Below are positions 1 through 64,000 of a stretch of DNA of 64,000 nt, one piece after another (positions within the stretch are counted from its first letter, which is position 1; each line of letters starts with the position of its first letter). This DNA comes from Minisyncoccota bacterium. GTDB taxonomy: Bacteria > Patescibacteriota > Minisyncoccia > Minisyncoccales > RBG-13-42-11. The stretch lies in contig JADHYE010000003.1 of NCBI GenBank assembly GCA_016782605.1, forward strand, positions 6,852-70,851, in the 5' to 3' direction. The notes under the pieces were generated by a model. That model saw only the letters and a program-made list of their open reading frames with translations, did no database searches and was not told where the DNA came from. The position numbers and the translations under genes were made by a program.

Positions 1-888
1 GTCAATAATGTCTGCTACTATTTCTAATGCCTGGGCAATGGGCAAACCTCCGGAAATTAAAGTTGAAAGGTTTTCAGCAAAACGGTTGATAAAAATCATT
101 TTGAACAAAGGGCTGAACAAAGGTAACTTGAGCAAAATATTATCAAAAAACCTTCTCCCTTTTTCAGTGCGGTAATATCTCAGGCCAAAAATCACTAAAA
201 AAACAAATATCAGCAAGATCGCTAATCCGAACTGCCTGAAAAATTCAGCTATCGCTATGATAATCTGCGTTATCAAAGGCAGGGTTTCTCCACTAGCTTC
301 CAAAACTTCAGAAAGATGGGGAATAACGAAAAACACCAACAAGGCTAAAATCAGGAAAACGACAAAAAGAACCAGAAGAGGATAAAGCATGGCGCCCTTT
401 ACCCTGCCTAATAAATGATATTCCCTTTCCAAATGCTCTGCTAAATAATCCAAGACTTCGGAAAGCTTTCCGGAAACCTCGCCTGATTTTATCATGGCAA
501 TATAAAAGGAAGAGAAAATGTTGGGATAATTAGACAAAGCGCCAGAAAAAGAGCTGCCGCCTTCCACATCATCCGATATCTTTAAAATCTTTTCTTTGAA
601 CTCAAAACTCTGTGACTGGGAAGAAAGAACTCTCAGGGATTCAACCAAAGGCACCCTGGATCTGAACATAATGGACAGCTGCCGGGAAAACAAAACTACG
701 TCTTTTTGGGAAATTTTCTCAAAAAGCTTTATCCTAGTAGCATAAAAAGGCTGGACCGCTTCTTCCAGAAAAGTGACGTATAAACCGTATTTCTGCAAAA
801 GGTTGATTGCCCCCTCTTTTGAGGAAGCTTCAACCTGGCCAGCTCTAATTTCGCCTGTTTTAGTGCGGACTTGATAGTTGAATTTCAC
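1..888 (-). CDS. pilC: T4P platform protein PilC/GspF family, 5' part (3' end off-window), GTG start
   Basis: Manual minus-strand translation gives (M)KFNYQVRTKTGEIRAGQVEASSKEGAINLLQKYGLYVTFLEE ... FINRFAENLSTLISGGLPIAQALEIVADIID. The frame opens after TAA 907-909 and the only start candidate is GTG 888-886. Confidence 0.85.
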   Translation of the reverse strand, partial: MKFNYQVRTKTGEIRAGQVEASSKEGAINLLQKYGLYVTFLEEAVQPFYATRIKLFEKISQKDVVLFSRQLSIMFRSRVPLVESLRVLSSQSQSFEFKEKILKISDDVEGGSSFSGALSNYPNIFSSFYIAMIKSGEVSGKLSEVLDYLAEHLEREYHLLGRVKGAMLYPLLVLFVVFLILALLVFFVIPHLSEVLEASGETLPLITQIIIAIAEFFRQFGLAILLIFVFLVIFGLRYYRTEKGRRFFDNILLKLPLFSPLFKMIFINRFAENLSTLISGGLPIAQALEIVADIID

Positions 889-1021
889 CCCGTTAGAAGT
901 CTGTCTTTATATGATTAAGACAATCAATTTAAACAGACCTTTATTTATTTGTTATACCCCATTATTGCAGAACAGAAAAAATTTAAATTTAAATTTTTTC
1001 TCTCCAAGACTTCTAACGGGG
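888..1021 (-). mobile_element. 134-bp non-coding TIR element, copy 1 (MITE-like), between pilT stop and pilC start
   Basis: TIRs are CCCCGTTAGAAGTCT (888-902) and AGACTTCTAACGGGG (1007-1021). Direct TTCA flanks lie at 884-887 and 1022-1025. A near-identical copy lies at 25322-25454. Confidence 0.8.
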
Positions 1022-1029
1022 TTCATAAA

Positions 1030-2121
1030 CTATCTTATAAGTATCTTGAGCTCAGAAGGGTTCAAAGAATAATTAAGTGCGTTTTCCAAGGAAATTTCTT
1101 TATTTTTTACCAAATTAGCCAAAGCTCTGTTTAAAGAAACCATTCCTTTTTCCGCAGAAGTTTCAATGACCAAGGGCAGCTCATGTATCTTGTTCTCTCT
1201 AATTAAATTAGCCACAGCCGGCGTAGCCAGCATTATTTCGCAGGCAGGAATCAAGCCTCCTTTTATTCTCGGCACCAAGCGCTGAGAGATTACACCGAGC
1301 AAGGAACCTGACAACTGGGCTCTGACCTGGCCCTGCTGTTCCGGAGGAAAAGAATCAACGATTCTGTGTATGCTCTGGCTGGCAGAATTGGTATGCAAAG
1401 TGGCAAAAACCAGATGCCCGGTTTCAGCAGCTGTAATAGCAATGGCAATTGTTTCAGGGTCCCTCATTTCCCCCACCATGATAACGTCAGGATCCTGGCG
1501 GAAAGTGGAACGAAGCGCCCTGGAAAAACTAAGGGTGTCCTGATAAACCTCTCTCTGGTCAATTATGCTTCTATCGTCTTGGAAAATATATTCAATCGGG
1601 TCTTCAATGGTAATGATATGGTCTTTTCTAGTCCTATTTATCTCGTCTATCAAGGCAGCTAAAGTCGTTGATTTGCCGTGGCTGGAAGGTCCGGTAATTA
1701 AAACAAAGCCTTGGGATGCTTTGGTGAATTCGTGCAAAAGAGGAGGAAGATTCAACTGTTCAATAGTTTTAACTTCTGCTGGCACCTGACGAAGGGCAAT
1801 GGAAATTTCCTCTCTCTGGAAGAAAACGTTAACTCTGAACCTTGCTTTGTCTTCAAAATTATATGAAAAGTCAATTTCTTTCTCTCCTAAAAAGTTTTGA
1901 TACTGTTCAGTATTCATTAAAGCTTTTGTCAGCTCCTGCATGTCGCTTGAAATCAAAACCGGCTCTTTCAAAAGAGGGACCAAAGTGCCTGACACTCTCA
2001 AGACAGGCTGGTGCCCGACCGAAAGATGCAAGTCGGAAGCTTGTTCTTTTATGGTTATCTCAAGGAATTCTTTTAATTTGACTATGTGGTTTCCGTCTAC
2101 GACGTTGGGTGTTTTTTTCAT
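1030..2121 (-). CDS. pilT: twitching-motility (retraction) ATPase PilT
   Basis: 363 aa with Walker A GPSSHGKSTT, EDPIEY, MVGEMRD and TLHTNSA, the PilT-size secretion ATPase pattern. Confidence 0.9.
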   Translation of the reverse strand: MKKTPNVVDGNHIVKLKEFLEITIKEQASDLHLSVGHQPVLRVSGTLVPLLKEPVLISSDMQELTKALMNTEQYQNFLGEKEIDFSYNFEDKARFRVNVFFQREEISIALRQVPAEVKTIEQLNLPPLLHEFTKASQGFVLITGPSSHGKSTTLAALIDEINRTRKDHIITIEDPIEYIFQDDRSIIDQREVYQDTLSFSRALRSTFRQDPDVIMVGEMRDPETIAIAITAAETGHLVFATLHTNSASQSIHRIVDSFPPEQQGQVRAQLSGSLLGVISQRLVPRIKGGLIPACEIMLATPAVANLIRENKIHELPLVIETSAEKGMVSLNRALANLVKNKEISLENALNYSLNPSELKILIR

Positions 2122-2480
2122 ATGATTTTTTTGATTTCTTCCACTACCTGACTAGGCGTGTAGTGGGCTTTAATTAAGTATTTGCTGACTCCCAAATTTA
2201 TTCCTTTCTCAACCTCTTCTTTTTGGCCGAGATTTGAAAGAATGATTATTTTTAAATCTTTAAGAGTTGCCTCTGATTTTATGCTTCTGAGGATTTCCCA
2301 GCCGTCAACCTTGGGCAAAACAATATCCAAAAGAACCAAGTCAGGCTTTTTTGCTTTCACTTTTTCCAAAGCCTGCTCTCCGTCAGAAGCCACTTCGACT
2401 AAAAATCCTGATTCTTTCAGCTTTGTCGTATAAATATCTATTAAAAACGGGTCGTCTTCTATTAATAATATTTGTTTCAT
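2118..2480 (-). CDS. single-domain response regulator (CheY-like receiver)
   Basis: 120 aa with IEDD..., DLVLLDIVLPKVDG, ILSN and a conserved K. Its stop overlaps the pilT start (ATGA). Confidence 0.85.
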   Translation of the reverse strand: MKQILLIEDDPFLIDIYTTKLKESGFLVEVASDGEQALEKVKAKKPDLVLLDIVLPKVDGWEILRSIKSEATLKDLKIIILSNLGQKEEVEKGINLGVSKYLIKAHYTPSQVVEEIKKII

Positions 2481-2532
2481 AAATCGAGTTTTAATTTATT
2501 AGTTCATGGAAAAGAAGATTTATCTTCTTTGA

Positions 2533-4260
2533 CTATTTTTCTTCGGCCACCCTTAATACTTCCTCAATGGTTGTAATGCCCCGCAACGCTTTTAAAATGC
2601 CGTCTTGCTTCATTGTTACCATGCTCTGCTCGTCCGCTTCTTTTTTAATCATGTGTTCGGAAGGCTCTTTTAAAATTATATCAGAAAGCGAAGGCGTTGC
2701 CGATAAAATCTCAAATATTCCGATTCTGCCCGTAAACCCAGCACCGTTGCATTTTGGACAGCCTTTGCTTTTGAAAAGACTGAATGTTTTCTCAATCTTA
2801 AGGGAATTTTTGACTTTCAAAGGAAGCTCCTCAATTTCTTTTAGGATAATGTCTCTGATTTTGGGATTGGGCTTTATCTCTTCTTTGCAGTCGTCGCACA
2901 GCCTCCTGATTAATCTCTGGGCCATGGCTAATTGGAGTGTTGAAGGAATCAAATACGGCTCAATGCCCATATCAACCAATCTCGGGATAACGCCCAGAGC
3001 ATTGGAAGTATGCAAAGTTGAAAGAACAATGTGGCCGGTTAGGGCAGCATGGATAACCAAGCTGGCTGTTTCCTTATCTCTGATTTCACCGACCATAATA
3101 ATGTCAGGGTCCTGCCTTAATATCTGGCGGAGGCCGGAAGCAAAACTGTAGCCGATTTCCGGCCTTACCTGGGACTGGTTTATGCCTTCAATAAAATATT
3201 CCACCGGGTCTTCCAAGGTTACAATATTCACCCCTTCTTTATTCAATAACTGCAAAATGGCATAGAGCGTAGTTGTTTTACCGCAGCCTGTGGGACCGGT
3301 AGCCAGTATTAATCCGTAGGGCTTTGAAATACCCTCCTGCACCACCTCCAGATTCCTGCTTTCCAAACCCAATGCCTCAAAGCTTTTCAAGCCGGTTTCA
3401 GGATCCAATACCCTGATAGCTGCTTTTTCTCCCATGGTAGTGGGAAAAGTAGAAACACGGAAATCAATGGACTTTGTGTTTATTTTCGTGGAAAACCTGC
3501 CGTCCTGGGGAATCCTTGTTTCATCAATTTTCAAGTTAGAAAGTATTTTTATTCTGGCAATAACTGCCTGACTGATATTCAAAGGCAAGAATATAGAAGA
3601 GTACAGTATGCCCAATAGCCTGAATCTGATTCTCAGTTTGTCTTTGGCCGGCTCAATATGAATGTCAGAAGCATTGCCCTCTACCGCATGCCTCAAAATA
3701 ACAGCAACGATTTTGGTGATCGGCGCTTCTTCTGTCATCCTCTGAAACTCAACCCGAGTCAATGGTTTTTTCTTTCCTTTTTCTTCCTTCAACTCAGTTT
3801 CCAGCTCTTCTAAAGCTATGCCAACTTCTTTTTTCAAGTTGCTGTATTGCTTTAAAAGATCTTTAAAAGTTTTGTCAGTAATTAAGAAAATGCGGTAATT
3901 GAAATTTCCCTGTCTAGCCAGAAACTTCAAAGCTTCCTGGGCTTTCAAATCTTCAGGGTAAACCATGCCCACTTCTAAATCTTTTTCTGTTTTCTGTATG
4001 GGAATCATCTGGTAGTATTTGGCTGTTTCCTCAGGAATTAATTCCAAAGTCTGTAAAGGAACTTTTTCAATCACCACCTCTTTCAAAGGTATTTTTAAAG
4101 ATTCGCTTTTAATGCTAAAAAGCTCTATCTCCGGAATCAAACCTGATTCCAAAATCACCTCTTCTTCTCTTCTGTTTGAACTTTTGATTCCTTTTTCCAG
4201 GGAATCGCTCTTTTCTTTGTCCAGTATTCCTTTTTCAATTAATTTTTTAAGTAAAGACAT
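2533..4260 (-). CDS. pilB: T4P assembly ATPase PilB/GspE family
   Basis: 575 aa with GPTGCGKTTT, EDPVEY, MVGEIRD, TLHTSNA and C-terminal CDDC...CPKCNG zinc motifs. Confidence 0.9.
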   Translation of the reverse strand: MSLLKKLIEKGILDKEKSDSLEKGIKSSNRREEEVILESGLIPEIELFSIKSESLKIPLKEVVIEKVPLQTLELIPEETAKYYQMIPIQKTEKDLEVGMVYPEDLKAQEALKFLARQGNFNYRIFLITDKTFKDLLKQYSNLKKEVGIALEELETELKEEKGKKKPLTRVEFQRMTEEAPITKIVAVILRHAVEGNASDIHIEPAKDKLRIRFRLLGILYSSIFLPLNISQAVIARIKILSNLKIDETRIPQDGRFSTKINTKSIDFRVSTFPTTMGEKAAIRVLDPETGLKSFEALGLESRNLEVVQEGISKPYGLILATGPTGCGKTTTLYAILQLLNKEGVNIVTLEDPVEYFIEGINQSQVRPEIGYSFASGLRQILRQDPDIIMVGEIRDKETASLVIHAALTGHIVLSTLHTSNALGVIPRLVDMGIEPYLIPSTLQLAMAQRLIRRLCDDCKEEIKPNPKIRDIILKEIEELPLKVKNSLKIEKTFSLFKSKGCPKCNGAGFTGRIGIFEILSATPSLSDIILKEPSEHMIKKEADEQSMVTMKQDGILKALRGITTIEEVLRVAEEK

Positions 4261-4405
4261 ATTGTGGTATTACCTAATTATGTCGCGGCACGTCCCGCTT
4301 ACAGCGGGACTAACACCGCTCCTTAAAAACCCTCTGTTTTTAATATTTTCCTATACGGAGAAACCGAATGGTTTCCCCGACCCCCTTCCGATATCACAAA
4401 TAATA
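4261..4405 (-). promoter_or_regulatory. GC-rich structured leader upstream of pilB
   Basis: Hairpins GTCCCGC-TTACA-GCGGGAC (4292-4310) and GGAGAAACC-GAAT-GGTTTCCCC (4357-4378) lie in an otherwise AT-rich genome. Confidence 0.4.
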
Positions 4406-4726
4406 CTAATAGGGCAAGAAGGGATTTTCCCTGCCAATACTTACTCCCGGTATTTTTTCTCCTTCTTCGGTTTCCGAAGGAGCAATTTCTTTAAAGGGCT
4501 CTATTTCCGGAAAAGGAATGAGATTTTGCAAATCCTGGCCGATCAGCTTGTTAAAATCGATCTTTATCTCTTTTTTCGGAATAAGGGAGGACTCTTCAAT
4601 AAGAAGAGACTCTTGCTTTTTGGAAACTCCCTGCCAAATAATAATCAGCGTAATAATAACTATAAAAACGAAAACAACGACTAAGCTCTTTTGGAAATTT
4701 TTCTGTTGTAGGAAAATAATAGCCAT
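4406..4726 (-). CDS. small single-pass membrane protein of T4P locus 1 (PilP-like position, C-terminal NPF motif)
   Basis: 106 aa with an N-terminal TM helix, ending GRENPFLPY. It occupies the same position as 39032-39346 (...DPFQVG) in locus 2. Confidence 0.5.
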   Translation of the reverse strand: MAIIFLQQKNFQKSLVVVFVFIVIITLIIIWQGVSKKQESLLIEESSLIPKKEIKIDFNKLIGQDLQNLIPFPEIEPFKEIAPSETEEGEKIPGVSIGRENPFLPY

Positions 4727-4727
4727 T

Positions 4728-5267
4728 TTAGTAAGAATGAATTTTTATCTTCAAAGCAACGCTGAACAAATCTTCCTTGGTCGGGGAAGTAAAAGAAATG
4801 TCTTCTACCTCAATAAGCCTAGCTGATTTTTCTAAAACAACAAGAAAGCTTTTTAAAGCGGTATAGGAGCCAGAAATCTTTAAACTCATTGATATTTCCT
4901 TGACGTTAGTCATGCCTCCGGCAGCAGTAACAGTAAAAGGGCTTACGTTTTCCAAAACTAGACCTGACTGGCTGCAGGCTAACTGAATGAAATTAAGCAG
5001 GGAAGGCATATCAATGGAATCTGGCAAAGCAGAATCGATTTTTGACGTTGCTTCGCTGTTTTCTGCCAGCTTGGCTTTTACCGTGTCAATTTCTGCAAAA
5101 TACTGCTCTTGTTCTTCTATTTCCATCTTTTTGATGTTAATGCTGTTTTGCAATTCTTTCAGGCTTTGGTATTTAGGCCACAAAAGAGTCGGCCCCAAAA
5201 TAAGGGAAAAAACAAAACAGCCGATAATAATAATTGGAATAAAATCTATAAGATTGAACCTGCTCAT
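4728..5267 (-). CDS. pilO: T4P assembly protein PilO-like
   Basis: 179 aa with an N-terminal TM, a coiled coil and a C-terminal domain. It sits in pilM-pilN-pilO order. Confidence 0.65.
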   Translation of the reverse strand: MSRFNLIDFIPIIIIGCFVFSLILGPTLLWPKYQSLKELQNSINIKKMEIEEQEQYFAEIDTVKAKLAENSEATSKIDSALPDSIDMPSLLNFIQLACSQSGLVLENVSPFTVTAAGGMTNVKEISMSLKISGSYTALKSFLVVLEKSARLIEVEDISFTSPTKEDLFSVALKIKIHSY

Positions 5268-5788
5268 CTTAAAATACCGGGTTTAATAGATATTGATAAT
5301 TCAAAATCAACGTTTCTTTCCTTACTTATGGAAACTTTCTGCAAATCCACTTTCGAAACCCAATCGCTTTGTTTAAGAATTAAAATCTGCTGGCCGAGAA
5401 TTTCAAAAGTCGGCGTTTTCCCGGATAGAATCATCTTGTCCCCTGTGGTATTCAGGTTAAATTTCAAAAACCAAGTTTGGGGATGCGAAGACTGCTGAAT
5501 CAAATCAAAAATCTTGGAACTTCTTGTGTGTTGGTCAAGCAGCTGGAAAAAATATCCAATCTTGTTGTTGTATTTTAAAACCTCTCTTTCTGCCGCACTC
5601 CTTTCCAATGACCTTAACTCATTCAAAGACATAGTTAATCCCTGGAGAACATCGCCAGCTCTTTTCACGGAACTGCTCAAAATGAAATAGCTCAAAATAG
5701 ATAAAAGCAGAATAATCAAAAAAGCGAAAAGCAGGTTATTCAGCCAACCTGGTAATCTTGCGGTTTCTTTTGGTATTATTCCAACCAT
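5264..5788 (-). CDS. pilN: T4P assembly protein PilN-like
   Basis: 174 aa bitopic membrane protein directly after pilM, with overlapping stop and start. Confidence 0.55.
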   Translation of the reverse strand: MVGIIPKETARLPGWLNNLLFAFLIILLLSILSYFILSSSVKRAGDVLQGLTMSLNELRSLERSAAEREVLKYNNKIGYFFQLLDQHTRSSKIFDLIQQSSHPQTWFLKFNLNTTGDKMILSGKTPTFEILGQQILILKQSDWVSKVDLQKVSISKERNVDFELSISIKPGILR

Positions 5789-5791
5789 ATA

Positions 5792-6886
5792 TTAGTATTC
5801 CAAACCTCTTAAAGCTGTTCCGACAGCTATGGAATAGCCGGGTCCCATTTCTTTTAACTTTTCTTCCAAAATGGGAGGGTAAAAAATATTCGTAAAAGGA
5901 TTGGCAATTTCCACTTCCTTGTTTAAGGTTTCTTCAAAATACTCTTTTAACCCTGGAAGCAGAGCCGTACCGCCGGCAATTATCACCTTTTGGATTTCTT
6001 TTTTCTCCTGCTGATAAAAAGTATTGCATATTCCCTGGACCTCTCTCAGAATAACATCGATCAAGGGAAGAAGTATTGATCTAATATTTTGAACGTTTTG
6101 CCCTTCTTCAACAGTTAAGGGCCTTATGCCGTATTGCCTCTTTATTTTCTCAGCTTTAGCAAAACCAATACTCAAAGATTGGGCAACCATTGAAGTAAAA
6201 TCATCTCCTGACGTATCAAAGCTGTGAGAACTTTTTAAGGCTCTTTTATCGACAATAGTACAGGTAGTGCTTTGCGCCCCGATATCTATTAAAGCAATTG
6301 GTCTTTTTTCTTCTTCTCCTACTAAAGCTCTCATCAAGCTGAAAGCTTCCGCTTCCAAGGAAAACAATTCCATTTGGGAAAGCTTGGCAATCTCCTGGTA
6401 CTGGCTTATTATTTCGTTGGGAGCAGCTACCAAAAGAATTTTGAATCCTTTTTTCCCGTTAGCTAATGGCTTATCACCAATTATCTGCCAGTCAAGGGTT
6501 ACCTCTGATAAAGGAAGGGGAATATATTGCTTAGCTTCGTATTTAATGGCCTGGGGCAGTTCTTCCCTGGTCATTGACGGCAAATTGAAATTAGTGAAAA
6601 AAGTAGAAAAATCGGGAATGGAAAAAACCACTTTCTGAGTTTTAATGCCAGCTTCCTCTTTGACCGCCTTTATCGCTTTAGCAACGTCTTTATTGGAAAG
6701 AGATAAGGTATTTTTATCAAATGTTCTGAATGGCTTGTCGTAAAAAACAGAAGCGGAAATCTGACCGTAATTCTCCAATTTTCTCTGGTGGCCGAACCTA
6801 TACATTTCCACCATCTTAACGTAAGAAGTGCCAATATCTATTCCTAAGAATTTTCTGGGCAGCAATGCCTGAATGAAATTCCACAT
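5792..6886 (-). CDS. pilM: T4P assembly ATPase-fold protein PilM
   Basis: 364 aa with actin-like motifs GIDIGTSYVKMVE, IDIGAQSTT and IIAGGTALLPGL. Confidence 0.85.
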   Translation of the reverse strand: MWNFIQALLPRKFLGIDIGTSYVKMVEMYRFGHQRKLENYGQISASVFYDKPFRTFDKNTLSLSNKDVAKAIKAVKEEAGIKTQKVVFSIPDFSTFFTNFNLPSMTREELPQAIKYEAKQYIPLPLSEVTLDWQIIGDKPLANGKKGFKILLVAAPNEIISQYQEIAKLSQMELFSLEAEAFSLMRALVGEEEKRPIALIDIGAQSTTCTIVDKRALKSSHSFDTSGDDFTSMVAQSLSIGFAKAEKIKRQYGIRPLTVEEGQNVQNIRSILLPLIDVILREVQGICNTFYQQEKKEIQKVIIAGGTALLPGLKEYFEETLNKEVEIANPFTNIFYPPILEEKLKEMGPGYSIAVGTALRGLEY

Positions 6887-6935
6887 AATGTTTTTTTATT
6901 ATACTATGAATATTGTCTAAAAAGAATAGTAATCC

Positions 6936-7340
6936 ATGTGGATAAAAACCAAAAACCTTGCCAAGGAACTCAAGGAACCCTTCTCTTCTTTAATAATATC
7001 TCACTTTCAATTAATGGACAACCAGCCTGATTTCAAGGATTTTTCATTGATTCCCGTACCTTTGCATATTAAAAGGTTGAAATGGCGTGGCTTCAACCAG
7101 GCAGAAGAATTGAGCAAGGAACTGAGTGAATTCTTTAAAATTCCCTTGATTACAAACTGCCTGATAAAAAAAACTGACAAAAAAGAATTTTTAATAAAAG
7201 ACAATGAGTTCGTTAGAGACAAAAACATTCTGCTGGTTGACGACTTTTTCTCAACTGGTTCAACTATGGAAGAATGCGCAAAAACTTTGAAAGAAGCTCA
7301 AGCCAGAAAAGTCATCGGACTGGTTATCGCCAGAGAATAA
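6936..7340 (+). CDS. ComF-family phosphoribosyltransferase-domain protein (short form)
   Basis: Motifs LIPVPLHIKRLKWRGFNQAEEL and PRT motif ILLVDDFFSTGSTMEE. Only 134 aa, and no N-terminal Cys-rich region is visible. Confidence 0.7.
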   Translation: MWIKTKNLAKELKEPFSSLIISHFQLMDNQPDFKDFSLIPVPLHIKRLKWRGFNQAEELSKELSEFFKIPLITNCLIKKTDKKEFLIKDNEFVRDKNILLVDDFFSTGSTMEECAKTLKEAQARKVIGLVIARE

Positions 7341-7388
7341 AAAATCCGCAAAAAGCATGATTTTTTAATTCGTTCTACCAAAAACAAT

Positions 7389-7985
7389 TTAAAGAATATT
7401 AATCCAAAATAATTCAGTCTGTAAAAAGTGGAATGAAACAATAGTCAAAAGGGCAAAAACATAAATCAAGATCCATTGGAAATGGAGCAAACGTTGCTGA
7501 TACGTAGCGATAATGCTTTTACGGTTCTGCTGTAACGCTTGAATAGCGCCCCAGATGCCGTCGAACAGATTATTGTTTTTTACCTGATCTGCCTCCTTAT
7601 CGGTAACGCTTCCCATGGCTTTGGTTAGTCGCGTAATAGTGGTTGAAGGATGAAACTCATTATATGCCCAATCGTTATGTTTAAGAATTCTTGTATAGTG
7701 TTCTCTGATAATTTCCCGCATTTCTGAATGTATTCTTGGATAAACCATAAAAACTCTATAGAGAGTCGAATAAAGTCCGTCTCGTTCCGCAATAATATCA
7801 ACGATTTTATTGTAACGATCATTCTGCCTGGCAATGAAAAAGCCGGAGAACAAAGCGAAAAAGAAAACGCTCGCTACCGCTAATTGCGAGGCGAGATCAA
7901 TCGAAATGTTTAATTTTGCTACAAAAACAAAAACTGAGAATAAAATTACAAAAATAACAGATAGAAAAATATATGATTTATTCAT
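7389..7985 (-). CDS. hypothetical membrane protein (DUF4239-like topology)
   Basis: 198 aa with two N-terminal and two C-terminal hydrophobic helices flanking a soluble core. Confidence 0.4.
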   Translation of the reverse strand: MNKSYIFLSVIFVILFSVFVFVAKLNISIDLASQLAVASVFFFALFSGFFIARQNDRYNKIVDIIAERDGLYSTLYRVFMVYPRIHSEMREIIREHYTRILKHNDWAYNEFHPSTTITRLTKAMGSVTDKEADQVKNNNLFDGIWGAIQALQQNRKSIIATYQQRLLHFQWILIYVFALLTIVSFHFLQTELFWINIL

Positions 7986-8205
7986 GCGTTTGTTTAATCA
8001 GTATATTAAAAAAACAAATAGCTGTCAAAATAAAAAATATATTTGCTAATTATTCTTATAATTAGCGGGACATTCGGGTTAAGTACCCGGGGAGACGCTC
8101 CTTATAGAGGCATTGTAGGACTTTTTTAAGGATTTTACCAGCGCGGAATTGAGGCATGCGGGTCACTACTCACTCGCTACTAATTGGGTTGCGCTGGGAA
8201 ACCTT

Positions 8206-8457
8206 TTAGCTTAAATAATTTCTTAAAATTTTCTTTAAACTTCTTAATCCCCATCCGGATTTCAAATATAATTCTCTGTTCTTTGCGTCCTTTTGACTCA
8301 GGAACGCTTCATAAAATATAAGTTTATATGGACGAAATGGTTTTGTCGCAACGCTTTTCCCATCATTATGTTCCTTGAATCTCTTTTTTAAATCAGTCGT
8401 ATAACCGATATACAAAGATTTATTTTTTAGACTTTGAAGAATATAAACATAATACAT
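8206..8457 (-). CDS. GIY-YIG nuclease-domain protein (small stand-alone)
   Basis: MYYVYILQSLKNKSLYIGYTTDLKKRFKEHN...; shows the GIY..YIG..R..E..N pattern. Confidence 0.85.
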   Translation of the reverse strand: MYYVYILQSLKNKSLYIGYTTDLKKRFKEHNDGKSVATKPFRPYKLIFYEAFLSQKDAKNRELYLKSGWGLRSLKKILRNYLS

Positions 8458-8540
8458 ATTGAAGGCGAAACGTAATAAATTTGCAAAGCAAATTTAAACG
8501 TTTCAGCAACGTAAAAATTTCTCTGAAATTTTGTACGTTG
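8458..8540 (-). repeat. conserved double-hairpin spacer between tRNA-Ser and GIY-YIG, copy 1
   Basis: Nearly identical to 12595-12676. Contains hairpins CAACGTA..TACGTTG and GAAACGTTTAAATTTGC/GCAAATTT..CGTTTC. Confidence 0.85.
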
Positions 8541-8624
8541 CGGAGGGGGTGGGATTCGAACCCACGAGTCCTTGCGGACGTCGGTTTTCAAAACCGATGG
8601 AATAAGCCGCTATCCGACCCCTCC
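8541..8624 (-). tRNA. tRNA-Ser(TGA)
   Basis: Hand-folded cloverleaf: acceptor GGAGGGG/CCCCTCC, loop TTTGAAA, long variable arm GTCC-GCAA-GGAC and T-arm GTGGG-TTCGAAT-CCCAC. Confidence 0.9.
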
Positions 8625-8853
8625 TGAAAAGAAGGCAATATACTAAGGTTAAGTACTCCTAGATTACAGTGTGTTGAAAGATTTTTCAAGTGTCTGCTGA
8701 GTCACTATTTTAGGCACGTGAATCAGGATAAACTACAATGATTTGACGGATTATCATTTCTTCCCATGAATTTATAATTTCTCCTGAAAAATCAAACCAT
8801 ACCTTTAAGAAATCATCCTTCTTGATAGTTCTTAGTGCTCCAATTTCATGGTC

Positions 8854-9225
8854 TTATAAATATATGTATTTATCATCCAGCCCAACCACGACAGAATAAT
8901 GTCCGTCAGCAACAATGGAATCTGCATGGTCAGAACGGCCCTTTGTAAACCAATCAACAATTACAGGGACTTTTTTATCAAGCCAACTAAGGATATTTTC
9001 AAACGTTGAGAAATTTTTAATTTCTACTTTAAAACCAAATGTTTCAGCGGCTCTTCTAATGTCTTTATCGGACGTTCCTAAATCTTTGTCTGTTTTACAA
9101 AGCTCAGCAATATCTTTTTCGGTCTTCTGTATGCCAAAATAATCTAAGACCATTTTTAAACAAGCTGGACCACACATACCAGCATTAAGAGTTTCTTGAA
9201 AAGGTTTTACGTTTAACAGATTCAT
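8854..9225 (-). CDS. C39-like (papain-fold) peptidase-domain protein, ended by an in-frame TAA
   Basis: LNAGMCGPACLKMVLDYFG is the catalytic-Cys context, followed by DGHYSVVVG. Protein-like sequence continues in frame past TAA 8854-8856 down to 8710. Confidence 0.6.
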   Translation of the reverse strand: MNLLNVKPFQETLNAGMCGPACLKMVLDYFGIQKTEKDIAELCKTDKDLGTSDKDIRRAAETFGFKVEIKNFSTFENILSWLDKKVPVIVDWFTKGRSDHADSIVADGHYSVVVGLDDKYIYL

Positions 9226-9241
9226 AATGGTGATTTTATTA

Positions 9242-9331
9242 GCTGGGGCTATGGGACGATGCCTGCACTGAGCAAGCGAAGCGAGTCGTAGTGCCTGCCC
9301 TGAGTCGCATCGAAGGGTTAGAACCTGTTTA
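9242..9331. repeat. R-repeat copy A (long form with internal duplication)
   Basis: GCTGGGGCTATGGGACGATGCCTGC...CCTGAGTCGCATCGAAGGGTTAGAACCTGTTTAA, with hairpin CGATGC/GCATCG. Confidence 0.85.
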
Positions 9332-9929
9332 ACCTAGTTATTATTTTTAATAATGAAGGGCTCCTTCCCTTCTCAATCTCTATTGCCGGATATTTATATT
9401 TCTTTGACTCTCCCTTGAGCCAGAGGTTAAATTGTATTACCCATTCTAACTCTTTTGGCTTAAGCCGATCGGGATACTTGCCGGCATCATCCCATAATCC
9501 AAATTTAAATATTCTATTCTCCAACTCTTTCTTGTTATCGTTTAACACAAAAATTGCCTTGATTGATTTATTTCTAGAAAAATCTTTTGAAACTAAATTG
9601 GGAAGAATAGCAACTCCCTCGATTATATAAGATTCCCAATTATAATCGCTTTTAATAAAACTTTTTACCCCTTTCCAAACATCAACGCTTTCTTTGTTTT
9701 GATCTTTTACAATTTGTTCTGGCGTATGACTCGGCAAATAGATTTCCGGTTTTCTCTCCAAAAAATGAAAAAGATTTGGATATTTTTTCTTGTCTGCTAC
9801 TTCCCTCATGAATTCTCTAATTGTATCTGTAGAAATCCAGGGAATACCTAATTTTTTTGAAAGCTCTTTGGCTAAAAAAGTTTTACCTGTTCTAGGTGCT
9901 CCCCCTATTAAAATAATTTTCTTTTTCAT
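9318..9929 (-). CDS. P-loop NTPase/kinase-like protein
   Basis: Walker A GGAPRTGKT sits at the N-terminus. The last 5 codons and the stop lie inside R-repeat copy A. Confidence 0.6.
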   Translation of the reverse strand: MKKKIILIGGAPRTGKTFLAKELSKKLGIPWISTDTIREFMREVADKKKYPNLFHFLERKPEIYLPSHTPEQIVKDQNKESVDVWKGVKSFIKSDYNWESYIIEGVAILPNLVSKDFSRNKSIKAIFVLNDNKKELENRIFKFGLWDDAGKYPDRLKPKELEWVIQFNLWLKGESKKYKYPAIEIEKGRSPSLLKIITRLNRF

Positions 9930-10019
9930 ATTTTTATTTTAACAAAAAACCGCCCCAATTACGAGACGACTCCTTGACGATTTATTAACTGATTTCAATA
10001 GATATCACTTGATGATAAA

Positions 10020-10077
10020 GCTGGGGTTATGGGACGATGCCTGCCCTGAGTCACATCGAAGGACTAGAACCTGTTTA
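10020..10077. repeat. R-repeat copy B
   Basis: GCTGGGGTTATGGGACGATGCCTGCCCTGAGTCACATCGAAGGACTAGAACCTGTTTA. Confidence 0.85.
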
Positions 10078-10080
10078 TTC

Positions 10081-10172
10081 GCAACCCCGGTCTAGAGCTG
10101 GGTCTTTAAGAGGAAATTCGGGGTCTTTTAGGCGTGTCTCATAACGCGTCTCGGTCAGGGGCATCCCGCTAT
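10081..10172 (-). repeat. GC-rich non-coding segment X1 (related to 11427-11566)
   Basis: Shares the block TTTAAG-GG-ATTCGGGG-CTTTT-GG...CGTCTCGGT with X2. Confidence 0.6.
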
Positions 10173-10232
10173 ATTCTTTAACAATTTCAAGTTTTTAGCG
10201 AGCGAAGCTCGCTAAATTTTGGCGGCAAATCC

Positions 10233-10916
10233 CTAATTTAATTCGTTCAAAAAAGAATACGACCCACCACAATGTTTAGTTGTTAACTCGCAAACTTCTT
10301 TAGCGGCGCTTCGGACATATTCCACATCTGTATTTGCGTTTCCTTCAATAATCATAAAGACATCGTTGCTTTCGGACGTAACTTTTGTCGGCTCAACCTG
10401 CAAAACTTCCAACCTACAAATCACATTATTACCATCATCAATATAACTATATTCGCCGGGGAATATAGCAACCGGCTCTGTTTTACCGAGGGGAACAAAA
10501 ATTTCATCGCCTTTTGTGAGCCGTAAAGTTATATTACCCTGCACTTTATCAATATCATGTGCTCCCAATGCCAAGCCCGTCTTTACGGAAACGAGATTGT
10601 AAATATCAACGAGAGTGTTGATGTGAGGAAAACGACCACGTTCGAGGAATAACCAGCGTAAGCCTTCTGGGGATGCAACATACTCTCGATTACTTCTACC
10701 AACTTTTGTATGTAAATCTCGGAAGCCGGCAAGAACGGGGTCATCTTTATATTTCTTACCCTCCCATTCTTGCTTAACTTTCTCTAACTCTGAATTTTTA
10801 TAGTTTTCGAATTCAGCGTTTAAGTCACTGTTCTGAACACCTACGATTCGGGCAGTAAGAATTTTTATTCCCAAATCCAAAACTTCTTTTGTAACTCTAA
10901 ATGATAAATCTCGCAT
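10233..10916 (-). CDS. B3/B4 tRNA-binding-domain protein (PheT-beta-related stand-alone)
   Basis: 227 aa with INTLVDIYNLVSVKTGLALGAHDIDKVQGNITLRL...GEYSYIDDGNNVICR..., the typical B3/B4 domain pattern. Confidence 0.7.
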   Translation of the reverse strand: MRDLSFRVTKEVLDLGIKILTARIVGVQNSDLNAEFENYKNSELEKVKQEWEGKKYKDDPVLAGFRDLHTKVGRSNREYVASPEGLRWLFLERGRFPHINTLVDIYNLVSVKTGLALGAHDIDKVQGNITLRLTKGDEIFVPLGKTEPVAIFPGEYSYIDDGNNVICRLEVLQVEPTKVTSESNDVFMIIEGNANTDVEYVRSAAKEVCELTTKHCGGSYSFLNELN

Positions 10917-10959
10917 AAAATTATTTTATCAATTCTTTTTTTAGCTATATCCCAACTGA

Positions 10960-10992
10960 CTGGGGCTATGGGACGATGTTGGAACCTTTTTA
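10960..10992. repeat. R-repeat short form S1
   Basis: CTGGGGCTATGGGACGATGTTGGAACCTTTTTA, the long form minus its internal hairpin. Confidence 0.75.
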
Positions 10993-11003
10993 AGATAAAA
11001 AGG

Positions 11004-11378
11004 CTATTCGGACTGCACAAGGTTAAATTCGTTGCCATCCGGGTCAGTAAAAACTGCCTTATATTGACCCCAGGATCTTTTTGAAATTTCTTCAACCAAT
11101 TTTACGTTTTTTGATTTTAATTTATCTACAGTTTTTTTAATATCTTTAGTCTTAAAGATTATTGGATTTCGTCCCCCAATTTTTACCGTGTCCCAGCCTT
11201 CACCCCAATTAGGGCAAGGAGTTTCAATATAAAATTTAACATCACCTAATTTCATAAGTAAACACTTGATATCTGGATATTCTTCTATTAACTCCATACC
11301 AAGAATTTCAGAATACCATTTTTTTGATTTTTCTATGTCTGAAACGAAAATTTGGATTGAATCAAGTTCTAATTCCAT
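11004..11378 (-). CDS. VOC/glyoxalase-bleomycin-resistance family protein
   Basis: 124 aa with IFVSDIEKSKKWYSEILGMEL... and FTDPDGNEFNLVQ, the paired beta-alpha-beta-beta-beta pattern. Confidence 0.75.
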   Translation of the reverse strand: MELELDSIQIFVSDIEKSKKWYSEILGMELIEEYPDIKCLLMKLGDVKFYIETPCPNWGEGWDTVKIGGRNPIIFKTKDIKKTVDKLKSKNVKLVEEISKRSWGQYKAVFTDPDGNEFNLVQSE

Positions 11379-11409
11379 ATTTCAATTCTACCAAAAAACT
11401 GTCTTTTTG

Positions 11410-11440
11410 GCGATAAATAAAAACTGCCCAGCGATGGGCG
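11410..11440 (-). terminator. intrinsic terminator-like hairpin at the end of X2
   Basis: On the minus strand, GCCCA-TCGC-TGGGC is followed by AGTTTTTATTTAT. Confidence 0.5.
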
Positions 11441-11566
11441 GTTTTTGACGCGGCTCGGTCACACGAACCAAGCACTAGAGAGCTGGCATCCTCGGTCCAG
11501 AACCGAGGTTTTAAGGGTGATTTCGGGGCTTTTGGGGCTATCTTACCGACCCGTCTCGGTTGAGCC
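11427..11566 (-). ncRNA. GC-rich non-coding segment X2 (candidate small RNA or cassette boundary)
   Basis: Repeat family shared with 10081-10172. Contains hairpin CCTCGGT-TCTGG-ACCGAGG and a terminator-like 3' end. The only ORF (11362-11568) looks spurious. Confidence 0.35.
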
Positions 11567-11575
11567 ATAATAATT

Positions 11576-12085
11576 TTATTTAGGACGGTTTAACAAATTC
11601 TCGTGTATACGAACCATCATTTCTTCCCACTTAATGTTATTAATCAATGAGTTTCTGAAGGAATCAATATGCCAACCTCTGTTAAAAATCGAGGCTAATT
11701 CTTTTCGTCCAGTCTTGGGCCCGTAACGACAAATCGAAAGTAGTTTTTCAAAATCAGTACCACTCCTATACGTAATAGTTTTCGTGTATAGATCATCTCC
11801 TTACCCCACAATAGTTTGCATAATTGGTCTAACTTTTCTAAATTTATAAGCGTGGTTTTTGTAAAGTTTTTTATCGGGTGTGGTCTTTCGCACCCAACTG
11901 ATTAATTCTTCTTTACCTATTTGTATATGTTCTTGGGCAATGAGTAACAATAGGATATGCACGCCATTTTGAACAGGACATGGGAATTTGTCAGCAGCTT
12001 TAAGATAATAACAAGCATTCGCTATATGATCTTTAATTGAAATAGGGACAGTGTTCATATGACTAATATTGAGTGCTGGCCACAT
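11576..12085 (-). pseudogene. hypothetical gene interrupted by in-frame TAA (11801-11803)
   Basis: ORF 11801-12085 ends ...MQTIVG-TAA. The same frame continues GDDLYTKTITYRSGTDFEKLLSICRYGPKTGRKELASIFNRGWHIDSFRNSLINNIKWEEMMVRIHENLLNRPK to TAA 11576-11578. Confidence 0.5.
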
Positions 12086-12118
12086 GGGACTATGTTGGAA
12101 CCTTTTTAAATTAAAAAC
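12076..12118. repeat. R-repeat short form S2
   Basis: CTGGCCACATGGGACTATGTTGGAACCTTTTTAAA. Confidence 0.7.
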
Positions 12119-12137
12119 CCAGCCATAAAGCTGATCC

Positions 12138-12353
12138 TTATTTTTTATAAATTTTCATATCACATTTTTCTTCTGGATTTTCAAAAACAGAACAATCATA
12201 ATTTCCGTAATTTCCATTTTTACATTTTATCAATTCTTCTTTTTCAACTTCTACACATTTATTATATCTATAATGATTTATTATTAAGGGAACGAATAAA
12301 AATATAATAATTATAATTAGCCAATATTTATATTTCTTAATTTTTTCTTTCAT
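12138..12353 (-). CDS. small membrane-anchored Cys-containing protein
   Basis: 71 aa with one N-terminal TM helix and 3 Cys in the C-terminal part. Confidence 0.35.
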   Translation of the reverse strand: MKEKIKKYKYWLIIIIIFLFVPLIINHYRYNKCVEVEKEELIKCKNGNYGNYDCSVFENPEEKCDMKIYKK

Positions 12354-12390
12354 TAATTTATTTAATTAATTTTAATTTCTTATCTCTTCT

Positions 12391-12594
12391 CTACCCCTTA
12401 ATTTGTCTTTCTCGCGCCAATGCTTCTTTTTGTGTTGGATATTCTTCTTTGTAAATAATCTTCGCTGCATTATGGCTACTAGTATAATGTCCTCCTTTTT
12501 TATTCTTATGTTTTAAAAACCTTCTTTCTATATTATTAGTAACGCCAGTATAAATACTATTATCGTCACAAAGAAGAAGGTAGAGATAATACAT
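12391..12594 (-). CDS. GIY-YIG nuclease-domain protein (second, divergent copy)
   Basis: MYYLYLLLCDDNSIYTGVTNNIERRFLKHKN... I chose ATG 12594 because it is homologous to the start of 8206-8457; the longer tracked ORF runs into the hairpin spacer. Confidence 0.8.
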   Translation of the reverse strand: MYYLYLLLCDDNSIYTGVTNNIERRFLKHKNKKGGHYTSSHNAAKIIYKEEYPTQKEALARERQIKG

Positions 12595-12676
12595 ATTGAA
12601 AGCGAAACGTTTAAATTTGCAAAGCAAATTTAAACGTTTCAGCAACGTAAAAATTTCTCTGAAATTTTGTACGTTG
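12595..12676 (-). repeat. conserved double-hairpin spacer between tRNA-Ser and GIY-YIG, copy 2
   Basis: Near-identical to 8458-8540. Contains the perfect 17-bp palindrome GAAACGTTTAAATTTGC/GCAAATTTAAACGTTTC. Confidence 0.85.
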
Positions 12677-12764
12677 CGGAGGAGGTGGGACTCGAACCCA
12701 CGGACGGCGTTTTAAACCGTCAGAGATTAGCAATCTCCTGCAATAGCCACTATGCGACTCCTCC
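12677..12764 (-). tRNA. tRNA-Ser(GCT)
   Basis: Acceptor GGAGGAG/CTCCTCC, loop TTGCTAA, long variable arm and T-arm GTGGG-TTCGAGT-CCCAC. Confidence 0.9.
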
Positions 12765-12842
12765 AACTGTCTTCTATTCTACATTCAAAAACAATAAAAG
12801 TCAATTTGAATTTAAGCTAAAATTATGATAATTTTGAGATAC

Positions 12843-12915
12843 GCCCCCATAGTTTAATGGATAAAATGCAAGGTCGCGAACCTTGTGACTGTAGGTTCGA
12901 ATCCTACTGGGGGCA
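12843..12915 (+). tRNA. tRNA-Arg(GCG), with C at position 33
   Basis: 73 nt with acceptor GCCCCCA/TGGGGGC, anticodon stem CAAGG/CCTTG and loop TCGCGAA. Confidence 0.75.
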
Positions 12916-12916
12916 C

Positions 12917-15022
12917 ATGCAATTATCTACTCCCATTGAAGAAATTCCTCGGGTCGGACCGCAAATCCAAAAGAAACTAAGGAGGCTCGGCATTAAAACC
13001 GTAAAAGACCTTATTTTTCATTTTCCTCACCGCTATGAGGATTTTTCAAATATTATCCCTATTTCTGAAATACAACAAAACCAAACAGTTTCTACAAAAG
13101 GGAAAATTCTGGACATTAAAAACATCAGGACTTTCAGAAAAAGAATGACTTTAACCCAGGCCTTAATCGGCGATGAAACAGGACAGATTCAGGTTATGTG
13201 GTTTAACCAGCCCTATTTGATAAACACTTTCAAAAAGGGTGATTTTTTATTTCTCTCTGGAAAAACAAATAAAAAAGGAAGTAAGACATATTTGTCGTCT
13301 CCAGCTTACGAAAGAATATCAGATATCAACCTTAACCATTCTGATTTAACCCACACAGGCAGACTGGTGCCTGTTTATCCCGGGACCGAAGGATTGTCTT
13401 CGAGATGGCTGAGATTCCTGATCAAGCCTATTTTAATGAGAATGAGGAATGAGATTAAAGACGCTCTGCCAAAAGAATTAAAAACAAAATACAAACTGCT
13501 TGATTTTAAAACAGCTATCTGGCAAATTCATTTCCCGGATTCGTTAAAAGAAGCAGAAACAGCTAAAAAGAGATTTGTTTTTGAAGAATTGATTATCCTT
13601 TCTCTTTTCATTCTGAATGAAAGATTGAAAATGAGACAGGAAAAAGCTTTTGCCATACCAATAGACCTTAAACTGGTCCAAGAATTCGCAAAAAACTTGC
13701 CTTTCCAATTGACTGACGACCAGAGAAAGGCCAGCTGGCAGATTTTAAAAGACCTGGAAAAGCCAAGGCCGATGAACCGTCTTTTGGAAGGAGATGTCGG
13801 CTCTGGCAAAACAGTAGTCTCAGCTATGGCTGCCCTTAATACAGCCAAAGCTGGCTTCCAGACAGTTTTTATGGCGCCGACAGAAATCCTGGTAAAACAG
13901 CACTATCATACTTTCAATATTGCTCTTAAAAAATACCGATTGAAAATAGGACTGATAACCGGAAAGGAAAATAGATTACAAAATAAAAAAGTAAAGAGAA
14001 AAGACATTCTTGAAAAAGCAAGCAAAGGGAAAATTGACATTTTAATAGGCACTCACGCTTTAATCCAAAAAGAAGTGAAATTCGGAAAATTAGCTTTGGT
14101 CATTATTGACGAGCAGCACCGATTCGGTATAGACCAAAGAGCAAAGCTTTGCCAAAATCAGCAAACTAAAACAATTCCCCATTTATTATCAATGACCGCT
14201 ACTCCCATTCCGAGAACTCTCACTTTAACCATTTACGGAGACCTGGATCTTTCTTTGATCAAAGAACTGCCGAAAGGAAGAAAGAAAATTATCACCGAAA
14301 TAGTTCCGCCTTTAGCCAGAAAAAAAGCTTACGATTTCATCAGAGAACAGATTAAAAAAGGAAGGCAGGTGTTCGTCATCTGTCCGAGGATAGAGCCGAC
14401 AAAAAGCGAAAATGGAAAAGCGACAAACTGGGACGAAGTCAAAGCGGTCAAAGAAGAATATGAAAAGCTAAAAAAAGAAATCTTTCCTGAATTCAAAATA
14501 GCTATGCTCCACGGCAAGATGAAGAACGAAGAAAAAGAAAGAATAATGAAAAAGTTTAAAAACGGCAAAACAGACATTCTTGTTTCTACCTCTGTCATTG
14601 AGGTTGGTATTGATATCCCCAATGCAAGCGTCATGGCTATTGAAGGCGCTGATAAGTTTGGTTTGGCCCAGCTCCATCAATTCAGAGGAAGGGTTGGCAG
14701 AGGCAAAGAACAATCCTTCTGCCTTTTTTTAACCGACTTCCAATCTCAAACCGTAAACAGAAGATTAAAAGCATTAATAAAATGCGAAAACGGGTTTGAT
14801 TTGGCAGAAAAGGACTTGGTTATCAGAGGGCCTGGAGACTTGTCTGGACAAAGGCAGTGGGGAGTGCCTGATATGACCATGGCTGCTTTAAAAAACATTG
14901 AAATGGTTGAGGAAGCGAGGAACGAAGCAAAGGCAATTCTGCAAAATGATCCTGAAATGAAAAAAAATCCGCTCTTGCGGACAAAACTCGAGGAATTCCA
15001 AAGAAGAATTCATTTGGAATAA
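12917..15022 (+). CDS. recG: ATP-dependent DNA helicase RecG
   Basis: GDVGSGKT, DEQHRFG, TATPIPRT and QLHQFRGRVGRG. The start was moved to ATG 12917 because the tracked ORF begins inside the tRNA. Confidence 0.9.
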   Translation: MQLSTPIEEIPRVGPQIQKKLRRLGIKTVKDLIFHFPHRYEDFSNIIPISEIQQNQTVSTKGKILDIKNIRTFRKRMTLTQALIGDETGQIQVMWFNQPYLINTFKKGDFLFLSGKTNKKGSKTYLSSPAYERISDINLNHSDLTHTGRLVPVYPGTEGLSSRWLRFLIKPILMRMRNEIKDALPKELKTKYKLLDFKTAIWQIHFPDSLKEAETAKKRFVFEELIILSLFILNERLKMRQEKAFAIPIDLKLVQEFAKNLPFQLTDDQRKASWQILKDLEKPRPMNRLLEGDVGSGKTVVSAMAALNTAKAGFQTVFMAPTEILVKQHYHTFNIALKKYRLKIGLITGKENRLQNKKVKRKDILEKASKGKIDILIGTHALIQKEVKFGKLALVIIDEQHRFGIDQRAKLCQNQQTKTIPHLLSMTATPIPRTLTLTIYGDLDLSLIKELPKGRKKIITEIVPPLARKKAYDFIREQIKKGRQVFVICPRIEPTKSENGKATNWDEVKAVKEEYEKLKKEIFPEFKIAMLHGKMKNEEKERIMKKFKNGKTDILVSTSVIEVGIDIPNASVMAIEGADKFGLAQLHQFRGRVGRGKEQSFCLFLTDFQSQTVNRRLKALIKCENGFDLAEKDLVIRGPGDLSGQRQWGVPDMTMAALKNIEMVEEARNEAKAILQNDPEMKKNPLLRTKLEEFQRRIHLE

Positions 15023-15111
15023 ACCCCGTACCACTTTGCAATAATCTTATACCCAAAAACCAAAATTATGGCTGATGAGTTTTGAATTATGACAAAGTGG
15101 TGCGGGGTAAA

Positions 15112-16638
15112 TCATTTTCTTATTTTTTCCGTTACCCAGAAACCCAGATATTTCCTGAAAGCTAATCTTGTTTGCGATTCCAAAGCAGGAAAAGCGCCAA
15201 AAACTATCAGGGTAACGGGCATTAAAAGCCACTGGAAAAACATTGAAACATTTTTCCATCTGCTCAATCCTTTCGGCCTGGGCGGCAGCAAAAGCAAGCT
15301 GGTAATGGCTGAAATAACTATACCAACCATGGCAGCTGTCATAATAAAACTGGTTAATTTGGGCAAGTTGTATGACAAAAGACTGGTTTTAAAGTGCTCT
15401 CCGCCGATCATCAAAGGCAGCCAGCCCAAAAGAAAAATAATCAGAGTAGCTACTGCCCAAGACCAGAATCCGTCCAGGATAACGAAAGCATGGCGGATTT
15501 TTTCTTTTGATGGGATTTTTTTGTTTTTCAGAAAGTTAAAAAAGATATATGGGATGTTTTCGCAGCCCCAGGCCCATCTCCTCTGCTGCTTGTACTGGTT
15601 TACAGCTGTCTTTTTTAAATTTTCTGCCAAAACAGCGTCCATAGAAACAGGATAATATAAAGGAACGACTTTGTAGTCTCCATTGTAAAAAAGATAGGCC
15701 TTCCAAAAAATGCGCGAATCATCGGAAGTCATATTATATGGATAGCCGACTTCCTCTAAAACCCTGAATGGTATTGAATGGGAAGAATAAGTTACCAGCT
15801 GCTCCGGCCTTTGCTGCTGCATCATCTGCCAGAAAGTTCCGGAGGTGGCAATGACCCTGGAAAAAGCAGGCGCCTGCCAGATATTGTTGTTGTAAACGGG
15901 AATCGGCTGGAAACTGCTTCTTAAAGGATTATCCGTTGTCAAATAATGCCAGGTTAAAACTGCGAAATACTGAGGATAGGGCCTTGTGTCTACGTCAAAA
16001 TTGGAAACAATAATATTGTCTTGAGAAAAAGATGCTTTATCAATGATTGATTCTTTTACCTTTTTAATGGCCCAAGCAACATTGGAACCTTTGCCCGCGA
16101 TCTCGCCTTTTATGTCTTTGGGATGAAAAGTTACTAAAAACTTGAAAAACTTTTCGCCAAACTCTTTTTCAATCTGTTCGGCTGTTTTTCTAGCTGTTTC
16201 TCCTCCTCTTTCTTCAACCGCCAAAACAACAATCATTTTGTCTTTTGGATAATTTGAATCAAGCAAAGCCTCAAAAGAAGGCTTAATAACCCCATAACTC
16301 TCTTTATATGTCGGCAAGATAATAAGATGGTAAATATCCTGCCATTTATCAATCTTTTCCACTTTTTCCAACCAGTTAATTGAAAGATTTTTTCTCATCA
16401 GCTTATAGCTGGCTGACTGGTGAAAAGCAAGATATAAAACCCTTAACAGCCAGAAGCAGTCAAAAACAATGATAAAAACAGCTACCACAGCCGGGTTCAG
16501 CCAGGAAAAAACAAAAGCTAAAAAAAGAGTCCCCCAAGAAAGCAAGGCGGGCAAAAATTCAAAACATCTATAAATTAATCTCTCTTTAGGATTTTCCAAA
16601 TCTAAGGACGATGAGAGATTCAAATAGTTATTTTTCAT
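15112..16638 (-). CDS. membrane-embedded family-2 glycosyltransferase (processive synthase-like)
   Basis: 508 aa with TM helices at both ends, a central GT-A region (NFDVDT) and the QxxRW-type motif QQRRWAWG. Confidence 0.7.
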   Translation of the reverse strand: MKNNYLNLSSSLDLENPKERLIYRCFEFLPALLSWGTLFLAFVFSWLNPAVVAVFIIVFDCFWLLRVLYLAFHQSASYKLMRKNLSINWLEKVEKIDKWQDIYHLIILPTYKESYGVIKPSFEALLDSNYPKDKMIVVLAVEERGGETARKTAEQIEKEFGEKFFKFLVTFHPKDIKGEIAGKGSNVAWAIKKVKESIIDKASFSQDNIIVSNFDVDTRPYPQYFAVLTWHYLTTDNPLRSSFQPIPVYNNNIWQAPAFSRVIATSGTFWQMMQQQRPEQLVTYSSHSIPFRVLEEVGYPYNMTSDDSRIFWKAYLFYNGDYKVVPLYYPVSMDAVLAENLKKTAVNQYKQQRRWAWGCENIPYIFFNFLKNKKIPSKEKIRHAFVILDGFWSWAVATLIIFLLGWLPLMIGGEHFKTSLLSYNLPKLTSFIMTAAMVGIVISAITSLLLLPPRPKGLSRWKNVSMFFQWLLMPVTLIVFGAFPALESQTRLAFRKYLGFWVTEKIRK

Positions 16639-16639
16639 G

Positions 16640-16714
16640 CGGCCCCAACCGGATTTGAACCGGTGTTTTCTGGATGAAAACCAGATGTCCTAGACCAGGC
16701 TAGACGATGGGGCC
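16640..16714 (-). tRNA. tRNA-Glu(TTC)
   Basis: Acceptor GGCCCCA/TGGGGCC, loop TTTTCAT and T-arm ACCGG-TTCAAAT-CCGGT. Confidence 0.9.
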
Positions 16715-16764
16715 ATAATTTCCCTTCTATCTTAGATTAATTTATGATATTTGTAAAGATATAT

Positions 16765-17907
16765 ATGCTGATATTAGCCATAGAAACATCCTGCGACGAC
16801 ACTTGCGCAGCTGTTATTAAAATCAAAAAAAACAGAAAGTTTGAAATCCTCTCCAACGTGATTTCTTCCCAGGTAAAACTCCACTCAAAATACGGAGGGG
16901 TTTTCCCTTCTCTGGCGAAAAGGGAACACCAAAAAAACCTGCCCATCGTCGTTAGAAAAGCTTTGAAAGAAGCTAAAAATCCGAAAATCAATCTGATTGC
17001 TGTTACCTCCGGCCCGGGCCTTGAACCATGCTTATGGACAGGCATAAACTTTAGCAAAGAATTGGCTAGAAAAATGAAATTGCCGATAGTCCCGGTAAAT
17101 CATATTGAAGCGCACATCTTAGCTAACGTTATTGATAAAAAACCAGTTTTCCCAGCTGTCTGTTTGATTGTTTCCGGAGGCCACACCCAGATTATCTTAA
17201 TGGAGAAAATCGGAGAATATAAAATACTAGGAGAGACCAGGGATGATGCAGCTGGCGAATGCTTTGACAAAACAGCCAGAATTCTGGGGTTAGGGTATCC
17301 CGGAGGCCCGATTGTAGCAAAAAAAGCAGCTGAATTAAAAAGCAAAAAATTGAAAATTAATTTACCCCGACCGATGATCCATCAAAAAAACTATGACTTC
17401 AGCTTTTCCGGGTTGAAAACCGCTGTTTTATACGAATTTAAAAAACGCCCTCTAAAAATTAGAAAATCCAAACAATACGTTCAAGAAATGTGCGCTGAAA
17501 TCCAGCAGGCAATCATTGACGTTTTAATCCGCAAAACGATAATTGCAGCAAGGGACTACAGGGTAAAATCAATCATTTTAAGCGGAGGGGTAGCAGCTAA
17601 CGAAGAATTAAGAAAGCAGTTCCAATCAGCAACCAGCAACCAATGTTCTAAAATTACTCTTTCTCTGCCGCCAAAAAACTTATGCACCGACAATGCAGCA
17701 ATGGTGGCTGTCGCCGGCTATTTGAACACCGAGCTTCCGAAGGAAGCGAAGGTAAGAAAGAAAATGAAATTTTCTTTCGACTGGCAAAAGGGGCGAAGAG
17801 GACTTCGCCCTCTTCTTCCACCTCGCTTCCACAAATGGAAGCTCGGTAAAAAACACTGGAAAGAAATTAAAGCTAATGCTAACCTAAAAATAGGTGAAAA
17901 ATTATGA
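16765..17907 (+). CDS. tsaD: tRNA N6-adenosine threonylcarbamoyltransferase TsaD (Kae1/Gcp family), with a 40-codon insertion
   Basis: ILAIETSCDDT, HIEAH, SGGHT and CTDNAAM. The alternative upstream ATG 16744 is less likely. Confidence 0.85.
   Translation: MLILAIETSCDDTCAAVIKIKKNRKFEILSNVISSQVKLHSKYGGVFPSLAKREHQKNLPIVVRKALKEAKNPKINLIAVTSGPGLEPCLWTGINFSKELARKMKLPIVPVNHIEAHILANVIDKKPVFPAVCLIVSGGHTQIILMEKIGEYKILGETRDDAAGECFDKTARILGLGYPGGPIVAKKAAELKSKKLKINLPRPMIHQKNYDFSFSGLKTAVLYEFKKRPLKIRKSKQYVQEMCAEIQQAIIDVLIRKTIIAARDYRVKSIILSGGVAANEELRKQFQSATSNQCSKITLSLPPKNLCTDNAAMVAVAGYLNTELPKEAKVRKKMKFSFDWQKGRRGLRPLLPPRFHKWKLGKKHWKEIKANANLKIGEKL
17728..17847. repeat. 120-nt palindromic multi-hairpin element inserted in frame in tsaD
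   Basis: Outer 11-bp inverted repeat ACCGAGCTTCC / GGAAGCTCGGT. Inner hairpins are GAAAGAAAAT/ATTTTCTTTC and GGGCGAAG/CTTCGCCC. Confidence 0.8.
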
Positions 17908-19997
17908 TTTCGGAACTTTCCAAAACTTACGAACCCGAAAAAGTAGAAAAGAAAATCTATCAACTCTGGTTAAAGACCGGTTTTTTTAATCCTGACAAGC
18001 TGCCAGGCAAAAGAAAAAAACCCTTTACCATAATTATGCCCCCGCCCAACGCCAACGGCTCTCTGCATATTGGCCACGCTGTTTTTGTCACTTTACAGGA
18101 TATCATGATCAGATATAAAAGAATGCTGGGCGAAAAAACGCTCTGGCTGCCGGGCGCTGACCATGCTGGTTTTGAAACTCAAGTGGTTTTTGATAAAAAA
18201 CTGGAAAAAGAAGGACGCTCAAGATTCCAAATCCCAAAAGAAAAACTGTATCAGGAAATCCTTAAATTTACTTTAAACAACAAGAAAATAATGGAAAAAC
18301 AACTGATGGAGCTTGGCGCTTCCTGCGACTGGTCAAGGGAAAAATTCACTTTGGATAAAAATATCGTTAAGCTCGTTTACCAAGTTTTCAAAAAGCTGGA
18401 AAAAGACAATTTATTGTATAAAGGCAAAAGAATAGTTAATTGGTGCACAAAACACCAGACTTCTCTTTCTGATTTGGAAACTAAATACGAAGAAAGAAAG
18501 GACCCCCTTTATTTCATTAAATACGGACCATTGGAATTAGCGACAGTCAGACTGGAAACCAAATTCGGAGACACAGCAGTAGCTGTCAACCCAAAAGACA
18601 AAAGGTATTTGAAATACATTGGTAAAGAGCTTGAAATAGACACCCTTTTAGGGAAAAGAAAGATAAAAGTTATTGCTGATTTAGCTGTTGATCCTGAATT
18701 CGGCACAGGAGTGATAAAAGTCACTCCAGCCCACGACCCGGATGATTTTGAAATCTGGCAAAGACACAAAAAAGAAATACCTCCTCCGATTGAAGTGATA
18801 GACAAATTCGGCAAACTGAATGAAAATACCGGTCCATATAAAGGACTAAAAGTATTGGAAGCTAGAAAAATCATTGCCAAAGACATGGAAGAAAAAGGGC
18901 TTCTTGATCCTGCAAAAACTGACCACAGTTACCTACACAATGTGGCTACCTGCTACAAATGCGGTTCAACTATTGAGCCGGTTATTCTGGACAACCAATG
19001 GTTTGTTAAAATGACAGCCAAGCCGAAAATCGGAAAACTGTCTTTGAGAGATTCTGCTGTCAAAGCAGTAAAGCAAAAACAGATTAAATTCATTCCCCAG
19101 CGCTTTGAAAAGCTCTTTTTCCATTGGATGAAAAATCTCAGGGACTGGAACATTTCCCGGCAAATCGTTTGGGGCATTAAGATTCCGGAGAAAGATTCCA
19201 AAGATGTTTTTGACACTTGGTTTTCTTCTGCTCTTTGGCCTTTTGCCACTTTATCAACGAGCAAAGCAGGAGATCTAAAGAAGTTTTACCCGACAGACGT
19301 TATGGAAACGGGCTGGGATATTCTATTTTTTTGGGTAGCCAGAATGATTATGATGGGGCTGTATGTTTCTGGAAAAATACCTTTTAAATATGTCTATCTT
19401 CACGGATTGGTACGCGATAAAGACCGACAGAAAATGTCAAAATCAAAAGGCAATGTCATTGATCCATTGGGAGTAATAGATATTTACGGAGCTGACTCTT
19501 TGAGAATGGCCCTGGTCATTGGCAATTCACCTGGCAACGACCCAATTATCTATGAAGAAAAAATACGAGGATACCGGAACTTTACCAACAAGATTTGGAA
19601 TGCTTCCCGCTTTGTTTTGATGAATCTGAATGGCTTTAATCCGAAAATAAAGCCAAAATTAAGCGCGAATGATAAGAAAACACTAAAAAATCTTAATAAT
19701 TTTTCGAAACAAATCAATAAACTAATGGACTCTTTCAAATTCTATAAAGCATCTGAAAATCTCTATCATTATTTCTGGCATAATTTCTGTGATAAAATTA
19801 TTGAAGAGCATAAATCCAGACTGCAGGGTTCCGATAAAGATAAAAAACAAGCCAGCCAGTATCTACTTTTAGAAATCCTGAATACTAATTTAAAAATGCT
19901 CCATCCTTTTTTACCTTTCATTACCGAAGAAATTTATCAAACTCTTCCTATTAAAAATAAGAAAAAATGTTTGATGGTTGAAGATTGGCCAAAATAA
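17904..19997 (+). CDS. valS: valine--tRNA ligase (short form without C-terminal coiled coil)
   Basis: PPPNANGSLHIGH (HIGH), KMSKSKGN (KMSKS) and editing-domain block TRLETKFGDTAVAVNP; 697 aa. Confidence 0.9.
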   Translation: MISELSKTYEPEKVEKKIYQLWLKTGFFNPDKLPGKRKKPFTIIMPPPNANGSLHIGHAVFVTLQDIMIRYKRMLGEKTLWLPGADHAGFETQVVFDKKLEKEGRSRFQIPKEKLYQEILKFTLNNKKIMEKQLMELGASCDWSREKFTLDKNIVKLVYQVFKKLEKDNLLYKGKRIVNWCTKHQTSLSDLETKYEERKDPLYFIKYGPLELATVRLETKFGDTAVAVNPKDKRYLKYIGKELEIDTLLGKRKIKVIADLAVDPEFGTGVIKVTPAHDPDDFEIWQRHKKEIPPPIEVIDKFGKLNENTGPYKGLKVLEARKIIAKDMEEKGLLDPAKTDHSYLHNVATCYKCGSTIEPVILDNQWFVKMTAKPKIGKLSLRDSAVKAVKQKQIKFIPQRFEKLFFHWMKNLRDWNISRQIVWGIKIPEKDSKDVFDTWFSSALWPFATLSTSKAGDLKKFYPTDVMETGWDILFFWVARMIMMGLYVSGKIPFKYVYLHGLVRDKDRQKMSKSKGNVIDPLGVIDIYGADSLRMALVIGNSPGNDPIIYEEKIRGYRNFTNKIWNASRFVLMNLNGFNPKIKPKLSANDKKTLKNLNNFSKQINKLMDSFKFYKASENLYHYFWHNFCDKIIEEHKSRLQGSDKDKKQASQYLLLEILNTNLKMLHPFLPFITEEIYQTLPIKNKKKCLMVEDWPK

Positions 19998-20707
19998 TGT
20001 CTTACCCTCTTTACATATTTTTCGGAACCCTGCCCAGCTTCATTTGGCTTTTGTTTTATTTGAGAACAGACACCCATCCAGAATCCAACAAAATGATCTT
20101 AAAAATATTCGCTTTCGGCATGCTGATAGCCATACCAGCCATTCTTTTGGAAACTGGCCTTATAGATATTTTAGATAACTTATCCTTGCCAACAGTCTTA
20201 TCGCTGCTCTTAAGAGTATTTATTGCTGTGGCTTTTATAGAAGAGATTTTGAAGTATTCTGTAGTCAAAGCAAAAGTATTGGATAGTCCTGAATTTGACG
20301 AGCCGATAGACGTGATTCTCTATATGATTATTGCTGCTTTGGGATTTGCCGCAGTAGAAAATATTCTAATCTTGTTTTCTCTGGGCCCGGTATTCTTTTT
20401 GGAAGACGTATTCCTTATCAGCGTTTTAAGATTCTGGGGCGCGACTTTCTTGCACGCTTTGTGTTCTGGGGTCTTGGGGTTTTTCATAGCCCTGTCCATT
20501 TTCGAAATAAAAAAAGGGATGGTATTTTTTGCTACCGGCCTGGGGATAGTTTTCCTCTTGCACGGATTATATAATTTTTCTATTATGAATACTGAAGGAA
20601 TACTTTCCTGGTTGATACCGACCAGCATATTAGCCTTTTTGGCAGTTTTCCTTTTTTCAGGATTCAGAAAATTGAAAAAATTAAAAAGCGTCTGTAAAAT
20701 AGGTTAA
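19985..20707 (+). CDS. PrsW-family intramembrane glutamic protease
   Basis: Polytopic protein with FIEEILKY, AAVENIL, FLHALCSG and HGLYNF. Confidence 0.7.
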   Translation: MAKIMSYPLYIFFGTLPSFIWLLFYLRTDTHPESNKMILKIFAFGMLIAIPAILLETGLIDILDNLSLPTVLSLLLRVFIAVAFIEEILKYSVVKAKVLDSPEFDEPIDVILYMIIAALGFAAVENILILFSLGPVFFLEDVFLISVLRFWGATFLHALCSGVLGFFIALSIFEIKKGMVFFATGLGIVFLLHGLYNFSIMNTEGILSWLIPTSILAFLAVFLFSGFRKLKKLKSVCKIG

Positions 20708-20725
20708 ATAACTAATCACTAAACT

Positions 20726-21364
20726 ATGGCATCATTTTTCGACAAACTAAAAAAAGGCATGGGCATTGATGAACCGATTTCAGAGCCCGAAGAAGAAAAA
20801 GAAGAAGAAAAAGAGGAAGAAGAAGTTAAGAAAAAACCAGCTAAAAAACCGAGGAAAGCTAAGAAACCGAAAAAAGAAGCAAAAACTCCGGAGATAAAAA
20901 TAGAGGAAATAGAAATTCAGGAGGAAGAAAAAGAAGAACCGGAAGAGAAAGAGGAGTTAGAAGAGAAAAAGAAAGAAGAACCAGAAAAACCAAAAGAAGA
21001 AAAAAGGAAGAAATGGCCTTCCTTCGGCGGAATGGAAGAAGGAGAATTGGCAATTGACGTTTACCAAACGGATAAAGACCTGATTATCCAATCAGCCATA
21101 GCCGGAGTTGACCTTGAGGATTTGGACATCTCAATAGAAAGGGACATTATCACCATCAGGGGAGGAAGAGAAAAACCATTTGAAGAAAACGGAGATTATT
21201 TCATACAAGAATGCTTCTGGGGGCCTTTTTCAAAAGAAATCATCCTGCCAGCTGAAGCTGACCCTGGCAGAGCAGCAGCTGAAATGAAAAACGGCGTCTT
21301 AACCATCAGGATTCCCAAGATTATAAGGGAAACCAAGAAAAAGATAGTCATTAAAAAACACTAA
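20726..21364 (+). CDS. Hsp20/alpha-crystallin small heat-shock protein with Lys/Glu-rich N-terminal extension
   Basis: C-terminal ACD runs LAIDVYQTDKDLIIQSAIAGV...GVLTIRIPK. Confidence 0.8.
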   Translation: MASFFDKLKKGMGIDEPISEPEEEKEEEKEEEEVKKKPAKKPRKAKKPKKEAKTPEIKIEEIEIQEEEKEEPEEKEELEEKKKEEPEKPKEEKRKKWPSFGGMEEGELAIDVYQTDKDLIIQSAIAGVDLEDLDISIERDIITIRGGREKPFEENGDYFIQECFWGPFSKEIILPAEADPGRAAAEMKNGVLTIRIPKIIRETKKKIVIKKH

Positions 21365-21386
21365 AGATTCTTGATTTGATAACAAA

Positions 21387-21411
21387 GCCCGGCCTAAAAA
21401 GGTCGGGTTTT
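21387..21411 (+). terminator. intrinsic terminator after hsp20
   Basis: GCCCGGCC-TAAAAA-GGTCGGG followed by TTTTT. Confidence 0.7.
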
Positions 21412-21496
21412 TGGTGCCCAGGGAGAGATTCGAACTCTCAAGAGTTTCCTCACTGGATCCTAAATCCAGCGCGTCTGCCAGTTTCGCCACCTGGGC
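21412..21496 (-). tRNA. tRNA-Leu(TAG), CCA encoded
   Basis: Acceptor GCCCAGG/CCTGGGC, loop TTTAGGA, variable stem-loop and T-arm GAGAG-TTCGAAT-CTCTC. Confidence 0.9.
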
Positions 21497-21589
21497 GCAT
21501 TATGCATTTTATTCTTTTTCGAAAACAAAATCAATCCCGCGCCATATTATGGTGCGGGATTAATGTAATATCAAATAATTTAAATATTC

Positions 21590-21919
21590 TTAAGCTCCCA
21601 AAAGATTCCTTACCAATGCAATCGCTCCCCTGGCCAACAAAGCAACAGCCACTCCAGCCAAACAGTACATTAACATTGTTCTGGCTTTCTCTAGTTTGAT
21701 CGTATCTCCGCTAGCCGTAATGAAATTCATACCAGCAACAACTAAAAAGATGAAAGCGATCACTAGTAAAATGGTGAAAATCAAGTCGCCGATTCTGTTT
21801 AAAATAACGACTAGCTCGTCAACGCTGCCACCAATGACCGGTGCCGTTTCTTGAGCAAAAACAAAGAAAGGTAAAACCAACAAACTGATTGAAAGAAATG
21901 ATATTAAGTATTTTTTCAT
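21590..21919 (-). CDS. small secreted two-TM protein, TrbC/VirB2-like T4SS-pilin-type
   Basis: Signal peptide ...VFAQE, then two long hydrophobic helices separated by ASGDTIKLEKAR. Confidence 0.55.
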   Translation of the reverse strand: MKKYLISFLSISLLVLPFFVFAQETAPVIGGSVDELVVILNRIGDLIFTILLVIAFIFLVVAGMNFITASGDTIKLEKARTMLMYCLAGVAVALLARGAIALVRNLLGA

Positions 21920-21968
21920 TTTTTTTCTCTAAAATTGGCTTTCGACCTTTTTAAGTTTCCAAAAGCGA

Positions 21969-22316
21969 TTATTCTACTACTCCTAATACTGACTTTAGCA
22001 CTTCCACTAATCCTTTGGCAAGCAGAATAATGGCAAAACCAATGGCTGTGTATAAAAATAAATTCCTTGCCTTTTCAACTTTATAAACGTCTCCACCAGA
22101 AAAAACCATCAAAAAACCGCCAATAATAATAAGAATGGCAGCTATGGGTATGCTTACTGTAAAAAGGAAATTAATTATGGCGTCTATCAAATCTTTAATG
22201 TCTCCATATCTTAAAGGATTACTTAATTCAATAGCATCTTGAGCCAAAACAACATCTTTAGCAAAAAAAACTAAAAGCAGCATGAAGATTATAAATATGA
22301 AGTATTTCTTTTTCAT
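21969..22316 (-). CDS. small secreted two-TM protein, paralog of 21590-21919
   Basis: Same architecture, with the helices separated by FSGGDVYKVEKARN. Confidence 0.55.
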   Translation of the reverse strand: MKKKYFIFIIFMLLLVFFAKDVVLAQDAIELSNPLRYGDIKDLIDAIINFLFTVSIPIAAILIIIGGFLMVFSGGDVYKVEKARNLFLYTAIGFAIILLAKGLVEVLKSVLGVVE

Positions 22317-22320
22317 GGTT

Positions 22321-22836
22321 TTATTTTACCAGAATTAAACCGAAATGATAAGGACCAGCGGCAAATTCCTTTTCTGCCTTTAAACCTAAGCTACTAGCGA
22401 TTTCTTTCACTTTGGCAGGAGAAATTATCTTATCTTTTGGCACTAAAGCAGTATCTTTGGCCCAGTCAACCACCAGTATCCTGCCGCCTTTTTTTAAAAC
22501 TCTTTTTCCTTCTTCCAATACCTTTTTTTTGTCTTCGCACTGGAAAAGAAGATTGGTCATTAAAACCAAATCACATCCGTAATCCCAAACTTTGCTCCCA
22601 GTCTCAATGTCTGCCAGAATGGTTTTAATATTGGATATCTTTGCCAGCTTTGCTTTAGCTTCCAAGGAAGAAAGCGGTTCTTCTAAAATATCTACTGCAA
22701 AAACCTTTCCATACTCCAATTTCCTAGCTAAAGGAATAGCCCAGCCGCCGGAGCCCGAACCGAAATCAGCAGCCACCATATCTTCTTCCAGTTTTAATTT
22801 TTGCAGGATTTTTTCAGGATCTAAAAACTCTTTCAT
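22321..22836 (-). CDS. class I SAM-dependent methyltransferase
   Basis: Motif I VADFGSGSGGW and a post-I acidic residue (AVDI); 171 aa. Confidence 0.75.
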   Translation of the reverse strand: MKEFLDPEKILQKLKLEEDMVAADFGSGSGGWAIPLARKLEYGKVFAVDILEEPLSSLEAKAKLAKISNIKTILADIETGSKVWDYGCDLVLMTNLLFQCEDKKKVLEEGKRVLKKGGRILVVDWAKDTALVPKDKIISPAKVKEIASSLGLKAEKEFAAGPYHFGLILVK

Positions 22837-22838
22837 AA

Positions 22839-25322
22839 TTATGTGCAGGTTACTGAGGCAACTTTGTCACCTTGTTCCAGCCTTATTAATCTTACTCCCT
22901 GGGCTGAACGGGAGAGCTTTGGAATTTGGGAAATATTAGTCCTGATAACCTGTCCTTTTTGCGAAATGACGATCAAATCCTCTTCTTCCGGACCGATAAC
23001 TCTGGAAGCGATAATATTGCCTGTTTTCGGATTTACGTTTCCGGTTTTGATTCCAGACCCGCCCCTGCCCTGAGTTTTGTATTCTTTAACGTCGGTTCTT
23101 TTGCCAAATCCGTTTTCCGAAATAATCAGCAAATAGTTCTGCGTTTTTTCTTTCTGCTCCTGGGAAGCGATTACGTCTACAGCCACTACTTCGTCTCCCT
23201 TTCTAAGCCTTATCCCTTTGATGCCGGAGGCAGTCCTGCCCATTGCTCTGATCTCCTTTTCTTGGAAACAAATGGACTGGCCTTTTTTGGTAACGAGCAG
23301 TATCTTGTCCTGGCCGGTGGTCTTCTGGACGTTCTTGAGCTCGTCTCCCTTTTTCAAAGAAATGGCGATCAATCCTGACTTCCTGATATTTTCAAAGTCC
23401 TCCAAAGGAGTTTTCTTGATTATACCATTCTTGGTAGCCATTATTAAATATTTTATGCCCTGTTCCTGGTCCAATTTACTGATCGTTCTAAGGCATAATA
23501 TCTTGTCCTGGGGAGTGATTTCAAGAAAATTCAAAAGGCCCCTGCCCCTGGCCACTCTCTGGCCTTCCGGTATTTCGTAAACCTGGGTGCAGAAAACTTT
23601 CCCAGAATCAGTGAAAAAGAGCAGAGAATCGTGGGTTTGGGCTGCCAAGAAATGTTCTACTACGTCGTCCTGAAGAGTTTTCATGCCCATAATTCCCTTG
23701 CCGCCCCTTTTCTGGATTTTGTAGGTTCTCGGATTGATTCTTTTAATGTATCCTCCCTGGGTCAGGGTGATTATCGTTTCTTCCTGAGGAATTAAATCTT
23801 CCTCGGCAATTTCTCCTATTTTCTGGCTGTGCACCTTTGTCCTTCTTTCGTCCCCGAAATTATCCTTGACCTCTTTTATTTCTTTCTTAACAACTGATTT
23901 TATCTTTTGGGGACTCTTTAGGATTTCAATAAGCTCTTTGATTTTGAGTTTTAATTCTTTTAATTCGTCCTCAATCTTCTTTCTCTCCAGTTTGGCTAAA
24001 GCAGAAAGCTTAGTTTCCAAAATAGCGTTTGCCTGGATCTTTGTCAGTTTAAATCTTTTTATTAAATTCTTTTCTGCATCTTCCCTGTTGGCAGAATTCT
24101 TAATGGTCTTAATCACCTCATCAATATTGGCCAGGCACTTGTGCAAGCCTTCTAAAATATGGGCTCTTTCTTTAGCTTTTTCCAGGTCATGCTTTATCCT
24201 TCTGGTGATTACCTGAATGCGATGGCTGATGAAATAACTGAGCATCTCAGCCAAACTCAAAACTCTCGGCTGGATTTCATCTACCAAAGCCAGCATGTTC
24301 AAGTGAAACGTTTTTTGGAGGTCAGTGAATTTGTAAAGCCTGTTAAGAACCTTCTGGGGATAAGCGTCTCGCGAAAGCTCAATAACAATCCTCATTCCTT
24401 CTTTATCAGATTCGTCCCTGATGTCTTTTATGCCTTCTATCTTCTTTTCCTGAACCAAGGCAGCAAATTGTTCAATTAGAGTTGATTTTTGCACCTGGTA
24501 GGGAATTTCTGTAATGATGATGCGCTGCCTGCCTGTTTTTTCCTGTTCCATTACCTCTGCTTTTCCCCTGGCAACAATTGGCCCCTTGCCCTGGGAATAA
24601 GCCTCAATTATCCCTTTCTGGTCAAAAATTATACCGCCTGTCGGGAAATCAGGTCCCTGGATAAACTTAAAGAGTTCCTCAGTATCTGCTTTCGGTTTTT
24701 CAATCAAATAAATCAAAGCATCGCAAACTTCTGATAAGTTATGGGTGAGGATATTGGTTGCCATACCAACAGCAATACCCAAAGAACCGTTCAATAGAAG
24801 CTGGGGAACGGGCGAAGGCAAAACAGTCGGCTCTTTTCTCGTTCCGTCAAAGTTTTCAACGAAATTAACCGTATCTTTCTCAATGTCTTTTAGCATTTCC
24901 TCACCAATTTTTGACAGACGGCATTCAGTGTACCGCATGGCAGCCGGCGGATCGTTGTCAATGGAACCGAAATTGCCCTGGCCGTTAATCAAGGGATATC
25001 TCAAAGAAAAATCCTGAGCCATTCTTGCTAAAGCATCATAAAGAGCCATATCTCCATGAGGATGATAGCGTCCCAAGCAGCTTCCGACAACCGTAGCTGA
25101 TTTCCTAAACTTGGCATTGTGTCTCAGTCCTTCTTCCAGGGTCGTATACAGAATGCGCCGATGAACAGGTTTTAAGCCATCTCTGACATCAGGCAAAGCC
25201 CTAGAAACAATAACTGACATGGCATAGTTAATATAAGACTCCCTCATCTCTTCAGTTATTTCCCGAGGCTTGATAAGGCCGATTTTGCTGTTTTCAGTTT
25301 TTAAATTATTGTTCTTCTTCAC
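22839..25322 (-). CDS. gyrA: DNA gyrase subunit A, GTG start
   Basis: [27 protein letters not shown], active-site region AAMRYTE and C-terminal beta-pinwheel repeats. The GTG start is formed at the TIR element boundary. Confidence 0.95.
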
Positions 25323-25454
25323 CCCGTTAGAAGTCTGTCTTTATATGATTAAAACAATCAATTTAAACAGACCTTTGTTTATTGATTATATTCCCGTTGA
25401 TATCTCGCAGAAAAAATGTATTTAAATTTTTTCTGCCAAAGACTTCTAACGGGG
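25322..25454 (-). mobile_element. 133-bp non-coding TIR element, copy 2, between a small ORF and the gyrA start
   Basis: TIRs at 25322-25336 and 25440-25454, with direct TTCA at 25318-25321 and 25455-25458. The gene-proximal ~62 nt differ from copy 1 at 2 positions. Confidence 0.8.
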
Positions 25455-25469
25455 TTCATAATTAATGTC

Positions 25470-25670
25470 CTACATATTGAAGTCCGGCATTTCCAAATTG
25501 GGCAGGTTCAATTCCTCTTTTATATCTTCTGCCTTGAAATTTCCTAACTTATTCTGGACTTTTTTTGACCAGAAAAACAAGAGCGCCAAGCCAAGAACAA
25601 TCACTGTTGCCCAGAGAATAATCTTTTTCTTGGATTCTGGCAGTTTTTGGATTTTTTCAATAATGTCCAC
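25470..25670 (-). CDS. small single-pass membrane protein
   Basis: 66 aa with one TM helix (ILWATVIVLGLALLFFW). Confidence 0.35.
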   Translation of the reverse strand: MDIIEKIQKLPESKKKIILWATVIVLGLALLFFWSKKVQNKLGNFKAEDIKEELNLPNLEMPDFNM

Positions 25671-25679
25671 GGATTGATA

Positions 25680-26333
25680 TTAAGGGCTGAGGACGACTAT
25701 TTTCGCCTCTTCAGAAACAATGTCTTTCTTTTTAATGGATAACTTCGGCAAAGAATCTATCTTTTTGATTCCCATGGTTTTCAAGAATTTGTCTAAACCA
25801 TCAAGCTTCATTTTCAATTTGGGCAGCTGATAATGCATCGGGATTATGATATTAGGCTCGATCTGCGACATTATTTTCATCGCCTCTTTAGCTGAAATAG
25901 TGAATACGCCACCGACGGGAACCATTAAAATATCAACTTCTCCTATCTTTTCCACCTGCTCTGGAGTCAATTCTTTCTGACCCAGATCCCCAAGATGACA
26001 AATCCTCAATTCTTCTGCCTCTATGATATAAATAGTGTTATTTCCTCTTTCTTTCCCCAAAGACGAATCGTGAAAAGAAGGGATCCCGCGGACAAAGACT
26101 TCTTTTATTTCGTATTCTCCGGGACCGGCAACAACAAAAGGGTTTCCTAAAACTGCTTTAACGTTGTTGTGGTCTGAATGCTGATGGGAAACCAATAAAA
26201 TATCAGCTTCGGCTTTTGGAATTCTTAAGCCAGTATCTTCTGAAAAAGGATCGATAACAATATTGACGTGATTGTTTTTTGCCTGGCTTGAAGATATTTG
26301 AAAGCAAGATTGTCCGTGCCAAAAAATGTTCAT
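25680..26333 (-). CDS. metallo-beta-lactamase-fold hydrolase (UPF0173-like)
   Basis: HQHSDH motif; 217 aa. Confidence 0.75.
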   Translation of the reverse strand: MNIFWHGQSCFQISSSQAKNNHVNIVIDPFSEDTGLRIPKAEADILLVSHQHSDHNNVKAVLGNPFVVAGPGEYEIKEVFVRGIPSFHDSSLGKERGNNTIYIIEAEELRICHLGDLGQKELTPEQVEKIGEVDILMVPVGGVFTISAKEAMKIMSQIEPNIIIPMHYQLPKLKMKLDGLDKFLKTMGIKKIDSLPKLSIKKKDIVSEEAKIVVLSP

Positions 26334-26596
26334 AGAGCGAGATTTTAATTTATTAGTTCGATGAGATAAATCTCATCTCTCGTCTCAATTTATATTTATC
26401 AATCGAACGTCGAAATGAAATAAATATTTCATTGAGCAATCGAAACTGGAGATGAAATTGTAATTTCATCAACATATTTAATTTTATCACAGCTATTGTA
26501 AAAACTCAACATTTATTGTAAGCTGGAAGATATAAATTCGATACTCAATGAAGCTAAAGCTTCATTTCAATCTTCGATTTTACAAGTAAAATCTCG
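26334..26596. promoter_or_regulatory. divergent intergenic region with four ATGA-type hairpins and CAATCGAA repeats
   Basis: Hairpins lie at 26360-26377, 26412-26433, 26451-26470 and 26547-26566. The leader motif TAAAATCTCG abuts both flanking start codons. Confidence 0.55.
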
Positions 26597-27649
26597 ATGA
26601 AAGATTTATTGGAACAAAACAATTCAGTAAAACCAGCTCAGATCGGCAAGATCGTGGAAGGGAAAATCGTCGGCAAAGCAAGGTCTGCTGTTTTTTTGGA
26701 TTTGGGACCGATGGGAACCGGAGTCATCTACGGCAGAGAGTTCCAGGAGGCCAGAGACGAGATAAGAAACCTGAAAATGGGAGATTCTCTTTTTGTAAAA
26801 ATTATAGAATTGGAAAACGACGAAGGCTATATCGAGCTTTCCTTGAACCAGGCCTCTGACAAGATAACTTGGGAAAAACTGAAGGAACAAAAAGACGAAG
26901 ATAAAAAATTTAACGTTAAGATAATCGGAGCGAACAAAGGCGGGCTTTTAGCTGAAGTTTTCGGCGTACCTGCTTTTTTGCCCGTTTCCCAGTTATTGCC
27001 CGAACACTATCCCAGAGTGGAAAAAGGAGATTCTGCTAAAATTGTCATGGAGCTTCAGAAATTCGTTGACCAGGAGCTGGAGGTGAAGATTTTTGATTTG
27101 GACGCGAGGCAGGAAAAATTGATTTTGTCGGAAAAGGCGAAAGAAGACGAAAAGATAAAAGAAATCTTAAAAAGCTACAATGTTGAAGACGTGGTTGATG
27201 GCGAAATCACCGGCATTACTGATTTTGGCGCATTCATGAAATTCGGCGAGGAGGGCCTTGAAGGATTAATACATATATCCGAGCTTGACTGGCAGCTTAT
27301 TCAAAACCCGGCTGATGTCGTAAAAGTGGGCCAGAAAATCAAAGCAAAAATCATTTCCATTGCAGAAAACAAAGTTTCCTTGTCATTAAAAGCTTTGAAA
27401 GAGGATCCTTGGCAGGACTTTGAAAAAGAAAACAAAAAAGGAGACACTATTGAAGGACAGGTAACTAAGTTTAATCCTTACGGCGCTTTTGTCCAGATCA
27501 ATACTAAAATACAGGGACTTTGCCATATTTCCGAATTCGGCACTAAGACAAAAATGGAAGAAACTTTGAAAATAGGAGAGAAATATAAATTTCAAATTCT
27601 ATCAATCGATTCAAAAGAACACAGAATGAGCCTGAAAGTGGTTGATTAA
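26597..27649 (+). CDS. rpsA: 30S ribosomal protein S1 (four S1 domains)
   Basis: Repeated S1 OB-fold modules (G.I..G.V....G.F....G..G..H.SE). Confidence 0.8.
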   Translation: MKDLLEQNNSVKPAQIGKIVEGKIVGKARSAVFLDLGPMGTGVIYGREFQEARDEIRNLKMGDSLFVKIIELENDEGYIELSLNQASDKITWEKLKEQKDEDKKFNVKIIGANKGGLLAEVFGVPAFLPVSQLLPEHYPRVEKGDSAKIVMELQKFVDQELEVKIFDLDARQEKLILSEKAKEDEKIKEILKSYNVEDVVDGEITGITDFGAFMKFGEEGLEGLIHISELDWQLIQNPADVVKVGQKIKAKIISIAENKVSLSLKALKEDPWQDFEKENKKGDTIEGQVTKFNPYGAFVQINTKIQGLCHISEFGTKTKMEETLKIGEKYKFQILSIDSKEHRMSLKVVD

Positions 27650-27729
27650 TAAATTAAGGCGGAAAGCGGCAAAAAGGGCCGTTTTTGTTTTCCTTGATTC
27701 TCCGATGTTTTCCTGTTATTCTTAAAGAT

Positions 27730-29616
27730 ATGAAAAGCCTGATTAAAAATTTCGCAATTATCCTGCTTATTTTTCTGGTACTTTCCAGTATTTTTACTTT
27801 TTTCTCAAGCCCTTTTGAAGAAAAAACAGAATTGTCTTTAAGCCAGGTTGTCGGAGGAATAAACGAAGGGAATATAAAGAATATCGTTGTTTCCGGCAAT
27901 GACCTTGAAATTACCTACCAAGACGATGGCAAGGCCTTTTCCACTAAAGAAGCGGAAGCTGCCCTTTCCCAGTCTTTGATAAACTACGGAGTAAATGAAG
28001 AAAAGTTAAGGTCAGTAAATGTTGAAACAAAAGAAAAAAGCGACATTTGGAACTGGCTAATGCCCCTACTATTAATATTGCCGCTTTTGGTTTTCGGCAT
28101 CTTTTTCTGGATGATGTTCCGACAGGCCAAAGGAGGAGCGATGCAGGCTTTTGACTTTACGAAAGCAAGAGCCAGGCTGTTCGGAGCAGAAGGCCATCCG
28201 AAAGAAAAAATCACCTTTAAAGACGTAGCCGGCTTGAAAGAAGCGAAGGAAGAGTTGCTGGAAATAGTTGACTTTTTGAAGAATCCGAAAAAATTCCTGC
28301 AAATGGGAGCGAGAATTCCAAGGGGAGTATTGTTAATGGGAAGCCCTGGCACAGGCAAAACGCTTTTGGCAAGAGCCGTGGCAGGAGAGGCCCATGTTCC
28401 CTTTTTCCATATTTCGGGCTCTGAGTTCGTTGAAATGTTCGTTGGCGTAGGCGCAAGCCGCGTCAGAGATCTTTTTACTACCGCTAAAAAATCAGCTCCA
28501 GCCATAATCTTTATTGACGAACTTGACGCAATCGGCAGACACAGGGGAGCAGGTTTGGGAGGAGGACACGATGAAAGAGAACAAACTTTAAATCAGATTT
28601 TGGTTGAAATGGACGGTTTTGAAAGAGATACGAAATTAATTGTCTGTGCTGCAACCAACAGACCGGACGTTCTTGACCCGGCCCTTTTAAGGCCTGGCAG
28701 ATTTGACAGAAGAGTTGTATTGGATTTGCCGGACATTAACGATAGAGAAGAAGTTTTAAAAATCCACTGCCAGGGCAAGCCTTTGAATCTAGATATAAAT
28801 TTAAGAGAAGTAGCTGAAAGAACTCCTGGATTTTCCGGAGCAGATTTGGCCAATGTAGTTAATGAAGCAGCTATTTTGGCTGCCAGAAAGAACAAACAGC
28901 AGATTTTCCAGCAGGAGCTTCTAGAGTCAATCGAAAAGGTTTTATTGGGACCGGAAAGAAAAAGCCATGTTCTTTCGAAAAAAGAAAAAGAGATTGCCGC
29001 TTTTCACGAAGCTGGCCATGCTTTAGTGTCTGATTCTCTAGTAGGAACAGAACCTGTCAGAAAAATATCAATAGTTGCCAGAGGAATGGCAGCTGGCTAT
29101 ACGATTAAAACGCCGATGGAAGAAAGAAGTATTAAAACAAAATCAGAGTTTCTTGCGGAAATGGCAACTCTTTTGGCAGGCCATTGCGCAGAAAAACTGA
29201 AGTTCAAAGAGATAACCACCGGAGCAACCAATGATCTGGAAAGGGCTTCACAACTAGCCAGAAAACTGGTAAAAGAATACGGCATGTCTTCTTTGGGTCC
29301 GATTTTCTTCGGCGAAAAGGAAGAATTAGTCTTTTTGGGAAAAGAAATTTCAGAACAAAGAAATTATTCAGAAGAAATAGCCGGGCAAATAGACAAAGAA
29401 GTAGAAAGATTCATTAGAAACGCAGAAGACCAAGCAAGCAAGATTTTAACTAAAAAGAAAGTTCTTCTCGAAAAAATCGCTAAAACCCTAATTGAAAAGG
29501 AAACGATTGAAAGAGAAGAGTTTGAGGCGCTTTTAGGTAAAAAGAAAACTAAAAAGGAAAAAACAGTATTCCAAAGAAAAGAAGAGACAACGAAATTAAA
29601 AATAAAATCATTATAG
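27730..29616 (+). CDS. ftsH: ATP-dependent zinc metalloprotease FtsH
   Basis: GSPGTGKT, the SRH region and HEAGHA. Start chosen at the ATG before the TM helix. Confidence 0.95.
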
Positions 29617-29619
29617 AAT

Positions 29620-29695
29620 GCGCACGTAGCTCAGTGGTTAGAGCATCAAACTTATAATTTGAGGGTCGCAGGTTCGATCCCTGCCGTGCGCACCA
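29620..29695 (+). tRNA. tRNA-Ile(TAT), CCA encoded
   Basis: Acceptor GCGCACG/CGTGCGC, anticodon stem TCAAA/TTTGA and loop CTTATAA. Confidence 0.8.
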
Positions 29696-29696
29696 A

Positions 29697-29770
29697 GGGC
29701 GCGTAGCTCAGCTGGTTAGAGCGTCTCACTGACATTGAGGAGGTCACAGGTTCAAGTCCTGTCGCGCCCA
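29697..29770 (+). tRNA. tRNA-Val(GAC)
   Basis: Acceptor GGGCGCG/CGCGCCC, loop CTGACAT. Confidence 0.9.
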
Positions 29771-29771
29771 C

Positions 29772-30386
29772 ATGAGAACTATTTACGAAGACCAAGAGTT
29801 ACTGGTGATTGATAAGCCCGCTGGGATAAACTCAGACGACTTTCAAAAAAGAGTCCACCGATTAGATAAAGACACTTCAGGAGTGCTTTTAATCGCAAAA
29901 AATGACGATATTTTGAAATTCCTCCAAAAGCAGTTCAAAGAAAGGAATGTTGTTAAAAAATACCTTACCTTAGTTGTCGGTAAATTGGAAAATACAGAAG
30001 GAGAGATAGAAACCTTGATAGGACGCTCGCCAGCAGACAGAAAAAAGCAGAAAATATACCTAATCGGAGAGCCTAATTCTGAAGGTAAAAGAACAGCTGT
30101 CACCAAGTACAAAGTATTGCAAAGATTCAAAGATTATGATTTCATTGAAGTTGAGCCGAAAACCGGCAGAAAACACCAGATCAGAACTCATTTTGTTTAT
30201 CTTAACCACCCAATTGCCGGAGACAAAATGTACGGATTCAAAGGCCAGCTTTTGCCGAAAGGCTTAAAAAGGCACTTCCTACACGCATCTTATCTGAAGA
30301 TAAAATTGCCAAACGGTCGAGAAATAGAATTCAAATCAGAATTACCCGATGATTTAAAAACAATATTAAATAAATTAAAACGATGA
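29772..30386 (+). CDS. RluA-family pseudouridine synthase (catalytic domain only)
   Basis: HRLDKDTSGVLLIAK, with catalytic Asp; 204 aa. Confidence 0.85.
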   Translation: MRTIYEDQELLVIDKPAGINSDDFQKRVHRLDKDTSGVLLIAKNDDILKFLQKQFKERNVVKKYLTLVVGKLENTEGEIETLIGRSPADRKKQKIYLIGEPNSEGKRTAVTKYKVLQRFKDYDFIEVEPKTGRKHQIRTHFVYLNHPIAGDKMYGFKGQLLPKGLKRHFLHASYLKIKLPNGREIEFKSELPDDLKTILNKLKR

Positions 30387-30447
30387 AATTTCTGCGAAAT
30401 CTCATCTAAGAAGCTTCGTAAATTTCTAACGAAATTCACTCACTAAA

Positions 30448-30837
30448 ATGAGCACAAAATTAGAAACATTCAACAAAAATCAATTAAAAAAAGACTTGCC
30501 CGATATCAGATCAGGGGATACGATTAAGGTTCACCAAAAAATCAAAGAAACGGCAAAAAGGGGCAAATCTGCCAAGCAAGAAACTAAGGAAAGAATTCAG
30601 GTGTTTGAAGGCCAAGTCATAGCCAGAAAGCACGGCAAAGGCGTAAACTCAACCATTACTGTCAGGAAAGTGATTTCCGGAGTTGGCGTAGAAAAAATCT
30701 TCCCGATCCATTCTCCGATAATTGATAAAATTGAGCTTATTAAACGCGGTAAAGCAAAAAGATCAAAGCTTTACTATTTGAGAGAAGCTAAGGGCAGAAA
30801 GGCAAAATTAAAGAGAGAAGAAGTGGTTATAAAATAG
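30448..30837 (+). CDS. rplS: 50S ribosomal protein L19
   Basis: DIRSGDTIKVHQKI...RIQVFEGQVIARK...TITVRK....GVEKIFPIHSP. Confidence 0.9.
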   Translation: MSTKLETFNKNQLKKDLPDIRSGDTIKVHQKIKETAKRGKSAKQETKERIQVFEGQVIARKHGKGVNSTITVRKVISGVGVEKIFPIHSPIIDKIELIKRGKAKRSKLYYLREAKGRKAKLKREEVVIK

Positions 30838-30860
30838 GAATAGGTTTAAATAATCTAAAT

Positions 30861-30944
30861 GAGCGAGTGCTGAAACTGGTAGACAGCTTGGACTGAGGCT
30901 CCAAGGGGAGTATTCCCGTGGGGGTTCAAGTCCCCCCTCGCTCA
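30861..30944 (+). tRNA. tRNA-Leu(GAG)
   Basis: Acceptor GAGCGAG/CTCGCTC, 3-bp D stem, loop CTGAGGC and a long variable arm. Confidence 0.85.
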
Positions 30945-30955
30945 CTAAAGAAGAA

Positions 30956-31028
30956 GGACGGCTAGCTCAATGGTTAGAGCATCGCGTTTACATCGCGGGG
31001 GTTATAGGTTCGAGTCCTATGCCGTCCA
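30956..31028 (+). tRNA. tRNA-Val(TAC)
   Basis: Acceptor GGACGGC/GCCGTCC, loop TTTACAT. Confidence 0.9.
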
Positions 31029-31069
31029 TTAGTTTGGCGGATTAAGGGTTTTTATTGAAATAAAGCTAT

Positions 31070-31141
31070 GCCGGGGTAGCTCAGTGGTAGAGCACATCTC
31101 TGAAAAAGATGGGGTCGTGGGTTCAATTCCCTCTCCCGGCA
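31070..31141 (+). tRNA. tRNA-Phe(GAA)
   Basis: Acceptor GCCGGGG/TCCCGGC, loop CTGAAAA; one T-stem mismatch. Confidence 0.8.
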
Positions 31142-31147
31142 CAAAAT

Positions 31148-31219
31148 GCGGGTGTCGTATAGCGGCTATTATGCAACCTTGCCAAGGTTGAGAAGAGGGT
31201 TCAACTCCCTTCACCCGCT
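31148..31219 (+). tRNA. tRNA-Gly(GCC)
   Basis: Acceptor GCGGGTG/CACCCGC, stem CAACC/GGTTG, loop TTGCCAA. Confidence 0.9.
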
Positions 31220-31233
31220 TGAATCGCAATGAA

Positions 31234-31327
31234 AGCGGAGAAGAGAACAAAGTTCTCTTCGACTGCTCGATAGGCGATGAAATAAATTTCATCTTCACCT
31301 TCGCTCCGCTATGCGGGGCTCGGTCCT
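31234..31327. repeat. intergenic copy of the palindromic multi-hairpin element family
   Basis: AGCGGAG...CTCCGCT encloses GAAGAGAAC-AAA-GTTCTCTTC, GACTG and GATGAAA-TAAA-TTTCATC, then CTTCACCTTCGCT..GCTCGGT. Confidence 0.7.
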
Positions 31328-31354
31328 TGACAAAAGCCATGGATGAGCTATAAT
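31327..31354 (+). promoter_or_regulatory. sigma-70-type promoter
   Basis: TTGACA (31327-31332), a 16-nt spacer, then TATAAT (31349-31354). Confidence 0.65.
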
Positions 31355-31384
31355 GACAGAATCCCGTTAAAACGGGGTTTAAAA

Positions 31385-31918
31385 ATGGATATATACTCTA
31401 AAGTCCCCGATTTATCGGGGGTTAAGGCGAAAATCATAGTTTTTTTCTTTGCCGGATTGGGGATTCTAATTCTCGGGATGCCGTCTCTAGGACCGCCTAT
31501 TCAAAACAGCGAGACAGAGTTGCTTTTGAACGCAGACGCATCAATACAAGAAAGATTGGCACTTTTTAGCCAAAATACCTTAATTCCTGTTGTCAGTCCG
31601 TCTACCGAAGAAGCTAAAGAGATCAAAAAGGTACCGGTAATTATTACAGCCTATTCCAGCACGTCCTGGGAAACAGACAGCACGCCTTTTGTTACTGCTG
31701 CCGGAACCTGGGTCAGAGACGGAGTCATTGCTAATAATTACTTTTCTTTTGGAACACAGTTGAAAATACCAGAACTTTTTGGAGAAAAAGTATTCGTAGT
31801 TGAGGACAGAATGAACTGGAGAAAAGACAATTATCATATTGATATCTGGTTCCCTTCTTACTGGGAAGCAAAAGAATTCGGAGTGAAAAGAACATATATT
31901 GAGATTACGGAAGGATAA
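31385..31918 (+). CDS. 3D-domain (MltA/RlpA-like barrel) cell-wall protein
   Basis: ITAYSSTSWETDSTPFVTAAGTWVRDGVIANN...EDRMNWR...IDIWF. The start was moved to ATG 31385, downstream of the promoter. Confidence 0.7.
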   Translation: MDIYSKVPDLSGVKAKIIVFFFAGLGILILGMPSLGPPIQNSETELLLNADASIQERLALFSQNTLIPVVSPSTEEAKEIKKVPVIITAYSSTSWETDSTPFVTAAGTWVRDGVIANNYFSFGTQLKIPELFGEKVFVVEDRMNWRKDNYHIDIWFPSYWEAKEFGVKRTYIEITEG

Positions 31919-31931
31919 ACCTAAAAATTAA

Positions 31932-31962
31932 CCCCCCGCCGATAGTGGCGGGGGATTTTTTT
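31932..31962 (+). terminator. intrinsic terminator
   Basis: CCCCCCGCC-GATAGT-GGCGGGGG followed by ATTTTTTT. Confidence 0.8.
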
Positions 31963-31963
31963 A

Positions 31964-32046
31964 TGCCCGGGGTGGGATTCGAACCCACATGGCCTTGCGA
32001 CCGCAACATTTTAAGTGTTGTGCGTAAACCGTTCCGCCACCCGGGC
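31964..32046 (-). tRNA. tRNA-Leu(TAA)
   Basis: Acceptor GCCCGGG/CCCGGGC, loop CTTAAAA and a long variable arm. Confidence 0.9.
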
Positions 32047-32054
32047 AAAACTTG

Positions 32055-32127
32055 AGGCGGCGGTGGGAATTGCACCCACGTATAGCGGTTTTGCAGACCG
32101 CTGCGTTAGCTATTTCGCCACGCCGCC
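32055..32127 (-). tRNA. tRNA-Cys(GCA)
   Basis: Acceptor GGCGGCG/CGCCGCC, loop CTGCAAA. Confidence 0.9.
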
Positions 32128-32143
32128 AATAAGCTAATTTTAG

Positions 32144-32488
32144 TTATTTTTTATCTTTTTTCAACCCTACCAAAATCTCTTCAATTTTTCCTGCTTCCAA
32201 AGTTTCTTTTTCTTCGACAAAGCAAATCTTGGGGATAGGCCTCATTCTCAGCCTTTTATTCAGCAATTGCTGAAGGTGCCAAACTTTATTTCTTAACATG
32301 ATAAATGCTTTTTCTTGTCTCGCTTCCGGTATGACACTAAGATATATTCTGCTTTCGCTTAAGTTGGGAACTGTTTCAACCCTCGTTAAAGTTACTAAAA
32401 CGCCTGGTGAAAAATCAATTTCCCTAAGAATGATCTGGGATAATTCCTTTTTAATTAACTGATTTACTTTTGCAATGCGGTTTGGCAT
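32144..32488 (-). CDS. rbfA: ribosome-binding factor A
   Basis: 114 aa; RIAKVNQLIKKELSQII...VTLTRVETVPNLSESRIYLSV; lies downstream of infB. Confidence 0.85.
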   Translation of the reverse strand: MPNRIAKVNQLIKKELSQIILREIDFSPGVLVTLTRVETVPNLSESRIYLSVIPEARQEKAFIMLRNKVWHLQQLLNKRLRMRPIPKICFVEEKETLEAGKIEEILVGLKKDKK

Positions 32489-32492
32489 TAAA

Positions 32493-34046
32493 TTATAGCT
32501 GGCCTTTTATTCTTTCTTCAGTATAAAACAGCAAAATATCTCCTTCTTCAATCTTCACTTCTCCTTCAAATAGAATGCCGCACTCTTCTCCCTTCTGAAT
32601 CAAAGCTGCGTCTTTTTTGTTTCTTTGAAGGTTAATCATCTTGCCTTGGCCGATCTTTTCCTCGTTCCTGAAAACTTCAATTGAAGCCCCTTTTCTTGTT
32701 TCGCCCTCTGTCACCCTACAACCGATAATTTGGCGGTTTTTATCTGTCAGGAATTTGGCTAAAACTTTGGCCTTGCCTAAATCAGTTCTTACGTCCTGGG
32801 ATTGGACGATCTTTTCCATTAATTTGCGCACGCCTTCAGCCAGTTCGTAAATAACTTCAAAAAACAGTATTTTGGTCTTTTCTCTTCCCGATATTTTGGC
32901 AGCTGTTTGGTCTGCCTTTACTCTAAATCCAAGAATAGTTGCTCTGGCGCTGGAAGCTAACTTTATGTCTGATTCATTAATGTTGCCCACTTCCGATTTT
33001 AATATCCTTAAGATAACTTTTTCCTGAGGAAGCGATTTTAAGATTCCCTCAACAGCTTCAAGAGAGCCTAAAACATCAGCCTTGATAATCAAATTCAAAA
33101 TTCTCTGTTGGCTAGTTATCTCCAAAACTGCCGGAGTTCTTTTTTCTGGCGAAGAGGATAAATCCTCTTCTTCACCCTTCGCTGCGGCTCGGCTTTTTAA
33201 AGTTTCAATATGCTTTTCAACGCTTTCTAAATCAGGAAAAACCTTAAATTCTTCTCCGACTTTAGGAACCTGGTTAAATCCGAAAATGATTACCGGATCA
33301 GACGGAAAAGCCTCTTTAATCTGCTTTTTCTGGAAATTCTCTATGCTTTTTACTTTAACGGAAGCTGAACTGGTAGCGATTATTTCTCCCGCTTTCAAAC
33401 AGCCGTCAGTTAAAAGCAAAGTGGCTGTCGGTCCCCTGGAATTGTCCAAATACGATTCAATAATTACTCCTTCTGCCGGCTTTTTAAAATCAGCTTTCAG
33501 TTCTTCCATTTCTGAAATTAATAAAATCAGCTCCAAAAGCTCTGGAATGCCTTTTTTTGTTTTAGCTGAAACTTCAATCGAGGGGATTTTACCGCCCATT
33601 GACTCAACCAAAAAGCCTTCTTTTGACAATGTTCCTTTTACTTTTTCTGGATTGGCTTCCGGCTTGTCTATTTTATTTAAAGCGACTATAAAAGGAATCT
33701 TTGTTTCTTTTATATTCAAAAGCACCTCTTTGGTTTGAGGCTTTAATCCTTCGGCCGCATCAATAACTAAAATAGCAATATCAGCTACTTTAGCTCCCCG
33801 AGAGCGCATTTGAGAAAAGGCTTCGTGTCCGGGAGTGTCAAGAAAAGTGATTTTTCCCTTTTTTTCTTCAATCTGATAAGCGCCGATATGCTGGGTGATA
33901 CCGCCTGATTCTTTTGCCGTGATTCTAAAGTCCTTAATTGCTTCAAGCAGGGAACTCTTTCCATGATCAATGTGACCCAGCACCACCACTATTGGGGGCC
34001 TGGTTGTTATTTGGTTTTTGTTCTCCATATTTTTTTGCCATTTCAA
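32493..34046 (-). CDS. infB: translation initiation factor IF-2 (short, lacking long N-terminal region)
   Basis: GHIDHGKSS, DTPGH and NKIDK. The start could be 34046 or 34028. Confidence 0.9.
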   Translation of the reverse strand: MKWQKNMENKNQITTRPPIVVVLGHIDHGKSSLLEAIKDFRITAKESGGITQHIGAYQIEEKKGKITFLDTPGHEAFSQMRSRGAKVADIAILVIDAAEGLKPQTKEVLLNIKETKIPFIVALNKIDKPEANPEKVKGTLSKEGFLVESMGGKIPSIEVSAKTKKGIPELLELILLISEMEELKADFKKPAEGVIIESYLDNSRGPTATLLLTDGCLKAGEIIATSSASVKVKSIENFQKKQIKEAFPSDPVIIFGFNQVPKVGEEFKVFPDLESVEKHIETLKSRAAAKGEEEDLSSSPEKRTPAVLEITSQQRILNLIIKADVLGSLEAVEGILKSLPQEKVILRILKSEVGNINESDIKLASSARATILGFRVKADQTAAKISGREKTKILFFEVIYELAEGVRKLMEKIVQSQDVRTDLGKAKVLAKFLTDKNRQIIGCRVTEGETRKGASIEVFRNEEKIGQGKMINLQRNKKDAALIQKGEECGILFEGEVKIEEGDILLFYTEERIKGQL

Positions 34047-34383
34047 TTGCTTTTGTTTCTTCTTTGGAGAGCGCGTATTGGGAAACGCTCTGTTTTATAG
34101 GCTTGCCGTAAACCCTGTTTCCTTCCCTGGTGTAAAAGCTGGTAATGACTAAGCCATCGTCGTTTCCATCAAGCAAAGCAACGGAAAAACTCTGATCTCC
34201 GCCAATCTCAGAAAAGGGATTGAATCTGACCATGCCGATTTTCTGAACGGCAAACTGGTGATTTTCTTTCAAATCCTTGAATTCCTGTAAAAGTTCATCA
34301 AAACCTACTTGCAGGTCTTTAAACTGCTTTAACACTTCTTTTAAATCTTTTGGTTCTTTCTTTTCTTTTTTAAAATTGAACAT
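33967..34383 (-). CDS. DUF4446-family protein
   Basis: VRFNPFSEIGGDQSFSVALLDGNDDGLVITS...GKPI. The start was moved to ATG 34383 because the tracked ORF runs across tRNA genes. Its 3' end overlaps the infB start. Confidence 0.6.
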   Translation of the reverse strand: MFNFKKEKKEPKDLKEVLKQFKDLQVGFDELLQEFKDLKENHQFAVQKIGMVRFNPFSEIGGDQSFSVALLDGNDDGLVITSFYTREGNRVYGKPIKQSVSQYALSKEETKAIEMAKKYGEQKPNNNQAPNSGGAGSH

Positions 34384-34386
34384 ATA

Positions 34387-34473
34387 CGGCGAGGGGAGGA
34401 TTCGAACCTCCGATACTTTTGCAAGCATAGCGGTTTTCGAAACCGCCCCAATAAGCCTCTCTGGCACCTCGCC
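34387..34473 (-). tRNA. tRNA-Ser(CGA)
   Basis: Acceptor GGCGAGG/CCTCGCC, loop TTCGAAA and a long variable arm. Confidence 0.9.
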
Positions 34474-34481
34474 AGATTCTG

Positions 34482-34555
34482 TGGACCCGAGGGGGCTCGA
34501 ACCCCTGAACCTCACGCATGCCATGCGCGCGCTCTACCAACTGAGCTACGGGCCC
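34482..34555 (-). tRNA. tRNA-Ala(GGC)
   Basis: Acceptor GGGCCCG/CGGGTCC with G3:U70, loop ATGGCAT. Confidence 0.9.
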
Positions 34556-34562
34556 TTCTTTG

Positions 34563-34634
34563 TGCCCCCAATAGGAATCGAACCTATATCCCCACGTTAG
34601 GAGTGTGGTGCTCTATCCATTGAGCTACAGGGGC
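34563..34634 (-). tRNA. tRNA-Arg(CCT)
   Basis: Acceptor GCCCCTG/TGGGGGC, loop CTCCTAA. Confidence 0.85.
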
Positions 34635-34696
34635 TCAAGGGACAATTTTCAATTATTAAGATTAGCACAATTTTTCATTGTTGACAATTTCTTTAT

Positions 34697-35743
34697 ATGA
34701 TAGAATATCAGAATATGATAGAAAAATCACCGATTATTGAAATCGCAAAAAGGATCTGCCCGGCAGTCATCACCATTATCATATCCCGCGACCTTCCTAA
34801 AATAGAGGGATTTTATTTTTTCCCATACGGAGAGCAGGAATTTCTCGTGCCTAAAATGCAAAAGGGCAAAAAGGAAAAAACGAAAATCGGAGGAGGATCC
34901 GGTTTTATCGTCTCTCAAGACGGCTATGTTATTACCAGCAACCATGTTGTCGGCGAAAAAGATGCTGATTACACCGTAATTTATGAACCAAAAAAGACTT
35001 ACCCGGCTAAAGTAATTTCCAGGGATCCGATTAACGACATTGCTGTTTTAAAAATCCAGGGCAAGAACTTCCCTTGCCTTGAATTAGCTGATTCAGACAA
35101 AGTTGAGCTGGGAGAAACAGTTATTGCTGTAGGCAACGCTCTTGGCGAGTTCCACGACACTGTCAGCACCGGAGTGGTTTCCGGCCTATCCCGCTACATT
35201 GCTGCTTTTTCCGGCTTATCAAAACAAGCGGAAATGCTGAGAGGTTTAATCCAAACAGATGCAGCCATTAATCCTGGCAATTCTGGAGGACCATTGGTTA
35301 ATATTGAAGGAAAAGTAATCGGTGTTAATACAGCCACTGTCATGGGCGCCCAGAATATCGGCTTTGCCATTCCAATTAATTACGCGAAAAGAGATTTGGA
35401 AGAAGTTAAAAAATACGGAAGAATAAAAAGGCCATTTTTGGGAGTAAAATACATTATTCTCAACAAGGAAATATCAGAGAAAAATAAACTGCCTGTTGAT
35501 TACGGAGCCCTGATAACCAGGGAAACCTTGGGAGAATCAGCTATAGTGCCAGGGGGCGCAGCTGACAAAGCGGGCTTAAGAGAATTTGACATAATTCTAG
35601 AGTGCCAGAAAGAGAAAATTACCGAAGAAAACCCGCTTTCATGTATTCTACAAAAATACCAAATTAGCCAAGAGATTTCTTTAAAAGTCTTGAGAAACAA
35701 AAAAGAAATAACTGTAAAAGCTAAATTAAGAGAGAAAAAATAA
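34697..35743 (+). CDS. HtrA/DegP-type serine protease with one PDZ domain
   Basis: TSNHV (His), NDIAVLK (Asp), GNSGGPL (Ser) and a C-terminal PDZ. Confidence 0.85.
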   Translation: MIEYQNMIEKSPIIEIAKRICPAVITIIISRDLPKIEGFYFFPYGEQEFLVPKMQKGKKEKTKIGGGSGFIVSQDGYVITSNHVVGEKDADYTVIYEPKKTYPAKVISRDPINDIAVLKIQGKNFPCLELADSDKVELGETVIAVGNALGEFHDTVSTGVVSGLSRYIAAFSGLSKQAEMLRGLIQTDAAINPGNSGGPLVNIEGKVIGVNTATVMGAQNIGFAIPINYAKRDLEEVKKYGRIKRPFLGVKYIILNKEISEKNKLPVDYGALITRETLGESAIVPGGAADKAGLREFDIILECQKEKITEENPLSCILQKYQISQEISLKVLRNKKEITVKAKLREKK

Positions 35744-35763
35744 AATCTTTTTTAAAATAAAAA

Positions 35764-35791
35764 TTCCCGCTACAGATGCGGGAGTTTTTTA
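35764..35791 (+). terminator. intrinsic terminator
   Basis: TCCCGC-TACAGAT-GCGGGA followed by GTTTTTT. Confidence 0.75.
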
Positions 35792-35847
35792 TTAATAAAT
35801 GATATTATAAAAAACGAAATTTATTTGAGTAAATTAATATAAAAAAA

Positions 35848-36447
35848 CTACCACTCGAATAAGAATTCATGGTATGTATCGCCTTGATGAACACATTTTA
35901 TCTCTCGGCAGGCGACTTTACTCCTTACTATCATTTGTATTAACATTGAAAATATTCCCTCCATAACTCGACATTGAATTGGATGAAAATAGTAGTTTTC
36001 TATTCTTAAAATCCCTTTTTTTTGTTTTTTGTCGAGTTCTACTACTTTTGCATCTCCCGTTGTAAAGAATTTTCTCCACATTTTCGGAATTTCCTTTGCT
36101 GCTTTATCAAGAGAAATTAAATAGTTCATAAGAATTTTAAGAATTATTGAAACTTTAACTCTAAACTCTCCCATGCTTCGAAATTTATTATCATCATATT
36201 TAAAAATTCTTTCAATAACTACAAAGGTAATAGCAAGTAAACTTGAGGGATAATAATCTGTTGCCCTTATTTGTTGATATATTATTGGAAAACCAATCAT
36301 TTTCATTGTTTCCTCTAGTTTTTTTAAACCTTCCATTCCTTCTTCTTTTAAAACAAACTCTCCAGTATTTTTAATACTATTTCCCGTTGTTTCACCTTTA
36401 ATTTGCGCTAACTTCACTAACTCTTCTTTTGAAATTATCTGTTCCAT
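35848..36447 (-). CDS. hypothetical protein, V4R-like C-terminal Cys/His motif (paralog 1)
   Basis: 199 aa; C-terminus reads HPIQCRVMEG...ACREIKCVHQGDTYHEFLFEW. Confidence 0.4.
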   Translation of the reverse strand: MEQIISKEELVKLAQIKGETTGNSIKNTGEFVLKEEGMEGLKKLEETMKMIGFPIIYQQIRATDYYPSSLLAITFVVIERIFKYDDNKFRSMGEFRVKVSIILKILMNYLISLDKAAKEIPKMWRKFFTTGDAKVVELDKKQKKGILRIENYYFHPIQCRVMEGIFSMLIQMIVRSKVACREIKCVHQGDTYHEFLFEW

Positions 36448-36487
36448 AATAGCTAGAATCTGTTTGACAAATAAATTACTGATAAAG

Positions 36488-37090
36488 CTACCATTTTAAT
36501 AAATATTCATGATAATTATCTCCTCGAAAAGAACATTTTGTTTCTTCGCAGGTTGGCTCGGCTTTCAGTACCATTTTAAGAACGCTGGGGAAGTAACCTC
36601 TAAGAGTTTGGTGGCATTGAATCGGGTGACAAGAAAAATTCTCAAGCCTTAAAATCATGTGTTTCTTCTCTTTATCGAGCTCTATTACTTTAAGCTCTCC
36701 TACCGTATAATACTTCTTCCACATGTCTGGAACCTTTTTGGCCATCATATCGATTGAAAAGAAATATTTCAAAAATATTTTAATGATAATGGAGATTTTT
36801 GGCTGAAAACTTCCCAGTTCATAGAATTTTTTTTCATCATAATTTAAAAATTCCTTCATGGCAGCTATGGAAAGAGCCTGAAATCCTAAAGGATAAAAAT
36901 CCATCGTTGTCAATTCTCGATACTTTATCGGATAACCAACTTCTGCCAAAGCCTTCTCTACTTTCTTTAATCCTTCTTCGCCATCTTTTTTTATAATAAA
37001 ATCTGCGTAATTTTTAAGCAGAACTCCCCTTACTTCTCCCTTAAAACTCATGAATTTATCGGCTATTTCTTTTGAAAATATTTGTTCCAT
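36488..37090 (-). CDS. hypothetical protein, V4R-like C-terminal Cys/His motif (paralog 2)
   Basis: 200 aa and collinear with paralog 1; C-terminus reads HPIQCHQTLRG...TCEETKCSFRGDNYHEYLLKW. Confidence 0.4.
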   Translation of the reverse strand: MEQIFSKEIADKFMSFKGEVRGVLLKNYADFIIKKDGEEGLKKVEKALAEVGYPIKYRELTTMDFYPLGFQALSIAAMKEFLNYDEKKFYELGSFQPKISIIIKIFLKYFFSIDMMAKKVPDMWKKYYTVGELKVIELDKEKKHMILRLENFSCHPIQCHQTLRGYFPSVLKMVLKAEPTCEETKCSFRGDNYHEYLLKW

Positions 37091-37144
37091 ATTATATTTA
37101 GTATACCAGAAACCGCCTTCTTGAGAAAGCGGTTTCTGGTTTTA

Positions 37145-37204
37145 GGCAGGTCGTCTAGGGGACGATGCCTGCCCTGAGTCGCATCGAAGGGTTAGAACCT
37201 GTTT
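37145..37204. repeat. R-repeat copy C (outside the island)
   Basis: GGCAGGTCGTCTAGGGGACGATGCCTGCCCTGAGTCGCATCGAAGGGTTAGAACCTGTTTT. It is preceded by the strong hairpin CCAGAAACCGC/GCGGTTTCTGG (37106-37139). Confidence 0.8.
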
Positions 37205-37212
37205 TGGATAAC

Positions 37213-37950
37213 CTATTTTGTTAAGTATTTTTCTAAGAAATCTTTCCGAGTCATTGTGGCATGTTTTATATCTCTTTTCTCATCCTGAAAATGTTTTTCT
37301 TTTAATTCTTTTTTAACATCTTCAATCTCAAAACCAGCTCCCTCAAATAATTCAGGATTCTTGGCAACTATCCAAGAAGTTGCGGTAATTTCCTCAATAT
37401 TCGGGTCATTATTAACTATTGTAGCAAGTTTTTTCATCGCAACTTCGTATAATTTTAATCTTTCCGATGTAGAAATTGCTCTTGCTGGAAGATGATGAAG
37501 ATGTATCATCGACCCTGTTTTTCCATAAGAAACCACCCTATTTATTTCAATAAAACCGTCTTGTTCGTTAAATTCCTTTACTAATTTTTCTTCGGCTTTC
37601 TCAAGATTATTTGCGTATAATCTGACAACTGGTTTTAGCAAACTTTCTGCCTCCGAAAGAAATTCCTCTTGGCTATAATCTTCTTTTTTATATCGGTTTA
37701 ATTGATTTATTATCTCGTGCAATCTTTCTTCGGGAAAAACTTCTTTGTCCACACTTTCAAAAATTTTTTTGACAGCTTCAATTATTTCTTCAACTCTTTG
37801 GTTGTTATTTTCGTTTTTCTCGTAATTATTTTTTAAGAAACTACCCATATCCTTTTCAATTTTCTCTTGTCTTCTTTCTTTTTCATTAGTCAAATTTTCA
37901 TTTTTTGGTCCTGCACCGTAAATATTGGGTTCACCTTCTGGCGTTTTCAT
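37213..37950 (-). CDS. hypothetical protein
   Basis: 245 aa ORF with an acidic helical N-terminal half; I recognise no motif. Confidence 0.3.
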   Translation of the reverse strand: MKTPEGEPNIYGAGPKNENLTNEKERRQEKIEKDMGSFLKNNYEKNENNNQRVEEIIEAVKKIFESVDKEVFPEERLHEIINQLNRYKKEDYSQEEFLSEAESLLKPVVRLYANNLEKAEEKLVKEFNEQDGFIEINRVVSYGKTGSMIHLHHLPARAISTSERLKLYEVAMKKLATIVNNDPNIEEITATSWIVAKNPELFEGAGFEIEDVKKELKEKHFQDEKRDIKHATMTRKDFLEKYLTK

Positions 37951-38047
37951 AATTTTAAATTAGATTACTTCTAAATTACTTATCTTATTCTACCAAAAAA
38001 CCGCCTGATTGGCGATTAGTTGGTCTCCCCTGGAAAAGGAGTCGAAA

Positions 38048-38121
38048 GGTGAGCGAGGAGATTCGAACTCCCCCTAAGAGTTCCACAGACTCTTGTGCTA
38101 AACCACTACACTACGCCCACC
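38048..38121 (-). tRNA. tRNA-His(GTG) with encoded G-1
   Basis: G-1 pairs with C73; acceptor GTGGGCG/CGCTCAC, loop CTGTGGA. Confidence 0.9.
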
Positions 38122-38144
38122 ATGGTACAGTATTCTTAAATTAG

Positions 38145-38218
38145 TGTCCCCGGCAGGACTCGAACCTACAACCTAGGGGTTAGAAACCACTTGCTCTATC
38201 CGATTGAGCTACGGGGAC
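38145..38218 (-). tRNA. tRNA-Arg(TCT)
   Basis: Acceptor GTCCCCG/CGGGGAC, loop TTTCTAA. Confidence 0.85.
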
Positions 38219-38231
38219 TTGTTATTTTTAT

Positions 38232-38894
38232 TTAATAATTTAACGTTTCTATAAATCCCAATTTCCAACCTTTTATTCTTCTAAATAAATCTTTTCTATG
38301 GATAGTTATCGCACAAGTACCATTATATAATTTATTCTTTCTCACTTTCAGAGAGGTTGGTTTAATTTGAGTCTTGTGGAATTGAGAAAGTGAAATCTCT
38401 GTAACTCTAGACCAATACCTTTGTATGTTTTTCCTGCAGTGAAGTTTATGAACATGAAGACATATTTTAAATTTATTTTCTGGCACTTTACAAAATTCTC
38501 TAAACCACCACATCATGAATTTAACCATAATGGGATCAGAATTAGTAAATTTTACCACCTCTCTTTCGTCCGATTTGTCACCCTCAGCCCAATATAGCAT
38601 CAAACCAGCTAAAAATAAAGGTTTTTTAAAAAATAATTTAAATTCTTTCTCAGCTTCCTTAATAATTCTTTTGGTCCTTTCTATTCTTTTTTTCTGTCTG
38701 ACTTTGGCTCCCTTATAAGCATTTATTCTTCGTAGAGTCACATAAAGCCTCTTTTTTTGTTCGGGCCTGAGCTTAACATCCCTAAGCCATAAACTCAAAG
38801 CGCCTTTTGAGGCTTTTACTTTTTTGCGTATTTCACTATAGCTTTTCCCTAATTTTCTTAAATGAATTGCTTTAATTTTTTCGTTTATTTTCAT
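38232..38894 (-). CDS. HTH + LAGLIDADG-like homing-endonuclease-type protein
   Basis: N-terminal HTH-like KLGKSYSEIRKKVKASKGALSLWL and the single motif LFLAGLMLYWAEGDK. The gene ends 13 nt from tRNA-Arg(TCT). Confidence 0.5.
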   Translation of the reverse strand: MKINEKIKAIHLRKLGKSYSEIRKKVKASKGALSLWLRDVKLRPEQKKRLYVTLRRINAYKGAKVRQKKRIERTKRIIKEAEKEFKLFFKKPLFLAGLMLYWAEGDKSDEREVVKFTNSDPIMVKFMMWWFREFCKVPENKFKICLHVHKLHCRKNIQRYWSRVTEISLSQFHKTQIKPTSLKVRKNKLYNGTCAITIHRKDLFRRIKGWKLGFIETLNY

Positions 38895-39031
38895 AAATTA
38901 AACAAGTTAATATGTATTATTTAATATAACATCCTTGTTCAATTTTGTAAAATAAAAATCTCCTTGACTAGAAGATTCACTAAACTACGAGGGCAAGTTT
39001 TTAACGTATATATTCTACCTGAAATCAGCTT

Positions 39032-39346
39032 TTAGCCAACCTGAAAAGGATCAGAATATGTTTTAGAACCAGCTGAATTAAAGCTTTCTTCCCTTTTCTG
39101 CCATTCCTCTAAAACCTTCTGCTGCCTTTCAGTATCAAATTTCAACGGCTTTCCCGCGCTTAATTCATCGCCAGTGCTAAGAAAATAGCCGGATTGATAG
39201 TAATAAAAGATAAAGCCTCCCACAAAAGCAATAATTAGAAACAGCATTATAAAAAACAGGAAGCTGCGTTTGGCCAAGCTTTTGGGCAATTTTTTCAATG
39301 CTTCCTTTGATTTTGTTGGTTTAAACTTAAACATTTTATTTGACAA
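39032..39346 (-). CDS. small single-pass membrane protein of T4P locus 2 (C-terminal DPF motif)
   Basis: 104 aa with one TM helix, ending ...KTYSDPFQVG. Confidence 0.45.
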   Translation of the reverse strand: MSNKMFKFKPTKSKEALKKLPKSLAKRSFLFFIMLFLIIAFVGGFIFYYYQSGYFLSTGDELSAGKPLKFDTERQQKVLEEWQKREESFNSAGSKTYSDPFQVG

Positions 39347-39875
39347 ATACTTTTATGCCAAAACTGGCCTTGATATTGGTTAATCCTCCTTCTTCTTGAG
39401 CGCCTACTCTGCTGATATTCATATTCTGCACGTCAATAAGATAAGGGCTGTTTTCCAATTTTTCCAAGAGTTTTAAGAAGTTAAAGAAAGAGCCGCTGGA
39501 AACCAGCTGGAAAATGGAATAAGGCCATACGTCTTTTTCTGTATTTTTTTCGAAACTAGGCAGAATTTCTGTATTAAGCTGGCATTCCTGGGAAACGTCT
39601 TCCAGAAAATTGATAAACTCTAAAGGAACTTCCGAATCAATGAATAATTTGCCAACCTCTTCCATGAATTGATGGGACGGTTCCATTGAAGGCTCGTTTT
39701 CCTTAAGGCTTATGCTTTCCACTTCCAAAAGCGCCATTTTTTGCTTTTGCACAACCACTTCTTTGGAATTGTTTCCGATTGCCTGAAAAAGAGGAACAGT
39801 GGCAAAAACAATTATTGAAATGATCAAAAGTGAAAAAAATATTAAAGTGATATTAATTCTCTTAGCTATTGTCAT
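39336..39875 (-). CDS. pilO: PilO-like T4P assembly protein
   Basis: 179 aa with an N-terminal TM, positioned after pilN. Confidence 0.55.
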   Translation of the reverse strand: MTIAKRINITLIFFSLLIISIIVFATVPLFQAIGNNSKEVVVQKQKMALLEVESISLKENEPSMEPSHQFMEEVGKLFIDSEVPLEFINFLEDVSQECQLNTEILPSFEKNTEKDVWPYSIFQLVSSGSFFNFLKLLEKLENSPYLIDVQNMNISRVGAQEEGGLTNIKASFGIKVFVK

Positions 39876-40416
39876 TTATTTTGAAAGTTACCGTGAAATT
39901 AATATCAATTGGCTTTAACCAAGTGGCTGGCGGAAAAGAAACCTCATTGAAACTCTCTTCTTTCTCAAGGTTTTCTTTAAAAACAAGCAACATTTCCCTG
40001 GCCGGAGAAAATCCCTTGAGTTCGCATTGCATTATTTTATCTTTATCATTCCCCAAAGTAATGGCTAAATTTGTCAGGTAAATGCCTTCTGGAATTGTCT
40101 GTAAAATTTCCTCAATGGTTTCGGTCGGAGTAAGCTGATTATGATAGAAATTATCCAGCTGAAGAACAGCTTTATTAAATCCGATTATCTCTGTTTTTAA
40201 ATCCAGCATTTGGGAGGATTCGAATTCTTTTGCCTTTTGTTCGTATAAAATCTTTTCCAGACCAACGTCTCCGGCAATAGAAATGTTTATCGCATAAAGA
40301 ATAAGAATAAAGCAAACGAGAACTGCCAAAACACTGATAGCCAAAGTCATCAGAATCTTCCAGTTTTCTTCCTGATTTATTTCTTGTTTTTTGGGGGGCG
40401 GTAAAAGATTAATCAT
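39862..40416 (-). CDS. pilN: PilN-like T4P assembly protein
   Basis: N-terminal MINLLPPP motif plus a TM helix. Confidence 0.7.
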   Translation of the reverse strand: MINLLPPPKKQEINQEENWKILMTLAISVLAVLVCFILILYAINISIAGDVGLEKILYEQKAKEFESSQMLDLKTEIIGFNKAVLQLDNFYHNQLTPTETIEEILQTIPEGIYLTNLAITLGNDKDKIMQCELKGFSPAREMLLVFKENLEKEESFNEVSFPPATWLKPIDINFTVTFKINDNS

Positions 40417-41518
40417 TTTCTTTGATTCCCCTTAATGCTAATCCCAGAACAGTGGTATAGCTCAACGATTCTTCTTTTTCATAAATCAAAGCCTTCTCTT
40501 TGGGCTGGCTGGCCGAAGGCAGAATGTTCGTCCAGGGATTGCCTATTTTCACCGCAATTTTAAGCTGTGAAGAAAGAAAATCAGTCAGCCCTTTCAGCTT
40601 GGCTCCGCCTCCGCAAACCAGAATAATTTCTTCTTTTATCGCGTCAGGCGGCAAGTGTTCGTGCTGGGGCCGAGTACGATAATAATCAAGATATTTTTTA
40701 ATTTGTTCTATTAAATCGGTCAAAGGCGGAATTAAAGCGTTAAAGACTTCTTCTCCTGTTTTATCTGCTTTACCTTCCAAACCGTATTGCTTTTTCAAGT
40801 TTTCAGCCTTAACCAAATCAATTTGCATGGAACGGGCTATAGCTTCAGTAAGCTCTTGTGAAGAAACGGGCAGAAAAAACGTAAACTTTACAGAATTGCC
40901 GGAAAATATGATAAGGTTTGTCTTACTCAAGCCAAAATCAAGCATAAAAACAGGATGAGTAGAAACCTCTTTTTCTATTAAAGCGCGGGTAATAGCCAGA
41001 GATTCTAGCTCTAAAGCAACTGGCCTAATATTGGCTTTTTTAAGGCAGCTGACGTAGGAATCGATTATCTTCCGTGGAAAGCCAACAATTAAGACATCAA
41101 GATGGTCCAAGTGATCGTATAAAGGAGCAATAGCCTGGTAATCAAAATAAACTTCTTCCATGGGCAAGGGTATGTGATTCTCAGCTTCAAGAACTATCGC
41201 TGACCTCAAATCTTCTCCTGAAAGCTTGGGCATTTGGATTATCCTCAAAAAAGATTTCTCTTCCGGCAGAGAAATTATAGCATCTTTTGTCTGCAGTTTT
41301 TCACCTTGGACGTCTCTTACTGACTTTTTAATTGCTTCTGCCAATTTATCTTCGTCTCTAATTTCTCCCTTTCTGACTATGCCAGCTTCCAAGGGCATCT
41401 CTTTAAAGGAAGATACGCTAAAAAACTGGCCCTGCTTCCTAAGCTTGGCGATTTTCAAGGAGAAATCAGAAATATCCAGTCCAAAGGCTTTTTGTTTTAA
41501 ATTAAGAAAATCAAACAT
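40409..41518 (-). CDS. pilM: T4P assembly protein PilM
   Basis: 369 aa actin-like fold with GLDISDFSLKIA, LDFGLSKTN and VCGGGAKLKGL. Confidence 0.8.
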   Translation of the reverse strand: MFDFLNLKQKAFGLDISDFSLKIAKLRKQGQFFSVSSFKEMPLEAGIVRKGEIRDEDKLAEAIKKSVRDVQGEKLQTKDAIISLPEEKSFLRIIQMPKLSGEDLRSAIVLEAENHIPLPMEEVYFDYQAIAPLYDHLDHLDVLIVGFPRKIIDSYVSCLKKANIRPVALELESLAITRALIEKEVSTHPVFMLDFGLSKTNLIIFSGNSVKFTFFLPVSSQELTEAIARSMQIDLVKAENLKKQYGLEGKADKTGEEVFNALIPPLTDLIEQIKKYLDYYRTRPQHEHLPPDAIKEEIILVCGGGAKLKGLTDFLSSQLKIAVKIGNPWTNILPSASQPKEKALIYEKEESLSYTTVLGLALRGIKEND

Positions 41519-41533
41519 TATATTGATATTTTA

Positions 41534-42940
41534 TTACATTTCCTCCCAGCCGACAATTCTGAAGTCAGAACCAGTATAGGGAACAAAGAGCGGAGGGCTG
41601 TAAATTACGTTTAAGTCAACTTTGTGTTCGTAAACTTTGAAGCCTGATATTATTGATCCTCCGGAAGCCCAATTAATCCTGATTCTATTGCTGCTGACTA
41701 TTGAACCTGTTATCTTCAGCTTATTCTTAAGATTTGAAGGATAATGGTTTATGCCGAATCTTCCCTTTTGGGCAACGAAAATGCCGAACATCTCCATTTG
41801 GCTAGGGGCATTAGGAGCGATCAGAATGTTTTTTTCGGTGATTAACGCTAACCCGCAAGAGCCGCTCTCATTATCATAATAAATATCGCCTGGCAAAATA
41901 ATACTCGTATCTTTACTCGGACTAATCAGGTCTGCTGAAGCAATTGTTACTTTTCCGTTTATCTCCCCGCTTACCCAAAGATTATCCTCAACAAAAATAA
42001 GGCCGCAATCAGGGTCTGTGAAAATCGTACCGCCGTAACGATACTCCCCGCTGATGATGAAAGAGTCGTAATGCCAACCTTCTTCTGCACTGTAAGAATA
42101 AGTTGAAGTTAAATCGGTAATAATCCATATTTCAAACCCGCCGGTTGTCAAAAACTTAAGATGGTATCCCAAGCCAATAGGATCAACCTCTGTTACCGGC
42201 GGCCAGTAATGCTGCAAGGGATGGCTGATGGTAATGTCTTTTATCGCTCTTAAATCTATGGTAATTGCATCGAAATTAAAATACTCGATAGGAAAAGAAA
42301 ACAAATCAGGATTAGATTCCTTGGTGGTGGTAAAAATCCCCGGGCAGCGGCAAGATGAGCCCTCCCGAGAACAATCAGTAGGACAGCTTAAATAATCGCA
42401 CCCGTAAGAAGCAGTGCAAAGCCAGGAACTGGTAGCTGAAAGAACCGAAGATTTGTTTTCTCCATCCATTCTTATGCCGGCATTGGAACGATATACTCCT
42501 TTCACCTGCGTGCCTGATTCCACCCAAACATTGGTGTTGGTCAAATAGGAAAATCCGGTTATGGAAGATCTGGAATAAAACATGCTTATCTTTCTCTGGG
42601 TGTCAGGGAACTTGTTAGTCCGGCCAGTGGAAAATATTCTCCTGGAAACCATTTCTCCGCAAGCATAATTGGTGAAATCTTCAAGAAAAAATTCTCCCAA
42701 TGGATTACCCTCAATATCAAAATGCTCCTTTTCAAGCTGGCAGTTATCTTCAACCGCGTTATTCAAACACCACCTGTAATAATGAAGGCCGGCTTCAGCA
42801 GTATGTAAAGCCTGATTCCAGGCCAATCTCTGATTAGCTTGTTTTAACTGCAGCAAAACAACTCCGACAATGCTGGCAAGCAATATGGTGAATATGGCTC
42901 CGAAAACCAAAGCGTATGTAGTGATTATTCCTTTTGGCAT
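41534..42940 (-). CDS. large Cys-rich pilus-associated protein with PilX-like N-terminus
   Basis: N-terminal TM plus ...NQALHTAEAGLHYY. 468 aa with many Cys in the central part. Confidence 0.5.
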   Translation of the reverse strand: MPKGIITTYALVFGAIFTILLASIVGVVLLQLKQANQRLAWNQALHTAEAGLHYYRWCLNNAVEDNCQLEKEHFDIEGNPLGEFFLEDFTNYACGEMVSRRIFSTGRTNKFPDTQRKISMFYSRSSITGFSYLTNTNVWVESGTQVKGVYRSNAGIRMDGENKSSVLSATSSWLCTASYGCDYLSCPTDCSREGSSCRCPGIFTTTKESNPDLFSFPIEYFNFDAITIDLRAIKDITISHPLQHYWPPVTEVDPIGLGYHLKFLTTGGFEIWIITDLTSTYSYSAEEGWHYDSFIISGEYRYGGTIFTDPDCGLIFVEDNLWVSGEINGKVTIASADLISPSKDTSIILPGDIYYDNESGSCGLALITEKNILIAPNAPSQMEMFGIFVAQKGRFGINHYPSNLKNKLKITGSIVSSNRIRINWASGGSIISGFKVYEHKVDLNVIYSPPLFVPYTGSDFRIVGWEEM

Positions 42941-42941
42941 A

Positions 42942-43541
42942 TTACTCTTCTTTTAAATTTCTTATCTGGGCTGAAGACAATAATTCAAAATTCTGAGAGG
43001 GATTGTCCGGATCAGCATTGATGGCTAAATAAACCTGGATCAGCCTTGTATTAAGGATGCGGCTGCTAAGTTCTGCTATCTCCTGATTATTGCTGTCAAA
43101 ATATCTGAAAACAGGCAGGTCGTTACAAACAAAAGAGCTTAAATTTTCAATCTGTTCCTGATCCAAGGGATAGCTGATTACTCCTTCGTTATTGAAGGGT
43201 TCTGTCACCCCTTTTTTAAAACTGTTGATCGTTTCTCCGGCCTGCCAAAAATATCTGACCTTTTCAATACTGCTGTCTTTATCGATATCTGAATAGATTA
43301 TTAATTCTCCGTCATCAACCTTCCCAAGAAGATAAGAACCGTCTTCTCCAGATCTGGCCTTTCTGATTTCCTGAACCATTGTTTCAATAGCTTTCCTTGC
43401 TTCGTTGGTAGTTGAAGACTTTTGCCAAGTTTGTCCGTATGTCCTATAGGTCATAACAATCAAGCCGACAACAAGGCCCATAGCCAAAGCAAAAACAGCG
43501 ATAGTGGCCATGGTTTCAATGAGAGTAAATCCTTTTTTCAT
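42942..43541 (-). CDS. prepilin-type N-terminal cleavage/methylation-domain protein (minor pilin)
   Basis: MKKGFTLIETMATIAVFALAMG. Confidence 0.8.
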   Translation of the reverse strand: MKKGFTLIETMATIAVFALAMGLVVGLIVMTYRTYGQTWQKSSTTNEARKAIETMVQEIRKARSGEDGSYLLGKVDDGELIIYSDIDKDSSIEKVRYFWQAGETINSFKKGVTEPFNNEGVISYPLDQEQIENLSSFVCNDLPVFRYFDSNNQEIAELSSRILNTRLIQVYLAINADPDNPSQNFELLSSAQIRNLKEE

Positions 43542-43547
43542 AAAAAT

Positions 43548-44027
43548 TTATGGCTGAGCCTGACAGGAAGCAAGTTCTTCGTCTTTGCTTTGCGGAGATA
43601 TATCAGTGACCATTTTTATCTCTCCGGGAAACCGACCCTGCCAAGAGACTCTAATATCAACCCGTTTGTAATCCAAATTGCAGCTGTCTGCGCCCCCGGT
43701 TCCGTCAGCTTCGTCTGAAATATATTCAATCTTCCTTTCGATAAAATAATCAACGTTATTCAAAATAACGGTACTCGTCGAAGATAAAATACCGACAGCT
43801 GTCGGCAAAGCGCCATTAATAATACCAACCGAGGGATAAACAAGATTCCTTATCTTTTCTATTTCTTCGTTAGCAACTGAGGCAGCAGTAATTTTGTTCT
43901 TTGATAGGACGATTATTTTCGAGGCCAACTGAAAAACGCCGAAAATGCTAATAAAAATAATCAGCAGCAAACTGACGCCAATCAAAACATCAACGAATGT
44001 AAAAGCTTTTGAATTCTGATTTTTCAT
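43548..44027 (-). CDS. prepilin-type N-terminal domain protein (minor pilin)
   Basis: ...NSKAFTFVDVLIGVSLLLIIF. Confidence 0.7.
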   Translation of the reverse strand: MKNQNSKAFTFVDVLIGVSLLLIIFISIFGVFQLASKIIVLSKNKITAASVANEEIEKIRNLVYPSVGIINGALPTAVGILSSTSTVILNNVDYFIERKIEYISDEADGTGGADSCNLDYKRVDIRVSWQGRFPGEIKMVTDISPQSKDEELASCQAQP

Positions 44028-45247
44028 TAAATTGCGCCTAACATCGAATACATCGGCTGAATCATTGAGATGGCAAAGAAACCGATAGCAGCTCCGATCA
44101 TAATCATTAAAACAGGTTCAATAACGGAAACTAAATTCTTGGTAGCGTAATCTATTTCTTCTTCGAAAAAGTCGGCCAATTTGGTCAAAATGGGCGCTGT
44201 CTGGCCGGTTTCTTCGCCGACTTTAATCATCTGGATAACAACCAGAGGAAATATATTTTCATAAGGACTCAAGGCATCTGAAAGCTTTTCTCCTTTTTTG
44301 ACTTTCTCCATGGCTACCAAAAGAGCGTCCTTGTAATAAATATTAGACAGTACGTCTGAAGTAACCTTTAAAGATCTTATAATCGGCACGCCAGCAGAAA
44401 TCAAAGAACCCAAAGTCCTAATAGCCTGAGCAGAGTTAGTTTTTATCACCAAAGTAGAAATAACCGGAATTTTCAAAAATAAAGCATCCATCGCTCTTTT
44501 ACCTTTTTTAATTTTCGGAGTGAAAGACAAAATGAAAACAAGGAAAATAATGCCCAAAAGAACGAAAAGCCAATTAGTGGCCAAAAACGTTCCCAAGCCA
44601 ACTACTATTTGGGTGGTAAGGGGCAATTCAATTTCCAATTCCTCAAAAGTATCAGCCAGACTCGGCACAACCATGATCAGCATCAAAATACCTATGCCGA
44701 TCATCGCCGAAATTATTACTGCCGGATACATCATGGCGCTTTTTATCTTTGACTTCAGCTCGTTTTCCTTTTCCAATTGCAGGGCCAGAATCTTCAACAC
44801 TTCGTCAAGGTTGCCGGCTTCTTCTCCAACCTTCACCATGTTCTGAAAAAGTCCTGAAAAAATCTGGGGGTATTTTGTCAAAGCTTCAGAAAAATTGTTT
44901 CCCTTAATAATCTCATTGCTGATGTCTAGAATAGCTTCTTTGAATTTTTTGTTTTTTGTCTGCAAAGCTAAAGTTTCAAGAGCTTTGGGCAAAGCAAGGT
45001 CAGAACTTATCATTACCTGGAGGTTTCTGGTGAAAATTAATTTTTCGGTCAAGGGAACTTTCCCGCCGAAAGAAAACAAACTGACAGATTTGCTTTTTTT
45101 TGCTGATTCTTCTTTCTCTCCGACCCTAATTAAAATAAAACCCTGGTCTTTCAAAATTTGGGACAGCTCTTTTTTGTCTTTAGCCTGGGCTATCCCTGAT
45201 TTTTCTTCTCCCTTTAAGGATTTGGCGAAATAATTATAAATAGGCAT
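44027..45247 (-). CDS. pilC: T4P platform protein PilC/GspF family
   Basis: 406 aa with two GspF repeats and 3 TM segments; N-terminus MPIYNYFAKSLKGEEKSG. Confidence 0.9.
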   Translation of the reverse strand: MPIYNYFAKSLKGEEKSGIAQAKDKKELSQILKDQGFILIRVGEKEESAKKSKSVSLFSFGGKVPLTEKLIFTRNLQVMISSDLALPKALETLALQTKNKKFKEAILDISNEIIKGNNFSEALTKYPQIFSGLFQNMVKVGEEAGNLDEVLKILALQLEKENELKSKIKSAMMYPAVIISAMIGIGILMLIMVVPSLADTFEELEIELPLTTQIVVGLGTFLATNWLFVLLGIIFLVFILSFTPKIKKGKRAMDALFLKIPVISTLVIKTNSAQAIRTLGSLISAGVPIIRSLKVTSDVLSNIYYKDALLVAMEKVKKGEKLSDALSPYENIFPLVVIQMIKVGEETGQTAPILTKLADFFEEEIDYATKNLVSVIEPVLMIMIGAAIGFFAISMIQPMYSMLGAI

Positions 45248-45258
45248 ATGTTTTTAAT

Positions 45259-47013
45259 TTAGTCTACCGCTACTCTTAAAACTTCCTCGATTGAAGTGAT
45301 GCCCTGTGCTGCCTTTAGGAAGCCGTCTTCAACCATTGTTCTCATGCCTTCCTGCAAAGCCTGTTTTTGTATTTGTTCGGCATCAGCCTCTTTTACTATT
45401 AATTCCTTTATGGTTTCGGTAACCGGCAACACTTCGTAAATCCCAAGCCTGCCCTGGTATCCTTCAGGAGAATCTTTGGTGGTTTTCGGCCGGTAAAAAG
45501 TAACATCTTTCAAATCTTGGTCTTCCTTTATTATTTTTTCTTCTTTTAATGCTTTTAAGATTCTGTCCAAATCGCAGTATTTTTTAAGATTTTTTATTTC
45601 AGAGTCTTTTAAATTGTATTTTTCTTTCTCCTCGCAAAGCCGCCTGACTAATCTTTGAGCCAAAACAACATTCAGAGTCGAAGAGATTAAAAACGGTTCA
45701 ACTTTCATATCGATAAGCCGAGGCATAGCGCCGACAGCTGAAGAAGTGTGCAATGTGGACAAAACCAGATGGCCGGTTAGGGCAGCGTTGATGGCCAAGC
45801 TTGCGGTTTCATTGTCTCTGATTTCACCTACCATAATTACGTCAGGATCCTGCCTGACCAAAGAACGGAGTCCGGAAGCAAAAGTCAGTCCGATTTTGGC
45901 ATTCACCTGAGTCTGGTTGATTCTCGGCATCCTATATTCAATAGGATCTTCAATGGTTGAAATATTTATAGCCGGACTGTTTAAAATCTCCATCATTGAA
46001 TATAAGGTAGTGGTTTTACCAGAGCCAGTGGGGCCGGTTACTAAAATCATGCCGATCGGCTTTCTTAAATTGTCCTGAATGAATTCCAACGACTCTCCTC
46101 TCAAGCCCAACTGTTCTAAAGTAAATGCTTTAGCTGTTTCCGACAAAAGCCTCATTACCACTTTCTCTCCGTCAAAAACCGGCAGAATAGAAACACGGAT
46201 TGAAAACTTGTAATCTTCAGCTTCAACCCTGAAACGGCCGTCTTGGGGCAGTCTATGTTCATCAAGTTTTAAATTGGATAAAACCTTTATTCTGGCAACG
46301 ATTCCTGAACTGGCCTGTTTTGGCAAAACCATGGCATCCCTTAAAATGCCGTCAATCCTGTATCTGACTATTACTTCTTTTCTCGTCGGTTCAATATGAA
46401 TATCTGAAGCTCTGCCTAAAATAGCGTGTTTCAAAAGAGTATCGATAATTTTAATTACCGGCAAATCCTCAGCTGCTTTTTTTAAATCCTCGACCTCTCC
46501 TTTTTCTGTCAAAGCACTGTCTTTGACTGTTTTGATTCCGCCGGCCTCTTTTTTTATTATATCTCCGAACTCAGCTTCCAAGCTCTTCTGATATTGCAGA
46601 AGAACGTTTTTAATGCCTTGTGGAGTGGTTAATCTCGGTAAAATCCTAAAATCAGCGGTTTTTTTAATAAAATCAATCGTTCCCAGGTCTTCTGGATCAA
46701 GCATAGCCACCTCCAAATCTTTTCCTTTTTTCCTGAAAGCAACGATATTGTTGGAGCGGGCGATGGGTTCAGGAATAATCTTCAAGATTTCATCATCAAT
46801 CTTTTCCCTTTCCAAATCGACAAAAGGAATGCCCAAGATATACGCTTCCATCTTAATCATATCTTCTTGTGAAATGATTCCTTCACAAACTAAAGCGTCC
46901 TGAACTTTTTGGCCTTTCTTTTCAGCTTCTTTTTGGACCTCATTAAACTGCTTTTCAGTGGTTAATTTGGCATCCAAAAGAAAAGCTTTTAATTGTTGCG
47001 GCTCTACTCTCAT
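45259..47013 (-). CDS. pilB: T4P assembly ATPase PilB/GspE family
   Basis: 584 aa with GPTGSGKTTT, EDPIEY, MVGEIRD and TLHTSSA. Confidence 0.9.
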   Translation of the reverse strand: MRVEPQQLKAFLLDAKLTTEKQFNEVQKEAEKKGQKVQDALVCEGIISQEDMIKMEAYILGIPFVDLEREKIDDEILKIIPEPIARSNNIVAFRKKGKDLEVAMLDPEDLGTIDFIKKTADFRILPRLTTPQGIKNVLLQYQKSLEAEFGDIIKKEAGGIKTVKDSALTEKGEVEDLKKAAEDLPVIKIIDTLLKHAILGRASDIHIEPTRKEVIVRYRIDGILRDAMVLPKQASSGIVARIKVLSNLKLDEHRLPQDGRFRVEAEDYKFSIRVSILPVFDGEKVVMRLLSETAKAFTLEQLGLRGESLEFIQDNLRKPIGMILVTGPTGSGKTTTLYSMMEILNSPAINISTIEDPIEYRMPRINQTQVNAKIGLTFASGLRSLVRQDPDVIMVGEIRDNETASLAINAALTGHLVLSTLHTSSAVGAMPRLIDMKVEPFLISSTLNVVLAQRLVRRLCEEKEKYNLKDSEIKNLKKYCDLDRILKALKEEKIIKEDQDLKDVTFYRPKTTKDSPEGYQGRLGIYEVLPVTETIKELIVKEADAEQIQKQALQEGMRTMVEDGFLKAAQGITSIEEVLRVAVD

Positions 47014-47026
47014 TGATAAATTGTTG

Positions 47027-47395
47027 TTATTCGTTGATAGTCTTTTTTATTTTCTCCAGTACTTCTTCCAGGCTATAATTCGTTTTCACCAAATAAGTGG
47101 CTGCTCCCAGTTCCAAAGCCTTTTGTATGTCTTCCATTCCTTCAAGATTGGTTAAAACGATTATCGGTACGTCTTTGATTGCCTCTTCTTCTTTTATCTT
47201 CTTTAGAACTTCAAATCCGTTCATCTTCGGCAAAATCAGATCAAGAAGAATCAAGTCCGGCTTTTTTTCTTTTGCTATTCTCAGTCCTATTTCTCCATCT
47301 AGAGCGGAGACTACATGGTAACCTTCTTTGGTTAAAACTTCCCCTAAAGTCTTTTGGAGAGTGGATTCGTCTTCAATAAAAAGAATTGTTTTCAT
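47027..47395 (-). CDS. single-domain response regulator
   Basis: Receiver motifs IEDE, DLILLDLILPKMNG and VLTN...K. Start chosen at ATG 47395, 5 nt after the kinase stop. Confidence 0.85.
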   Translation of the reverse strand: MKTILFIEDESTLQKTLGEVLTKEGYHVVSALDGEIGLRIAKEKKPDLILLDLILPKMNGFEVLKKIKEEEAIKDVPIIVLTNLEGMEDIQKALELGAATYLVKTNYSLEEVLEKIKKTINE

Positions 47396-47400
47396 AATAT

Positions 47401-48348
47401 TTATTTTATTGGCAAAGTAAACCAAAATGTCGACCCTTTGTTTTCTCTAGAACTAAATCCTATTTTACCACCCGATTTTTCAACAATTGACTTGGCAATA
47501 TATAAGCCAAGGCCTGATCCTTCGGTTTGACGCTTTTTTGCGTTTTCAGAACGGAAAAACCTCTGAAAAATATATTTTTGGTCTTTTTCGGGAATGCCCA
47601 CTCCGTTATCTTTTACCTCAAAATAGAGCTTGCTGTTTTTCTTCTTTAAACCTATTTTCACGTTTCCTTTCGCTTTTGCATAACGTATGGCATTTTCCAA
47701 AAGGTTGGTGACTACCAGCTTAACTTGTGATGGGTCGAAAACAATCTCAGGCAAACTATCTACCGGATTGAATTCTACTTCAACGTTGGAAGCTTTGGCT
47801 AAAATTTCAGTTTCTTTTATTATTTTTTCAACTAAATCTTTAAAAGAGGTTTTTTCTTTTTGCAAGGGCAGCCTGCCTTGCTCTATTCTTGAAACGGTAA
47901 GTAGGTCGGAAACCAGCTCGTCCATTCTTTTGCTGTTTTCTTTTAGGATTCTGAAATATTCTGTCTGTTTTTCTGCAACAGGACAGACCTTGCCCGACAT
48001 TAGAATCTCAATAACCCATTTCAAATTAGAAAGGGGGGAACGAAGCTGATGGGAAACAATACTGACAAACTCCGATTTCATCCTGTTGGTTTCTGCTAAA
48101 ACTTCAAAGTTGCGGGTAATGGTTGTTGCGATAATAAGCAGAACAATACTAATGGCAATAACTATTAAAGCAACCAAAAGCGGGTCCTCTATATAGCGGT
48201 TGCCGATAGCATAAGTAAGCAACGAAGATACGATAATGATTATACCCATTATCAGGAAAAGAAACTGGGGGCATTGCCAAACAGATAAGCTATATTTCCT
48301 GCATTGCTTAATAATATTCAGTTGTTCAAGAATTTTTTTACCAATCAT
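47401..48348 (-). CDS. sensor histidine kinase (two TM, no obvious sensor domain)
   Basis: H-box SHQLRSPL, N-box NLLENAIRY, G1 DNGVGI and G2 GSGLGL. The start was moved to ATG 48348 so the ORF does not read across tRNA genes. Confidence 0.85.
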   Translation of the reverse strand: MIGKKILEQLNIIKQCRKYSLSVWQCPQFLFLIMGIIIIVSSLLTYAIGNRYIEDPLLVALIVIAISIVLLIIATTITRNFEVLAETNRMKSEFVSIVSHQLRSPLSNLKWVIEILMSGKVCPVAEKQTEYFRILKENSKRMDELVSDLLTVSRIEQGRLPLQKEKTSFKDLVEKIIKETEILAKASNVEVEFNPVDSLPEIVFDPSQVKLVVTNLLENAIRYAKAKGNVKIGLKKKNSKLYFEVKDNGVGIPEKDQKYIFQRFFRSENAKKRQTEGSGLGLYIAKSIVEKSGGKIGFSSRENKGSTFWFTLPIK

Positions 48349-48414
48349 TATTATATTAGTATACCACACTAGAAAATTGACCAAAAGACTAAGTTCTACT
48401 AGAATGGGAATGAA

Positions 48415-48594
48415 CGGGACATAGTGTAACGGTAGCACGAATCCTTCTTGCCCCGTTAGAAATAACGGAGAGTAGTGTAATGGTAGCACGAGTCCTTTGG
48501 GAGGATTTAGTTCGGGTTCGAATCCCGCCTCTCCGAAAGAATTTCTAACGGGGTGAAGGAGGATTTAGTTCCAGTTCAAATCTGGATGCCCCGA
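48415..48594 (+). other. interrupted Pro-like tRNA gene (outer) carrying a 100-nt insert in its anticodon arm
   Basis: The 5' part is CGGGACA-TA-GTGT..GCAC-G-AATCC (48415-48444). The 3' part is GGATT-TAGT-TCCAG-TTCAAAT-CTGGA-TGCCCCG-A (48561-48594). The body closely matches the inner tRNA-Pro. Confidence 0.6.
48466..48536 (+). tRNA. tRNA-Pro(TGG), nested between 13-bp inverted repeats
   Basis: Acceptor CGGAGAG/CTCTCCG (C1:G72, A73), loop TTTGGGA. Flanked by CCCCGTTAGAAAT (48451-48463) and ATTTCTAACGGGG (48541-48553). Confidence 0.85.
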
Positions 48595-48607
48595 CTTATC
48601 GAACTTT

Positions 48608-48682
48608 GCGGGTGTCGTATAGTGGATATTACCCGGCCCTTCCAAGGCCGTGACGAGGGTTCGATTCCCTTCACCCGCTCCA
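48608..48682 (+). tRNA. tRNA-Gly(TCC), CCA encoded
   Basis: Acceptor GCGGGTG/CACCCGC, stem CGGCC/GGCCG, loop CTTCCAA. Confidence 0.9.
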
Positions 48683-48685
48683 TTG

Positions 48686-48714
48686 CAAAAACGGCCCGAA
48701 AGCCGTTTTTGTTT
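48686..48714. terminator. bidirectional intrinsic terminator between the tRNA cluster and rny
   Basis: AAAAACGGC-CCGAAA-GCCGTTTTTGTTT. Confidence 0.75.
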
Positions 48715-48727
48715 AGATGTTAATTGT

Positions 48728-50257
48728 CTATTTTGCGTGTTCTACCACTCTGGTTTCCCTGATAACGGTCACTTTGATTTCGCCAGGATACCTCAATTCT
48801 TCCTGTATCTGCTGGGCAATGTCTTTGGCTAAGGTTTTTGCTTTCAAATCATCCACCTCTTCCGGCTTGACGAACACTCTGATTTCCCGGCCAGCCTGCA
48901 AAGCCCAGGCCTTTTCCACTCCCTGAAAATTCAAAGCGATTTTTTCCAATTCTCCCAGTCTTTTCAAATAATTCTCCAAAGTGTCTTTTCTGGCTCCTGG
49001 CCTGGCGCCTGATATCTGGTCAGCTGTCTGGACTATTATTGATTCAAGAGTTTCGTAAGGATAATCTTCGTGATGGGATTTCATAGCTGAAACCACTTCT
49101 TTTTCAACTCCGAATTTCTCCAAAATCTTAATGCCGATATCAACGTGAGAGCCTTCAATTTGGTGGTCAACTGCCTTACCAATGTCATGTAAAAGCCCTG
49201 CTTTCTTGCAGACTCGAGAATCAGCGCCGATTTCAGAAGCTAAAGTGCCAGCCAAATGACTGACCTCAATAGAGTGTAAAAGGGCATTCTGGCCGAAACT
49301 TGTTCTGAATTTCAATCTTCCCAGCAATTGAACTATTTTCTGGTCAAGTCCGATCACTCCCGTGTCGTAAATCGCTGTTTCTCCAGCTTCTTTAATCTGT
49401 TTGCCAATATCTGCTTCGGCAGACTGAACCTGCTCTTCAATTTTGGCTGGCTGTATCCTGCCGTCTTTGATCAGTCTTTCTAAGGCAATTTTGGCAATCT
49501 GCCTGCGTACAGGATCAAACCCGGAAATAACCACTGATTCTGGCGCTTCGTCAACAATAATCTCAACCCCTGTCAGCTTTTCTAAAGTTCTAATATTCCT
49601 GCCTTCTTTACCGATAATCCTTCCTTTGATTTCTTCTGAAGGCAAGCTTATGGAAGTGGTGGTAATTTCCTGCGCCTGGCTTAGGGCGCACTTTTGAATG
49701 GCGATGGTCAAAAATTCTTTTGCTTTTTCTTCGTACTTTTCCCATCCTTCTTTTTCCAGTTTTCTTATCTTTTCCAAAGCTTCCTGTTGGTATTCTTTTT
49801 CCAGGTTCTGGAGCAATTCTTTTTTCGCTTCTTCCATGGAAACTTTGGAAATTCTTTCTAAATTTTCTATAGCTTCCTGCCTAAGTTTTTCCAAACTTTC
49901 CTTAATAGTTCTTAATTTCTCAACTTTTTCTTGGAATTCTTTTTTGTCCCTTTCAAGGATGGAGATCTTCTGGTCTAAAATATTCTCCCTCTTTAATAAA
50001 AGACGCTCGGTTTTTAAAACCTCGTAGCGCCTATCATCTGTTTCTTTTTTGGCAGATTCTAAAAGTTGTTTTGCTTTCTCTTCCGTTTCAGCAAGAACTG
50101 TTTCGCTTTCTTGCTTGGCTTTGAGAACTTTCTTTTGAAGTTTCGCTTCTAAAGTGCCTGCTTGTTTCTTGGCGATTGATTGGCGGGCATAGTAACCCAA
50201 AACCGATCCCAGGGTCAAAACAAATATGCCCACTAAAAGTAGGGTAAATTGATTCAT
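48728..50257 (-). CDS. rny: ribonuclease Y
   Basis: N-terminal TM, a long coiled coil, a KH domain and an HD domain (LLHDIGKA). Confidence 0.9.
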   Translation of the reverse strand: MNQFTLLLVGIFVLTLGSVLGYYARQSIAKKQAGTLEAKLQKKVLKAKQESETVLAETEEKAKQLLESAKKETDDRRYEVLKTERLLLKRENILDQKISILERDKKEFQEKVEKLRTIKESLEKLRQEAIENLERISKVSMEEAKKELLQNLEKEYQQEALEKIRKLEKEGWEKYEEKAKEFLTIAIQKCALSQAQEITTTSISLPSEEIKGRIIGKEGRNIRTLEKLTGVEIIVDEAPESVVISGFDPVRRQIAKIALERLIKDGRIQPAKIEEQVQSAEADIGKQIKEAGETAIYDTGVIGLDQKIVQLLGRLKFRTSFGQNALLHSIEVSHLAGTLASEIGADSRVCKKAGLLHDIGKAVDHQIEGSHVDIGIKILEKFGVEKEVVSAMKSHHEDYPYETLESIIVQTADQISGARPGARKDTLENYLKRLGELEKIALNFQGVEKAWALQAGREIRVFVKPEEVDDLKAKTLAKDIAQQIQEELRYPGEIKVTVIRETRVVEHAK

Positions 50258-50318
50258 GATTCAAGTTGAAATATTGGTAATTCACCAAAGTTCAAAGTTA
50301 AGCTAATAATACGTTTTG

Positions 50319-50347
50319 ATGTTAGCAGGTTTCCTTTATCTTGTCAA
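50319..50347 (-). promoter_or_regulatory. candidate promoter for rny
   Basis: On the minus strand: TTGACA, a 17-nt spacer, then TAACAT. Confidence 0.45.
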
Positions 50348-50351
50348 AACT

Positions 50352-50371
50352 AAAAGCCAGGCCCCTGGCCC
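50352..50371 (-). terminator. intrinsic terminator after the pilin-like gene
   Basis: On the minus strand, GCCAGG-GGC-CTGGC is followed by TTTT. Confidence 0.65.
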
Positions 50372-50399
50372 GGCAGAAAATCTTCGAATAAAACAGTTT

Positions 50400-50816
50400 T
50401 TAGTGGCAAGGATAACTAAACCAGCCTTGCTCTAAACCAGTCCATTCGCTTACGCCAATTACTAGGAAAAAAGAATTGATTAATAACCAGGCGCCGTAAA
50501 CTATGACTAGGCCGAAAATCACGGAAGTTAAAACGCTTTTTGCTTTGGTTAACCCACCAGTATCTCCGGCAGAAAAGAAAAACATCACTCCACCGATAAC
50601 CAGCATTAAAGCAGCAAGGGGTGGCACAAGAGTTATCATGACGAAATCAACAATTTTATCGAACATCAGGAAAATATCGCAAAGCTTGCACGCCTCTTGA
50701 CCCGGCCCTCCGCAAGGAACAAGTCCTTCTGATTGAGCCCGTGCTGCGACAAAAGACAGGAATAGACCGAAAAAAACCAATAATATTGTTAATCTTTTTT
50801 TCATTGTTTTAAACAA
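50400..50816 (-). CDS. secreted two-TM Cys-containing protein, T4SS-pilin-like
   Basis: Signal peptide ...AARAQSE, then VPCGGPGQEACKLCD, then two long hydrophobic helices separated by SAGDTGGLTKAK. Confidence 0.55.
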   Translation of the reverse strand: MFKTMKKRLTILLVFFGLFLSFVAARAQSEGLVPCGGPGQEACKLCDIFLMFDKIVDFVMITLVPPLAALMLVIGGVMFFFSAGDTGGLTKAKSVLTSVIFGLVIVYGAWLLINSFFLVIGVSEWTGLEQGWFSYPCH

Positions 50817-51401
50817 TTAATTTTTAGGCTTGATAACTTTGTCAATCAAGCCGTATTCTTTTGCCTCTTCGGCTGATAAATAAAAATCTCTGTCAGTGTC
50901 TTTTTCAATCTTCCCTAAAGGCTGGCCCGTATGCTTAGCCAGAATATTGTTTAGTTTCTCTTTAATCTTAATAATTTGCTTGGCAGTAATTTCTATTTCC
51001 ACTGCTCCGCCGCTTACGCCGCCTGCTACCTGATGCAGCAAAACCTGGGAATTAGGAAGGGCAAAGCGCTTGCCCTTTTCTCCAGCTGCCAACAAGGTTG
51101 CTCCCATGGAAGCAGCCAAACCAATGCAAACCGTAGAAATATCAGGTTTTACGTATTGCATGGTATCGTAAACAGCCATGCCAGCAGTTACCGATCCCCC
51201 CGGCGTATTAATGTAAAGCTTAATGTCTTTTTCAGGGTCTTTTGAAGCCAAAAAAAGCATCTGGGCAATAGTTGAATTGGCCAGATGGTCGGTAACAGGG
51301 CCTACCAAAAATATGATTCTGTCTTTTAAAAGCCTGGAATATATGTCGTAAGCCCTTTCCCCGTATTGGGTTTTTTCTATTACTGTTGGTATTAAATTCA
51401 T
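50817..51401 (-). CDS. clpP: ATP-dependent Clp protease proteolytic subunit
   Basis: GLAASMGA (Ser), LLHQ (His) and DRD (Asp); 194 aa. Confidence 0.95.
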
Positions 51402-51515
51402 ATACTTAATTATATTATTTTAAAATTTTTAGTCAAACTTAAAAAATAGCTTGCTTTTTGTTTTTAGCCATGTAAGATTTAAAATTAGCATTCCCAAGAA
51501 AGGAGGTGATAATAT

Positions 51516-52136
51516 TTGGGAAATTTAAAAAAGTTCACAGCTCTCTCTGTCGAGAAAAAGCTTCTGATTATTTTTGTTATTGTTTGTCTTGCTTTGCCTT
51601 TTAGCTTTTCCCGTTCTCCCATAGAAATACTTTCTCATTCTCTCCCTTTATTTGTATATTTCCAGGGAACAGTAAGCTACTGGCTTATTAGCGGCAAACC
51701 TCTCTGGCAGGCCAGCCTTGCTTGTTATGGTATAAGCACGGTTCAGCTATTTTGTATTTATTTCGGAACTTTTGGCATAATGATCTTTCTGAAAAAAACA
51801 CTAAACTGGCTGAAAAAACAATTAGAAAAAGGACTAGTTCTCCCTTTTTCAAAAAATCAGATGCTAATTTTGAAAAAAAGAACTGGATACCAAGCTTTAA
51901 ATTCGTTTGCCAACGATAAAAAGCAAAAGTTTACTGTATGGCTAGGAGAACAAAACACTTGGATCATATTATTGTTCCTACTCCTTCCTTTGCCCGTAAC
52001 TGACATCATCGCTGCTGCCGCTCTGGGAGTAAAAGGATTGAAATACGGCCACTGGTATTTGGCAGCAGTAAACCTACCTCACATATTCCTGATTGTTTAT
52101 CTGCTAAGCCTGGGAATAAACCTCTTCTTTTTTTAG
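51516..52136 (+). CDS. hypothetical polytopic membrane protein, TTG start
   Basis: AGGAGGTGAT (51501-51510) lies 5 nt before TTG 51516; 5-6 hydrophobic segments. Confidence 0.45.
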   Translation: MGNLKKFTALSVEKKLLIIFVIVCLALPFSFSRSPIEILSHSLPLFVYFQGTVSYWLISGKPLWQASLACYGISTVQLFCIYFGTFGIMIFLKKTLNWLKKQLEKGLVLPFSKNQMLILKKRTGYQALNSFANDKKQKFTVWLGEQNTWIILLFLLLPLPVTDIIAAAALGVKGLKYGHWYLAAVNLPHIFLIVYLLSLGINLFFF

Positions 52137-52162
52137 GCGCCTCTTTCTCTGATTGAGGCGCT

Positions 52163-54145
52163 TTATACTAGGAAAACAACAATTAATAGAGCAACGATGT
52201 TGAGAACTTTAATCATCGGGTTTATGGCCGGACCAGCAGTATCCTTGTAAGGGTCGCCAACCGTATCTCCGGTTACCGCTGACTGGTGGGCAAAGCTTCC
52301 TTTTCCTCCGAAGTTTCCTTCTTCAATATACTTTTTTGCATTATCCCAGGCAGCTCCTCCCGAAGTCATTGAAATGGCTAAAAATATTCCGACAATAATT
52401 GAACCAATCAATAATCCGCCTAAAGCTTCAGGCCCCAAAATGAAACCAACTAGAATCGGAAAAACAACGGGCAAAAGAGCAGGCACTATCATTTCTTTCA
52501 AAGCAGCTTTGGTTACGATATCAACGCATCTTGAGTAATCAGGTCTGGCTTTCCCTTCCATCAATCCTTTTATCTCTTTGAATTGCCTTCTTACTTCTTC
52601 AACCACTTTGCCAGCTGCCCTGCCGACAGCTGTCATCGATAAAGAAGCAAAATAATAGGCGACCACTCCGCCGAGAAAAAGACCGGCTAAAACTTTTGGG
52701 TCATCCAATAAAAACTGGACCTTTCTTCCCATATCCAATAATTCCTGAGTATAAACCGAAAAAAGTACCAAAGCAGCTAAGCCGGCAGAAGCAATGGCAT
52801 AGGCTTTGGTTACTGCTTTTGTCGTGTTGCCGACAGCATCCAAAGCATCGGTAGTTTTTCTGTTTTTTTCAGGGAGATCTGCCATTTCTGAAATGCCTGC
52901 TGCATTGTCAGTTATCGGACCGTAAGCGTCCAGAGCAATAATCAATCCTGTCAAAGAAAGCATGGCCACAGCAGCAATAGCCAAACCGTACGTTCCGCCG
53001 AGAGCAAAGCTGATAAGAATGCCCGCAGCAATAATAATAACTGGCAGAACGGTTGATTTCATTCCTATTGCCAAACCAATGATAATATTAGGGCCATGGC
53101 CTGATTGGGAAGCTGAAGCTATTGATTTAACGGGAGAATATTTTTTTGAAGTGAAAAATTCAGTGATTACGAACATGAAAGCAGCAATCAAAAGACCAAT
53201 TAAAGCTGGCAAGTAAAGATTAGCTACCGGTATTTTCAAACTTTTGCTGAACTGGAAAATGGCTGGCAAAAAACCAATGGCTGATAAAAAGCCTGCCGCC
53301 ATCAATCCTTTGTAAAAAGCTGGCATAATGCTCTGGTCTTTGCCCAACCTGACAAAAAAAGTTGCAATAATAGAAGCTAGAGTTGCGATTGACCCCAAAA
53401 GCAAAGGAAGTATGATCGCTTCTGGCAAACTCGGGAAAAACAATCCTCCCAAAACCATGGCTGCCACAATTGTTATTACATACGTTTCAAAAAGGTCAGC
53501 TGCCATTCCTGCACAGTCTCCAACATTGTCGCCAACCAGATCAGCGATAACTGCCGGATTCCTCGGATCGTCTTCTGGAATTCCTTTTTCCACCTTGCCA
53601 ACCAGATCAGCGCCCACATCCGCTGCTTTTGTGTAAATTCCACCCCCCAGCCTGGCAAAAACGGAAATCAAGCTTGCGCCAAATCCTAAAGCGATTAAAG
53701 ATTTCAAATCCTGGGTCAAAAGATAAAAACCGGAAACAGAAAGCAAACCCAAGCCAGCAACCAAGAATCCTGTTACTGAACCTCCTTTGAAAGCTAAACT
53801 TAAAGCTGATTTTAATCCGCCTTTGGCTGCTTCAGCCACTTTAACGTTGGCTTTGGTCGAAACAACCATACCGAGATATCCCGCTAGACCAGAAGCTAAG
53901 GCGCCGATCAAAAAGCCGATTGCTATTTTAAAACCTAAAGCTATCAAAAGAATGAAAAATATAATAACAGCCACAACCGCGCAGGTCTTGTGCTGCCTTT
54001 TTAAAAAAGCCATGGCTCCCTCTTTGATCGCCTGGGAAATTTCAATCATCTTGCCAGAGCCAGAAGAAGCCTTATTTATTTCTTTAATCAGAAAGTAAGC
54101 GAAAACTAAAGAGAAAACGGAAACGATTATTGGAATGAATATCAT
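52163..54145 (-). CDS. hppA: membrane-integral pyrophosphate-energised cation pump (H+/Na+-PPase)
   Basis: 660 aa polytopic protein with [32 protein letters not shown] and [14 protein letters not shown]. Confidence 0.95.
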
Positions 54146-54165
54146 AAATGTAAGATTATTGATTA

Positions 54166-55413
54166 TTATTTTTTAACCTTTTTGGTCTCTTTCTTTTTTG
54201 GTTTCTTTGTTTCTTTTTTCTCTTTTGGTTCCTCTTCTTTCTTTTCTTCTTTTTTTTCTTCTCCGGCATAGCCCTCTGCTTTAACGTCTATTTTCCAACC
54301 AGTTAGCTTAGCTGCTAATCTTACGTTTTGTCCGTCTTTGCCGATAGCCAAGGACAACTGGTCTTCAGGAACAATAACTATGGCTTTGCTTTTCGGCATT
54401 ATCTTCACTTCCAGGACTTTGGCCGGAGAAAGGGAATTGGCAATGTATTTTTCCGAGTCTGGCGAGTACTCGATAATATCGATCTTTTCTCCTCCCAATT
54501 CATTAATTACCGCCATAACCCTTGTTCCTTTCTGACCAACCATGGAACCTATCGGGTCTATTCCTTCGGTTTCGGAACTGACAGCTATCTTTGAACGAAA
54601 ACCCGCTTCTCTGGCAATTGACTTTATCTGGACCTGGCCTGAAGAAACTTCCGGAGCTTCAAGTTCAAAAAGCTTTGAAATTAATTTAGGATAAGCTCTT
54701 GATAAAAGTATGACAGGACCCCTGGGCGTTTCTTCAACTTTTAAAAGAAAAACTTTAAGGCGCTGTCCGGGCCTGTAGAATTCCCCTGGCACCTGCTCTT
54801 CCCTGGGCAAGATTCCCAAGGTTTTGCCGATATCCATAAAAACATTCCTTCCTTCGATTCTCTGGACAATGCCTGAAACTATTTCTCCTTCTTTTGATTT
54901 GTATTCCGTAAAAATGCTTTCTTTTTCAGCTTCCCTTATCTTTTGCAAGATAACCTGTTTTGCGGTTTGGGCGGCGATCCTGCCGTAATCCTTTTTTTCT
55001 TCCAAATCAGTTTCCAGCTCTTCGCCAACTTTTATTTTAGAATTTATCTTTTTGGCTTCTTCGAACATAATGTGCTTTTCCAAATTAAAGCGGATCTTTT
55101 TATCTTCTGCTTCGGATATTAATCCTTCTTCTTTGCGCCTCGTCGGCGCATCCGCTGAAGAGGCGGACATTTTCTCCAATTCTTCTTCCGAATAAATCAT
55201 TTTCTTGTCTACGACTATCTTTACTTGTTTAAACTGAACGTCGCCTGATTCCGGATCAAGTTTGGCTTTGATTATCTGGCCCTTTTTCCCGTAGTCTTTT
55301 TTATAGGCTGCGGCAATGGCTACCTCAATGGTTTCCAAAACCTTTTCAGGCGAGATGCTTTTTTCTTCGGCGATCTGGGCGATGGCCGACATGAAATTTT
55401 TAATGTCAAACAT
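54166..55413 (-). CDS. nusA: transcription termination/antitermination factor NusA with Lys/Glu-rich tail
   Basis: N-terminal domain, S1 domain and two KH domains ([22 protein letters not shown]). Confidence 0.9.
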
Positions 55414-55557
55414 GGAGTTTTTATGAAATAAAAACGAACATGAAAAAGAGGATTTATCCTCTTTGACTATATGCTTTTAAAAAGTGCCCGCAACTTTTGC
55501 GGACTAATTAAATGATAGCAAAACAAAACAAACCGTCAATAGGGAAAATATCAAATG

Positions 55558-55629
55558 TGGACCCGGGCGGATTTGAACCGCCGACTTCCGCGATGCGAAC
55601 GCGGCGTTCTACCACTGAACTACAGGCCC
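55558..55629 (-). tRNA. tRNA-Ala(CGC)
   Basis: Acceptor GGGCCTG/CGGGTCC with G3:U70, loop TTCGCAT. Confidence 0.9.
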
Positions 55630-55634
55630 AGCTT

Positions 55635-55705
55635 TCGGGGTGCTGGGAATTGAACCCAGACCGCAGAGTCCCGAACCCTGTATACTGCCGTTATACTACA
55701 CCCCG
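55635..55705 (-). tRNA. tRNA-Pro(CGG)
   Basis: Acceptor CGGGGTG/CACCCCG, loop TTCGGGA. Confidence 0.9.
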
Positions 55706-55711
55706 TCTAAT

Positions 55712-57190
55712 TTAAGTAACCCAGTATTTTTTCTTTGTCATTTCGTCTCTCTTGGTCTCTATTTTTTCTCTTTCTGCTTTTGCTTTTGAAGAAAAAGAGA
55801 TAATTTCCTTTTCCGATAATTCACCTAACTTTTTAATCTCTTTTTCCAGAAATTCTTTTTTGTTCTTTTCAGGATCAGCTAAAACGTAACTTAATAAAAT
55901 ATCCAGTATCTGGCCTACTTTCGGCCCTGATTTGATATCCAAAACCTTCATCACGTCTTTTCCGTTGGCCTTCAGCATTTTAGCTGAAATCGGATCCTGG
56001 GAAACCTTGTCAATTATATATTTCAAATGCCTTAATTTGTAAGGTTCAGCCTTGGGAACGCCAGAGCCTATCCTGTCTGCCATTCTCACCTGTAAGAGCT
56101 CTTCCATGTTTTCCGGACCTGCTTCGCGGACCAATCGCCTGACCGAACCTTCGCCGACCTCTTCAGGATTATAGTAGAAAAGATGGTATCTGACCAGCCT
56201 GACTATCTTTTCAATGTCTTTTTTGGGAAATTTCAAACGGTTCAATATTTGATAAGTCATTTTCGCTCCGATTATCTCGTGGCTGTAAAAAGTAGAATCC
56301 TGGCCTTTTCCTCTCTTGGATCTCGGCTTGCCGACATCATGAAACAAAGCAGCCATTCTTACGTGCTTGTTGAAATTCTTTTTGGCTGCATAATCCAAAG
56401 ATTTCAGATAGTGGTCATAGCATTCATATATATGATGCTTGTTCTGGGAAACTTTGTATCCTTCTTCCAGTTCCGGAATAATATACTTTAACAATCCCAA
56501 TCCCCTTAAAAGATCTATGCCCTCAGCTGCCCTTTCTGACATGACAATTTTTATTAATTCGTCTCTGATTCTTTCTTTGGAAATTTCCTGAAGGAGCAAG
56601 GCATTCTTTTTTATGGCTTGAGCTGTTTTTTGCTCAATCTGCCATTTGGCAAAACCGTTTAAAGTGGTGAAAAATCTGACTCCTCTCATCATACGCAAGG
56701 CATCTTCTGAAAAGCGCTTTTGCGGATCGCCGACTGCCCTGATTAATCTTGCTTTTAAGTCTTTTTGCCCGTTAAAAGGATCTTCTATATCATATTCCTT
56801 GCCTTTTAAGGCTAAAGCAATGGCATTGACTGTAAAATCCCTTCTTGCCAAATCTTCTTTTATGGTTTTAGCGAATTTAACTTCGTCAGGATGCCGTTTG
56901 TCGCTGTATTTCGCTTCAGAACGGTAAGTTGTAATTTCAACTTCTTTCAGTTCTTTGGCTTTACTATTGGTCTTAACAGTCACTGTCAGGAATTTGTTCT
57001 CGTAAAAGCTCTTTGAAAACAGTTTTTGTATTTCTTTTGGTTTGGCGTTGGTAGCAATGTCCCAGTCTTCCGGCTTAGCTTTTCTTAAAATATCCCTGAG
57101 GCAACCGCCAACAATATAAGCCTGAAAACCAGCTTTTTTCAGTTTTTCAATAATAGTTTTTACCTCTTTTGGAATCAGCATACCCCGCAT
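55712..57190 (-). CDS. cca: CCA-adding tRNA nucleotidyltransferase with HD domain
   Basis: IVGGCLRD, DWDIAT and HD motif LFHDVGKP. Start chosen at ATG 57190, 5 nt after GGAGG. Confidence 0.85.
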   Translation of the reverse strand: MRGMLIPKEVKTIIEKLKKAGFQAYIVGGCLRDILRKAKPEDWDIATNAKPKEIQKLFSKSFYENKFLTVTVKTNSKAKELKEVEITTYRSEAKYSDKRHPDEVKFAKTIKEDLARRDFTVNAIALALKGKEYDIEDPFNGQKDLKARLIRAVGDPQKRFSEDALRMMRGVRFFTTLNGFAKWQIEQKTAQAIKKNALLLQEISKERIRDELIKIVMSERAAEGIDLLRGLGLLKYIIPELEEGYKVSQNKHHIYECYDHYLKSLDYAAKKNFNKHVRMAALFHDVGKPRSKRGKGQDSTFYSHEIIGAKMTYQILNRLKFPKKDIEKIVRLVRYHLFYYNPEEVGEGSVRRLVREAGPENMEELLQVRMADRIGSGVPKAEPYKLRHLKYIIDKVSQDPISAKMLKANGKDVMKVLDIKSGPKVGQILDILLSYVLADPEKNKKEFLEKEIKKLGELSEKEIISFSSKAKAEREKIETKRDEMTKKKYWVT

Positions 57191-57335
57191 ATCAACCTCC
57201 AGAACCAAACGCTTATTCGCAAGATTGATTCTGAATTAATTAATTATTATATCCCCTTCATACCGCCGCCAGTTGCATTTATTGTGTTGCGTTTGGTTTG
57301 TTTTGCGAATAACTGGAGGTTGTATTACGGGGCAT
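57183..57335 (-). promoter_or_regulatory. structured 5' leader of cca sequestering SD and start codon
   Basis: The 5' arm CCCCGTAATACAACCTCCAG (57332-57313) pairs at 17 of 20 positions with CTGGAGGTTGATATGCGGGG (57202-57183). Two crossing 10-bp inner helices lie between. Confidence 0.55.
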
Positions 57336-57341
57336 ATTCTC

Positions 57342-57370
57342 ATCTTATCTTAAAAACTTGTTTTTTTCAA
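57342..57370 (-). promoter_or_regulatory. candidate promoter for the cca leader
   Basis: On the minus strand: TTGAAA, a 17-nt spacer, then TAAGAT. This places the start near the 5' arm of the leader helix. Confidence 0.45.
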
Positions 57371-57400
57371 TTAATCTGCTATCATTAGAAAATGATGCGC

Positions 57401-57472
57401 GCCCCCGTGGCGTAATGGATAGCGTGTAAGTCTTCGGAACTTAAGGTGAGGGTTCGAATCCTTCCGGGGGCA
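57401..57472 (+). tRNA. tRNA-Arg(TCG)
   Basis: Acceptor GCCCCCG/CGGGGGC, stem TAAGT/ACTTA, loop CTTCGGA. Confidence 0.85.
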
Positions 57473-57479
57473 CAGACAA

Positions 57480-57546
57480 GCCCCTGTATCTCAATTGGTA
57501 GAGCAGATCCCTCTTAAGGATAAGGTTCCGCGCCTGTCCCGCACCA
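57480..57546 (+). pseudogene. truncated duplicate of tRNA-Lys(CTT) (5' two-thirds only)
   Basis: A 38-nt stretch CTCAATTGGTAGAGCAGATCCCTCTTAAGGATAAGGTT matches the intact gene. There is no T-loop and no acceptor 3' strand. Confidence 0.7.
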
Positions 57547-57551
57547 ATTAT

Positions 57552-57624
57552 GCCCTGCTAGCTCAATTGGTAGAGCAGATCCCTCTTAAGGATAAGGTTG
57601 CAGGTTCGAGCCCTGCGCGGGGCA
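57552..57624 (+). tRNA. tRNA-Lys(CTT)
   Basis: Acceptor GCCCTGC/GCGGGGC, loop CTCTTAA and T-arm GCAGG-TTCGAGC-CCTGC. Confidence 0.9.
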
Positions 57625-57650
57625 CAGCAATAATTTTTAAACAAAAACAT

Positions 57651-57917
57651 ATGCTTTCACAACAAGAAAAAGAAAAAATAATCAAAAATTACAAGTTGCA
57701 CGACGTAGATACCGGTTCTCCGGAAGTGCAGGTTGCTTTATTAACCGAAGAAATAAAACAGCTGCTTTTGCATTTAAAAATGCACGCCAAAGACGTCCAC
57801 TCAAAAAGAGGACTATTGAAAATGGTTTCAAAAAGGAGAAGCCTGCTCGGTTATTTAAAGAAGGAAAGTGCAAAAAGATATAACAGTATAATCAAAAAAA
57901 TAGGATTGAAAAAATAA
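57651..57917 (+). CDS. rpsO: 30S ribosomal protein S15
   Basis: [48 protein letters not shown]. The tracked ORF is extended over the tRNAs, so the start was moved to ATG 57651. Confidence 0.9.
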
Positions 57918-57919
57918 AC

Positions 57920-58426
57920 ATGGTTATCAAACATTCAGGCCAAAGAGTGGCCGTATTGATCGACGTTCAAAATCTTTACCATTCTGCTAAAAATCTGCAT
58001 GGAGCCCGAGTTAACTTCGGAGCCATTTTAAAAGTGGCTGTTTCCAACAGAAACCTAATCAGGGCTTTTGCCTATGTCGTCAAAACAAAGACTGGGGAAG
58101 AAAAACCTTTTTTTGAAGCTTTGATAAAACTGGGCATTGAAACCAGGGTCAGGGATCTGCAGGAGTTTTTCGGAGGATTAAAAAAAGCTGACTGGGATGT
58201 CGGCATTACGGTTGACGCTATAAGAATCTCCCAGAGCTGCGATGCTATTGTTTTGTGCTCAGGGGACGGCGACTTCTTCCAATTAGTGGAATATCTGAAA
58301 AACCAAGGAAAAAGAGTGGAAGTTGTTGCTTTCGGCAAATCATCTTCTTCCAAGCTGAGAGAATCAGTTGATGAATTCGTTGATTTGGAAGAAAATCTGG
58401 ACAAATATTTATTAAAAACAAGATAA
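57920..58426 (+). CDS. NYN-domain (LabA-like) protein
   Basis: VAVLIDVQNLYHS, DWDVGITVDA and VLCSGDGDF. Confidence 0.8.
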   Translation: MVIKHSGQRVAVLIDVQNLYHSAKNLHGARVNFGAILKVAVSNRNLIRAFAYVVKTKTGEEKPFFEALIKLGIETRVRDLQEFFGGLKKADWDVGITVDAIRISQSCDAIVLCSGDGDFFQLVEYLKNQGKRVEVVAFGKSSSSKLRESVDEFVDLEENLDKYLLKTR

Positions 58427-58484
58427 TGTTCAATGAATTTTTAATAGTCGAAGAGATAAATCTCTTCTTAATTCGCTAACGCTC

Positions 58485-60653
58485 ATGAAAAAAGAAACTT
58501 TTAAATTAGAAATCGGCGGCAAAGAGTTAAAGGTTGAAATCAGCAACTTGGCTGAACAAGCTTCGGGCAGCGTTTTGGTTCAATACGGAGAAACTACTGT
58601 TTTGGCCACGGCTGTCATGTCTGACTTTGAACGGGAAGGAATTGATTTTTTCCCTTTGACTGTTGAATACGAAGAAAGATATTATGCTGCCGGCAAGATA
58701 TTAGGTTCAAGATATCTACGCAGAGAAAGCCGGCCTTCAGACGAAGCTATTCTAACTGCCAGATTCATCGACAGGGCGATAAGGCCCCGTTTTCCTAAAA
58801 ACCTGAAAAGAGAAATCCAAGTAGTGGTTACCTGCCTTTCCTGGGACGGGGAGAATGATCCTGATATTGTCGGATTGATTGCTGCTTCCATGGCTCTTTC
58901 CATTTCTGACATACCCTGGGCAGGGCCAATAGCCATTCTCAGAGTAGGCAGGGATGAAAAAGACTTTATTATCAACCCGACTTACGGAGAGCGGGAAAAA
59001 GCTGAATTGGATTTGGCCATTGCCGGACTTTCCTCGCCCTTAGCCAAGGATCTGGGCAACGATAAAGACGATGACATTTTAATCAATATGATTGAAATGG
59101 AAAGCAATGAAATAGAAGAGGACACTGTTTTGAAAGCGGTTGATTTTGCCAAGCCTTTCTTAAAAAAGCTTATTGGTTTTCAAAAAGAAATTACTCAAAA
59201 ATCCGGCAAAGAAAAAGTGGTAATCGAGAAAACTCCCAGAGACGAAAACCTGGAAAAAGACATTAGGGATTTCCTGGGAAATAAACTGGAAAAAGCTTTC
59301 TTTCAAAAAGACAAAAAAAGCCAAATGGACGAAGTCAACCAACTGAGGGATGAGCTAATTTTTCATATCCAAAGCAAGAGAGGCGAGGCGATGAGAACCT
59401 CGTTCTCATCTTCTTCTTTACCTTCGCTTTCGCTTCGCGTAAGCTCGGTTTTTGAAGAAGAAATTGAAAAAATGATCCACGAAAGCGTTATTAAATCTGG
59501 CAAAAGGCCTGATTCCAGAAAAATTGACGAGGTAAGGAACATAGAATGCGAAGTAGGATTATTGCCCAGAACCCACGGCTCAGGATTATTTGTCAGGGGC
59601 CAAACCAAAGCGCTTTCCATACTGACTTTGGGTGCTCCGGGAGACGTCAGGCTTCTTGAAGGAATGGAAACTACCGGCAAAAAAAGATTCATGCACCATT
59701 ACAACTTCCCTCCTTATTCTTCTGGCGAAGTAAAGCCGATGAGGGGCCCGGGCAGAAGAGAAATTGGCCACGGCATGCTGGCAGAAAAAGCTTTAATGCC
59801 TTTAGTGCCCGGTTTTGATAAATTTCCGTACACCATCCGTATAGTTACTGAAATCCTTTCTTCCAACGGTTCAACTTCCATGGCTTCTGTTTCAGCGGCC
59901 TCTTTGGCTTTAATGGATGCTGGCGTGCCGATAAGCAGGCCGGCTACTGGTATTGCCTTGGGGCTGATGGCTGATTTGAAAGGAAACTACAAAATATTAA
60001 CCGACATTCAGGGACCAGAAGACCACCACGGAGACATGGACTTTAAAGTCGCTGGAACGGAAAAAGGAATTACTGCCATTCAAATGGACGTTAAAATCCA
60101 GGGGATCGGCAAGGAAATTATTTCAAACGCTTTGATTCAAGCTAAAAAAGCAAGATTGCAGATTTTAAGCGAAATGACGAAAGTAATTTCCAAACCCAAA
60201 GAAAGCCTTTCTCCCCATGCTCCCAGGATATTAATTTTACAGATAAATCCTGTTAAGATAAGGGAGGTGATAGGCCCTGGCGGAAAAATAATAAATGAAA
60301 TAATCGGGGAATGCGGCGTATCAATCGACATTGAAGATTCTGGCAGAATTTTCATTACCGCTGAAAAAGAAAAGGCAGCGGAAAAAGCTGCTTCCTGGAT
60401 AAAAAATATCACCCACGAAGTCAAAGTCGGCGAAATCTTCCAGGGAAAAGTCAAAAGGATTCTGGATTTCGGCGCCTTTGTTGAAATGCTGCCAGGGCAA
60501 GAGGGCTTGGTCCATATCTCTCAGCTGGCCGATTACCACGTAAATAAAGTGGAAGACATCGTCAAAGTGGGAGATATTGTTCCGGTCAAAGTCATTTCAA
60601 TTGACGAACAAGGAAGAATCAATCTTTCTTTAAAAGAAGCTAAAAGTCAATAA
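58485..60653 (+). CDS. pnp: polyribonucleotide nucleotidyltransferase (PNPase), with a short repeat-derived insertion
   Basis: Two RNase PH domains, KH (GPGGKIINEI) and S1 (GKVKRILDFGAFVE); 722 aa. Confidence 0.95.
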   Translation: MKKETFKLEIGGKELKVEISNLAEQASGSVLVQYGETTVLATAVMSDFEREGIDFFPLTVEYEERYYAAGKILGSRYLRRESRPSDEAILTARFIDRAIRPRFPKNLKREIQVVVTCLSWDGENDPDIVGLIAASMALSISDIPWAGPIAILRVGRDEKDFIINPTYGEREKAELDLAIAGLSSPLAKDLGNDKDDDILINMIEMESNEIEEDTVLKAVDFAKPFLKKLIGFQKEITQKSGKEKVVIEKTPRDENLEKDIRDFLGNKLEKAFFQKDKKSQMDEVNQLRDELIFHIQSKRGEAMRTSFSSSSLPSLSLRVSSVFEEEIEKMIHESVIKSGKRPDSRKIDEVRNIECEVGLLPRTHGSGLFVRGQTKALSILTLGAPGDVRLLEGMETTGKKRFMHHYNFPPYSSGEVKPMRGPGRREIGHGMLAEKALMPLVPGFDKFPYTIRIVTEILSSNGSTSMASVSAASLALMDAGVPISRPATGIALGLMADLKGNYKILTDIQGPEDHHGDMDFKVAGTEKGITAIQMDVKIQGIGKEIISNALIQAKKARLQILSEMTKVISKPKESLSPHAPRILILQINPVKIREVIGPGGKIINEIIGECGVSIDIEDSGRIFITAEKEKAAEKAASWIKNITHEVKVGEIFQGKVKRILDFGAFVEMLPGQEGLVHISQLADYHVNKVEDIVKVGDIVPVKVISIDEQGRINLSLKEAKSQ
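59378..59449. repeat. partial copy of the palindromic hairpin element, in frame inside pnp
   Basis: GATGAGAAC-CTC-GTTCTCATC followed by TTCTTCTTTACCTTCGCTTTCGCTTCGCGTAAGCTCGGT; translated as ...RGEAMRTSFSSSSLPSLSLRVSSV... Confidence 0.65.
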
Positions 60654-60659
60654 ACCTCT

Positions 60660-62618
60660 ATGGAAAACAATCCTCAGCCAGAAGAAAACAAAGAAGAAAT
60701 GCTTGAGTTTTTAAAAAGGGGCGAGGCAAAAACAATGCAAAGAGACCTTGCCAAGCTGAGGGAGGGAGAAGCTGAAAAAGAAAAAACAAGAGTGGCTGCT
60801 TTGGGGGAAGTGAAAAAGGAAGCGCCAACAGAAAAACCAGGGGTTCTTTTGCCGAGAGAAGGCGCTATTCTACCGAAAGAAGCAGCTGCAGAAGAAGCTC
60901 CTCAAACCTTAATTCCCCAAACGCAAAAACCATCATCTTCTTTCAAAAAAATCCTGATCAGAATATCAGCTGTTGTTATTATTTTACTTCTTGTTGGTTT
61001 TTTCTACTGGCTTTTTGCTGTAGGCAAATTGCCCAAAGGAGAAATAGCCAGGCCGGAAACAGAAATTGTAACGGAAGCCACGCCGACCGAGGAAGTCGTC
61101 GAGGAACCAAAAATTGTCATTCCTGTTTCCTTGATTTCAACTGGCTCTACTGAAACCATGGAGATTACGAATGCAGCAGCCATCCCCCAGATGTTTCCCC
61201 AGATTATGCAAAAAACCTATGAGGATGGATATGCGAGGATTCTTTTCCAAAATACGGCAGAAAACAAAATTGTCGGTTTAAATGAATTTCTCGGAGCATT
61301 TGCGGTGAAAATTCCAGAAGAAGTTTTAGCCGGATTAGAAGATGACTTTACTTTATTTATCTACTCAAGCAAGGGAGTTAACCGCCTGGGCTTTATAACA
61401 AAAACAAAAGGAGATATTTCTCCTTTAATGATTTCTTGGGAATTGACAATGGAAACAGATACAGAAACCCTCTTTGCCGCTCTGGGCAAAGAAACTAAGG
61501 CCCTGGCTTCTTCTTTCAAAAACAGCTCTTACCAGGGAAAAAGCTTCAGATTTCTGACCATTTCCAAAGAAGATTTCGGAATCTGCTACACCCTGCTTGA
61601 TGATTACTTTGTTTTTGCCACCTCTTTTGAAAGCATGAAAAAAACGTTTGAGGCAGTAGATGCGGTAAAACTGGAAAAACAAATCGGCCAGCTATTTATT
61701 GTCGGATTTGACGGAACCACTTTAACGACTGAACTGGCAGATTTCTTTAAAAAATACAGGCCAGGAGGCGTTCTTTTGCTGTCAAAAAACATTGAAAACG
61801 AGGAGCAGTTAAAAAAACTCATTGGCGATTTGCAAATTCTTTCTTTACAGGAAACCGGCCTGCCTCTTTTTGTCGCTGTTGACCAGGAGGGCGGCACTAT
61901 TTCCAGGATAGACTTCCTCCAGGAAAAAACTGCTCAGTCGGAAATTGAATCAGTTGACCGGGCTTTTCAAATAGGTTCAACAAGAGGCCAAGAATTGAAA
62001 GAATTGGGAATAAATCTCAATCTGGCTCCGCTTTTGGACCAAGTCCAAGAAGGAGATTTTCTTTTTGAAAGAACCTTTGAAAAGGATGCGCTAACTTCAG
62101 GCAATTTGGCAAAATCTTTCGTTGACGGCCAGAAGGGTGCTGGCATTCTGACTGCTATAAAACACTTCCCTGGGTACTCCGGAATCGCTTTTAACCCCGA
62201 GGAGTCCTTAGCTGAAATAAGCACATTGCCTGTAATATCCCAATTTAAAAAAGCAATGCAGGCTAACCCAGAATTCGTCATGACTGCCAATATGGTATAT
62301 ACCAATCTGGACACTTCCTTACCTTTTGCCTTTTCTTCAAATGCCATCCAGTATTTAAAGAATAACTTGGGCTCAAAAGTAATAATTATGACAGACGATT
62401 TGGCGCAAACCTATCTTTCGGACAAATTCTCTTTAAAGGATATTGTGACAAAACCGATTGAAGCTGGCGTTGATGTCATGATTTTTTCCGGCTGGGAGAT
62501 AGGCGCAGCAGAAGGCCTGGATGCTTTTGCTGATGCTTTCAGAAACGGAGAAATATCCAAAGATAAAGTGGAAGCAGCCATATTAAAGATTATTAATATT
62601 AAAAACAGCTTAATGTAA
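60660..62618 (+). CDS. membrane-anchored glycoside hydrolase family 3 (NagZ-like beta-N-acetylhexosaminidase) with extra N-terminal domain
   Basis: GQLFIVGFDG, VAVDQEGGTISR and KHFPGYS, with an N-terminal TM helix. Confidence 0.75.
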   Translation: MENNPQPEENKEEMLEFLKRGEAKTMQRDLAKLREGEAEKEKTRVAALGEVKKEAPTEKPGVLLPREGAILPKEAAAEEAPQTLIPQTQKPSSSFKKILIRISAVVIILLLVGFFYWLFAVGKLPKGEIARPETEIVTEATPTEEVVEEPKIVIPVSLISTGSTETMEITNAAAIPQMFPQIMQKTYEDGYARILFQNTAENKIVGLNEFLGAFAVKIPEEVLAGLEDDFTLFIYSSKGVNRLGFITKTKGDISPLMISWELTMETDTETLFAALGKETKALASSFKNSSYQGKSFRFLTISKEDFGICYTLLDDYFVFATSFESMKKTFEAVDAVKLEKQIGQLFIVGFDGTTLTTELADFFKKYRPGGVLLLSKNIENEEQLKKLIGDLQILSLQETGLPLFVAVDQEGGTISRIDFLQEKTAQSEIESVDRAFQIGSTRGQELKELGINLNLAPLLDQVQEGDFLFERTFEKDALTSGNLAKSFVDGQKGAGILTAIKHFPGYSGIAFNPEESLAEISTLPVISQFKKAMQANPEFVMTANMVYTNLDTSLPFAFSSNAIQYLKNNLGSKVIIMTDDLAQTYLSDKFSLKDIVTKPIEAGVDVMIFSGWEIGAAEGLDAFADAFRNGEISKDKVEAAILKIINIKNSLM

Positions 62619-62992
62619 TGGACAAAAAACTGCTGAATCAGTTAAAAGAAAAGTTAGAACAGGAAAAAAAGAACATTGAATCGCAATTGGAAAAATTCGC
62701 CAAGAAAGACGACAAGGTCAAGGGAGACTGGGATACACGCTTTCCCAGCTTTGACGGCGGCGAATCGGGCTCAGCCGCTCTGGAAAAAGCGGCAGACGAA
62801 GTGGAAGAATACAGCACGCTTTTGCCCTTGGAATACAATCTGGAAAACCAGCTAAAAGACATTAATCTGGCTTTAGATAAAATAACAAAAGGCACTTACG
62901 GAAAATGCGAAAACTGCAAAGGAGAAATAGATAAAGAAAGGCTGAAAGTTTATCCTGCAGCCAGGCTTTGCATGAAGTGCGAAGGAAAATAG
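62618..62992 (+). CDS. DksA/TraR-family C4 zinc-finger protein
   Basis: CENCKGEI....RL...P.ARLCMKC at the C-terminus. Confidence 0.75.
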   Translation: MDKKLLNQLKEKLEQEKKNIESQLEKFAKKDDKVKGDWDTRFPSFDGGESGSAALEKAADEVEEYSTLLPLEYNLENQLKDINLALDKITKGTYGKCENCKGEIDKERLKVYPAARLCMKCEGK

Positions 62993-63006
62993 TATATATA
63001 TGTATT

Positions 63007-63036
63007 AAAAAACGCCTCGATCAAGAGGCTTTTTTG
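63007..63036. terminator. bidirectional intrinsic terminator
   Basis: AAAAAACGCCTC-GATCAA-GAGGCTTTTTTG lies between convergent genes. Confidence 0.75.
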
Positions 63037-63148
63037 TTTTAACCATAAAATCAATTAGAATAATTGCTGACCTAAATAGTACAGAATATGTTTTATATGA
63101 CCGTCCGTAAAAAGAGTTAGTATATAAATCGCAATAGGCATGGAATTT

Positions 63149-64000
63149 TTATCTGTTAAAAGGGTTCTTGGCACCGGTTACTCCAAAGTGAACGTGGCAT
63201 CCGGTAGACATTCCAGCTCCCGGCGTTCCTGGTTTACCGCCCATTAGAGCAACAATCTGGCCCTGGGAAACAACCTCTCCCGGGCTTACCAAGCTAGCAG
63301 AAAGGTGACCGTACATTGTCACCACTCCGTTGGGGTGCAATATTGTTAAGTTGCTGCCAGCTCCGCCAAAAGCCCATCTTGAAGTAGAGCTTGTCATCTG
63401 AACTTTCAAAACAGTACCAGCTGCAACCGCTCTAATCGGATCTCCGCACTTGCCGCCAAAATCAATTGCATTATACCAGTGAAGCCATTGGGTAATACGG
63501 CAAGCTGAGTGAGGGCAGATGAAATAGCTGCTGGCCAAAGGAACGCTGCTGGGTGCCTGCTGTTTTTGGATTGTTACAGAAGGCATGGTGCCGTTTGGCA
63601 CAACAATAATATCACCGACATATACAGCATTTTCATTAGCTAAGTCGTTAAAAGCGATAATATCATCTGTTTTCCCCTTGTAAGTCTGGGCAATACTGGA
63701 TATGGTATCTCCTGATTTTACGTGGTGGACCATACCGGAAACAGGCAGAATAACCAGTTTTTGGCCGGGTTTTACCACTGAGTTTTTATTCAAATCGTTT
63801 GCCCCAAAAATGGTATCCATGGAAATGTCGAATTTCTCGGCTAAAGACCATAAAGTGTCTCCCTCTTCAACAATATACTCAGTAATCACTTTTTCAACGT
63901 CTTCTGATTCATAGCCCGTAACCAGGGCTCCCAAAACCTGGGAGGAGAAAGTGTTCGGAGGAGTGGAAGCTATCATGCTGTTGTTCCCGATTAAAACAAA
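63149..64000 (-). CDS. LysM-LysM-M23 peptidoglycan endopeptidase (5' end probably off-window)
   Basis: Two LysM repeats (YIVEEGDTLWSLAEKF..., HHVKSGDTISSIAQTY...) and M23 motifs HPNGVVTMYGHL and GCHVHFG. The frame stays open to the window edge. Confidence 0.85.
   Translation of the reverse strand, partial: FVLIGNNSMIASTPPNTFSSQVLGALVTGYESEDVEKVITEYIVEEGDTLWSLAEKFDISMDTIFGANDLNKNSVVKPGQKLVILPVSGMVHHVKSGDTISSIAQTYKGKTDDIIAFNDLANENAVYVGDIIVVPNGTMPSVTIQKQQAPSSVPLASSYFICPHSACRITQWLHWYNAIDFGGKCGDPIRAVAAGTVLKVQMTSSTSRWAFGGAGSNLTILHPNGVVTMYGHLSASLVSPGEVVSQGQIVALMGGKPGTPGAGMSTGCHVHFGVTGAKNPFNR

Follow-up and report, generated by a model that had tools for sequence, protein, structure and literature searches.

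A small inverted-repeat element inserted at the pilC start codon of a Minisyncoccota bacterium, and the concentration of its family on gene starts

In a 64,000-nucleotide stretch of Minisyncoccota DNA (here referred to as the window), a 134-bp element bounded by terminal inverted repeats (TIRs) occupies the position of the pilC start codon at the pilT-pilC junction. The reading favored in this study, with a probability of roughly 0.7, is that a MITE was inserted recently and rebuilt the start codon, and that the concentration of its family on start codons is mostly survivorship in compact genomes. Copy 1, as it is called here, would be a non-autonomous cut-and-paste element that arrived through a 4-bp staggered target cut. 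It came to lie at A|TGAA of the pilC start codon, where TGAA was duplicated, and the same event took place at gyrA. The genome is ~89% coding. The features at the junction are the following:

1-888, minus strand: pilC, type IV pilus platform protein (PF00482, PF28597), 5' part; the gene extends off the window
884-887, minus strand: target-site duplication, gene-side TGAA, contributing the TG of the new start codon and the leading A of codon 2
886-888, minus strand: regenerated pilC GTG start, from which NCBI and other gene callers predict a 400-aa PilC (P0121)
888-902, unstranded: TIR arm on the pilC side, AGACTTCTAACGGGG on the coding strand; its final G is base 1 of the new GTG
888-1021, minus strand (orientation of the pilC coding strand): copy 1, non-autonomous TIR element, 134 bp; site empty in relatives
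899-951, plus strand: terminator-like hairpin GTCTGT..ACAGAC(C), then TTTATTTATTTG, readable only antisense to pilC
974-1001, unstranded: HP1, an internal perfect 28-nt palindrome, AGAAAAAATTTAAATTTAAATTTTTTCT, found as a self-inverse match
1007-1021, unstranded: TIR arm on the pilT side, CCCCGTTAGAAGTCT on the coding strand
1022-1025, minus strand: target-site duplication, upstream TGAA, forming with A1026 the orphaned original ATGAA
1024-1026, minus strand: original pilC ATG, 3 nt past the pilT stop; now opens a 25-codon ORF ending within the element
1030-2121, minus strand: pilT-type ATPase gene (PF00437), stop codon intact despite the insertion

On the coding strand the junction reads TAG TTT A-TGAA-[CCCC..GGGG]-TGAA-ATTCAAC, with the pilT stop TAG at 1032-1030. 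The original prediction described perfect 15-bp inverted repeats, CCCCGTTAGAAGTCT at 888-902 and its exact reverse complement at 1007-1021, flanked by TTCA direct repeats at 884-887 and 1022-1025. All of these are present, but the inverted repeat is 16 bp long when A887 and T1022 are included, which makes it share one base with the duplication. The 15-mer has four exact matches in the window (two pairs) and seven with up to three mismatches, against 1.42 ± 1.22 (maximum 4) in shuffled sequences, a comparison that excludes chance as the source of the matches. The pilC frame is closed by TAA at 909-907 and reopens as ..SNG-V-KFNYQV. Since the element ends in G and is followed by the TG of the duplicated TGAA, an in-frame GTG (888-886) stands exactly where the ATG used to be; frame translation agrees with what had been claimed, and the PilC sequence is unaltered by the insertion. 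This GTG had also been called the sole start. Among the candidates it alone retains the conserved N-terminus, but a TTG exists 30 codons downstream and was picked by one gene caller (370-aa PilC in L245; P0127). At the start position, 119 of 120 PilC homologues have M or V, then K, R or N, then F, Y or L, then NYQ; 118 begin with M/V-K/R, and one is MNYNYQ.

The pilC site is empty in five contigs, namely L252 (PilC 99%), L247, L248 and L249 (97%), and L250 (92%). All five carry TAGTTTATGAAATTCAAC, i.e., the window sequence minus exactly 134 bp and one TGAA, and the empty site that had been predicted as TTTATGAAATTC was recovered there as TAG-TTT-ATGAAATTCAAC. Empty gyrA sites read TTATGAAGAAGAA in L003 (gyrA 99%) and L001 (93%), and CTATGAAGAAGAA in L002 (90%). 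All three window sites discussed here (pilC, gyrA, and tRNA-Pro) are empty in relatives. The insertion reading of the pilC element, with its 4-bp duplication, is verified. It is hardly credible that the 134 bp are an ancestral intergenic hairpin which the relatives have since lost. An identical copy 1 occurs in three contigs sharing identical PilT, and its presence in every contig with that PilT is all that speaks for such an origin. The contigs with the occupied site derive from ENA ERZ24794676 and ERZ24794672, and JGI 3300028191 contains relatives in which the site is empty. The empty sites are exact, with one TGAA each, in several lineages at 92-99% identity, and the same element is found at unrelated loci with its own duplications and empty sites; the pilC and gyrA empty sites already refute ancestral presence.

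The window contains a second copy, in gyrA, and a related cassette in a tRNA gene:

25322-25454, minus strand: copy 2, 133 bp, in the gyrA start codon, with TGAA at 25318-25321 and 25455-25458
48415-48450, plus strand: resident tRNA-Pro, 5' half of the interrupted gene
48451-48553, plus strand: TIR-bounded cassette, 103 bp, with 11-bp arms CCCCGTTAGAA/TTCTAACGGGG, carrying a complete tRNA-Pro(TGG)
48554-48594, plus strand: resident tRNA-Pro, 3' half of the interrupted gene, starting with TGAA

Copy 2 bears the same TIR arms as copy 1, to which it shows a mean column identity of 89% (in an alignment including flanks), and the new gyrA GTG is at 25322-25320. Further copies had been anticipated, and besides this one with its empty sites hundreds were found in other genomes. 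The tRNA-Pro(TGG) of the cassette lies at 48466-48536, and the insertion point is the anticodon loop of the resident tRNA-Pro gene; in the relative L312, this locus contains a single uninterrupted tRNA-Pro(TGG). The cassette junctions, TTCTTG and TGAAGGA, are no simple duplication of the ancestral loop TTTGGGA. The stems of the interrupted tRNA covary between two distant lineages. Splicing of the interrupted tRNA was considered and rejected: ARAGORN accepted the tRNA body in all 52 splice variants called, and a Pro anticodon loop was obtained in none. Among known mobile elements, some insert themselves into tRNA genes and supply a substitute tRNA segment. The cassette resembles them in splitting a resident tRNA-Pro(TGG) while supplying a complete tRNA-Pro(TGG), but it is tiny, TIR-bounded, and without an integrase, and its insertion point is the anticodon loop, not the 3' end.

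More than 190 family copies were collected beyond the window, from Patescibacteria and several other phyla. The genome loci yielded 73 TIR pairs of 44-366 bp, mostly flanked by 4-bp direct repeats, and 122 further copies came from metagenomes, fetched blind to their flanks. Family termini are CCCCGTTAGAAGTC...GACTTCTAACGGGG, with arms CCCCGTTAGAA...TTCTAACGGGG; an 11-14-nt TIR core is common to all members, and the 4-bp target duplications vary in sequence (predominantly TGAA, TATG, TGAG, TTGA, and TCAA, with TTAA in 1 of 76 copies). TIRs, a duplication of fixed length, dispersed polymorphic copies, and the lack of an own transposase together define the family as MITEs; the ORFs inside the 134-bp element are short and not conserved. 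In the ~130-bp subfamily the interior is conserved and consists of HP1, AACGGGG followed by TATAAT (consensus), an A-rich tract, and HP2. Run on the raw MAFFT alignment, RNAalifold gave the TIR stem only, as loop indels put the inner hairpins out of register. Single-sequence folds were therefore used in place of its consensus, and in these HP1 was found in the copies inspected (40 family copies), with a stem that varies in a compensating way.

The original prediction also proposed looking for a transposase-bearing parent with the same TIR. No such parent turned up in the window, the 2.3 Mb of fetched loci, or the viral contigs, the last of which gave single chance matches only. Where long TIR pairs had matching duplications, they proved to be two separate MITEs (L129, L176, L056), and the long pair in L092 encloses ordinary genes. 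No known RNA family, ribozyme, or intron was matched in Rfam at gathering or permissive thresholds; a self-splicing intron or IStron was rejected, as no group I/II ribozyme core matched and 134 nt is too small. The arms have GTT..AAC-like cores reminiscent of integron attC sites, but this reading was dropped in view of the insertion sites, which are junctions of core genes flanked by duplicated 4-mers of variable sequence. Two members are situated differently: one (L092) is inserted within a beta-glucosidase ORF and keeps it in frame, and another, in reverse orientation (L129, 3430-3560), continues the reading frame as an N-terminal extension. A literature search found nothing relevant on the sequence or on MITEs in Patescibacteria.

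Insertion at the start codon is the rule for the ~130-bp subfamily, not an accident. With a clean duplication, 53 of 76 Patescibacteria copies of this subfamily lie exactly on a start codon, 48 in one orientation and 5 in the opposite one (p = 7e-10), while 23 lie elsewhere. A long ORF begins at -1 to +1 of the gene-proximal end in 56 of the 87 copies with long flanks. The 77 start-linked copies represent 69 distinct genes, many of them essential. Read by eye, the N-termini presumably belong in part to ribosomal proteins, which they resemble (S2, L3, L11, L13, L17, L24, L29, L35, L36); others we take, from the same kind of resemblance, to be GroES, SSB, TrpRS, ClpB, UvrA, and TopA. The start is rebuilt in two ways, either as G+TG with a TGNN duplication or as ATG with a TATG duplication; the two classes differ in register, and in both the start codon follows GGGG by 0-1 nt. 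The family pattern, with the start regenerated at 69 genes, strongly backs the earlier suggestion that such insertions may be tolerated through the GTG that the element end rebuilds. The frame of the old ATG stops within the element in 94 of 95 copies, after 7-43 codons and with no conservation, which led us to reject a conserved leader peptide starting at the orphaned ATG.

This concentration exceeds the expectation from site availability. The window has 76 intergenic TGAA/TTCA sites versus 19 ATGAA starts, from which ~21% of insertions would be expected at starts, whereas 35 of 38 (92%) were observed there (p = 8e-21); under a strict ATGAA-target model the expectation is 51%. Sequence logos contained no conserved target motif beyond ATGAA. 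Among short copies in non-Patescibacteria hosts, none of 20 is start-linked, versus 20 of 34 copies of 100-170 bp at Patescibacteria or unassigned loci, a contrast which argues that the start bias does not stem from the termini or transposase alone.

A hairpin followed by a U-tract was detected by a relaxed custom scan antisense to the gene in 39 of 95 copies, both window copies included, and in the sense direction in 1 of 95. The terminator-like signal is detectable in 41% of copies only, and a stricter terminator scan found none in the two window copies. In copy 1, the antisense hairpin (-8.3 kcal/mol) precedes a T-rich tract. The orientation bias can be explained by such a putative terminator, present antisense and nearly absent in the sense direction. 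The predicted RNA fold of the element is closed by the TIR stem (-52.8 kcal/mol, z = -8.1); if formed in the mRNA, a stem of 15-16 bp whose end falls in the start codon should impede initiation. Shine-Dalgarno (SD)-like motifs occur upstream of 12% of 358 background genes and at 9 of 51 occupied sites; being so rare, they argue that a hairpin bridging a native SD to the new start, in the style of T4 gene 38, cannot be the general mechanism. An outward promoter in the element was likewise rejected, since the consensus has TATAAT but a poor -35 (3 of 6 positions match) and a sigma-70 scan found no promoter on the gene strand of either window copy; copy 1 has TATAAC instead of TATAAT.

Under the favored explanation, upstream transcription would read through the element at pilC, as the absence of a terminator-like hairpin in the observed orientation suggests, and an insertion in the opposite orientation, presenting the hairpin, would be polar and selected against. 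Ribosomes would then initiate at the new GTG, and the loss of upstream context probably costs little because SD-like motifs are rare. If insertion is loosely targeted, the start-rebuilding and non-polar events may be among the few that harm neither neighboring gene, so that in very compact genomes the concentration on starts would mostly reflect survivorship. The internal module of the ~130-bp subfamily may have adapted to this start-codon niche, and a true target preference may contribute. Survivorship in pure form must account for a large excess, at least 10- to 20-fold, over intergenic sites, and copies between genes would be expected to do no more harm; both points count against it.

That excess also speaks for active targeting, in which the machinery prefers translation or transcription start regions and selection trims orientation and register. 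The observed 92% stands above every null tried, 71% of all copies are on a start codon where a loose-target model gives a few percent, and a recurrent TTGA duplication abuts TTGAC, a -35-like sequence (L143, L188, L210, L238). This account is nevertheless considered unlikely: the register relative to the ATG varies between the TATG and TGNN classes, nothing is conserved past ATGAA, short members with the same termini in other phyla avoid the start linkage altogether, and symmetric TIRs alone cannot set an orientation. Targeting of open complexes at leaderless promoters was rejected. Boxes resembling a -10 are enriched 6-9 nt upstream of the ATG in background genes, but at this leaderless distance they occur at 7 of 62 occupied sites versus 60 of 348 background genes, with no enrichment. 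We regard it as slightly less probable still that the ~130-bp subfamily is a useful expression module, positively selected at gene starts, where it might act as a promoter, serve as a structured leader or standby site, or shut off antisense or upstream transcription. Its constant orientation, conserved interior architecture, antisense-specific terminator-like signal, -10-like boxes 53-62 nt before the new start in many copies, and the restriction of start linkage to this subfamily would fit such a role. The promoter evidence given above does not, a benefit to 69 unrelated housekeeping genes is implausible, and close strains do well without the insertions.

Very improbable, lastly, is a removal or bypass at the RNA level, in which the TIR stem places the old AUGAA beside the new GUGAA and either the hairpin is excised and the ends ligated or ribosomes starting at the old AUG shunt or hop over the hairpin base, so that in effect the original start would stay in use. 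The very stable TIR-closed fold with identical UGAA on both sides, the native context retained by the orphaned AUG, and the cassette inside a tRNA gene with covarying stems are consistent with it. However, a removable element should be tolerated anywhere in coding sequence, and the elements are confined to starts; moreover, the start codon is rebuilt in each case, ribozyme and intron families gave no match, none of the splice variants of the split tRNA has a canonical Pro anticodon loop, and no upstream ORF is conserved. A bypass of the T4 gene 60 type was rejected in particular: AUG and GUG share UGAA, but the AUG lacks a stop directly after it, and the upstream ORF is 7-43 codons long.

Several known systems offer comparisons with the MITE family described here. 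Correia/NEMIS elements of Neisseria are MITEs of ~100-150 bp that are co-transcribed, form a TIR stem in transcripts, and are polymorphic between strains; many copies are gene-adjacent and affect the expression of the neighboring gene. The present family resembles them in size, TIR stem, target duplication, gene-adjacent copies, presence/absence polymorphism, and possibly effects on neighboring gene expression. Correia elements duplicate TA and lie intergenically at variable distances to genes, whereas the present family duplicates 4 bp, and in its ~130-bp subfamily ~70% of the copies coincide exactly with a start codon, which they rebuild, and share one orientation. Rickettsia palindromic elements (RPEs) are small palindromic mobile elements in essential genes of reduced genomes, where they are translated as in-frame peptide inserts. 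The tolerance of small palindromic elements in essential genes is shared, as are the in-frame insert in L092 and the copy in L129 that extends an N-terminus, but the window copies are not translated in the protein, contain in-frame stops, and lie at the start-codon boundary. With regard to transposition, piggyBac and IS1380 form a superfamily of DDE/DDD transposons. piggyBac duplicates TTAA or the variants TAAA, TCAA, TTAG, and TATG, its TIR motifs include CCCTT, CCCTC, and CCCAT, and IS1380 transposases are the prokaryotic outgroup (PMC10813416). The 4-bp duplication, with a T-rich first and an A-rich last base, and TIRs starting with CC(C) are similar in the present family, but its duplications are far more variable than TTAA and no transposase of any kind was found beside its termini. 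Membership in piggyBac/IS1380 is accordingly a possible lead only.

Transposons are expected to avoid or destroy essential genes, and the seating of ~70% of a subfamily on start codons is unusual. Ribosomal-protein, tRNA-synthetase, gyrase, and pilus genes carry members of the family at their first codon and apparently still work. This constitutes a natural experiment on translation start in Patescibacteria, where SD-like motifs are rare and a 130-nt hairpin directly precedes the start. Annotation is affected at the elements, where GTG starts accumulate together with truncated gene calls and falsely extended N-termini; the elements also serve as strain-level insertion markers. A broader view, for which the odds seem to us distinctly below even, is that the ~130-bp subfamily is a start-site-specialized transposon, either through homing by its machinery or as a portable, harmless gene-front cassette combining an antisense terminator and a structured leader, with a last base that completes the start codon. 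If this is true, a selfish element would have a genomic niche of its own in streamlined Patescibacteria genomes, at the start codons of essential genes; an exact, piggyBac-style excision would bring back the ATG, and the tRNA-Pro cassette would be a cargo-carrying variant that disrupts an essential tRNA gene while supplying its replacement. The finding thus raises the question of whether the start codon is the target of these elements, or the last safe harbor in a genome that is ~89% coding.

At the pilT-pilC junction, a 134-bp element (copy 1) lies exactly on the start of pilC, and the terminal inverted repeats (TIRs), target-site duplication and coding-strand junction described in the original prediction were all found in place:

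888-902: TIR arm of copy 1 on the pilC side; the plus strand reads CCCCGTTAGAAGTCT
1007-1021: TIR arm of copy 1 on the pilT side, exact reverse complement of CCCCGTTAGAAGTCT
884-887 and 1022-1025, plus strand: direct repeat TTCA bordering copy 1

The inverted repeat comes to 16 bp when A887/T1022 is included. On the coding (minus) strand, the junction reads pilT ...TAG TTT A-TGAA-[CCCC...GGGG]-TGAA-ATTCAAC. As claimed, the pilC frame is shut by TAA at 909-907, and GTG at 888-886, made of the element's final G and the TG of the duplicated TGAA, is the first usable codon downstream that leaves an intact protein. The claim that this GTG is the sole start needs softening: a TTG 30 codons downstream is possible and was picked by one gene caller (370-aa call, L245), whereas 119 of 120 PilC homologues start at the GTG position, with an MKFNYQ-like N-terminus. 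An identical copy 1 is present in three contigs with identical PilT. The predicted empty site, TAGTTTATGAAATTCAAC, was matched exactly in contigs of relatives, namely L252 (PilC 99%), L247, L248 and L249 (97%), and L250 (92%) (alignment A2), and the site is likewise empty in the close relative GCA_964481125.1. This sequence equals the window junction less 134 bp and one TGAA, so that the interpretation as an insertion into the pilC start codon was right. Within the native junction (window 1020-1040 and 870-885, minus strand), GAUAGUU/AACUAUC can pair as a 7-bp hairpin whose loop holds the AUG; when the element is present, the two arms lengthen the TIR stem. A lineage whose PilC is 67% identical (L310, 2867-3003) has another insert, 131 nt long and rich in direct repeats, at the same junction between ATGA and GTGAAATTC, and pilC is again GTG-initiated; start-codon insertions that regenerate a GTG may occur in more than one element family.

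The 15-mer TIR has four exact matches in the window, and seven with up to 3 mismatches (1.4 expected). The proposed search for further copies yielded many in other genomes and a second full one in the window:

25322-25454: copy 2, second full element, at the gyrA start codon, same orientation relative to the gene as copy 1

Mean column identity between the two copies is 89% (alignment including flanks), rising to 97% over the gene-proximal 66 nt. The junction reads TTATGAA[CCCC..GGGG]TGAAGAAGAAC, which makes gyrA (22839-25322) a GTG-initiated ORF; empty sites in relatives with 99%, 93% and 90% GyrA read TTATGAAGAAGAA (L003, L001) and CTATGAAGAAGAA (L002). Among 67 rough window gene calls, 54 start with ATG and none apart from pilC and gyrA starts with GTG followed by AA. 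Relatives have a small ORF (74-77 aa) that overlaps the start of gyrA (window region 25463-25679, minus strand); its window version ends 10 codons early at TAG 25470-25472 (CAG in relatives), just upstream of copy 2, and its C-terminus would otherwise enter the insertion. Many close GyrA homologues (e.g., P0016, P0043, P0052) are 1225-1304 aa long with intein/LAGLIDADG domains, and in L003 (4622-8478) a 99% identical gyrA is annotated as a pair of genes flanking an intein/LAGLIDADG-type insert that the window gyrA lacks.

As a rule, members of the ~130-bp subfamily sit on start codons. In a sample of 120 metagenome loci, fetched with a 17-mer at the element's gene-proximal end and hence blind to the flanks, 76 copies of this subfamily had a perfect 4-bp duplication:

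On a start codon, observed orientation: 48/76 perfect-duplication copies
On a start codon, reverse orientation: 5/76 perfect-duplication copies
Elsewhere: 23/76 perfect-duplication copies
Long ORF beginning at -1 to +1 of the gene-proximal end: 56/87 copies with flanks of at least 200 nt
Long ORF beginning at the other element end: 6/87 copies with flanks of at least 200 nt

Two register classes occur, one with a TGNN duplication (the element's last G giving GTG) and one with TATG (the ATG fully duplicated), and both place the start codon 0-1 nt after GGGG. The 77 start-linked copies are spread over 69 distinct genes. Read from translated N-termini alone, these include ribosomal-protein-like sequences (S2, L3, L11, L13, L17, L24, L29, L35, and likewise L36) and others that resemble GroES, SSB, TrpRS, ClpB, UvrA, topoisomerase I, RecG, SecG, MurB, and UppS.

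A consensus from 95 copies has the following layout, 5' to 3' on the gene strand:

Order: TIR, HP1, AACGGGG then TATAAT, A-rich tract, HP2, TIR
HP1: palindromic hairpin, GGCAGAAAAA..TTTTTCTGCC
HP2: nested hairpin, GTCTGTCT...AGACAGAC

HP1 was found in all copies inspected, with compensatory stem changes (variants include GGCAACAAGAAAGTG/CACTTTCTTGTTGC, GGCGTAAAAAATTT/AAATTTTTTACGC, and GTGAAAAAATTTTA/TAAAATTTTTTCAC). Copy 1 with its flanks has a predicted fold of -52.8 kcal/mol (z = -8.1), and an Rfam search of the element returned no family match. A simple sigma-70 scan found no promoter on the gene strand of either window copy, so read-through from upstream is assumed by default. In a relaxed scan, a hairpin with an adjoining U-tract was present on the antisense strand of 39 of 95 copies and on the gene strand of one; in both window copies the antisense version is GUCUGU..ACAGACC (-8.3 kcal/mol), followed by UUUAUUU or UUUGUUU. 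In a reverse-inserted copy, this predicted structure would stop sense transcription, which would give a direct reason for the orientation bias; symmetric TIRs cannot create such a bias at insertion. Only ~12% of background long ORFs (n = 358; loci L124-L243) have an SD-like motif in front of them, so the cost of moving a start 138 nt from its old upstream sequence may be small. Background genes of the same loci also show an enrichment of TATAAT-like hexamers 6-9 nt before the ATG, and the two findings suggest leaderless or SD-independent translation for many mRNAs of these Patescibacteria. The ORF opened by the orphaned ATG ends within the element in 94 of 95 copies, after 7-43 codons without conservation.

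The window organism is, by source names, a Paceibacterota-type Patescibacterium. A scan with the 14-mer GACTTCTAACGGGG (one genome per species) gave at least 120 stretches, and these loci, with three relatives fetched earlier, hold at least 73 TIR pairs of 44-366 bp. Among the matches listed, most pairs are bordered by 4-bp direct repeats whose sequence varies (e.g., TGAA, TTCA, TTGA, TCAA, TAAA, TTTA, TATA, TCTA, CATG, TATG, TGGA), and the Patescibacteria hosts comprise Nealson-, Jorgensen-, Staskawicz-, Kaiser-, Komeili- and Uhrbacteria and Kazan; copies also occur in MAGs labelled Planctomycetota, Omnitrophota, Nitrospirota, and Elusimicrobia. In the 93% relative L001 (5798-5879), an 82-bp member separates tRNA-Val from an rluA-like gene whose called ATG is inside the element, so that a TIR arm is translated (MEISNGVKIIYED); the window counterpart (29771-29780) has no insertion, and there the ATG overlaps the 3' end of the tRNA (CCCACATGAGAACT). 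A short member in L092 (~824-900) lies in frame within a beta-glucosidase-like ORF (..DPVRSLARAKGASTEDHGEAKSNGVA..), resembling Rickettsia RPE elements in its manner of insertion. L129 carries two reverse-oriented copies (563-693 and 3430-3560); the latter is start-linked and open in frame (45 codons with the duplication), so that gene callers lengthen the protein by MNPVRSL...KTSNGV, possibly an annotation artefact or a genuine N-terminal extension.

There is a further TIR pair in the window:

48451-48465 and 48539-48553: third, shorter TIR pair, enclosing a tRNA-Pro(TGG) gene inside a second tRNA-like body

Here (48415-48594), a 103-bp cassette with TIRs at both ends interrupts the anticodon loop of the resident tRNA-Pro(TGG) and contains a complete tRNA-Pro(TGG) that differs from it. 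GCA_964481125.1 (L312), a 98%-related genome, has a single intact tRNA-Pro(TGG) downstream of RNase Y; its loop sequence TTTGGGA is replaced in the window by TTCTTG[103-bp cassette]TGAAGGA. The outer gene bears two further substitutions, one giving an acceptor-stem A·C mismatch. A distant Paceibacterota MAG (L063) shares this nested layout, with identical TTCTTG/TGAAGGA junctions and covarying outer stems. Such junctions do not amount to a simple 4-bp duplication, and none of the excision variants of the split tRNA restores a Pro anticodon loop. The cassette looks like a cargo-carrying relative of the element that breaks a tRNA gene and brings a spare.

The element is a MITE (a non-autonomous TIR element) on every testable criterion, a same-terminus partner being the exception. 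The 4-bp, T..A-biased duplication and CCC-initiated TIRs recall piggyBac/IS1380 (PMC10813416). However, the family's target is not TTAA and no transposase with these termini was found in the fetched loci, and the element is therefore not filed there. In the literature that was searched, neither the terminal sequence nor the subject of MITEs in Patescibacteria gave a relevant hit. The nearest functional analogues are Correia/NEMIS and RPE elements, neither of which is known to occupy start codons.

Coding sequence covers 88.8% of the window (rough gene map), which has 76 intergenic TGAA/TTCA sites versus 19 ATGAA starts. With TGAA as the target and survival limited to non-disruptive insertions, ~21% of TGAA-flanked copies would lie on starts, at 50:50 orientation; observed were 35 of 38 (p = 8e-21) and 48:5 (p = 7e-10). 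A strict ATGAA target predicts only 51% on starts, and a loose T..A target, suggested by the non-start copies, a few percent. The excess over every null built indicates that the enrichment is real, and its size keeps active targeting of start sites alive as a rival. Three findings speak against a simple sequence target: the register relative to the start is variable, no motif beyond ATGAA was found, and leaderless-type -10 boxes are not enriched at occupied sites. Among the matches listed, start linkage is seen in 20 of 34 copies of 100-170 bp in Patescibacteria or unassigned loci, versus 0 of 20 short members that have the same termini and come from non-Patescibacteria hosts; the bias thus follows the internal module and/or host genome architecture, not the termini alone. 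In a minor recurrent class (L143, L188, L210, L238), a TTGA duplication adjoins TTGAC/TTGAT on the gene-proximal side, which rebuilds a -35-like hexamer beside the element end and fits the same logic, the duplication keeping a signal intact. Survivorship in very compact genomes, together with adaptation of the ~130-bp subfamily, is favoured. The pilC insertion is one case of a family-wide habit, and that habit is the more interesting result.

Follow-up and report, generated by a model that had tools for sequence, protein, structure and literature searches.

The palindrome in the tsaD gene of a Minisyncoccota bacterium is probably a pair of inverted double-hairpin repeats

A 120-nt palindrome near the 3' end of tsaD in a Minisyncoccota bacterium probably consists of two mobile double-hairpin repeats in inverted orientation. 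For this explanation as a whole, including the repeat family to which both units are attributed, we estimate a probability of about 0.62. The units, 54 and 57 nt long, would have inserted in two independent events and in opposite orientation, with 9 nt between them and no target duplicated. The family is present in tens of copies per genome in Nealsonbacteria-type Patescibacteria (CPR). The analyzed DNA (the window) is a stretch of 64,000 nt from contig JADHYE010000003.1.

The tsaD gene and its palindrome

The tsaD gene (16765..17907, plus strand) codes for a tRNA t6A37 threonylcarbamoyltransferase subunit, as assigned from the ORF list, Pfam domain PF00814, a PDB match and a structure model. 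The ORF opens at 16744, and the probable start codon is the ATG at 16765. A TsaD sequence from the PDB matches the protein with E = 1.8e-77, and 8000 homologs with PF00814 were found. Judged from the homolog alignment, the gene is intact, with every family-invariant residue in place, including H113, H117 and D309. The AlphaFold model (mean pLDDT 86.4) aligns to YgjD/TsaD structures with TMt values (TM-score normalised to the target) of up to 0.87. The structure-model check that had been proposed for the insert gave a confident TsaD fold for the core, while residues 327-354 have a pLDDT below 50 and are predicted to be disordered. The insert is located in the loop that joins the last core helix to the C-terminal segment.

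The architecture described in the sequence-only reading was found at the nucleotide level. An 11-bp inverted repeat (ACCGAGCTTCC, 17728-17738; GGAAGCTCGGT, 17837-17847; complementarity 100%) encloses two perfect hairpins, GAAAGAAAAT/ATTTTCTTTC (17756-17778) and GGGCGAAG/CTTCGCCC (17791-17810), and the 120-nt span lies in frame within the ORF (16744/16765-17907). The fold of the palindrome is much stronger than expected by chance. As RNA, it reaches -61.9 kcal/mol, compared to -32.1 +/- 3.7 for shuffled sequences (z = -8.0; none of 200 shuffles equalled it); as DNA, the z values are -8.6 and -9.6 for the two strands.

The proposed ortholog alignment delimits the insert. Neither P0002, the closest homolog, with 94% identity outside this region, nor any other close homolog has it. 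Close orthologs thus do not carry a corresponding protein segment devoid of the palindromy. TsaD homologs do have several lineage-specific insertions, as would be expected if the insert were an ordinary lineage-specific loop with incidental palindromy; this explanation, or that of an assembly artefact, is nevertheless refuted. The same nucleotide sequence occurs at about 100 other places, where it is read in different frames, the profile E-values are about 1e-14, and the closest ortholog has no insert. In an independent assembly (L002), which is 99.79% identical over 5221 nt, the insert is unchanged despite 11 SNPs over these 5.2 kb. Therefore, the insert is real and stable.

Two units rather than one element

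The sequence-only reading had described a single 120-nt element with 11-bp terminal inverted repeats, corresponding to 40 codons. This does not hold, because the family profile matches two separate full-length units in inverted orientation. The left unit (17728..17781, minus strand, 54 nt) matches profile positions 2-54 with E = 9.6e-14. On the minus strand of the window, it reads GTCGAAAGAAAAT-TTC-ATTTTCTTTC TT ACCTTCGCTTCC-TTC-GGAAGCTCGGT, and it is read by tsaD as TELPKEAKVRKKMKFSFD. It is absent at the empty sites of L001 and L003 and folds, as DNA, into two hairpins (z about -4.5 to -4.8). The right unit (17791..17847, plus strand, 57 nt; E = 3.5e-14) has the sequence GGGCGAAG-AGGA-CTTCGCCC TCTTCTTCC ACCTCGCTTCC-ACAAAT-GGAAGCTCGGT and is read as GRRGLRPLLPPRFHKWKLG; its DNA fold has a z value of -6.6. 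The borders of the right unit are unambiguous from the empty site CAAAAG/AAAAAAC (slash: insertion point), and no target duplication is seen.

Between the units lies a spacer, TGGCAAAAG (17782..17790, plus strand; codons W-Q-K), which equals the sequence of ortholog L003 (AATTGGCAAAAGAAAAAG); relatives P0003, P0004 and P0007 have FNWQKKKNWKE at the insert point. Because these central 9 nt belong to the gene itself, it has gained only 111 nt (37 codons) instead of 120 nt. When the 54 and 57 nt are deleted in silico, TTGAAC-TGGCAAAAG-AAAAAACAC results (N W Q K K K H), which is exactly the ortholog sequence. By simple arithmetic, the probability that the spacer matches the ortholog by chance at 9 of 9 nt in the right position is about 4e-6.

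These data leave a single composite, inserted in one event in the manner of a MITE or REPIN, highly improbable and largely refuted. In favor of it, the outer arms pair perfectly over 11 bp, the entire segment folds into a single long stem, and a second head-to-head pair with a similar spacer (8 nt) follows tRNA-Gly in the same window. REPINs are inverted REP doublets, which also counts for a composite. Apart from the native spacer and the sequence restored upon removal of the units, the following argue against it: only 3 of 27 adjacent unit pairs in the data set are head to head while 22 are in tandem, and most units are solitary; the tsaD halves belong to different subfamilies, differing in the hairpin A stems and in loop B; and a target duplication is absent. 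The 11-bp "terminal inverted repeat" corresponds to the conserved 3' ends (GGAAGCTCGGT) of two units pointing apart. GACTG, previously considered a common building block, is a junction artefact: TTCGAC represents, on the opposite strand, the 5' end of the left unit, and the native TGG codon contributes TG. Consequently, GACTG, CACCTTCGCT and GCTCGGT are not three blocks of one element.

Since the lengths of both units are multiples of three, and the frame used has no stop codon, the gene stays open. The units are probably translated as a 37-residue Lys/Arg-rich surface insert, which is likely to be disordered; the open frame is the sole basis for assuming translation. We infer that the insert is tolerated rather than needed. 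A self-splicing intron, an intein and translational bypassing were considered and rejected, as there is no Rfam intron match and the frame is open through the unit in all genic copies. No intein-like blocks are apparent by eye in the low-complexity insert (18 + 19 residues).

The repeat family

Each unit consists of hairpin A, TTCACCTTC, hairpin B and TCGGT. The canonical unit (54 or 57 nt) is (A/G)GGCGAAGAGGAC-TTC-GTCCTCTTC TTC ACCTTC GCTTCC-(TTC or ATAAAT)-GGAAGC TCGGT. A scan with the core pattern gave 96 matching stretches, about 85 of them in Patescibacteria MAGs, with at least 27 matches in one Nealsonbacteria MAG and at least 10 in the closed genome CP179888.1. The profile built from these copies has 186 matches in 681 kb of fragments, of which 100 are full length. 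The most conserved part is the 3' end, GCTCGGT. As the two ends (AGGCGAAG... and ...GGAAGCTCGGT) are not complementary, a single unit has no terminal inverted repeats. In some copies, hairpin B is followed by a run of T. Contig ends and runs of N adjoin units in L004, L039 and L073.

Both stems are kept by compensatory changes, so that the structure is under selection. In hairpins A and B, 97.2% of cells are paired, and there are 149 double-sided changes, compared to 36 in shuffles (none of 500 as high) and about 20 in slid controls. RNA cUUCGg tetraloops had been considered as a sign of RNA-level structure, but the loops are TTC triloops on stems of 6-9 bp.

Neither the window, scanned against Rfam at the gathering threshold, nor the element (E <= 10) gave matches other than tRNAs and noise. 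No unit matches were obtained in plasmid and phage collections (blastn) or in IMG/VR (pattern scan). The sequence-only reading was not aware of such elements in this kind of genome, and indeed no prior description for CPR/Patescibacteria was found in the searchable literature.

Other units in the window

The window contains about seven units. Profile searches identified the recurrences noted earlier (at about 31234-31327 and 59378-59449) as genuine family members and revealed two more units, in infB and at 55414-55474. Thus, the core of the sequence-only reading, a nucleotide-level hairpin repeat that is in frame in an essential gene, absent from orthologs and recurring elsewhere in the genome, is supported.

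The infB unit (33148..33192, plus strand; E = 8.8e-6) has a shortened hairpin B and is in frame in infB (32493-34046, minus strand), where it appears in IF-2 as ...SRAAAKGEEEDLSSSP... Compared to relative L104 (94% identical), the unit is a clean insertion of 45 nt, and it is missing from IF-2 homologs with 82-93% identity. Because of a run of T, its borders are good to +/- 1-2 nt. The unit in pnp (59386..59449, plus strand; gene 58485-60653; E = 4.7e-9) is in frame and read as ...AMRTSFSSSSLPSLSLRVSS... DNA comparison with L105 indicates that it took the place of about 33 native nt, so that the gene gained 11 codons net; at this position, PNPase homologs with 94-95% identity have KYPDMGKESYVKTF.

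An intergenic composite (31220..31324; E = 3.8e-5 and 1.8e-5) directly follows tRNA-Gly (31148-31219). It comprises a partial unit (31237-31264, minus strand) and a full unit (31272-31324, plus strand), which are arranged head to head and separated by 8 nt. In relative L104, this position is occupied by just 11 nt (CCACGTTATAC). A degenerate unit with an AT-rich hairpin B (55414..55474, minus strand) is intergenic, downstream of nusA. Its profile match is weak (E = 0.02), and it corresponds to an insertion of roughly 60 nt relative to L105. Two of the three head-to-head pairs of the whole data set are in this window, with spacers of 8-10 nt, which chance plus selection explains only loosely.

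The other GCTCGGT sites in the window (1294, 11453, 50005 and 57845) are not family members, and a first-pass nhmmer match at 54425-54504 is unsupported by the family profile. A genuine MITE of a separate family, with terminal inverted repeats and a target-site duplication, is present at 57183-57331. A 220-aa ORF (38232-38894) is absent from the relative and has no Pfam match.

Units inside genes

About half or more of the unit copies are intergenic, while 50 of 186 (about 27%) are within ORFs that continue for 40 codons or more on either side. Genic copies are found in either orientation and use five different reading frames. The 54-nt consensus has five of six frames open, the frame is open through the unit in all genic copies, and the length is divisible by three in 73 of the 100 full-length units (mostly 54 or 57 nt); these figures rest on a few dominant subfamilies, so that there are fewer independent observations than the copy counts suggest. 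Besides TsaD, IF-2 and PNPase from the window, Pfam-confirmed hosts are enolase, MetRS, ThrRS, PheRS-beta, LigA, AlaRS and UvrA. ValRS was taken from the Pfam labels of precomputed gene calls, and RecG (L058) and IleRS (L024) were recognized by eye from ORF translations only.

A protein-level domain is ruled out, because the frame and the orientation in which this DNA is read vary from gene to gene. Other lineages have independent insertions at the same protein sites, with other frames, orientations and copy numbers. Selection presumably keeps only those insertions that are in frame, free of stop codons and located in permissive loops. This would explain the same-site clustering in TsaD, IF-2 and PNPase of different lineages.

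Mobility and target site

Relatives at 90-94% identity lack every one of the units in tsaD, infB, pnp and the tRNA-Gly spacer as well as that at 55414, and 35 kb of syntenic DNA from these relatives contains none. At every site checked, unit presence differs between 94%-identical genomes. These comparisons show that the family was recently active in the lineage of the window.

When compared to empty sites, the two tsaD junctions (left and right) and those of infB and pnp are clean, without any target duplication. A 7-bp duplication (TTTTGAA-like), suggested by L026, L086, L092, L096 and L102, was rejected because the flanks are tandem heptamer repeats, the four empty-site comparisons lack a duplication and empty sites already contain the downstream motif. 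The weak similarity between the flanks of a copy is due to the target motif and to the heptamer-rich flanks.

At position +6 of the target, 84 of 85 copies have A; position +5 is G or A, and position +4 is T in 59 of 85. On the bottom strand, this corresponds to T at -6 (84/85) and Y at -5, followed by about four weakly conserved bases before the junction. The motif pre-exists at empty sites. Tandem pairs separated by 0-2 nt occur, and nested insertions are found in the ATA^AAT loop. Unit orientation agrees with local GC skew, a proxy for replication direction, in 45 of 88 cases, so there is no bias.

The near-start position of some copies raises the question of function: of 100 full-length units, 21 stop exactly 2 nt short of an ATG with which an ORF of 60 or more codons begins. 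Units might be kept mainly as useful portable RNA or DNA modules (hairpins in 5'-UTRs or at ribosome-binding sites, terminators, protein-binding sites), with genic copies as by-products. The sequence and both stems are conserved across genomes in which TsaD is only 60-70% identical, and the run of T after hairpin B in some copies would suit a functional module. We consider this improbable, given the two orientations and five frames within genes, the variable presence among 94%-identical genomes and the lack of an Rfam match. In addition, the near-start position is attributable to the target motif, which pre-exists in empty sites, with WWATGA being a common start context.

Mobilizing mechanism

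Our best guess for the mechanism, which is tentative, is that the units would move as single-stranded DNA hairpins, cut and joined by an enzyme of the HUH/Y1 type as in IS200/IS605 or REP-RAYT systems. On the bottom strand, insertion would occur 3' of T-Y-N-N-N-N, and the right end of the element, TCGCCT, would fit the same pattern. Such a mechanism would account for the absence of terminal repeats and target duplications, for the gap-free tandem arrays and for nesting in hairpin B loops. A crude motif scan of the 681 kb of fragments detected no signatures of IS200 TnpA, HUH, reverse transcriptase or DDE enzymes. There is no transposase among the 10 otherwise unassigned ORFs of the window (Pfam scan; the remaining ORFs were judged from synteny with the gene calls of relatives). 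The search for an autonomous parent, with the 5' and 3' halves of a unit flanking a gene, returned nothing convincing, as the only candidates flank IleRS/RecO-like genes or are within one ORF. Two further aspects speak against this guess. A skew-linked orientation bias would be expected for elements of the IS200/IS605 type, and none is seen. In IS608 and ISDra2, the conserved target bases adjoin the junction, while here they are 4-6 nt away.

Alternatively, the units may spread via an RNA intermediate (target-primed reverse transcription) or by a host nicking or recombination activity instead of a HUH transposase. G-N-A triloops are stable in DNA, and the bottom-strand loop variants (GAA, GCA, GTA and GGA) are all of this type, which argues against an RNA route. 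Stem mismatches (18 G.T and 30 A.C) show no clear asymmetry, and thus no G-U excess on the would-be RNA strand. The 3' end is the most conserved part and 5'-truncated copies exist (L006 tsaD, L051 and L054), as would fit reverse transcription. Copies that are 3'-truncated or divergent are, however, more common (about 55 matches stop short of profile position 48, compared to 14 that begin at position 8 or beyond), and no reverse transcriptase motif was detected in the crude scan of the 681 kb. The lack of a transposase in the scans, of a target duplication and of a strand bias relative to GC skew is in line with an RNA or host route. There is a precedent: according to PMC2800124, which cites Paquin et al. 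2000, an RNA route was proposed for the double-hairpin elements of Allomyces mitochondria, likewise because flanking duplications are absent. All in all, we regard an RNA or host route as rather unlikely.

Significance

It is tempting to speculate, albeit with considerable doubt, that the family represents coding-adapted selfish DNA particular to ultra-small, gene-dense CPR genomes, which is moved by an enzyme of unrecognized type or a host enzyme and continually remodels surface loops of essential proteins and regions adjacent to start codons. The length in multiples of three, the five of six stop-free frames and the duplication-free insertion at a short target may be the basis of such an adaptation. 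If so, the units would be a major overlooked source of protein-length variation in Patescibacteria, affecting tRNA synthetases, IF-2, PNPase, TsaD, LigA and UvrA.

Selfish repeats within essential genes have so far been a curiosity, mainly of Rickettsia and mitochondria. The abundance and recent activity of such a family in Patescibacteria suggest a phenomenon that recurs among reduced genomes with densely packed genes. Unusual low-complexity inserts of CPR proteins (TELPKEAKVKKR..., GEEDKSSS..., RAAAKGEEED...) should be interpreted as derived from repeats rather than as lineage-specific functional loops. The units break assemblies or cause scaffold gaps. As their presence differs at 94% identity, they are sensitive strain markers. 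The units also provide natural experiments on which loops of TsaD, IF-2, PNPase and tRNA synthetases tolerate insertions of 18-40 residues. Junctions free of duplication, together with a target conserved on one side only, point to a transposition chemistry open to direct testing once the enzyme is identified.

Comparison with known systems

Classical MITEs (Correia, ERIC, BOX, RUP and Nezha) are likewise small, non-autonomous, multi-copy and structured, and are occasionally fused with ORFs. They have terminal inverted repeats and target-site duplications, while single units of the present family have neither.

REP/BIME/REPIN sequences, which are mobilized by RAYT, a Y1 HUH transposase, are also short hairpin repeats with tens to hundreds of copies. 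The likeness includes compensatory stem changes, single units without terminal inverted repeats and inverted doublets that form long hairpins. REPs are, however, extragenic, their 5' GTAG is conserved, and they usually replicate in the form of inverted doublets. The consensus of the present units has no GTAG, 27% of the copies are intragenic, doublets are rare (3/27), and a crude motif scan of the 681 kb of fragments did not find RAYT.

IS200/IS605 elements and PATEs share subterminal hairpins at both ends, the absence of terminal inverted repeats and target duplications, and a conserved target on one side only. The present units differ by having no TnpA in the sampled DNA, no GC-skew orientation bias and target bases 4-6 nt from the junction, and they are far smaller than known PATEs.

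The double-hairpin elements of Allomyces mitochondria, the GC clusters of yeast mitochondria and the repetitive hairpin elements of sponges are likewise very short and have two hairpins (Paquin et al. 2000; PMC2800124). They are mobile between close relatives, are not flanked by duplications, and are located in intergenic regions, within rRNA genes and, at times, in frame within protein genes (PMC2800124). They are organellar and of unrelated sequence, whereas the present units are in a free bacterial genome and have a much higher share of copies within protein genes (about 27%).

The parallel to the palindromic elements of Rickettsia (RPE), drawn in the sequence-only reading, is supported: in both cases, a palindromic repeat occurs in frame in unrelated protein-coding genes and also in non-coding DNA. 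RPE are short and palindromic or hairpin-forming, with numerous copies in each small genome (Ogata et al. 2000, summarized in PMC10969869), and a large share is in frame in unrelated housekeeping genes, adding a peptide segment (PMC10969869). The hosts are, in both cases, host-dependent bacteria with reduced genomes, and neither family has a known mobilizing enzyme. RPE are about 100-150 bp long, compared to 54 or 57 nt with two short hairpins for the present units, and they occur in Alphaproteobacteria instead of Patescibacteria. Length and host thus set the two apart, and homology is not expected. The present units further differ by a documented target motif and junctions without target-site duplications. 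Finally, each RPE is described as encoding a conserved peptide (PMC10969869), whereas the present unit is read in five frames and in both orientations.

The tsaD Insert Consists of Two Units

The tsaD gene of the window (ORF 16744-17907, 387 codons, likely start at 16765) was identified by its similarity to PDB TsaD sequences (E = 1.8e-77) and by thousands of homologs carrying PF00814. A sequence-only reading had described a 120-nt palindromic element, inserted in frame, at 17728-17847 (ACCGAGCTTCC...GGAAGCTCGGT). This observation is real and confirmed. The span is in frame, the outer arms of 11 nt are fully complementary and both inner hairpins (GAAAGAAAAT/ATTTTCTTTC and GGGCGAAG/CTTCGCCC) are perfect. 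As RNA, the stretch folds at -61.9 kcal/mol (-32.1 +/- 3.7 in shuffles, z = -8.0); as DNA, the strands give z = -8.6 and -9.6. The closest TsaD (P0002), which is 94% identical outside the insert, has AGYLNQQKKKHWKEIKANANL where the window protein has AGYLN[ TELPKEAKVRKKMKFSFDWQKGRRGLRPLLPPRFHKWKLG ]KKHWKEIKANANL, and the segment is likewise missing from all other close homologs, as had been proposed. The same insert is found in an independent assembly (ENA contig L002; 99.79% identity over 5221 nt, 11 mismatches, 0 gaps), which rules out both an assembly artefact and a transient allele.

What moves, however, is a double-hairpin repeat of 54 or 57 nt, not the 120-nt palindrome. With a profile built from 85 copies found elsewhere, each half gives its own full-length match, and the two matches are oppositely oriented (E = 3.5e-14 and 9.6e-14), so that the "11-bp terminal inverted repeat" represents the conserved 3' ends of two units pointing apart. 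The empty site reads TTTGA-ATCAACAAAAG-AAAAAACACTGG in locus L001 and TTTCA-ATTGGCAAAAG-AAAAAGAACTGG in locus L003, while the filled site of the window reads TTTGAAC[54 nt]TGGCAAAAG[57 nt]AAAAAACACTGG. The nonamer between the units is identical to the L003 sequence. Deletion of 17728-17781 and 17791-17847 yields AAC TGG CAA AAG AAA AAA CAC (N W Q K K K H), which is the state in the related proteins P0003, P0004 and P0007. The net gain is 111 nt (37 codons), which equals the length difference to P0002 after allowing for a 2-residue difference elsewhere. No target duplication is seen at either junction. The boundaries of the right unit are unambiguous, and those of the left unit are uncertain to 2 nt.

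At the tsaD locus, a single permissive loop was hit twice. All family-invariant residues, H113, H117 and D309 among them, are kept. In the AlphaFold model (mean pLDDT 86.4), the core superposes on YgjD/TsaD structures (target-normalised TM-score up to 0.87), and pLDDT falls below 50 only in the insert (residues 327-354) and at the final residues. The insert lies past the last core helix (311-323), with about 20 residues remaining to the native C-terminus.

A Repeat Family of Patescibacteria

The same blocks are present in other tsaD genes at different positions and in different reading frames, e.g., as NFALFSTFASSGSSV in L006 and as a 96-nt insert in L004. One genome per prokaryotic species was scanned with the core pattern ACCT(N)CGYTYCC-N2-8-GGRARCTCGGT. 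This returned 96 stretches, about 85 of them in Patescibacteria MAGs; about 12 are in high-GC organisms, which is close to chance expectation. At least 27 matches were found in the Candidatus Nealsonbacteria MAG JAPLXL01 and at least 10 in a closed genome of 639,534 bp (CP179888.1). Others are from Paceibacter normanii and from records labelled Jorgensenbacteria, Berkelbacteria, Parcubacteria and "uncultured Saccharibacteria". On 681 kb of Patescibacteria fragments, the unit profile detected 186 copies (E < 1e-3), 100 of them full length. Rfam has no corresponding family, and there was no match in plasmid and phage collections or in IMG/VR.

The consensus is AGGCGAAGAGGAC-TTC-GTCCTCTTC TTC ACCTTC GCTTCC-(TTC or ATAAAT)-GGAAGC TCGGT. 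Both hairpins are under selection. Across 95 distinct copies, 97.2% of the cells in stems A and B are paired, and double-sided compensatory changes number 149, compared with 36 +/- 11 in shuffles (0/500 as high) and about 20 with slid partners. Nearly all mismatches are single transitions (18 G.T, 30 A.C), with no clear strand asymmetry.

The linker is conserved and single-stranded. By eye, TTCACCT(T)C / CCACCTCG (e.g., window 17815-17825) is similar to the anti-Shine-Dalgarno 3' end of 16S rRNA (TCACCTCC), and the complementary sequence (GAAGGTGA / GAGGTGG) looks like a Shine-Dalgarno motif; purine/pyrimidine-rich composition alone may explain this. A longer subfamily occurs in the LacPavin Nealsonbacteria MAG (L024:4833-4877, L068:3998-4049, L084:6801-6826, L085:520-564). 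It has two other hairpins (TTCGTCCGTCGAGTCAAAGACGAGACGAAAGAAGAAAAACTTTTCTTCGCACTCTTCTTC) in place of hairpin A, followed by the common end ACCTTCGCTTCC...GCTCGGT. N runs or contig ends adjoin some units (L039:2794-2846, L073:318-399, L004:~8105-8158), and units appear to break or gap metagenome assemblies.

Units Inside Genes

Fifty of the 186 units lie within ORFs that reach at least 40 codons to either side; relative to the top strand of the unit, 32 are antisense and 18 sense. Lengths of 54 and 57 nt dominate, and the length is a multiple of 3 in 73 of the 100 full-length units (22/27 in genes, 27/39 outside). Five of the six frames of the 54-nt consensus are open, with the translations RRRGLRPLLHLRFLRKLG, GEEDFVLFFTFASFGSS, AKRTSSSSSPSLPSEAR, TELPKEAKVKKRTKSSSP and RASEGSEGEEEDEVLFA. 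Hosts assigned by Pfam are enolase, MetRS, ThrRS, PheRS-beta (two units), LigA, AlaRS and UvrA (three tandem units). ValRS was named from precomputed gene-call Pfam labels, and RecG (L058) and IleRS (L024) were identified by eye alone from ORF translations.

In the window, a clean insertion of 45 nt in infB is read as SRAAAKGEEEDLSSSP and is missing from IF-2 homologs of 82-93% identity. The unit in pnp is read as ...SSSSLPSLSLRVSS..., where PNPase homologs of 94-95% identity have KYPDMGKESYVKTF. The same IF-2, PNPase and TsaD sites were hit independently in other lineages, with differing frame, orientation and unit number, as illustrated by P0253 (RAAAKGEEEDLSSS followed by ELPKEAKVKKRMESSSP) and P0145 (two tandem units). 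Peptides derived from units can be recognised in 22 PNPases, 9 IF-2s and 4 TsaDs when the 120 best homologs of each protein are examined. The same DNA is read in differing frames, so the element exists at the nucleotide level and does not represent a protein domain.

The tsaD gene of P0040 (Patescibacteria) contains two different hairpins inserted in frame (L005:3233-3274 and L005:3902-3937). The first is GC-rich and nearly perfect over about 20 bp (ACGAGACCCGGCCTC...GAGGCCGGGTCTCGT, z = -7.9), while the second is small. More than one hairpin family may have colonised coding sequence in this radiation.

Recent Gain, Target and Arrangement

The relative GCA_964481125.1 (L104, L105; ~94% nucleotide identity) is syntenic with the window at ~31-44 kb and 48-64 kb. 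All unit sites covered are empty in this genome: infB, pnp, the 105-nt composite directly after tRNA-Gly and the degenerate unit at 55414-55474. The unit profile found zero units in these 35 kb of the relative and none in L003 or L001. Thus, the window has gained about 7 units in 64 kb since the split from this relative.

The target is one-sided. Counted from the GCTCGGT end in the downstream direction, A occupies position +6 in 84 of 85 copies and T occupies +4 in 59 of 85; +5 is a purine (G or A), and +1 to +3 are rich in A/T. The motif pre-exists in the empty sites of pnp (...ACAT|TTTTTGAAG), the tRNA-Gly spacer (...ATAC|CCTTGAC) and tsaD (|AAAAAAC and |GTTCAAA) and therefore belongs to the target, not to the element. 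The sequence WWATGA is likewise frequent around start codons, and for 21 of the 100 full-length units the end lies exactly 2 nt upstream of an ATG that starts an ORF with 60 or more codons (e.g., L031:135-185, L032:743-796, L036:6198-6251, L047:1768-1823). Such a unit separates any native ribosome-binding site from the start codon. Hairpin B of these units contains GGAAG, a candidate substitute ribosome-binding site.

Adjacent pairs are arranged in tandem (22, six with a gap of 0-2 nt), head to head (3) or tail to tail (2), and copies nested within the ATA^AAT loop of hairpin B occur in, e.g., L006, L024, L050, L088, L089 and L099. Both the 5' end of the unit (AGGCGA) and the loop context (AATGGA) obey the target rule, which explains the tandem and nested forms. 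Tandem heptamers such as (TTTTGAT)n, (TTTTGGN)n or (ATTTCTA)n often surround units (L086, L092, L096, L102, L087, L069) and match the target motif; some of these arrays fall in long opposite-strand ORFs.

Possible Mechanism of Movement

With selected hairpins, a one-sided target and recent gain, and with neither terminal inverted repeats nor target duplication, the units would move by a hairpin-recognising mechanism that leaves no duplication. On the bottom strand, the element reads T-Y-N4^[ ACCGAGCTTCC-GAA-GGAAGC ... GAGGAC-GAA-GTCCTC-TTCGCCT ]^, and a TC(R)NNN pattern precedes both proposed cleavage points. The loops on this strand are GAA, GCA, GTA or GGA; in DNA, a G-N-A triloop with a C-G closing pair is unusually stable. 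The closest likeness is to the logic of IS200/IS605 and REP-RAYT, and we give an HUH/single-strand DNA route about one chance in three. Against it, neither the 10 Pfam-scanned unassigned ORFs of the window nor the sampled fragments yielded an HUH/TnpA, reverse transcriptase or other transposase, and orientation is unbiased against local GC skew (45/88). An RNA-mediated or host-enzyme route is less probable still.

Other Features of the Window

The 94%-identical relative lacks a 149-nt insertion at 57183-57331 that has ~20-bp terminal inverted repeats (CCCCGCATATCAACCTCCAG ... CTGGAGGTTGTATTACGGGG) and is flanked by the direct repeat (G)CATA. This insertion is a classical MITE of another family than the double-hairpin units, located between a CCA-adding/poly(A) polymerase-family gene (ORF 55712-57208) and tRNA-Arg.

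A 220-aa ORF (38232-38894, minus strand) lies beside tRNA-Arg and tRNA-His. A Pfam scan gave no match; by eye, an N-terminal helix-turn-helix-like segment and a LAGLIDADG-like motif (LAGLMLYWAEGDK) are seen. Since its region is absent in L104, the ORF may be a mobile gene, possibly free-standing and homing-endonuclease-like. Tandem paralogous genes of about 200 aa each are found nearby (36488-37090 and 35848-36447, minus strand), and their L104 counterparts have a weak V4R match. The adjacent stretch 37167-38982 differs strongly in length from L104 and is thus a variable region.

Comparison with Known Systems

The units fail the defining tests for MITEs, having no terminal inverted repeats and no target duplication. 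They likewise fail those for REP/REPIN, as they lack GTAG, are not extragenic and rarely form doublets. The longer LacPavin subfamily is modular in architecture, like BOX elements. In full-text literature on repeats of Patescibacteria, CPR, Parcubacteria and Nealsonbacteria, no such elements were described, but journal coverage is partial, and an earlier mention is possible. The parallel to Rickettsia drawn from the sequence holds: palindromic elements have colonised housekeeping genes of that reduced genome in frame (PMC10969869), so that the behaviour is the same but the family is not. Mitochondrial double-hairpin elements have two hairpins, lack flanking duplications and occur occasionally in coding sequence (PMC2800124); here, the anatomy is shared but, again, not the family. 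The units belong to a known kind of selfish DNA, of which they form a new family, with a distinctive architecture, in a new lineage.

Follow-up and report, generated by a model that had tools for sequence, protein, structure and literature searches.

The gyrA gene of the window (the whole 64-kb stretch of DNA analysed) has homologs annotated as DNA gyrase subunit A with the domains PF00521 and PF03989. Direct reading shows that its GTG codon is the first possible start, with an in-frame TAA located 18 nt upstream. This codon coincides with the gene-proximal end of a miniature element, referred to as copy 2 (Table 1). A second element, copy 1, lies 3 nt past the stop of a PilT-like ATPase gene and occupies the start of a T2SSF/PilC-like gene, and its 15-bp inverted pair (888-902 and 1007-1021) is the same as that of copy 2. 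The initial annotation had described inverted ends and TTCA/TGAA duplications at both copies, and all of these were found in the sequence, the plus-strand TTCA flanking both copies being TGAA on the gene strand. The 15-mer end occurs seven times in the window with at most three mismatches, against an expectation of 1.4, and none of 100 shuffles reached seven. The first 11 nt of the gene-distal repeat of copy 2 are common to a whole family of elements. With lengths of 133-134 bp, perfect 15-bp ends, a target duplication and dispersed copies, the window copies have the features of MITEs. The only ORFs inside them are short leaders opened by the host ATG.

Table 1. Positions of the element copies, their parts and the adjoining gyrA gene in the window
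Feature	Position	Strand	Remarks
gyrA, 827 aa, GTG start	22839..25322	-	N-terminus MKKNN unaltered
Copy 2, miniature element on the gyrA start codon	25322..25454	-	133 bp; missing at the L123 and L121 sites
Copy 2, downstream TGAA duplication	25318..25321	-	TG (25320-25321) and G25322 form the new GTG
Copy 2, gene-proximal terminal inverted repeat AGACTTCTAACGGGG	25322..25336	-	last G (25322) is base 1 of the gyrA GTG
Copy 2, promoter-like TTTAAA (25362-67), 16 nt, TATAAA (25340-45)	25340..25367	-	not called by consensus scan
Copy 2, leader ORF MNPVRSLWQKKFKYIFSARYQREYNQ, then stop, from the orphaned ATG	25379..25459	-	stops 57 nt ahead of the GTG
Copy 2, internal box AACGGGA-ATATAAT	25385..25399	-	from copy alignment
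Copy 2, A/T-rich hairpin CAGAAAAAAT...ATTTTTTCTG adjoining the distal repeat	25408..25435	-	kept in 19 copies
Copy 2, gene-distal terminal inverted repeat CCCCGTTAGAAGTCT (minus-strand reading)	25440..25454	-	exact match
Copy 2, upstream TGAA of the 4-bp target duplication	25455..25458	-	with 25459 holds the orphaned ancestral ATG (25457-25459)
Copy 1, element on the start codon of the T2SSF/PilC-like gene	888..1021	-	134 bp
Copy 1, downstream TGAA duplication	884..887	-	G888 and TG form the GTG start
Copy 1, upstream TGAA duplication	1022..1025	-	orphaned ATG at 1024-1026
Third family member, ends CCCCGTTAGAAAT / ATTTCTAACGGGG	48451..48553	+	103 bp

The empty site ATTAATTATGAAGAAGAAC was found at locus L123, where GyrA is 99% identical, and the uninterrupted ancestral sequence with a single TGAA is also present at L121 (GyrA 93% identical). 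Both orthologous loci match ATTAATT-ATGAAGAAGAACAAT, the site that had been proposed to precede the insertion. The empty site in a strain with so similar a GyrA indicates that the gyrA insertion is recent. The proposals that the element is mobile with a 4-bp target duplication, that the ancestral starts read ATGAA and that the element itself contributes a start codon, of which it supplies the G, are borne out, for gyrA by the empty sites. The GTG previously assigned to gyrA at 25322 is made of the terminal G of the element and the TG of the duplication. The element landed on the TGAA within the ATGAA of gyrA and pilC, and the duplication stranded the old ATG upstream. With G as the last base of the element, the TGAA on the downstream side now reads GTGAA and the protein is unchanged. 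The window copies would be tolerated because the start codon is rebuilt. The GTG of copy 1 was chosen as the start by the gene caller at L271. Exact-protein look-ups for copy 1 and for the tRNA-borne third member returned only contigs with insertions and no empty sites.

The leader ORF opened by the orphaned ATG of gyrA passes through the distal repeat and the hairpin, and a leader beginning with MNPVRS is seen in 12 of 19 family copies. The leaders of the two window copies end 57 and 64 nt ahead of the GTG, and the element lengths of 133 and 134 bp are not multiples of three. Translational coupling is therefore lost in the window copies and was ruled out for them.

The family is characterized by the ends CCCCGTTAGAA...TTCTAACGGGG and a flanking 4-bp duplication of the type T-N-N-A/G. 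Genomes of the Patescibacteria, Omnitrophota, Planctomycetota, Thermodesulfobacteriota, Nitrospirae and other groups contain at least 120 loci of the family, and metagenomes likewise at least 120. Among the matches listed there are 135 short copies, 91 of which have a perfect 4-bp duplication, and an ORF of at least 80 codons begins at the junction in 41 of the 135. Under strict criteria, 26/91 (29%) of the duplication-flanked copies lie on gene starts compared with 2.4% of background sites (p about 6e-21), and the same criteria place 18 of the 29 TGAA-flanked copies there. The position on start codons, pointed out earlier for the two window copies, is a family-wide trait. Insertions within ORFs are rare. 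About one third of the elements have unequal flanks, including the recurrent pairs CTTG/TGAA and TTTA/TGAA, for which shorter duplications, inversions between copies or assembly chimeras are possible origins. Where the flank differs between copies of the window-type subfamily (TGAA, TGGA or TATG), it does so on both sides at once, which is the behaviour of a true duplication. A guide-like rule linking the end subtype to the flank was rejected, as the same subtype occurs with TGAA, TGGA and TATG. A plasmid search for similar DNA found none. Rfam returned only tRNAs for the window at the gathering threshold and nothing for the element at a permissive threshold.

The initial annotation had also read the element as a terminator-plus-promoter module with asymmetric conservation. 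Comparison of copies 1 and 2 showed identities of 34/35 in the gene-proximal part, 17/21 in the middle and 26/30 in the hairpin, the differences being concentrated in a ~16-nt patch between the hairpin and the AACGGG box (6/16 identical). The gene-proximal part is indeed highly similar, but the divergence reflects a local variable patch rather than a conserved functional half. The internal box is similar to the end motif, (T)AACGGGG and then TATAA, and could pass for a third copy of it. The A/T hairpin is present in both copies as described (974-1001 in copy 1) and covaries across the 19 copies, with both sides changed in 6 of 11 pairs. However, it was not called as a terminator: its stem is nearly all A-T and is followed by GCGAGAUAUC, whereas an intrinsic terminator has a G+C-rich stem and a U tract. 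The TTTAAA-N16-TATAAA does lie on the gene strand, and its spacer holds a small palindrome, but its role as an outward promoter is doubtful. The conserved final T is missing from TATAAA, the pair goes uncalled in the consensus scan, and the native promoters of the window read TTGACx-N17-TAnnAT. In 13 of the 19 copies a -10-like hexamer TATAA[AGT] lies with its last base 17-18 nt from the element end; six copies lack it, TATAAT appears in only one, and the spacer is mostly 14 nt, being 16 nt in only three. Strict rules gave no sigma-70 site conserved in position across the family copies; a sigma-70 promoter would have a spacer of 17 +/- 1 nt and a -10 box with A as its second and T as its sixth base, shared among copies. 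Support for the proposed terminator-plus-promoter module is thus weak.

These observations bear on the view of the element as a mobile expression module, in which transcription from upstream stops at the hairpin, a new transcript starts from TTTAAA-N16-TATAAA and the GTG comes from the element end, and insertions in this orientation are kept for expressing the downstream gene. The element faces the gene the same way in 19/19 copies of the window-type subfamily, always in one orientation relative to gene and flank, and an outward promoter would produce this too; the fixed distance of the hexamer in 13 copies points the same way. Moreover, 133-134 bp have been inserted between the gene and the operon signals, gyrA is essential, and the predicted folds suggest that transcription initiated within the element would give an RNA with no distal repeat and an unpaired GUG. 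The expression module is nevertheless unlikely. The hexamer lacks the last T present in all native window promoters seen, its spacing is variable, no positionally conserved sigma-70 site was found under the strict rules, the hairpin has almost no G-C pairs and no U tract, and in a sister subfamily the hairpin end adjoins the gene. The orientation is also fixed where no gene start is involved. In two deltaproteobacterial clusters, ORF-less and intergenic, all identically flanked copies, 17 of the 20 copies there, share one orientation, which is fixed relative to the 4-nt flank regardless of the direction of the neighbouring gene. Because these ORF-less intergenic subfamilies are equally flank-oriented, the orientation bias is better explained by oriented insertion than by a directional function.

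The only ORF-bearing relatives found are units of 272-296 bp, mostly 280-286 bp, filled by a single gene for a minimal GIY-YIG nuclease of 86-93 aa similar to Slx1 and UPF0213. Six elements read base by base are 282-285 bp long, with perfect duplications (TGAA, TATG, TTGA or TAAA) and the family ends; the right end at L146 is off by one base (TTTTAACGGGG). Among the matches listed, 81 of 121 metagenome end pairs spaced 272-296 bp show GIY-YIG homology. The gene often starts at the host ATG, and its stop, beside the rebuilt GTG, is either a TAA within the right end or the TGA that the duplication provides. A host ORF begins at the right junction in 31/71 full-length elements among the matches listed. 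At L042 a short and a full-length element lie 470 bp apart, and the latter's protein family assignment is PF01541 GIY-YIG (E = 2e-17). The element protein has more than 950 close homologs, many of which take their N-terminus MNPVRS/N from the left end and their C-terminus, xF followed by the stop, from the right end. Its catalytic residues are conserved. The predicted model has a pLDDT of 92 with UPF0213, Slx1 and I-TevI as the nearest folds, and the nearest solved structures are those of UPF0213 proteins and Slx1. The 64-kb window contains no GIY-YIG gene with the family ends, the two GIY-YIG genes there having other flanks.

Literature searches by sequence or keywords found no description of these ends, and only one paper came close. 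It describes the Ssn family of small single-domain GIY-YIG proteins, which are site-specific and strand-specific ssDNA nucleases that bind hairpin repeats (NTS/SRM) flanking their own genes (Chenal et al., Nat Commun 2025, PMC11893778). The authors likened the repeat-gene-repeat order to an insertion sequence, with mobility only hypothesised, and described no terminal duplications, empty sites, start-codon capture or cargo-bearing derivatives (PMC11893778). In size, domain and gene arrangement, the Ssn nucleases with their hairpin repeats appear to be the closest known system. The element proteins are of Ssn size (86-93 aa), with PF01541 only and a confident GIY-YIG fold. Both systems have a ~90-aa single-domain GIY-YIG protein, a gene bracketed by an inverted-repeat motif, many genomic copies of this motif mostly outside genes, and directional recognition. 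However, the Ssn flank is a complete 20-50 nt hairpin of other sequence (ATTCCCGCG...CGCGGGAAT), whereas in the present family the gene or cargo lies between the two arms of one palindrome. Direct reading of the element GIY-YIG genes showed CCCCGTTAGAA / TTCTAACGGGG as their flanks and no SRM hairpins (HGTCWY..YYVSBRH..WNVSBRG..RNCYNB). The family is apparently large and undescribed, and its mobility, end repeats, duplications and start-codon capture appear to be undescribed as well.

Judged by sequence, the window element is probably a non-autonomous miniature of this widespread GIY-YIG-bearing family, a passenger that rebuilds the start codon. The window copies are most likely non-autonomous passengers of the family, and the GIY-YIG protein would be the mobilising enzyme.

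Inverted ends with a fixed-length duplication are also the hallmark of DDE transposition. Both are present here, and the cargo varies, with tRNAs in copies at L040, L117, L151 and in the window. The window copies could then be ordinary MITEs of a classical DDE transposon, for example an IS1380/piggyBac-like one with CC... ends and a 4-bp duplication, and the GIY-YIG gene would be just one cargo among several, like the tRNAs. The piggyBac ends CCCTAGAAAG and target TTAA resemble CCCCGTTAGAAG and TNNA, and piggyBac/IS1380 share with the present family the CCC... ends, a 4-bp T..A duplication and clean site restoration. However, their transposase is a DDE/DDD protein of several hundred residues, and the 1.7 Mb of sampled loci contained no transposase-sized element bounded by the family ends; the collection scans spanned end pairs of up to 600 bp. 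Pairs 300-6000 bp apart with a matching duplication proved to be neighbouring small elements, and every end pair above 300 bp in the 1.7 Mb either lacked a matching duplication or contained inner ends. In addition, two thirds of the 272-296 bp end pairs among the matches listed have GIY-YIG homology, and the gene fills its unit and takes its stop from the right end or the duplication. Fixed orientation to a non-palindromic flank is not predicted for identical ends and a symmetric transposase. A DDE origin is quite improbable, although a larger partner encoding a transposase may exist beyond the 1.7 Mb sampled.

Other known systems share only parts of this arrangement. The Correia elements of Neisseria and other bacterial MITEs (ERIC, RUP and BOX) are multicopy, 100-160 bp long and bounded by inverted ends and target duplications. 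They are often near genes, co-transcribed and folded into long hairpins, and some create promoters. The present family resembles them in size, inverted ends, duplications and copy number, but Correia elements have a TA duplication and 26-bp ends. A GIY-YIG nuclease gene is not known as the ORF-bearing relative of any MITE family, nor is any such family known to occupy start codons systematically and rebuild them by its last base. In the REP/REPIN and RAYT and the IS200/IS605 systems, hairpin repeats are multiplied by a small nuclease on single-stranded DNA, and insertion is oriented beside a specific 4-5 nt sequence. Their enzymes are HUH tyrosine transposases that can rejoin DNA, no duplication is made, and each end carries a subterminal hairpin. 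In contrast, the window-type subfamily behaves as if truly duplicated at its flanks, and its ends have no separate hairpins. The single Y1_Tnp gene nearby, at L132, is there by chance. Free-standing GIY-YIG homing endonucleases (T4 Seg type; I-TevI) are likewise selfish genes between or at the edges of host genes and co-expressed with them. However, DNA binding resides in a separate domain, and these genes spread to a single site through repair between homologous chromosomes; inverted ends, duplications and ORF-less derivatives are absent.

Control at the RNA level was considered as well, in which the 15-bp ends would form an mRNA stem that masks the GUG and governs gyrA translation or, in a variant, the element is removed like an intron. 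The predicted read-through folds are very stable (-48.6 and -52.8 kcal/mol, z about -6.7) and pair the ends up to the G of the GUG, in agreement with the earlier suggestion that the ends could pair in RNA; paired positions co-vary, and one relative is located in a tRNA anticodon loop. Such control is very unlikely to explain the element, since co-variation of ends and palindromes is equally expected from DNA-level recognition, no Rfam family matches, and the same ends flank duplications and empty sites, which are DNA events. The splicing variant is further opposed by the rarity of insertions inside ORFs, the absence of intron-type tRNAs in ARAGORN and the lack of a bulge-helix-bulge at the mRNA copies. 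Two further candidates were rejected: an integron attC site, as direct reading places the core-like GTTAGAA / TTCTAAC in reverse order relative to attC, and an archaeal-type or self-splicing intron, prompted by the anticodon-loop copy, on the grounds of no bulge-helix-bulge at the mRNA copies, the outer tRNA being left uncalled by the ARAGORN intron mode, and rare in-gene insertions.

For the preferred reading of GIY-YIG-mobilised passengers, a mechanism can be outlined. Acting in trans, the nuclease would probably recognise a hairpin or cruciform formed by the ends, possibly when the DNA is single-stranded. It would probably mobilise its own gene as well as ORF-less copies in an oriented manner, carrying or demanding a specific 4-nt flank. 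We know of no means by which a hydrolytic 86-aa nuclease could join DNA; host ligation or repair would therefore be needed. Survival in gene-dense genomes would depend on the rebuilt start codon. Full-length elements would gain expression from the host ATG, and the ribosome would be handed back 0-4 nt after the stop. The gyrA gene is now probably translated from read-through operon transcripts, and ribosomes translating the 26-codon leader ORF would prevent the 15-bp end stem from closing. Some gyrA expression may also come from a weak internal promoter.

A bolder reading, somewhat less likely than not, treats the ~282-bp units as autonomous transposons with an 86-aa GIY-YIG nuclease as the sole protein, and as the smallest self-mobilising DNA elements known. 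They would cut hydrolytically and leave the joining to the host, a chemistry outside the DDE, HUH, serine and tyrosine classes. Their own ends would be recognised as a hairpin, and insertion would be oriented, at T-N-N-A sites located on start codons, stop codons and -35 boxes. The host start would be taken over and the ribosome returned through the rebuilt GTG 0-4 nt past the stop. The gyrA and pilC copies would be cargo-swapped, non-autonomous offspring. If this were true, the tRNA-carrying copies would show that the system can move host genes.

Even the ordinary reading alone provides a natural case of a mobile element on the start codon of an essential gene, harmless because its last base rebuilds the start. 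Strain-level insertion polymorphism with duplications is documented here, whereas the Ssn study could only hypothesise mobility. The minimal GIY-YIG proteins of bacteria, represented by 5,868 clusters at E <= 0.001, would gain a concrete and testable role for thousands of uncharacterised members. The arrangement points to a compact selfish gene that shares the translation signals of its host. An insertion unit that is very small, oriented and defined by sequence, with promoter-like DNA or tRNA genes as additional content, would be relevant to mobile-element biology and to the annotation of Patescibacteria genomes, and possibly useful as a tool. Gene callers treat the element inconsistently, placing the start at the GTG on one contig and 90 nt downstream on another.

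The third family member of the window carries a tRNA-Pro(TGG) and is placed within the anticodon loop of another tRNA-like gene. No deletion matching a duplication yields a canonical 7-nt loop in this split tRNA. Deletion of the insert together with 0-7 and 0-9 flanking bases always gives a cloverleaf call.

Direct reading of the window confirmed every coordinate in the initial annotation. On the gene (minus) strand, the element at the gyrA start (copy 2) lies between ATTAATTATGAA and TGAAGAAGAAC and runs from CCCCGTTAGAAGTCT to AGACTTCTAACGGGG; the element at the PilC-like gene start (copy 1) has the same ends between TAGTTTATGAA and TGAAATTCAAC. Both copies have perfect 15-bp inverted ends. 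Their occurrence is far above chance, since the window contains seven matches with up to three mismatches against 1.4 expected, a number attained in none of 100 shuffles. The copies can be aligned end to end, and their differences cluster in a patch of ~16 nt rather than separating a conserved from a divergent half, as had been proposed. An in-frame TAA 18 nt upstream makes the gyrA GTG the first possible start. In the contigs with copy 1, one gene caller likewise takes the new GTG as the start of the PilC-like gene.

Comparison of gyrA starts in contigs fetched for GyrA homologs showed that L123 (a strain with 99% identical GyrA) and L121 (a species with 93%) lack the element and carry GGACATTAATTATGAAGAAGAACAATAATTTAAAAAC uninterrupted, exactly the window sequence minus the element and one TGAA. 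Thus, the ancestral gyrA start was ATG, the TGAA duplication is real, and the insertion, which is recent, is polymorphic among close strains. These empty sites prove the earlier reading of a mobile element that supplies a start codon. Every contig whose upstream PilT protein is identical carries copy 1. GyrA homologs of 1225-1300 aa with intein/LAGLIDADG domains (PF14528, PF14890) are numerous; together with the split gyrA of L123, they indicate that selfish inserts of a second kind also occupy gyrA in this lineage.

Features of the window and of fetched loci (L numbers)
Feature	Sequence	Coordinates	Strand	Remarks
Element, copy 1	window	888-1021	-	on PilC-like gene start
GIY-YIG gene	window	8209-8454	-	directly downstream of tRNA-Ser gene
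tRNA-Ser gene	window	8540-8624		
GIY-YIG gene	window	12397-12597	-	directly downstream of tRNA-Ser gene; looks truncated
tRNA-Ser gene	window	12676-12764		
gyrA ORF	window	22839-25322	-	GTG start: element's terminal G plus TG of duplicated TGAA
Element, copy 2	window	25322-25454	-	on gyrA start
Promoter of tRNA-like gene	window	~48375-48403		strong, TTGACC-N17-TAGAAT
tRNA-like gene	window	48415-48596	+	good acceptor, D and T arms
Family member	window	48451-48553	+	103 bp; splits anticodon loop of tRNA-like gene; cargo complete tRNA-Pro(TGG); flanks CTTG/TGAA, no 4-bp duplication
gyrA	L123	1679-5535		strain without element; called as two pieces, faint LAGLIDADG match between
Element cluster	L174	1966-6531		at least six family elements in ~5 kb of a single metagenome contig
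Tandem GIY-YIG genes	L134	863-1437		within diversity-generating retroelement
GIY-YIG gene, other subtype	L111	7155-7373		between partial tRNA copy (to T loop) and complete tRNA gene
Y1 (IS200/IS605-type) transposase gene	L132	1725-2171		~1 kb from GIY-YIG element; single case

The two copies belong to a large family. Scanning a genome collection for the shared 11-nt ends 82-112 nt apart gave at least 120 loci and, with the window, at least 135 short elements. Among the matches listed, the hosts are Patescibacteria (many classes), Omnitrophota, Planctomycetota, Thermodesulfobacteriota/Syntrophia, Nitrospirae, Bdellovibrionales and others, and 91 of 135 elements have identical 4-bp flanks (TAAA 32, TGAA 29, TTGA 9, TATG 6, others). 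Members are alike in their ends only, the interiors forming unrelated subfamilies; the smallest forms are bare palindromes of 23-34 bp, and some copies carry tRNA genes. The window-type subfamily, with 19 members in more than a dozen Patescibacteria genomes, keeps the A/T hairpin, an internal AACGGGG-TATAA box and a gene-proximal palindrome.

Unequal flanks also recur (CTTG/TGAA, TTTA/TGAA, TTCA/TAAA, TATG/TGAA and CTTG/TTGA, for example in L097, L078 and L109 and at the window member with tRNA cargo). Some would fit 2-3 bp duplications (TATG and TGAA within TATGAA), and inversion between copies or chimeric assembly may account for others. In the split tRNA-like gene of the window, simple deletions never recreate a canonical loop. 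Cargo tRNAs also occur in L040 (Ala), L117 (Ser) and L151. The cluster in L174 is possibly a hotspot or array.

Among the matches listed, the element end is the exact starting point of an ORF of 80 codons or more in 41 of 135 short elements. Start-codon junctions are mostly A^TGAA ... GGGG^TGAA (caret, junction), giving GTG; TGGA, TGAT and TGCA are also found, TATG and CATG place the ATG inside the duplication, and several elements sit on ATGA start/stop overlaps. When empty sites were rebuilt and a true ORF start was demanded, 26 of 91 elements among the matches listed were on gene starts, compared with a background of 2.4% for these tetranucleotides at other positions in those loci (p ~6e-21); for TGAA elements the figure was 18 of 29. 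Insertions are thus enriched at gene starts. Insertions within genes are rare.

Full-length relatives of ~282 bp encode a GIY-YIG protein. In L042, a short copy lies 470 bp from a 282-bp unit that has family ends, occupies an ATGAA start and is flanked by duplicated TGAA. The interior of this unit is a single ORF that opens at the host ATG (ATG AAC CCC GTT AGA AGT, MNPVRS), so that the left end is translated, and stops at a TAA in the right end, 4 nt ahead of the rebuilt GTG. This ORF encodes a GIY-YIG domain (PF01541, E = 2e-17) with more than 950 close homologs, typically of 86 aa (MWYVY...FFFAxGF) or, with the left-end-encoded extension, 93 aa. Its catalytic residues are conserved, and a confident structure model (pLDDT 92) has UPF0213 proteins, the Slx1 nuclease domain and I-TevI as nearest folds; clustering at 50% identity leaves 5,868 representatives of the protein family (E <= 0.001). 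Six elements checked base by base are 282-285 bp long with perfect duplications and, save one right-end mismatch, the family ends; their sites are start codons (TGAA in three, TATG in one), a stop codon (TAAA) and a TTGAC motif. A search of 1.7 Mb of loci revealed no larger element with family ends.

A metagenome scan for ends 250-275 nt apart gave at least 121 pairs. Among the matches listed, 81 of 121 show GIY-YIG homology, and the rest are mostly two adjacent short elements or tRNA-bearing. Oriented by the ORF, the listed duplications are TGAA (14), TTGA (6), TATG (5) and others, with just three of the reverse type, and the first base is T in every case. The listed TTGA sites are all TTGAC(A/T), which is -35-like, and 13 of the 14 TGAA sites have the context A^TGAA. 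A host ORF begins at the right junction in 31 of 71 listed ORF-bearing elements. On direct reading, the ORF of a C-terminal variant (..KKFLTG*) extends across the right end into the duplication, whose TGA is its stop codon, so that stop and start overlap as GTGA.

Orientation is fixed within each subfamily. All 19 window-type copies face the gene in the same way, and a sister subfamily is equally fixed with the opposite end adjoining the gene. In two deltaproteobacterial subfamilies (20 copies), which lie in plain intergenic DNA, orientation relative to G^TAAA is the same in 17 of 17 copies with identical flanks, and the genes beside them run in every combination of directions. Because identical ends cannot sense direction, and because selection for expression cannot explain the intergenic cases, these sequence patterns imply that the insertion process must itself be oriented and/or that the 4-nt flank must move along with the element. 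We infer that the GIY-YIG nuclease would mobilise its own gene and the ORF-less copies. A strand-specific enzyme recognising the hairpin would be consistent with oriented insertion, and would match the related Ssn nucleases, which act on ssDNA only and on one strand only, cutting a few nt upstream of a hairpin (PMC11893778). Full-length elements on a start or stop codon would obtain translation free, and the host gene could stay translated through restart 0-4 nt downstream.

Searching the literature by sequence and by topic brought up no account of the family's ends. Classical MITEs (Correia, ERIC) have the general form in common with the family but are not known to have such a partner enzyme or to behave in this way at start codons, and IS200/IS605, REPIN and piggyBac/IS1380 resemble it in single features only. 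The closest described system is Ssn/SRM, in which genes for small GIY-YIG ssDNA nucleases are bracketed by hairpin repeats (SRM) amplified in the genome; its authors noted an architecture resembling an insertion sequence and only hypothesised mobility (PMC11893778). The present family differs in repeat sequence, places the gene between the two arms of one palindrome, and has 4-bp duplications, empty sites, start/stop-codon capture and cargo-bearing derivatives. It is large and looks like a variant of the GIY-YIG-plus-repeat theme, with direct evidence of mobility at the sequence level.

In the window copies, the translational coupling of full-length elements is lost: the host ATG opens leader ORFs of 26 and 24 codons that end 57 and 64 nt ahead of the GTG. 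In the predicted read-through RNA, base pairing between the element ends would reach the G of GUG; speculatively, leader translation across the distal repeat may keep this start accessible. The initial annotation had also suggested that the element is a terminator-plus-promoter module, a reading that is weakly supported. The hairpin is conserved with compensatory changes in the 19-copy subfamily, which may equally serve folding at the DNA level. The hairpin is not a canonical terminator because it is A/T-only without a U tract. That the element supplies a weak promoter is unlikely: -10-like and -35-like hexamers occur in 13 and 12 of the 19 copies, but TATAAT occurs in just one, the spacer is mostly 14 nt (16 nt in just three), and a strict scan of the 19 copies found no positionally conserved promoter site. 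The proposed outward promoter, with TATAAA lacking the final T, was not called by the promoter scan; native promoters upstream of window tRNA genes show a clear TTGACx-N17-TAnnAT.

Further GIY-YIG genes were observed. The two in the window are 50% and 32% identical to the inverted-end type, lack CCCCGTTAGAA ends and are preceded by the same ~75-nt two-hairpin sequence (CAACGTACAAAATTTCAGAGAAATTTTTACGTTG CTGAAACGTTTAAATTTGCTTTGCAAATTT...); they are possibly an Ssn/SRM-like pair. In L134-L143, the two tandem GIY-YIG genes have the target gene (Lcl_C domain) on one side and the bAvd/reverse-transcriptase genes on the other; the first has family ends, and its TAAA duplication coincides with the stop codon upstream. 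The proximity of the transposase gene in L132 is probably coincidence. The arrangement in L111 suggests that other family branches insert in a tRNA-directed manner.
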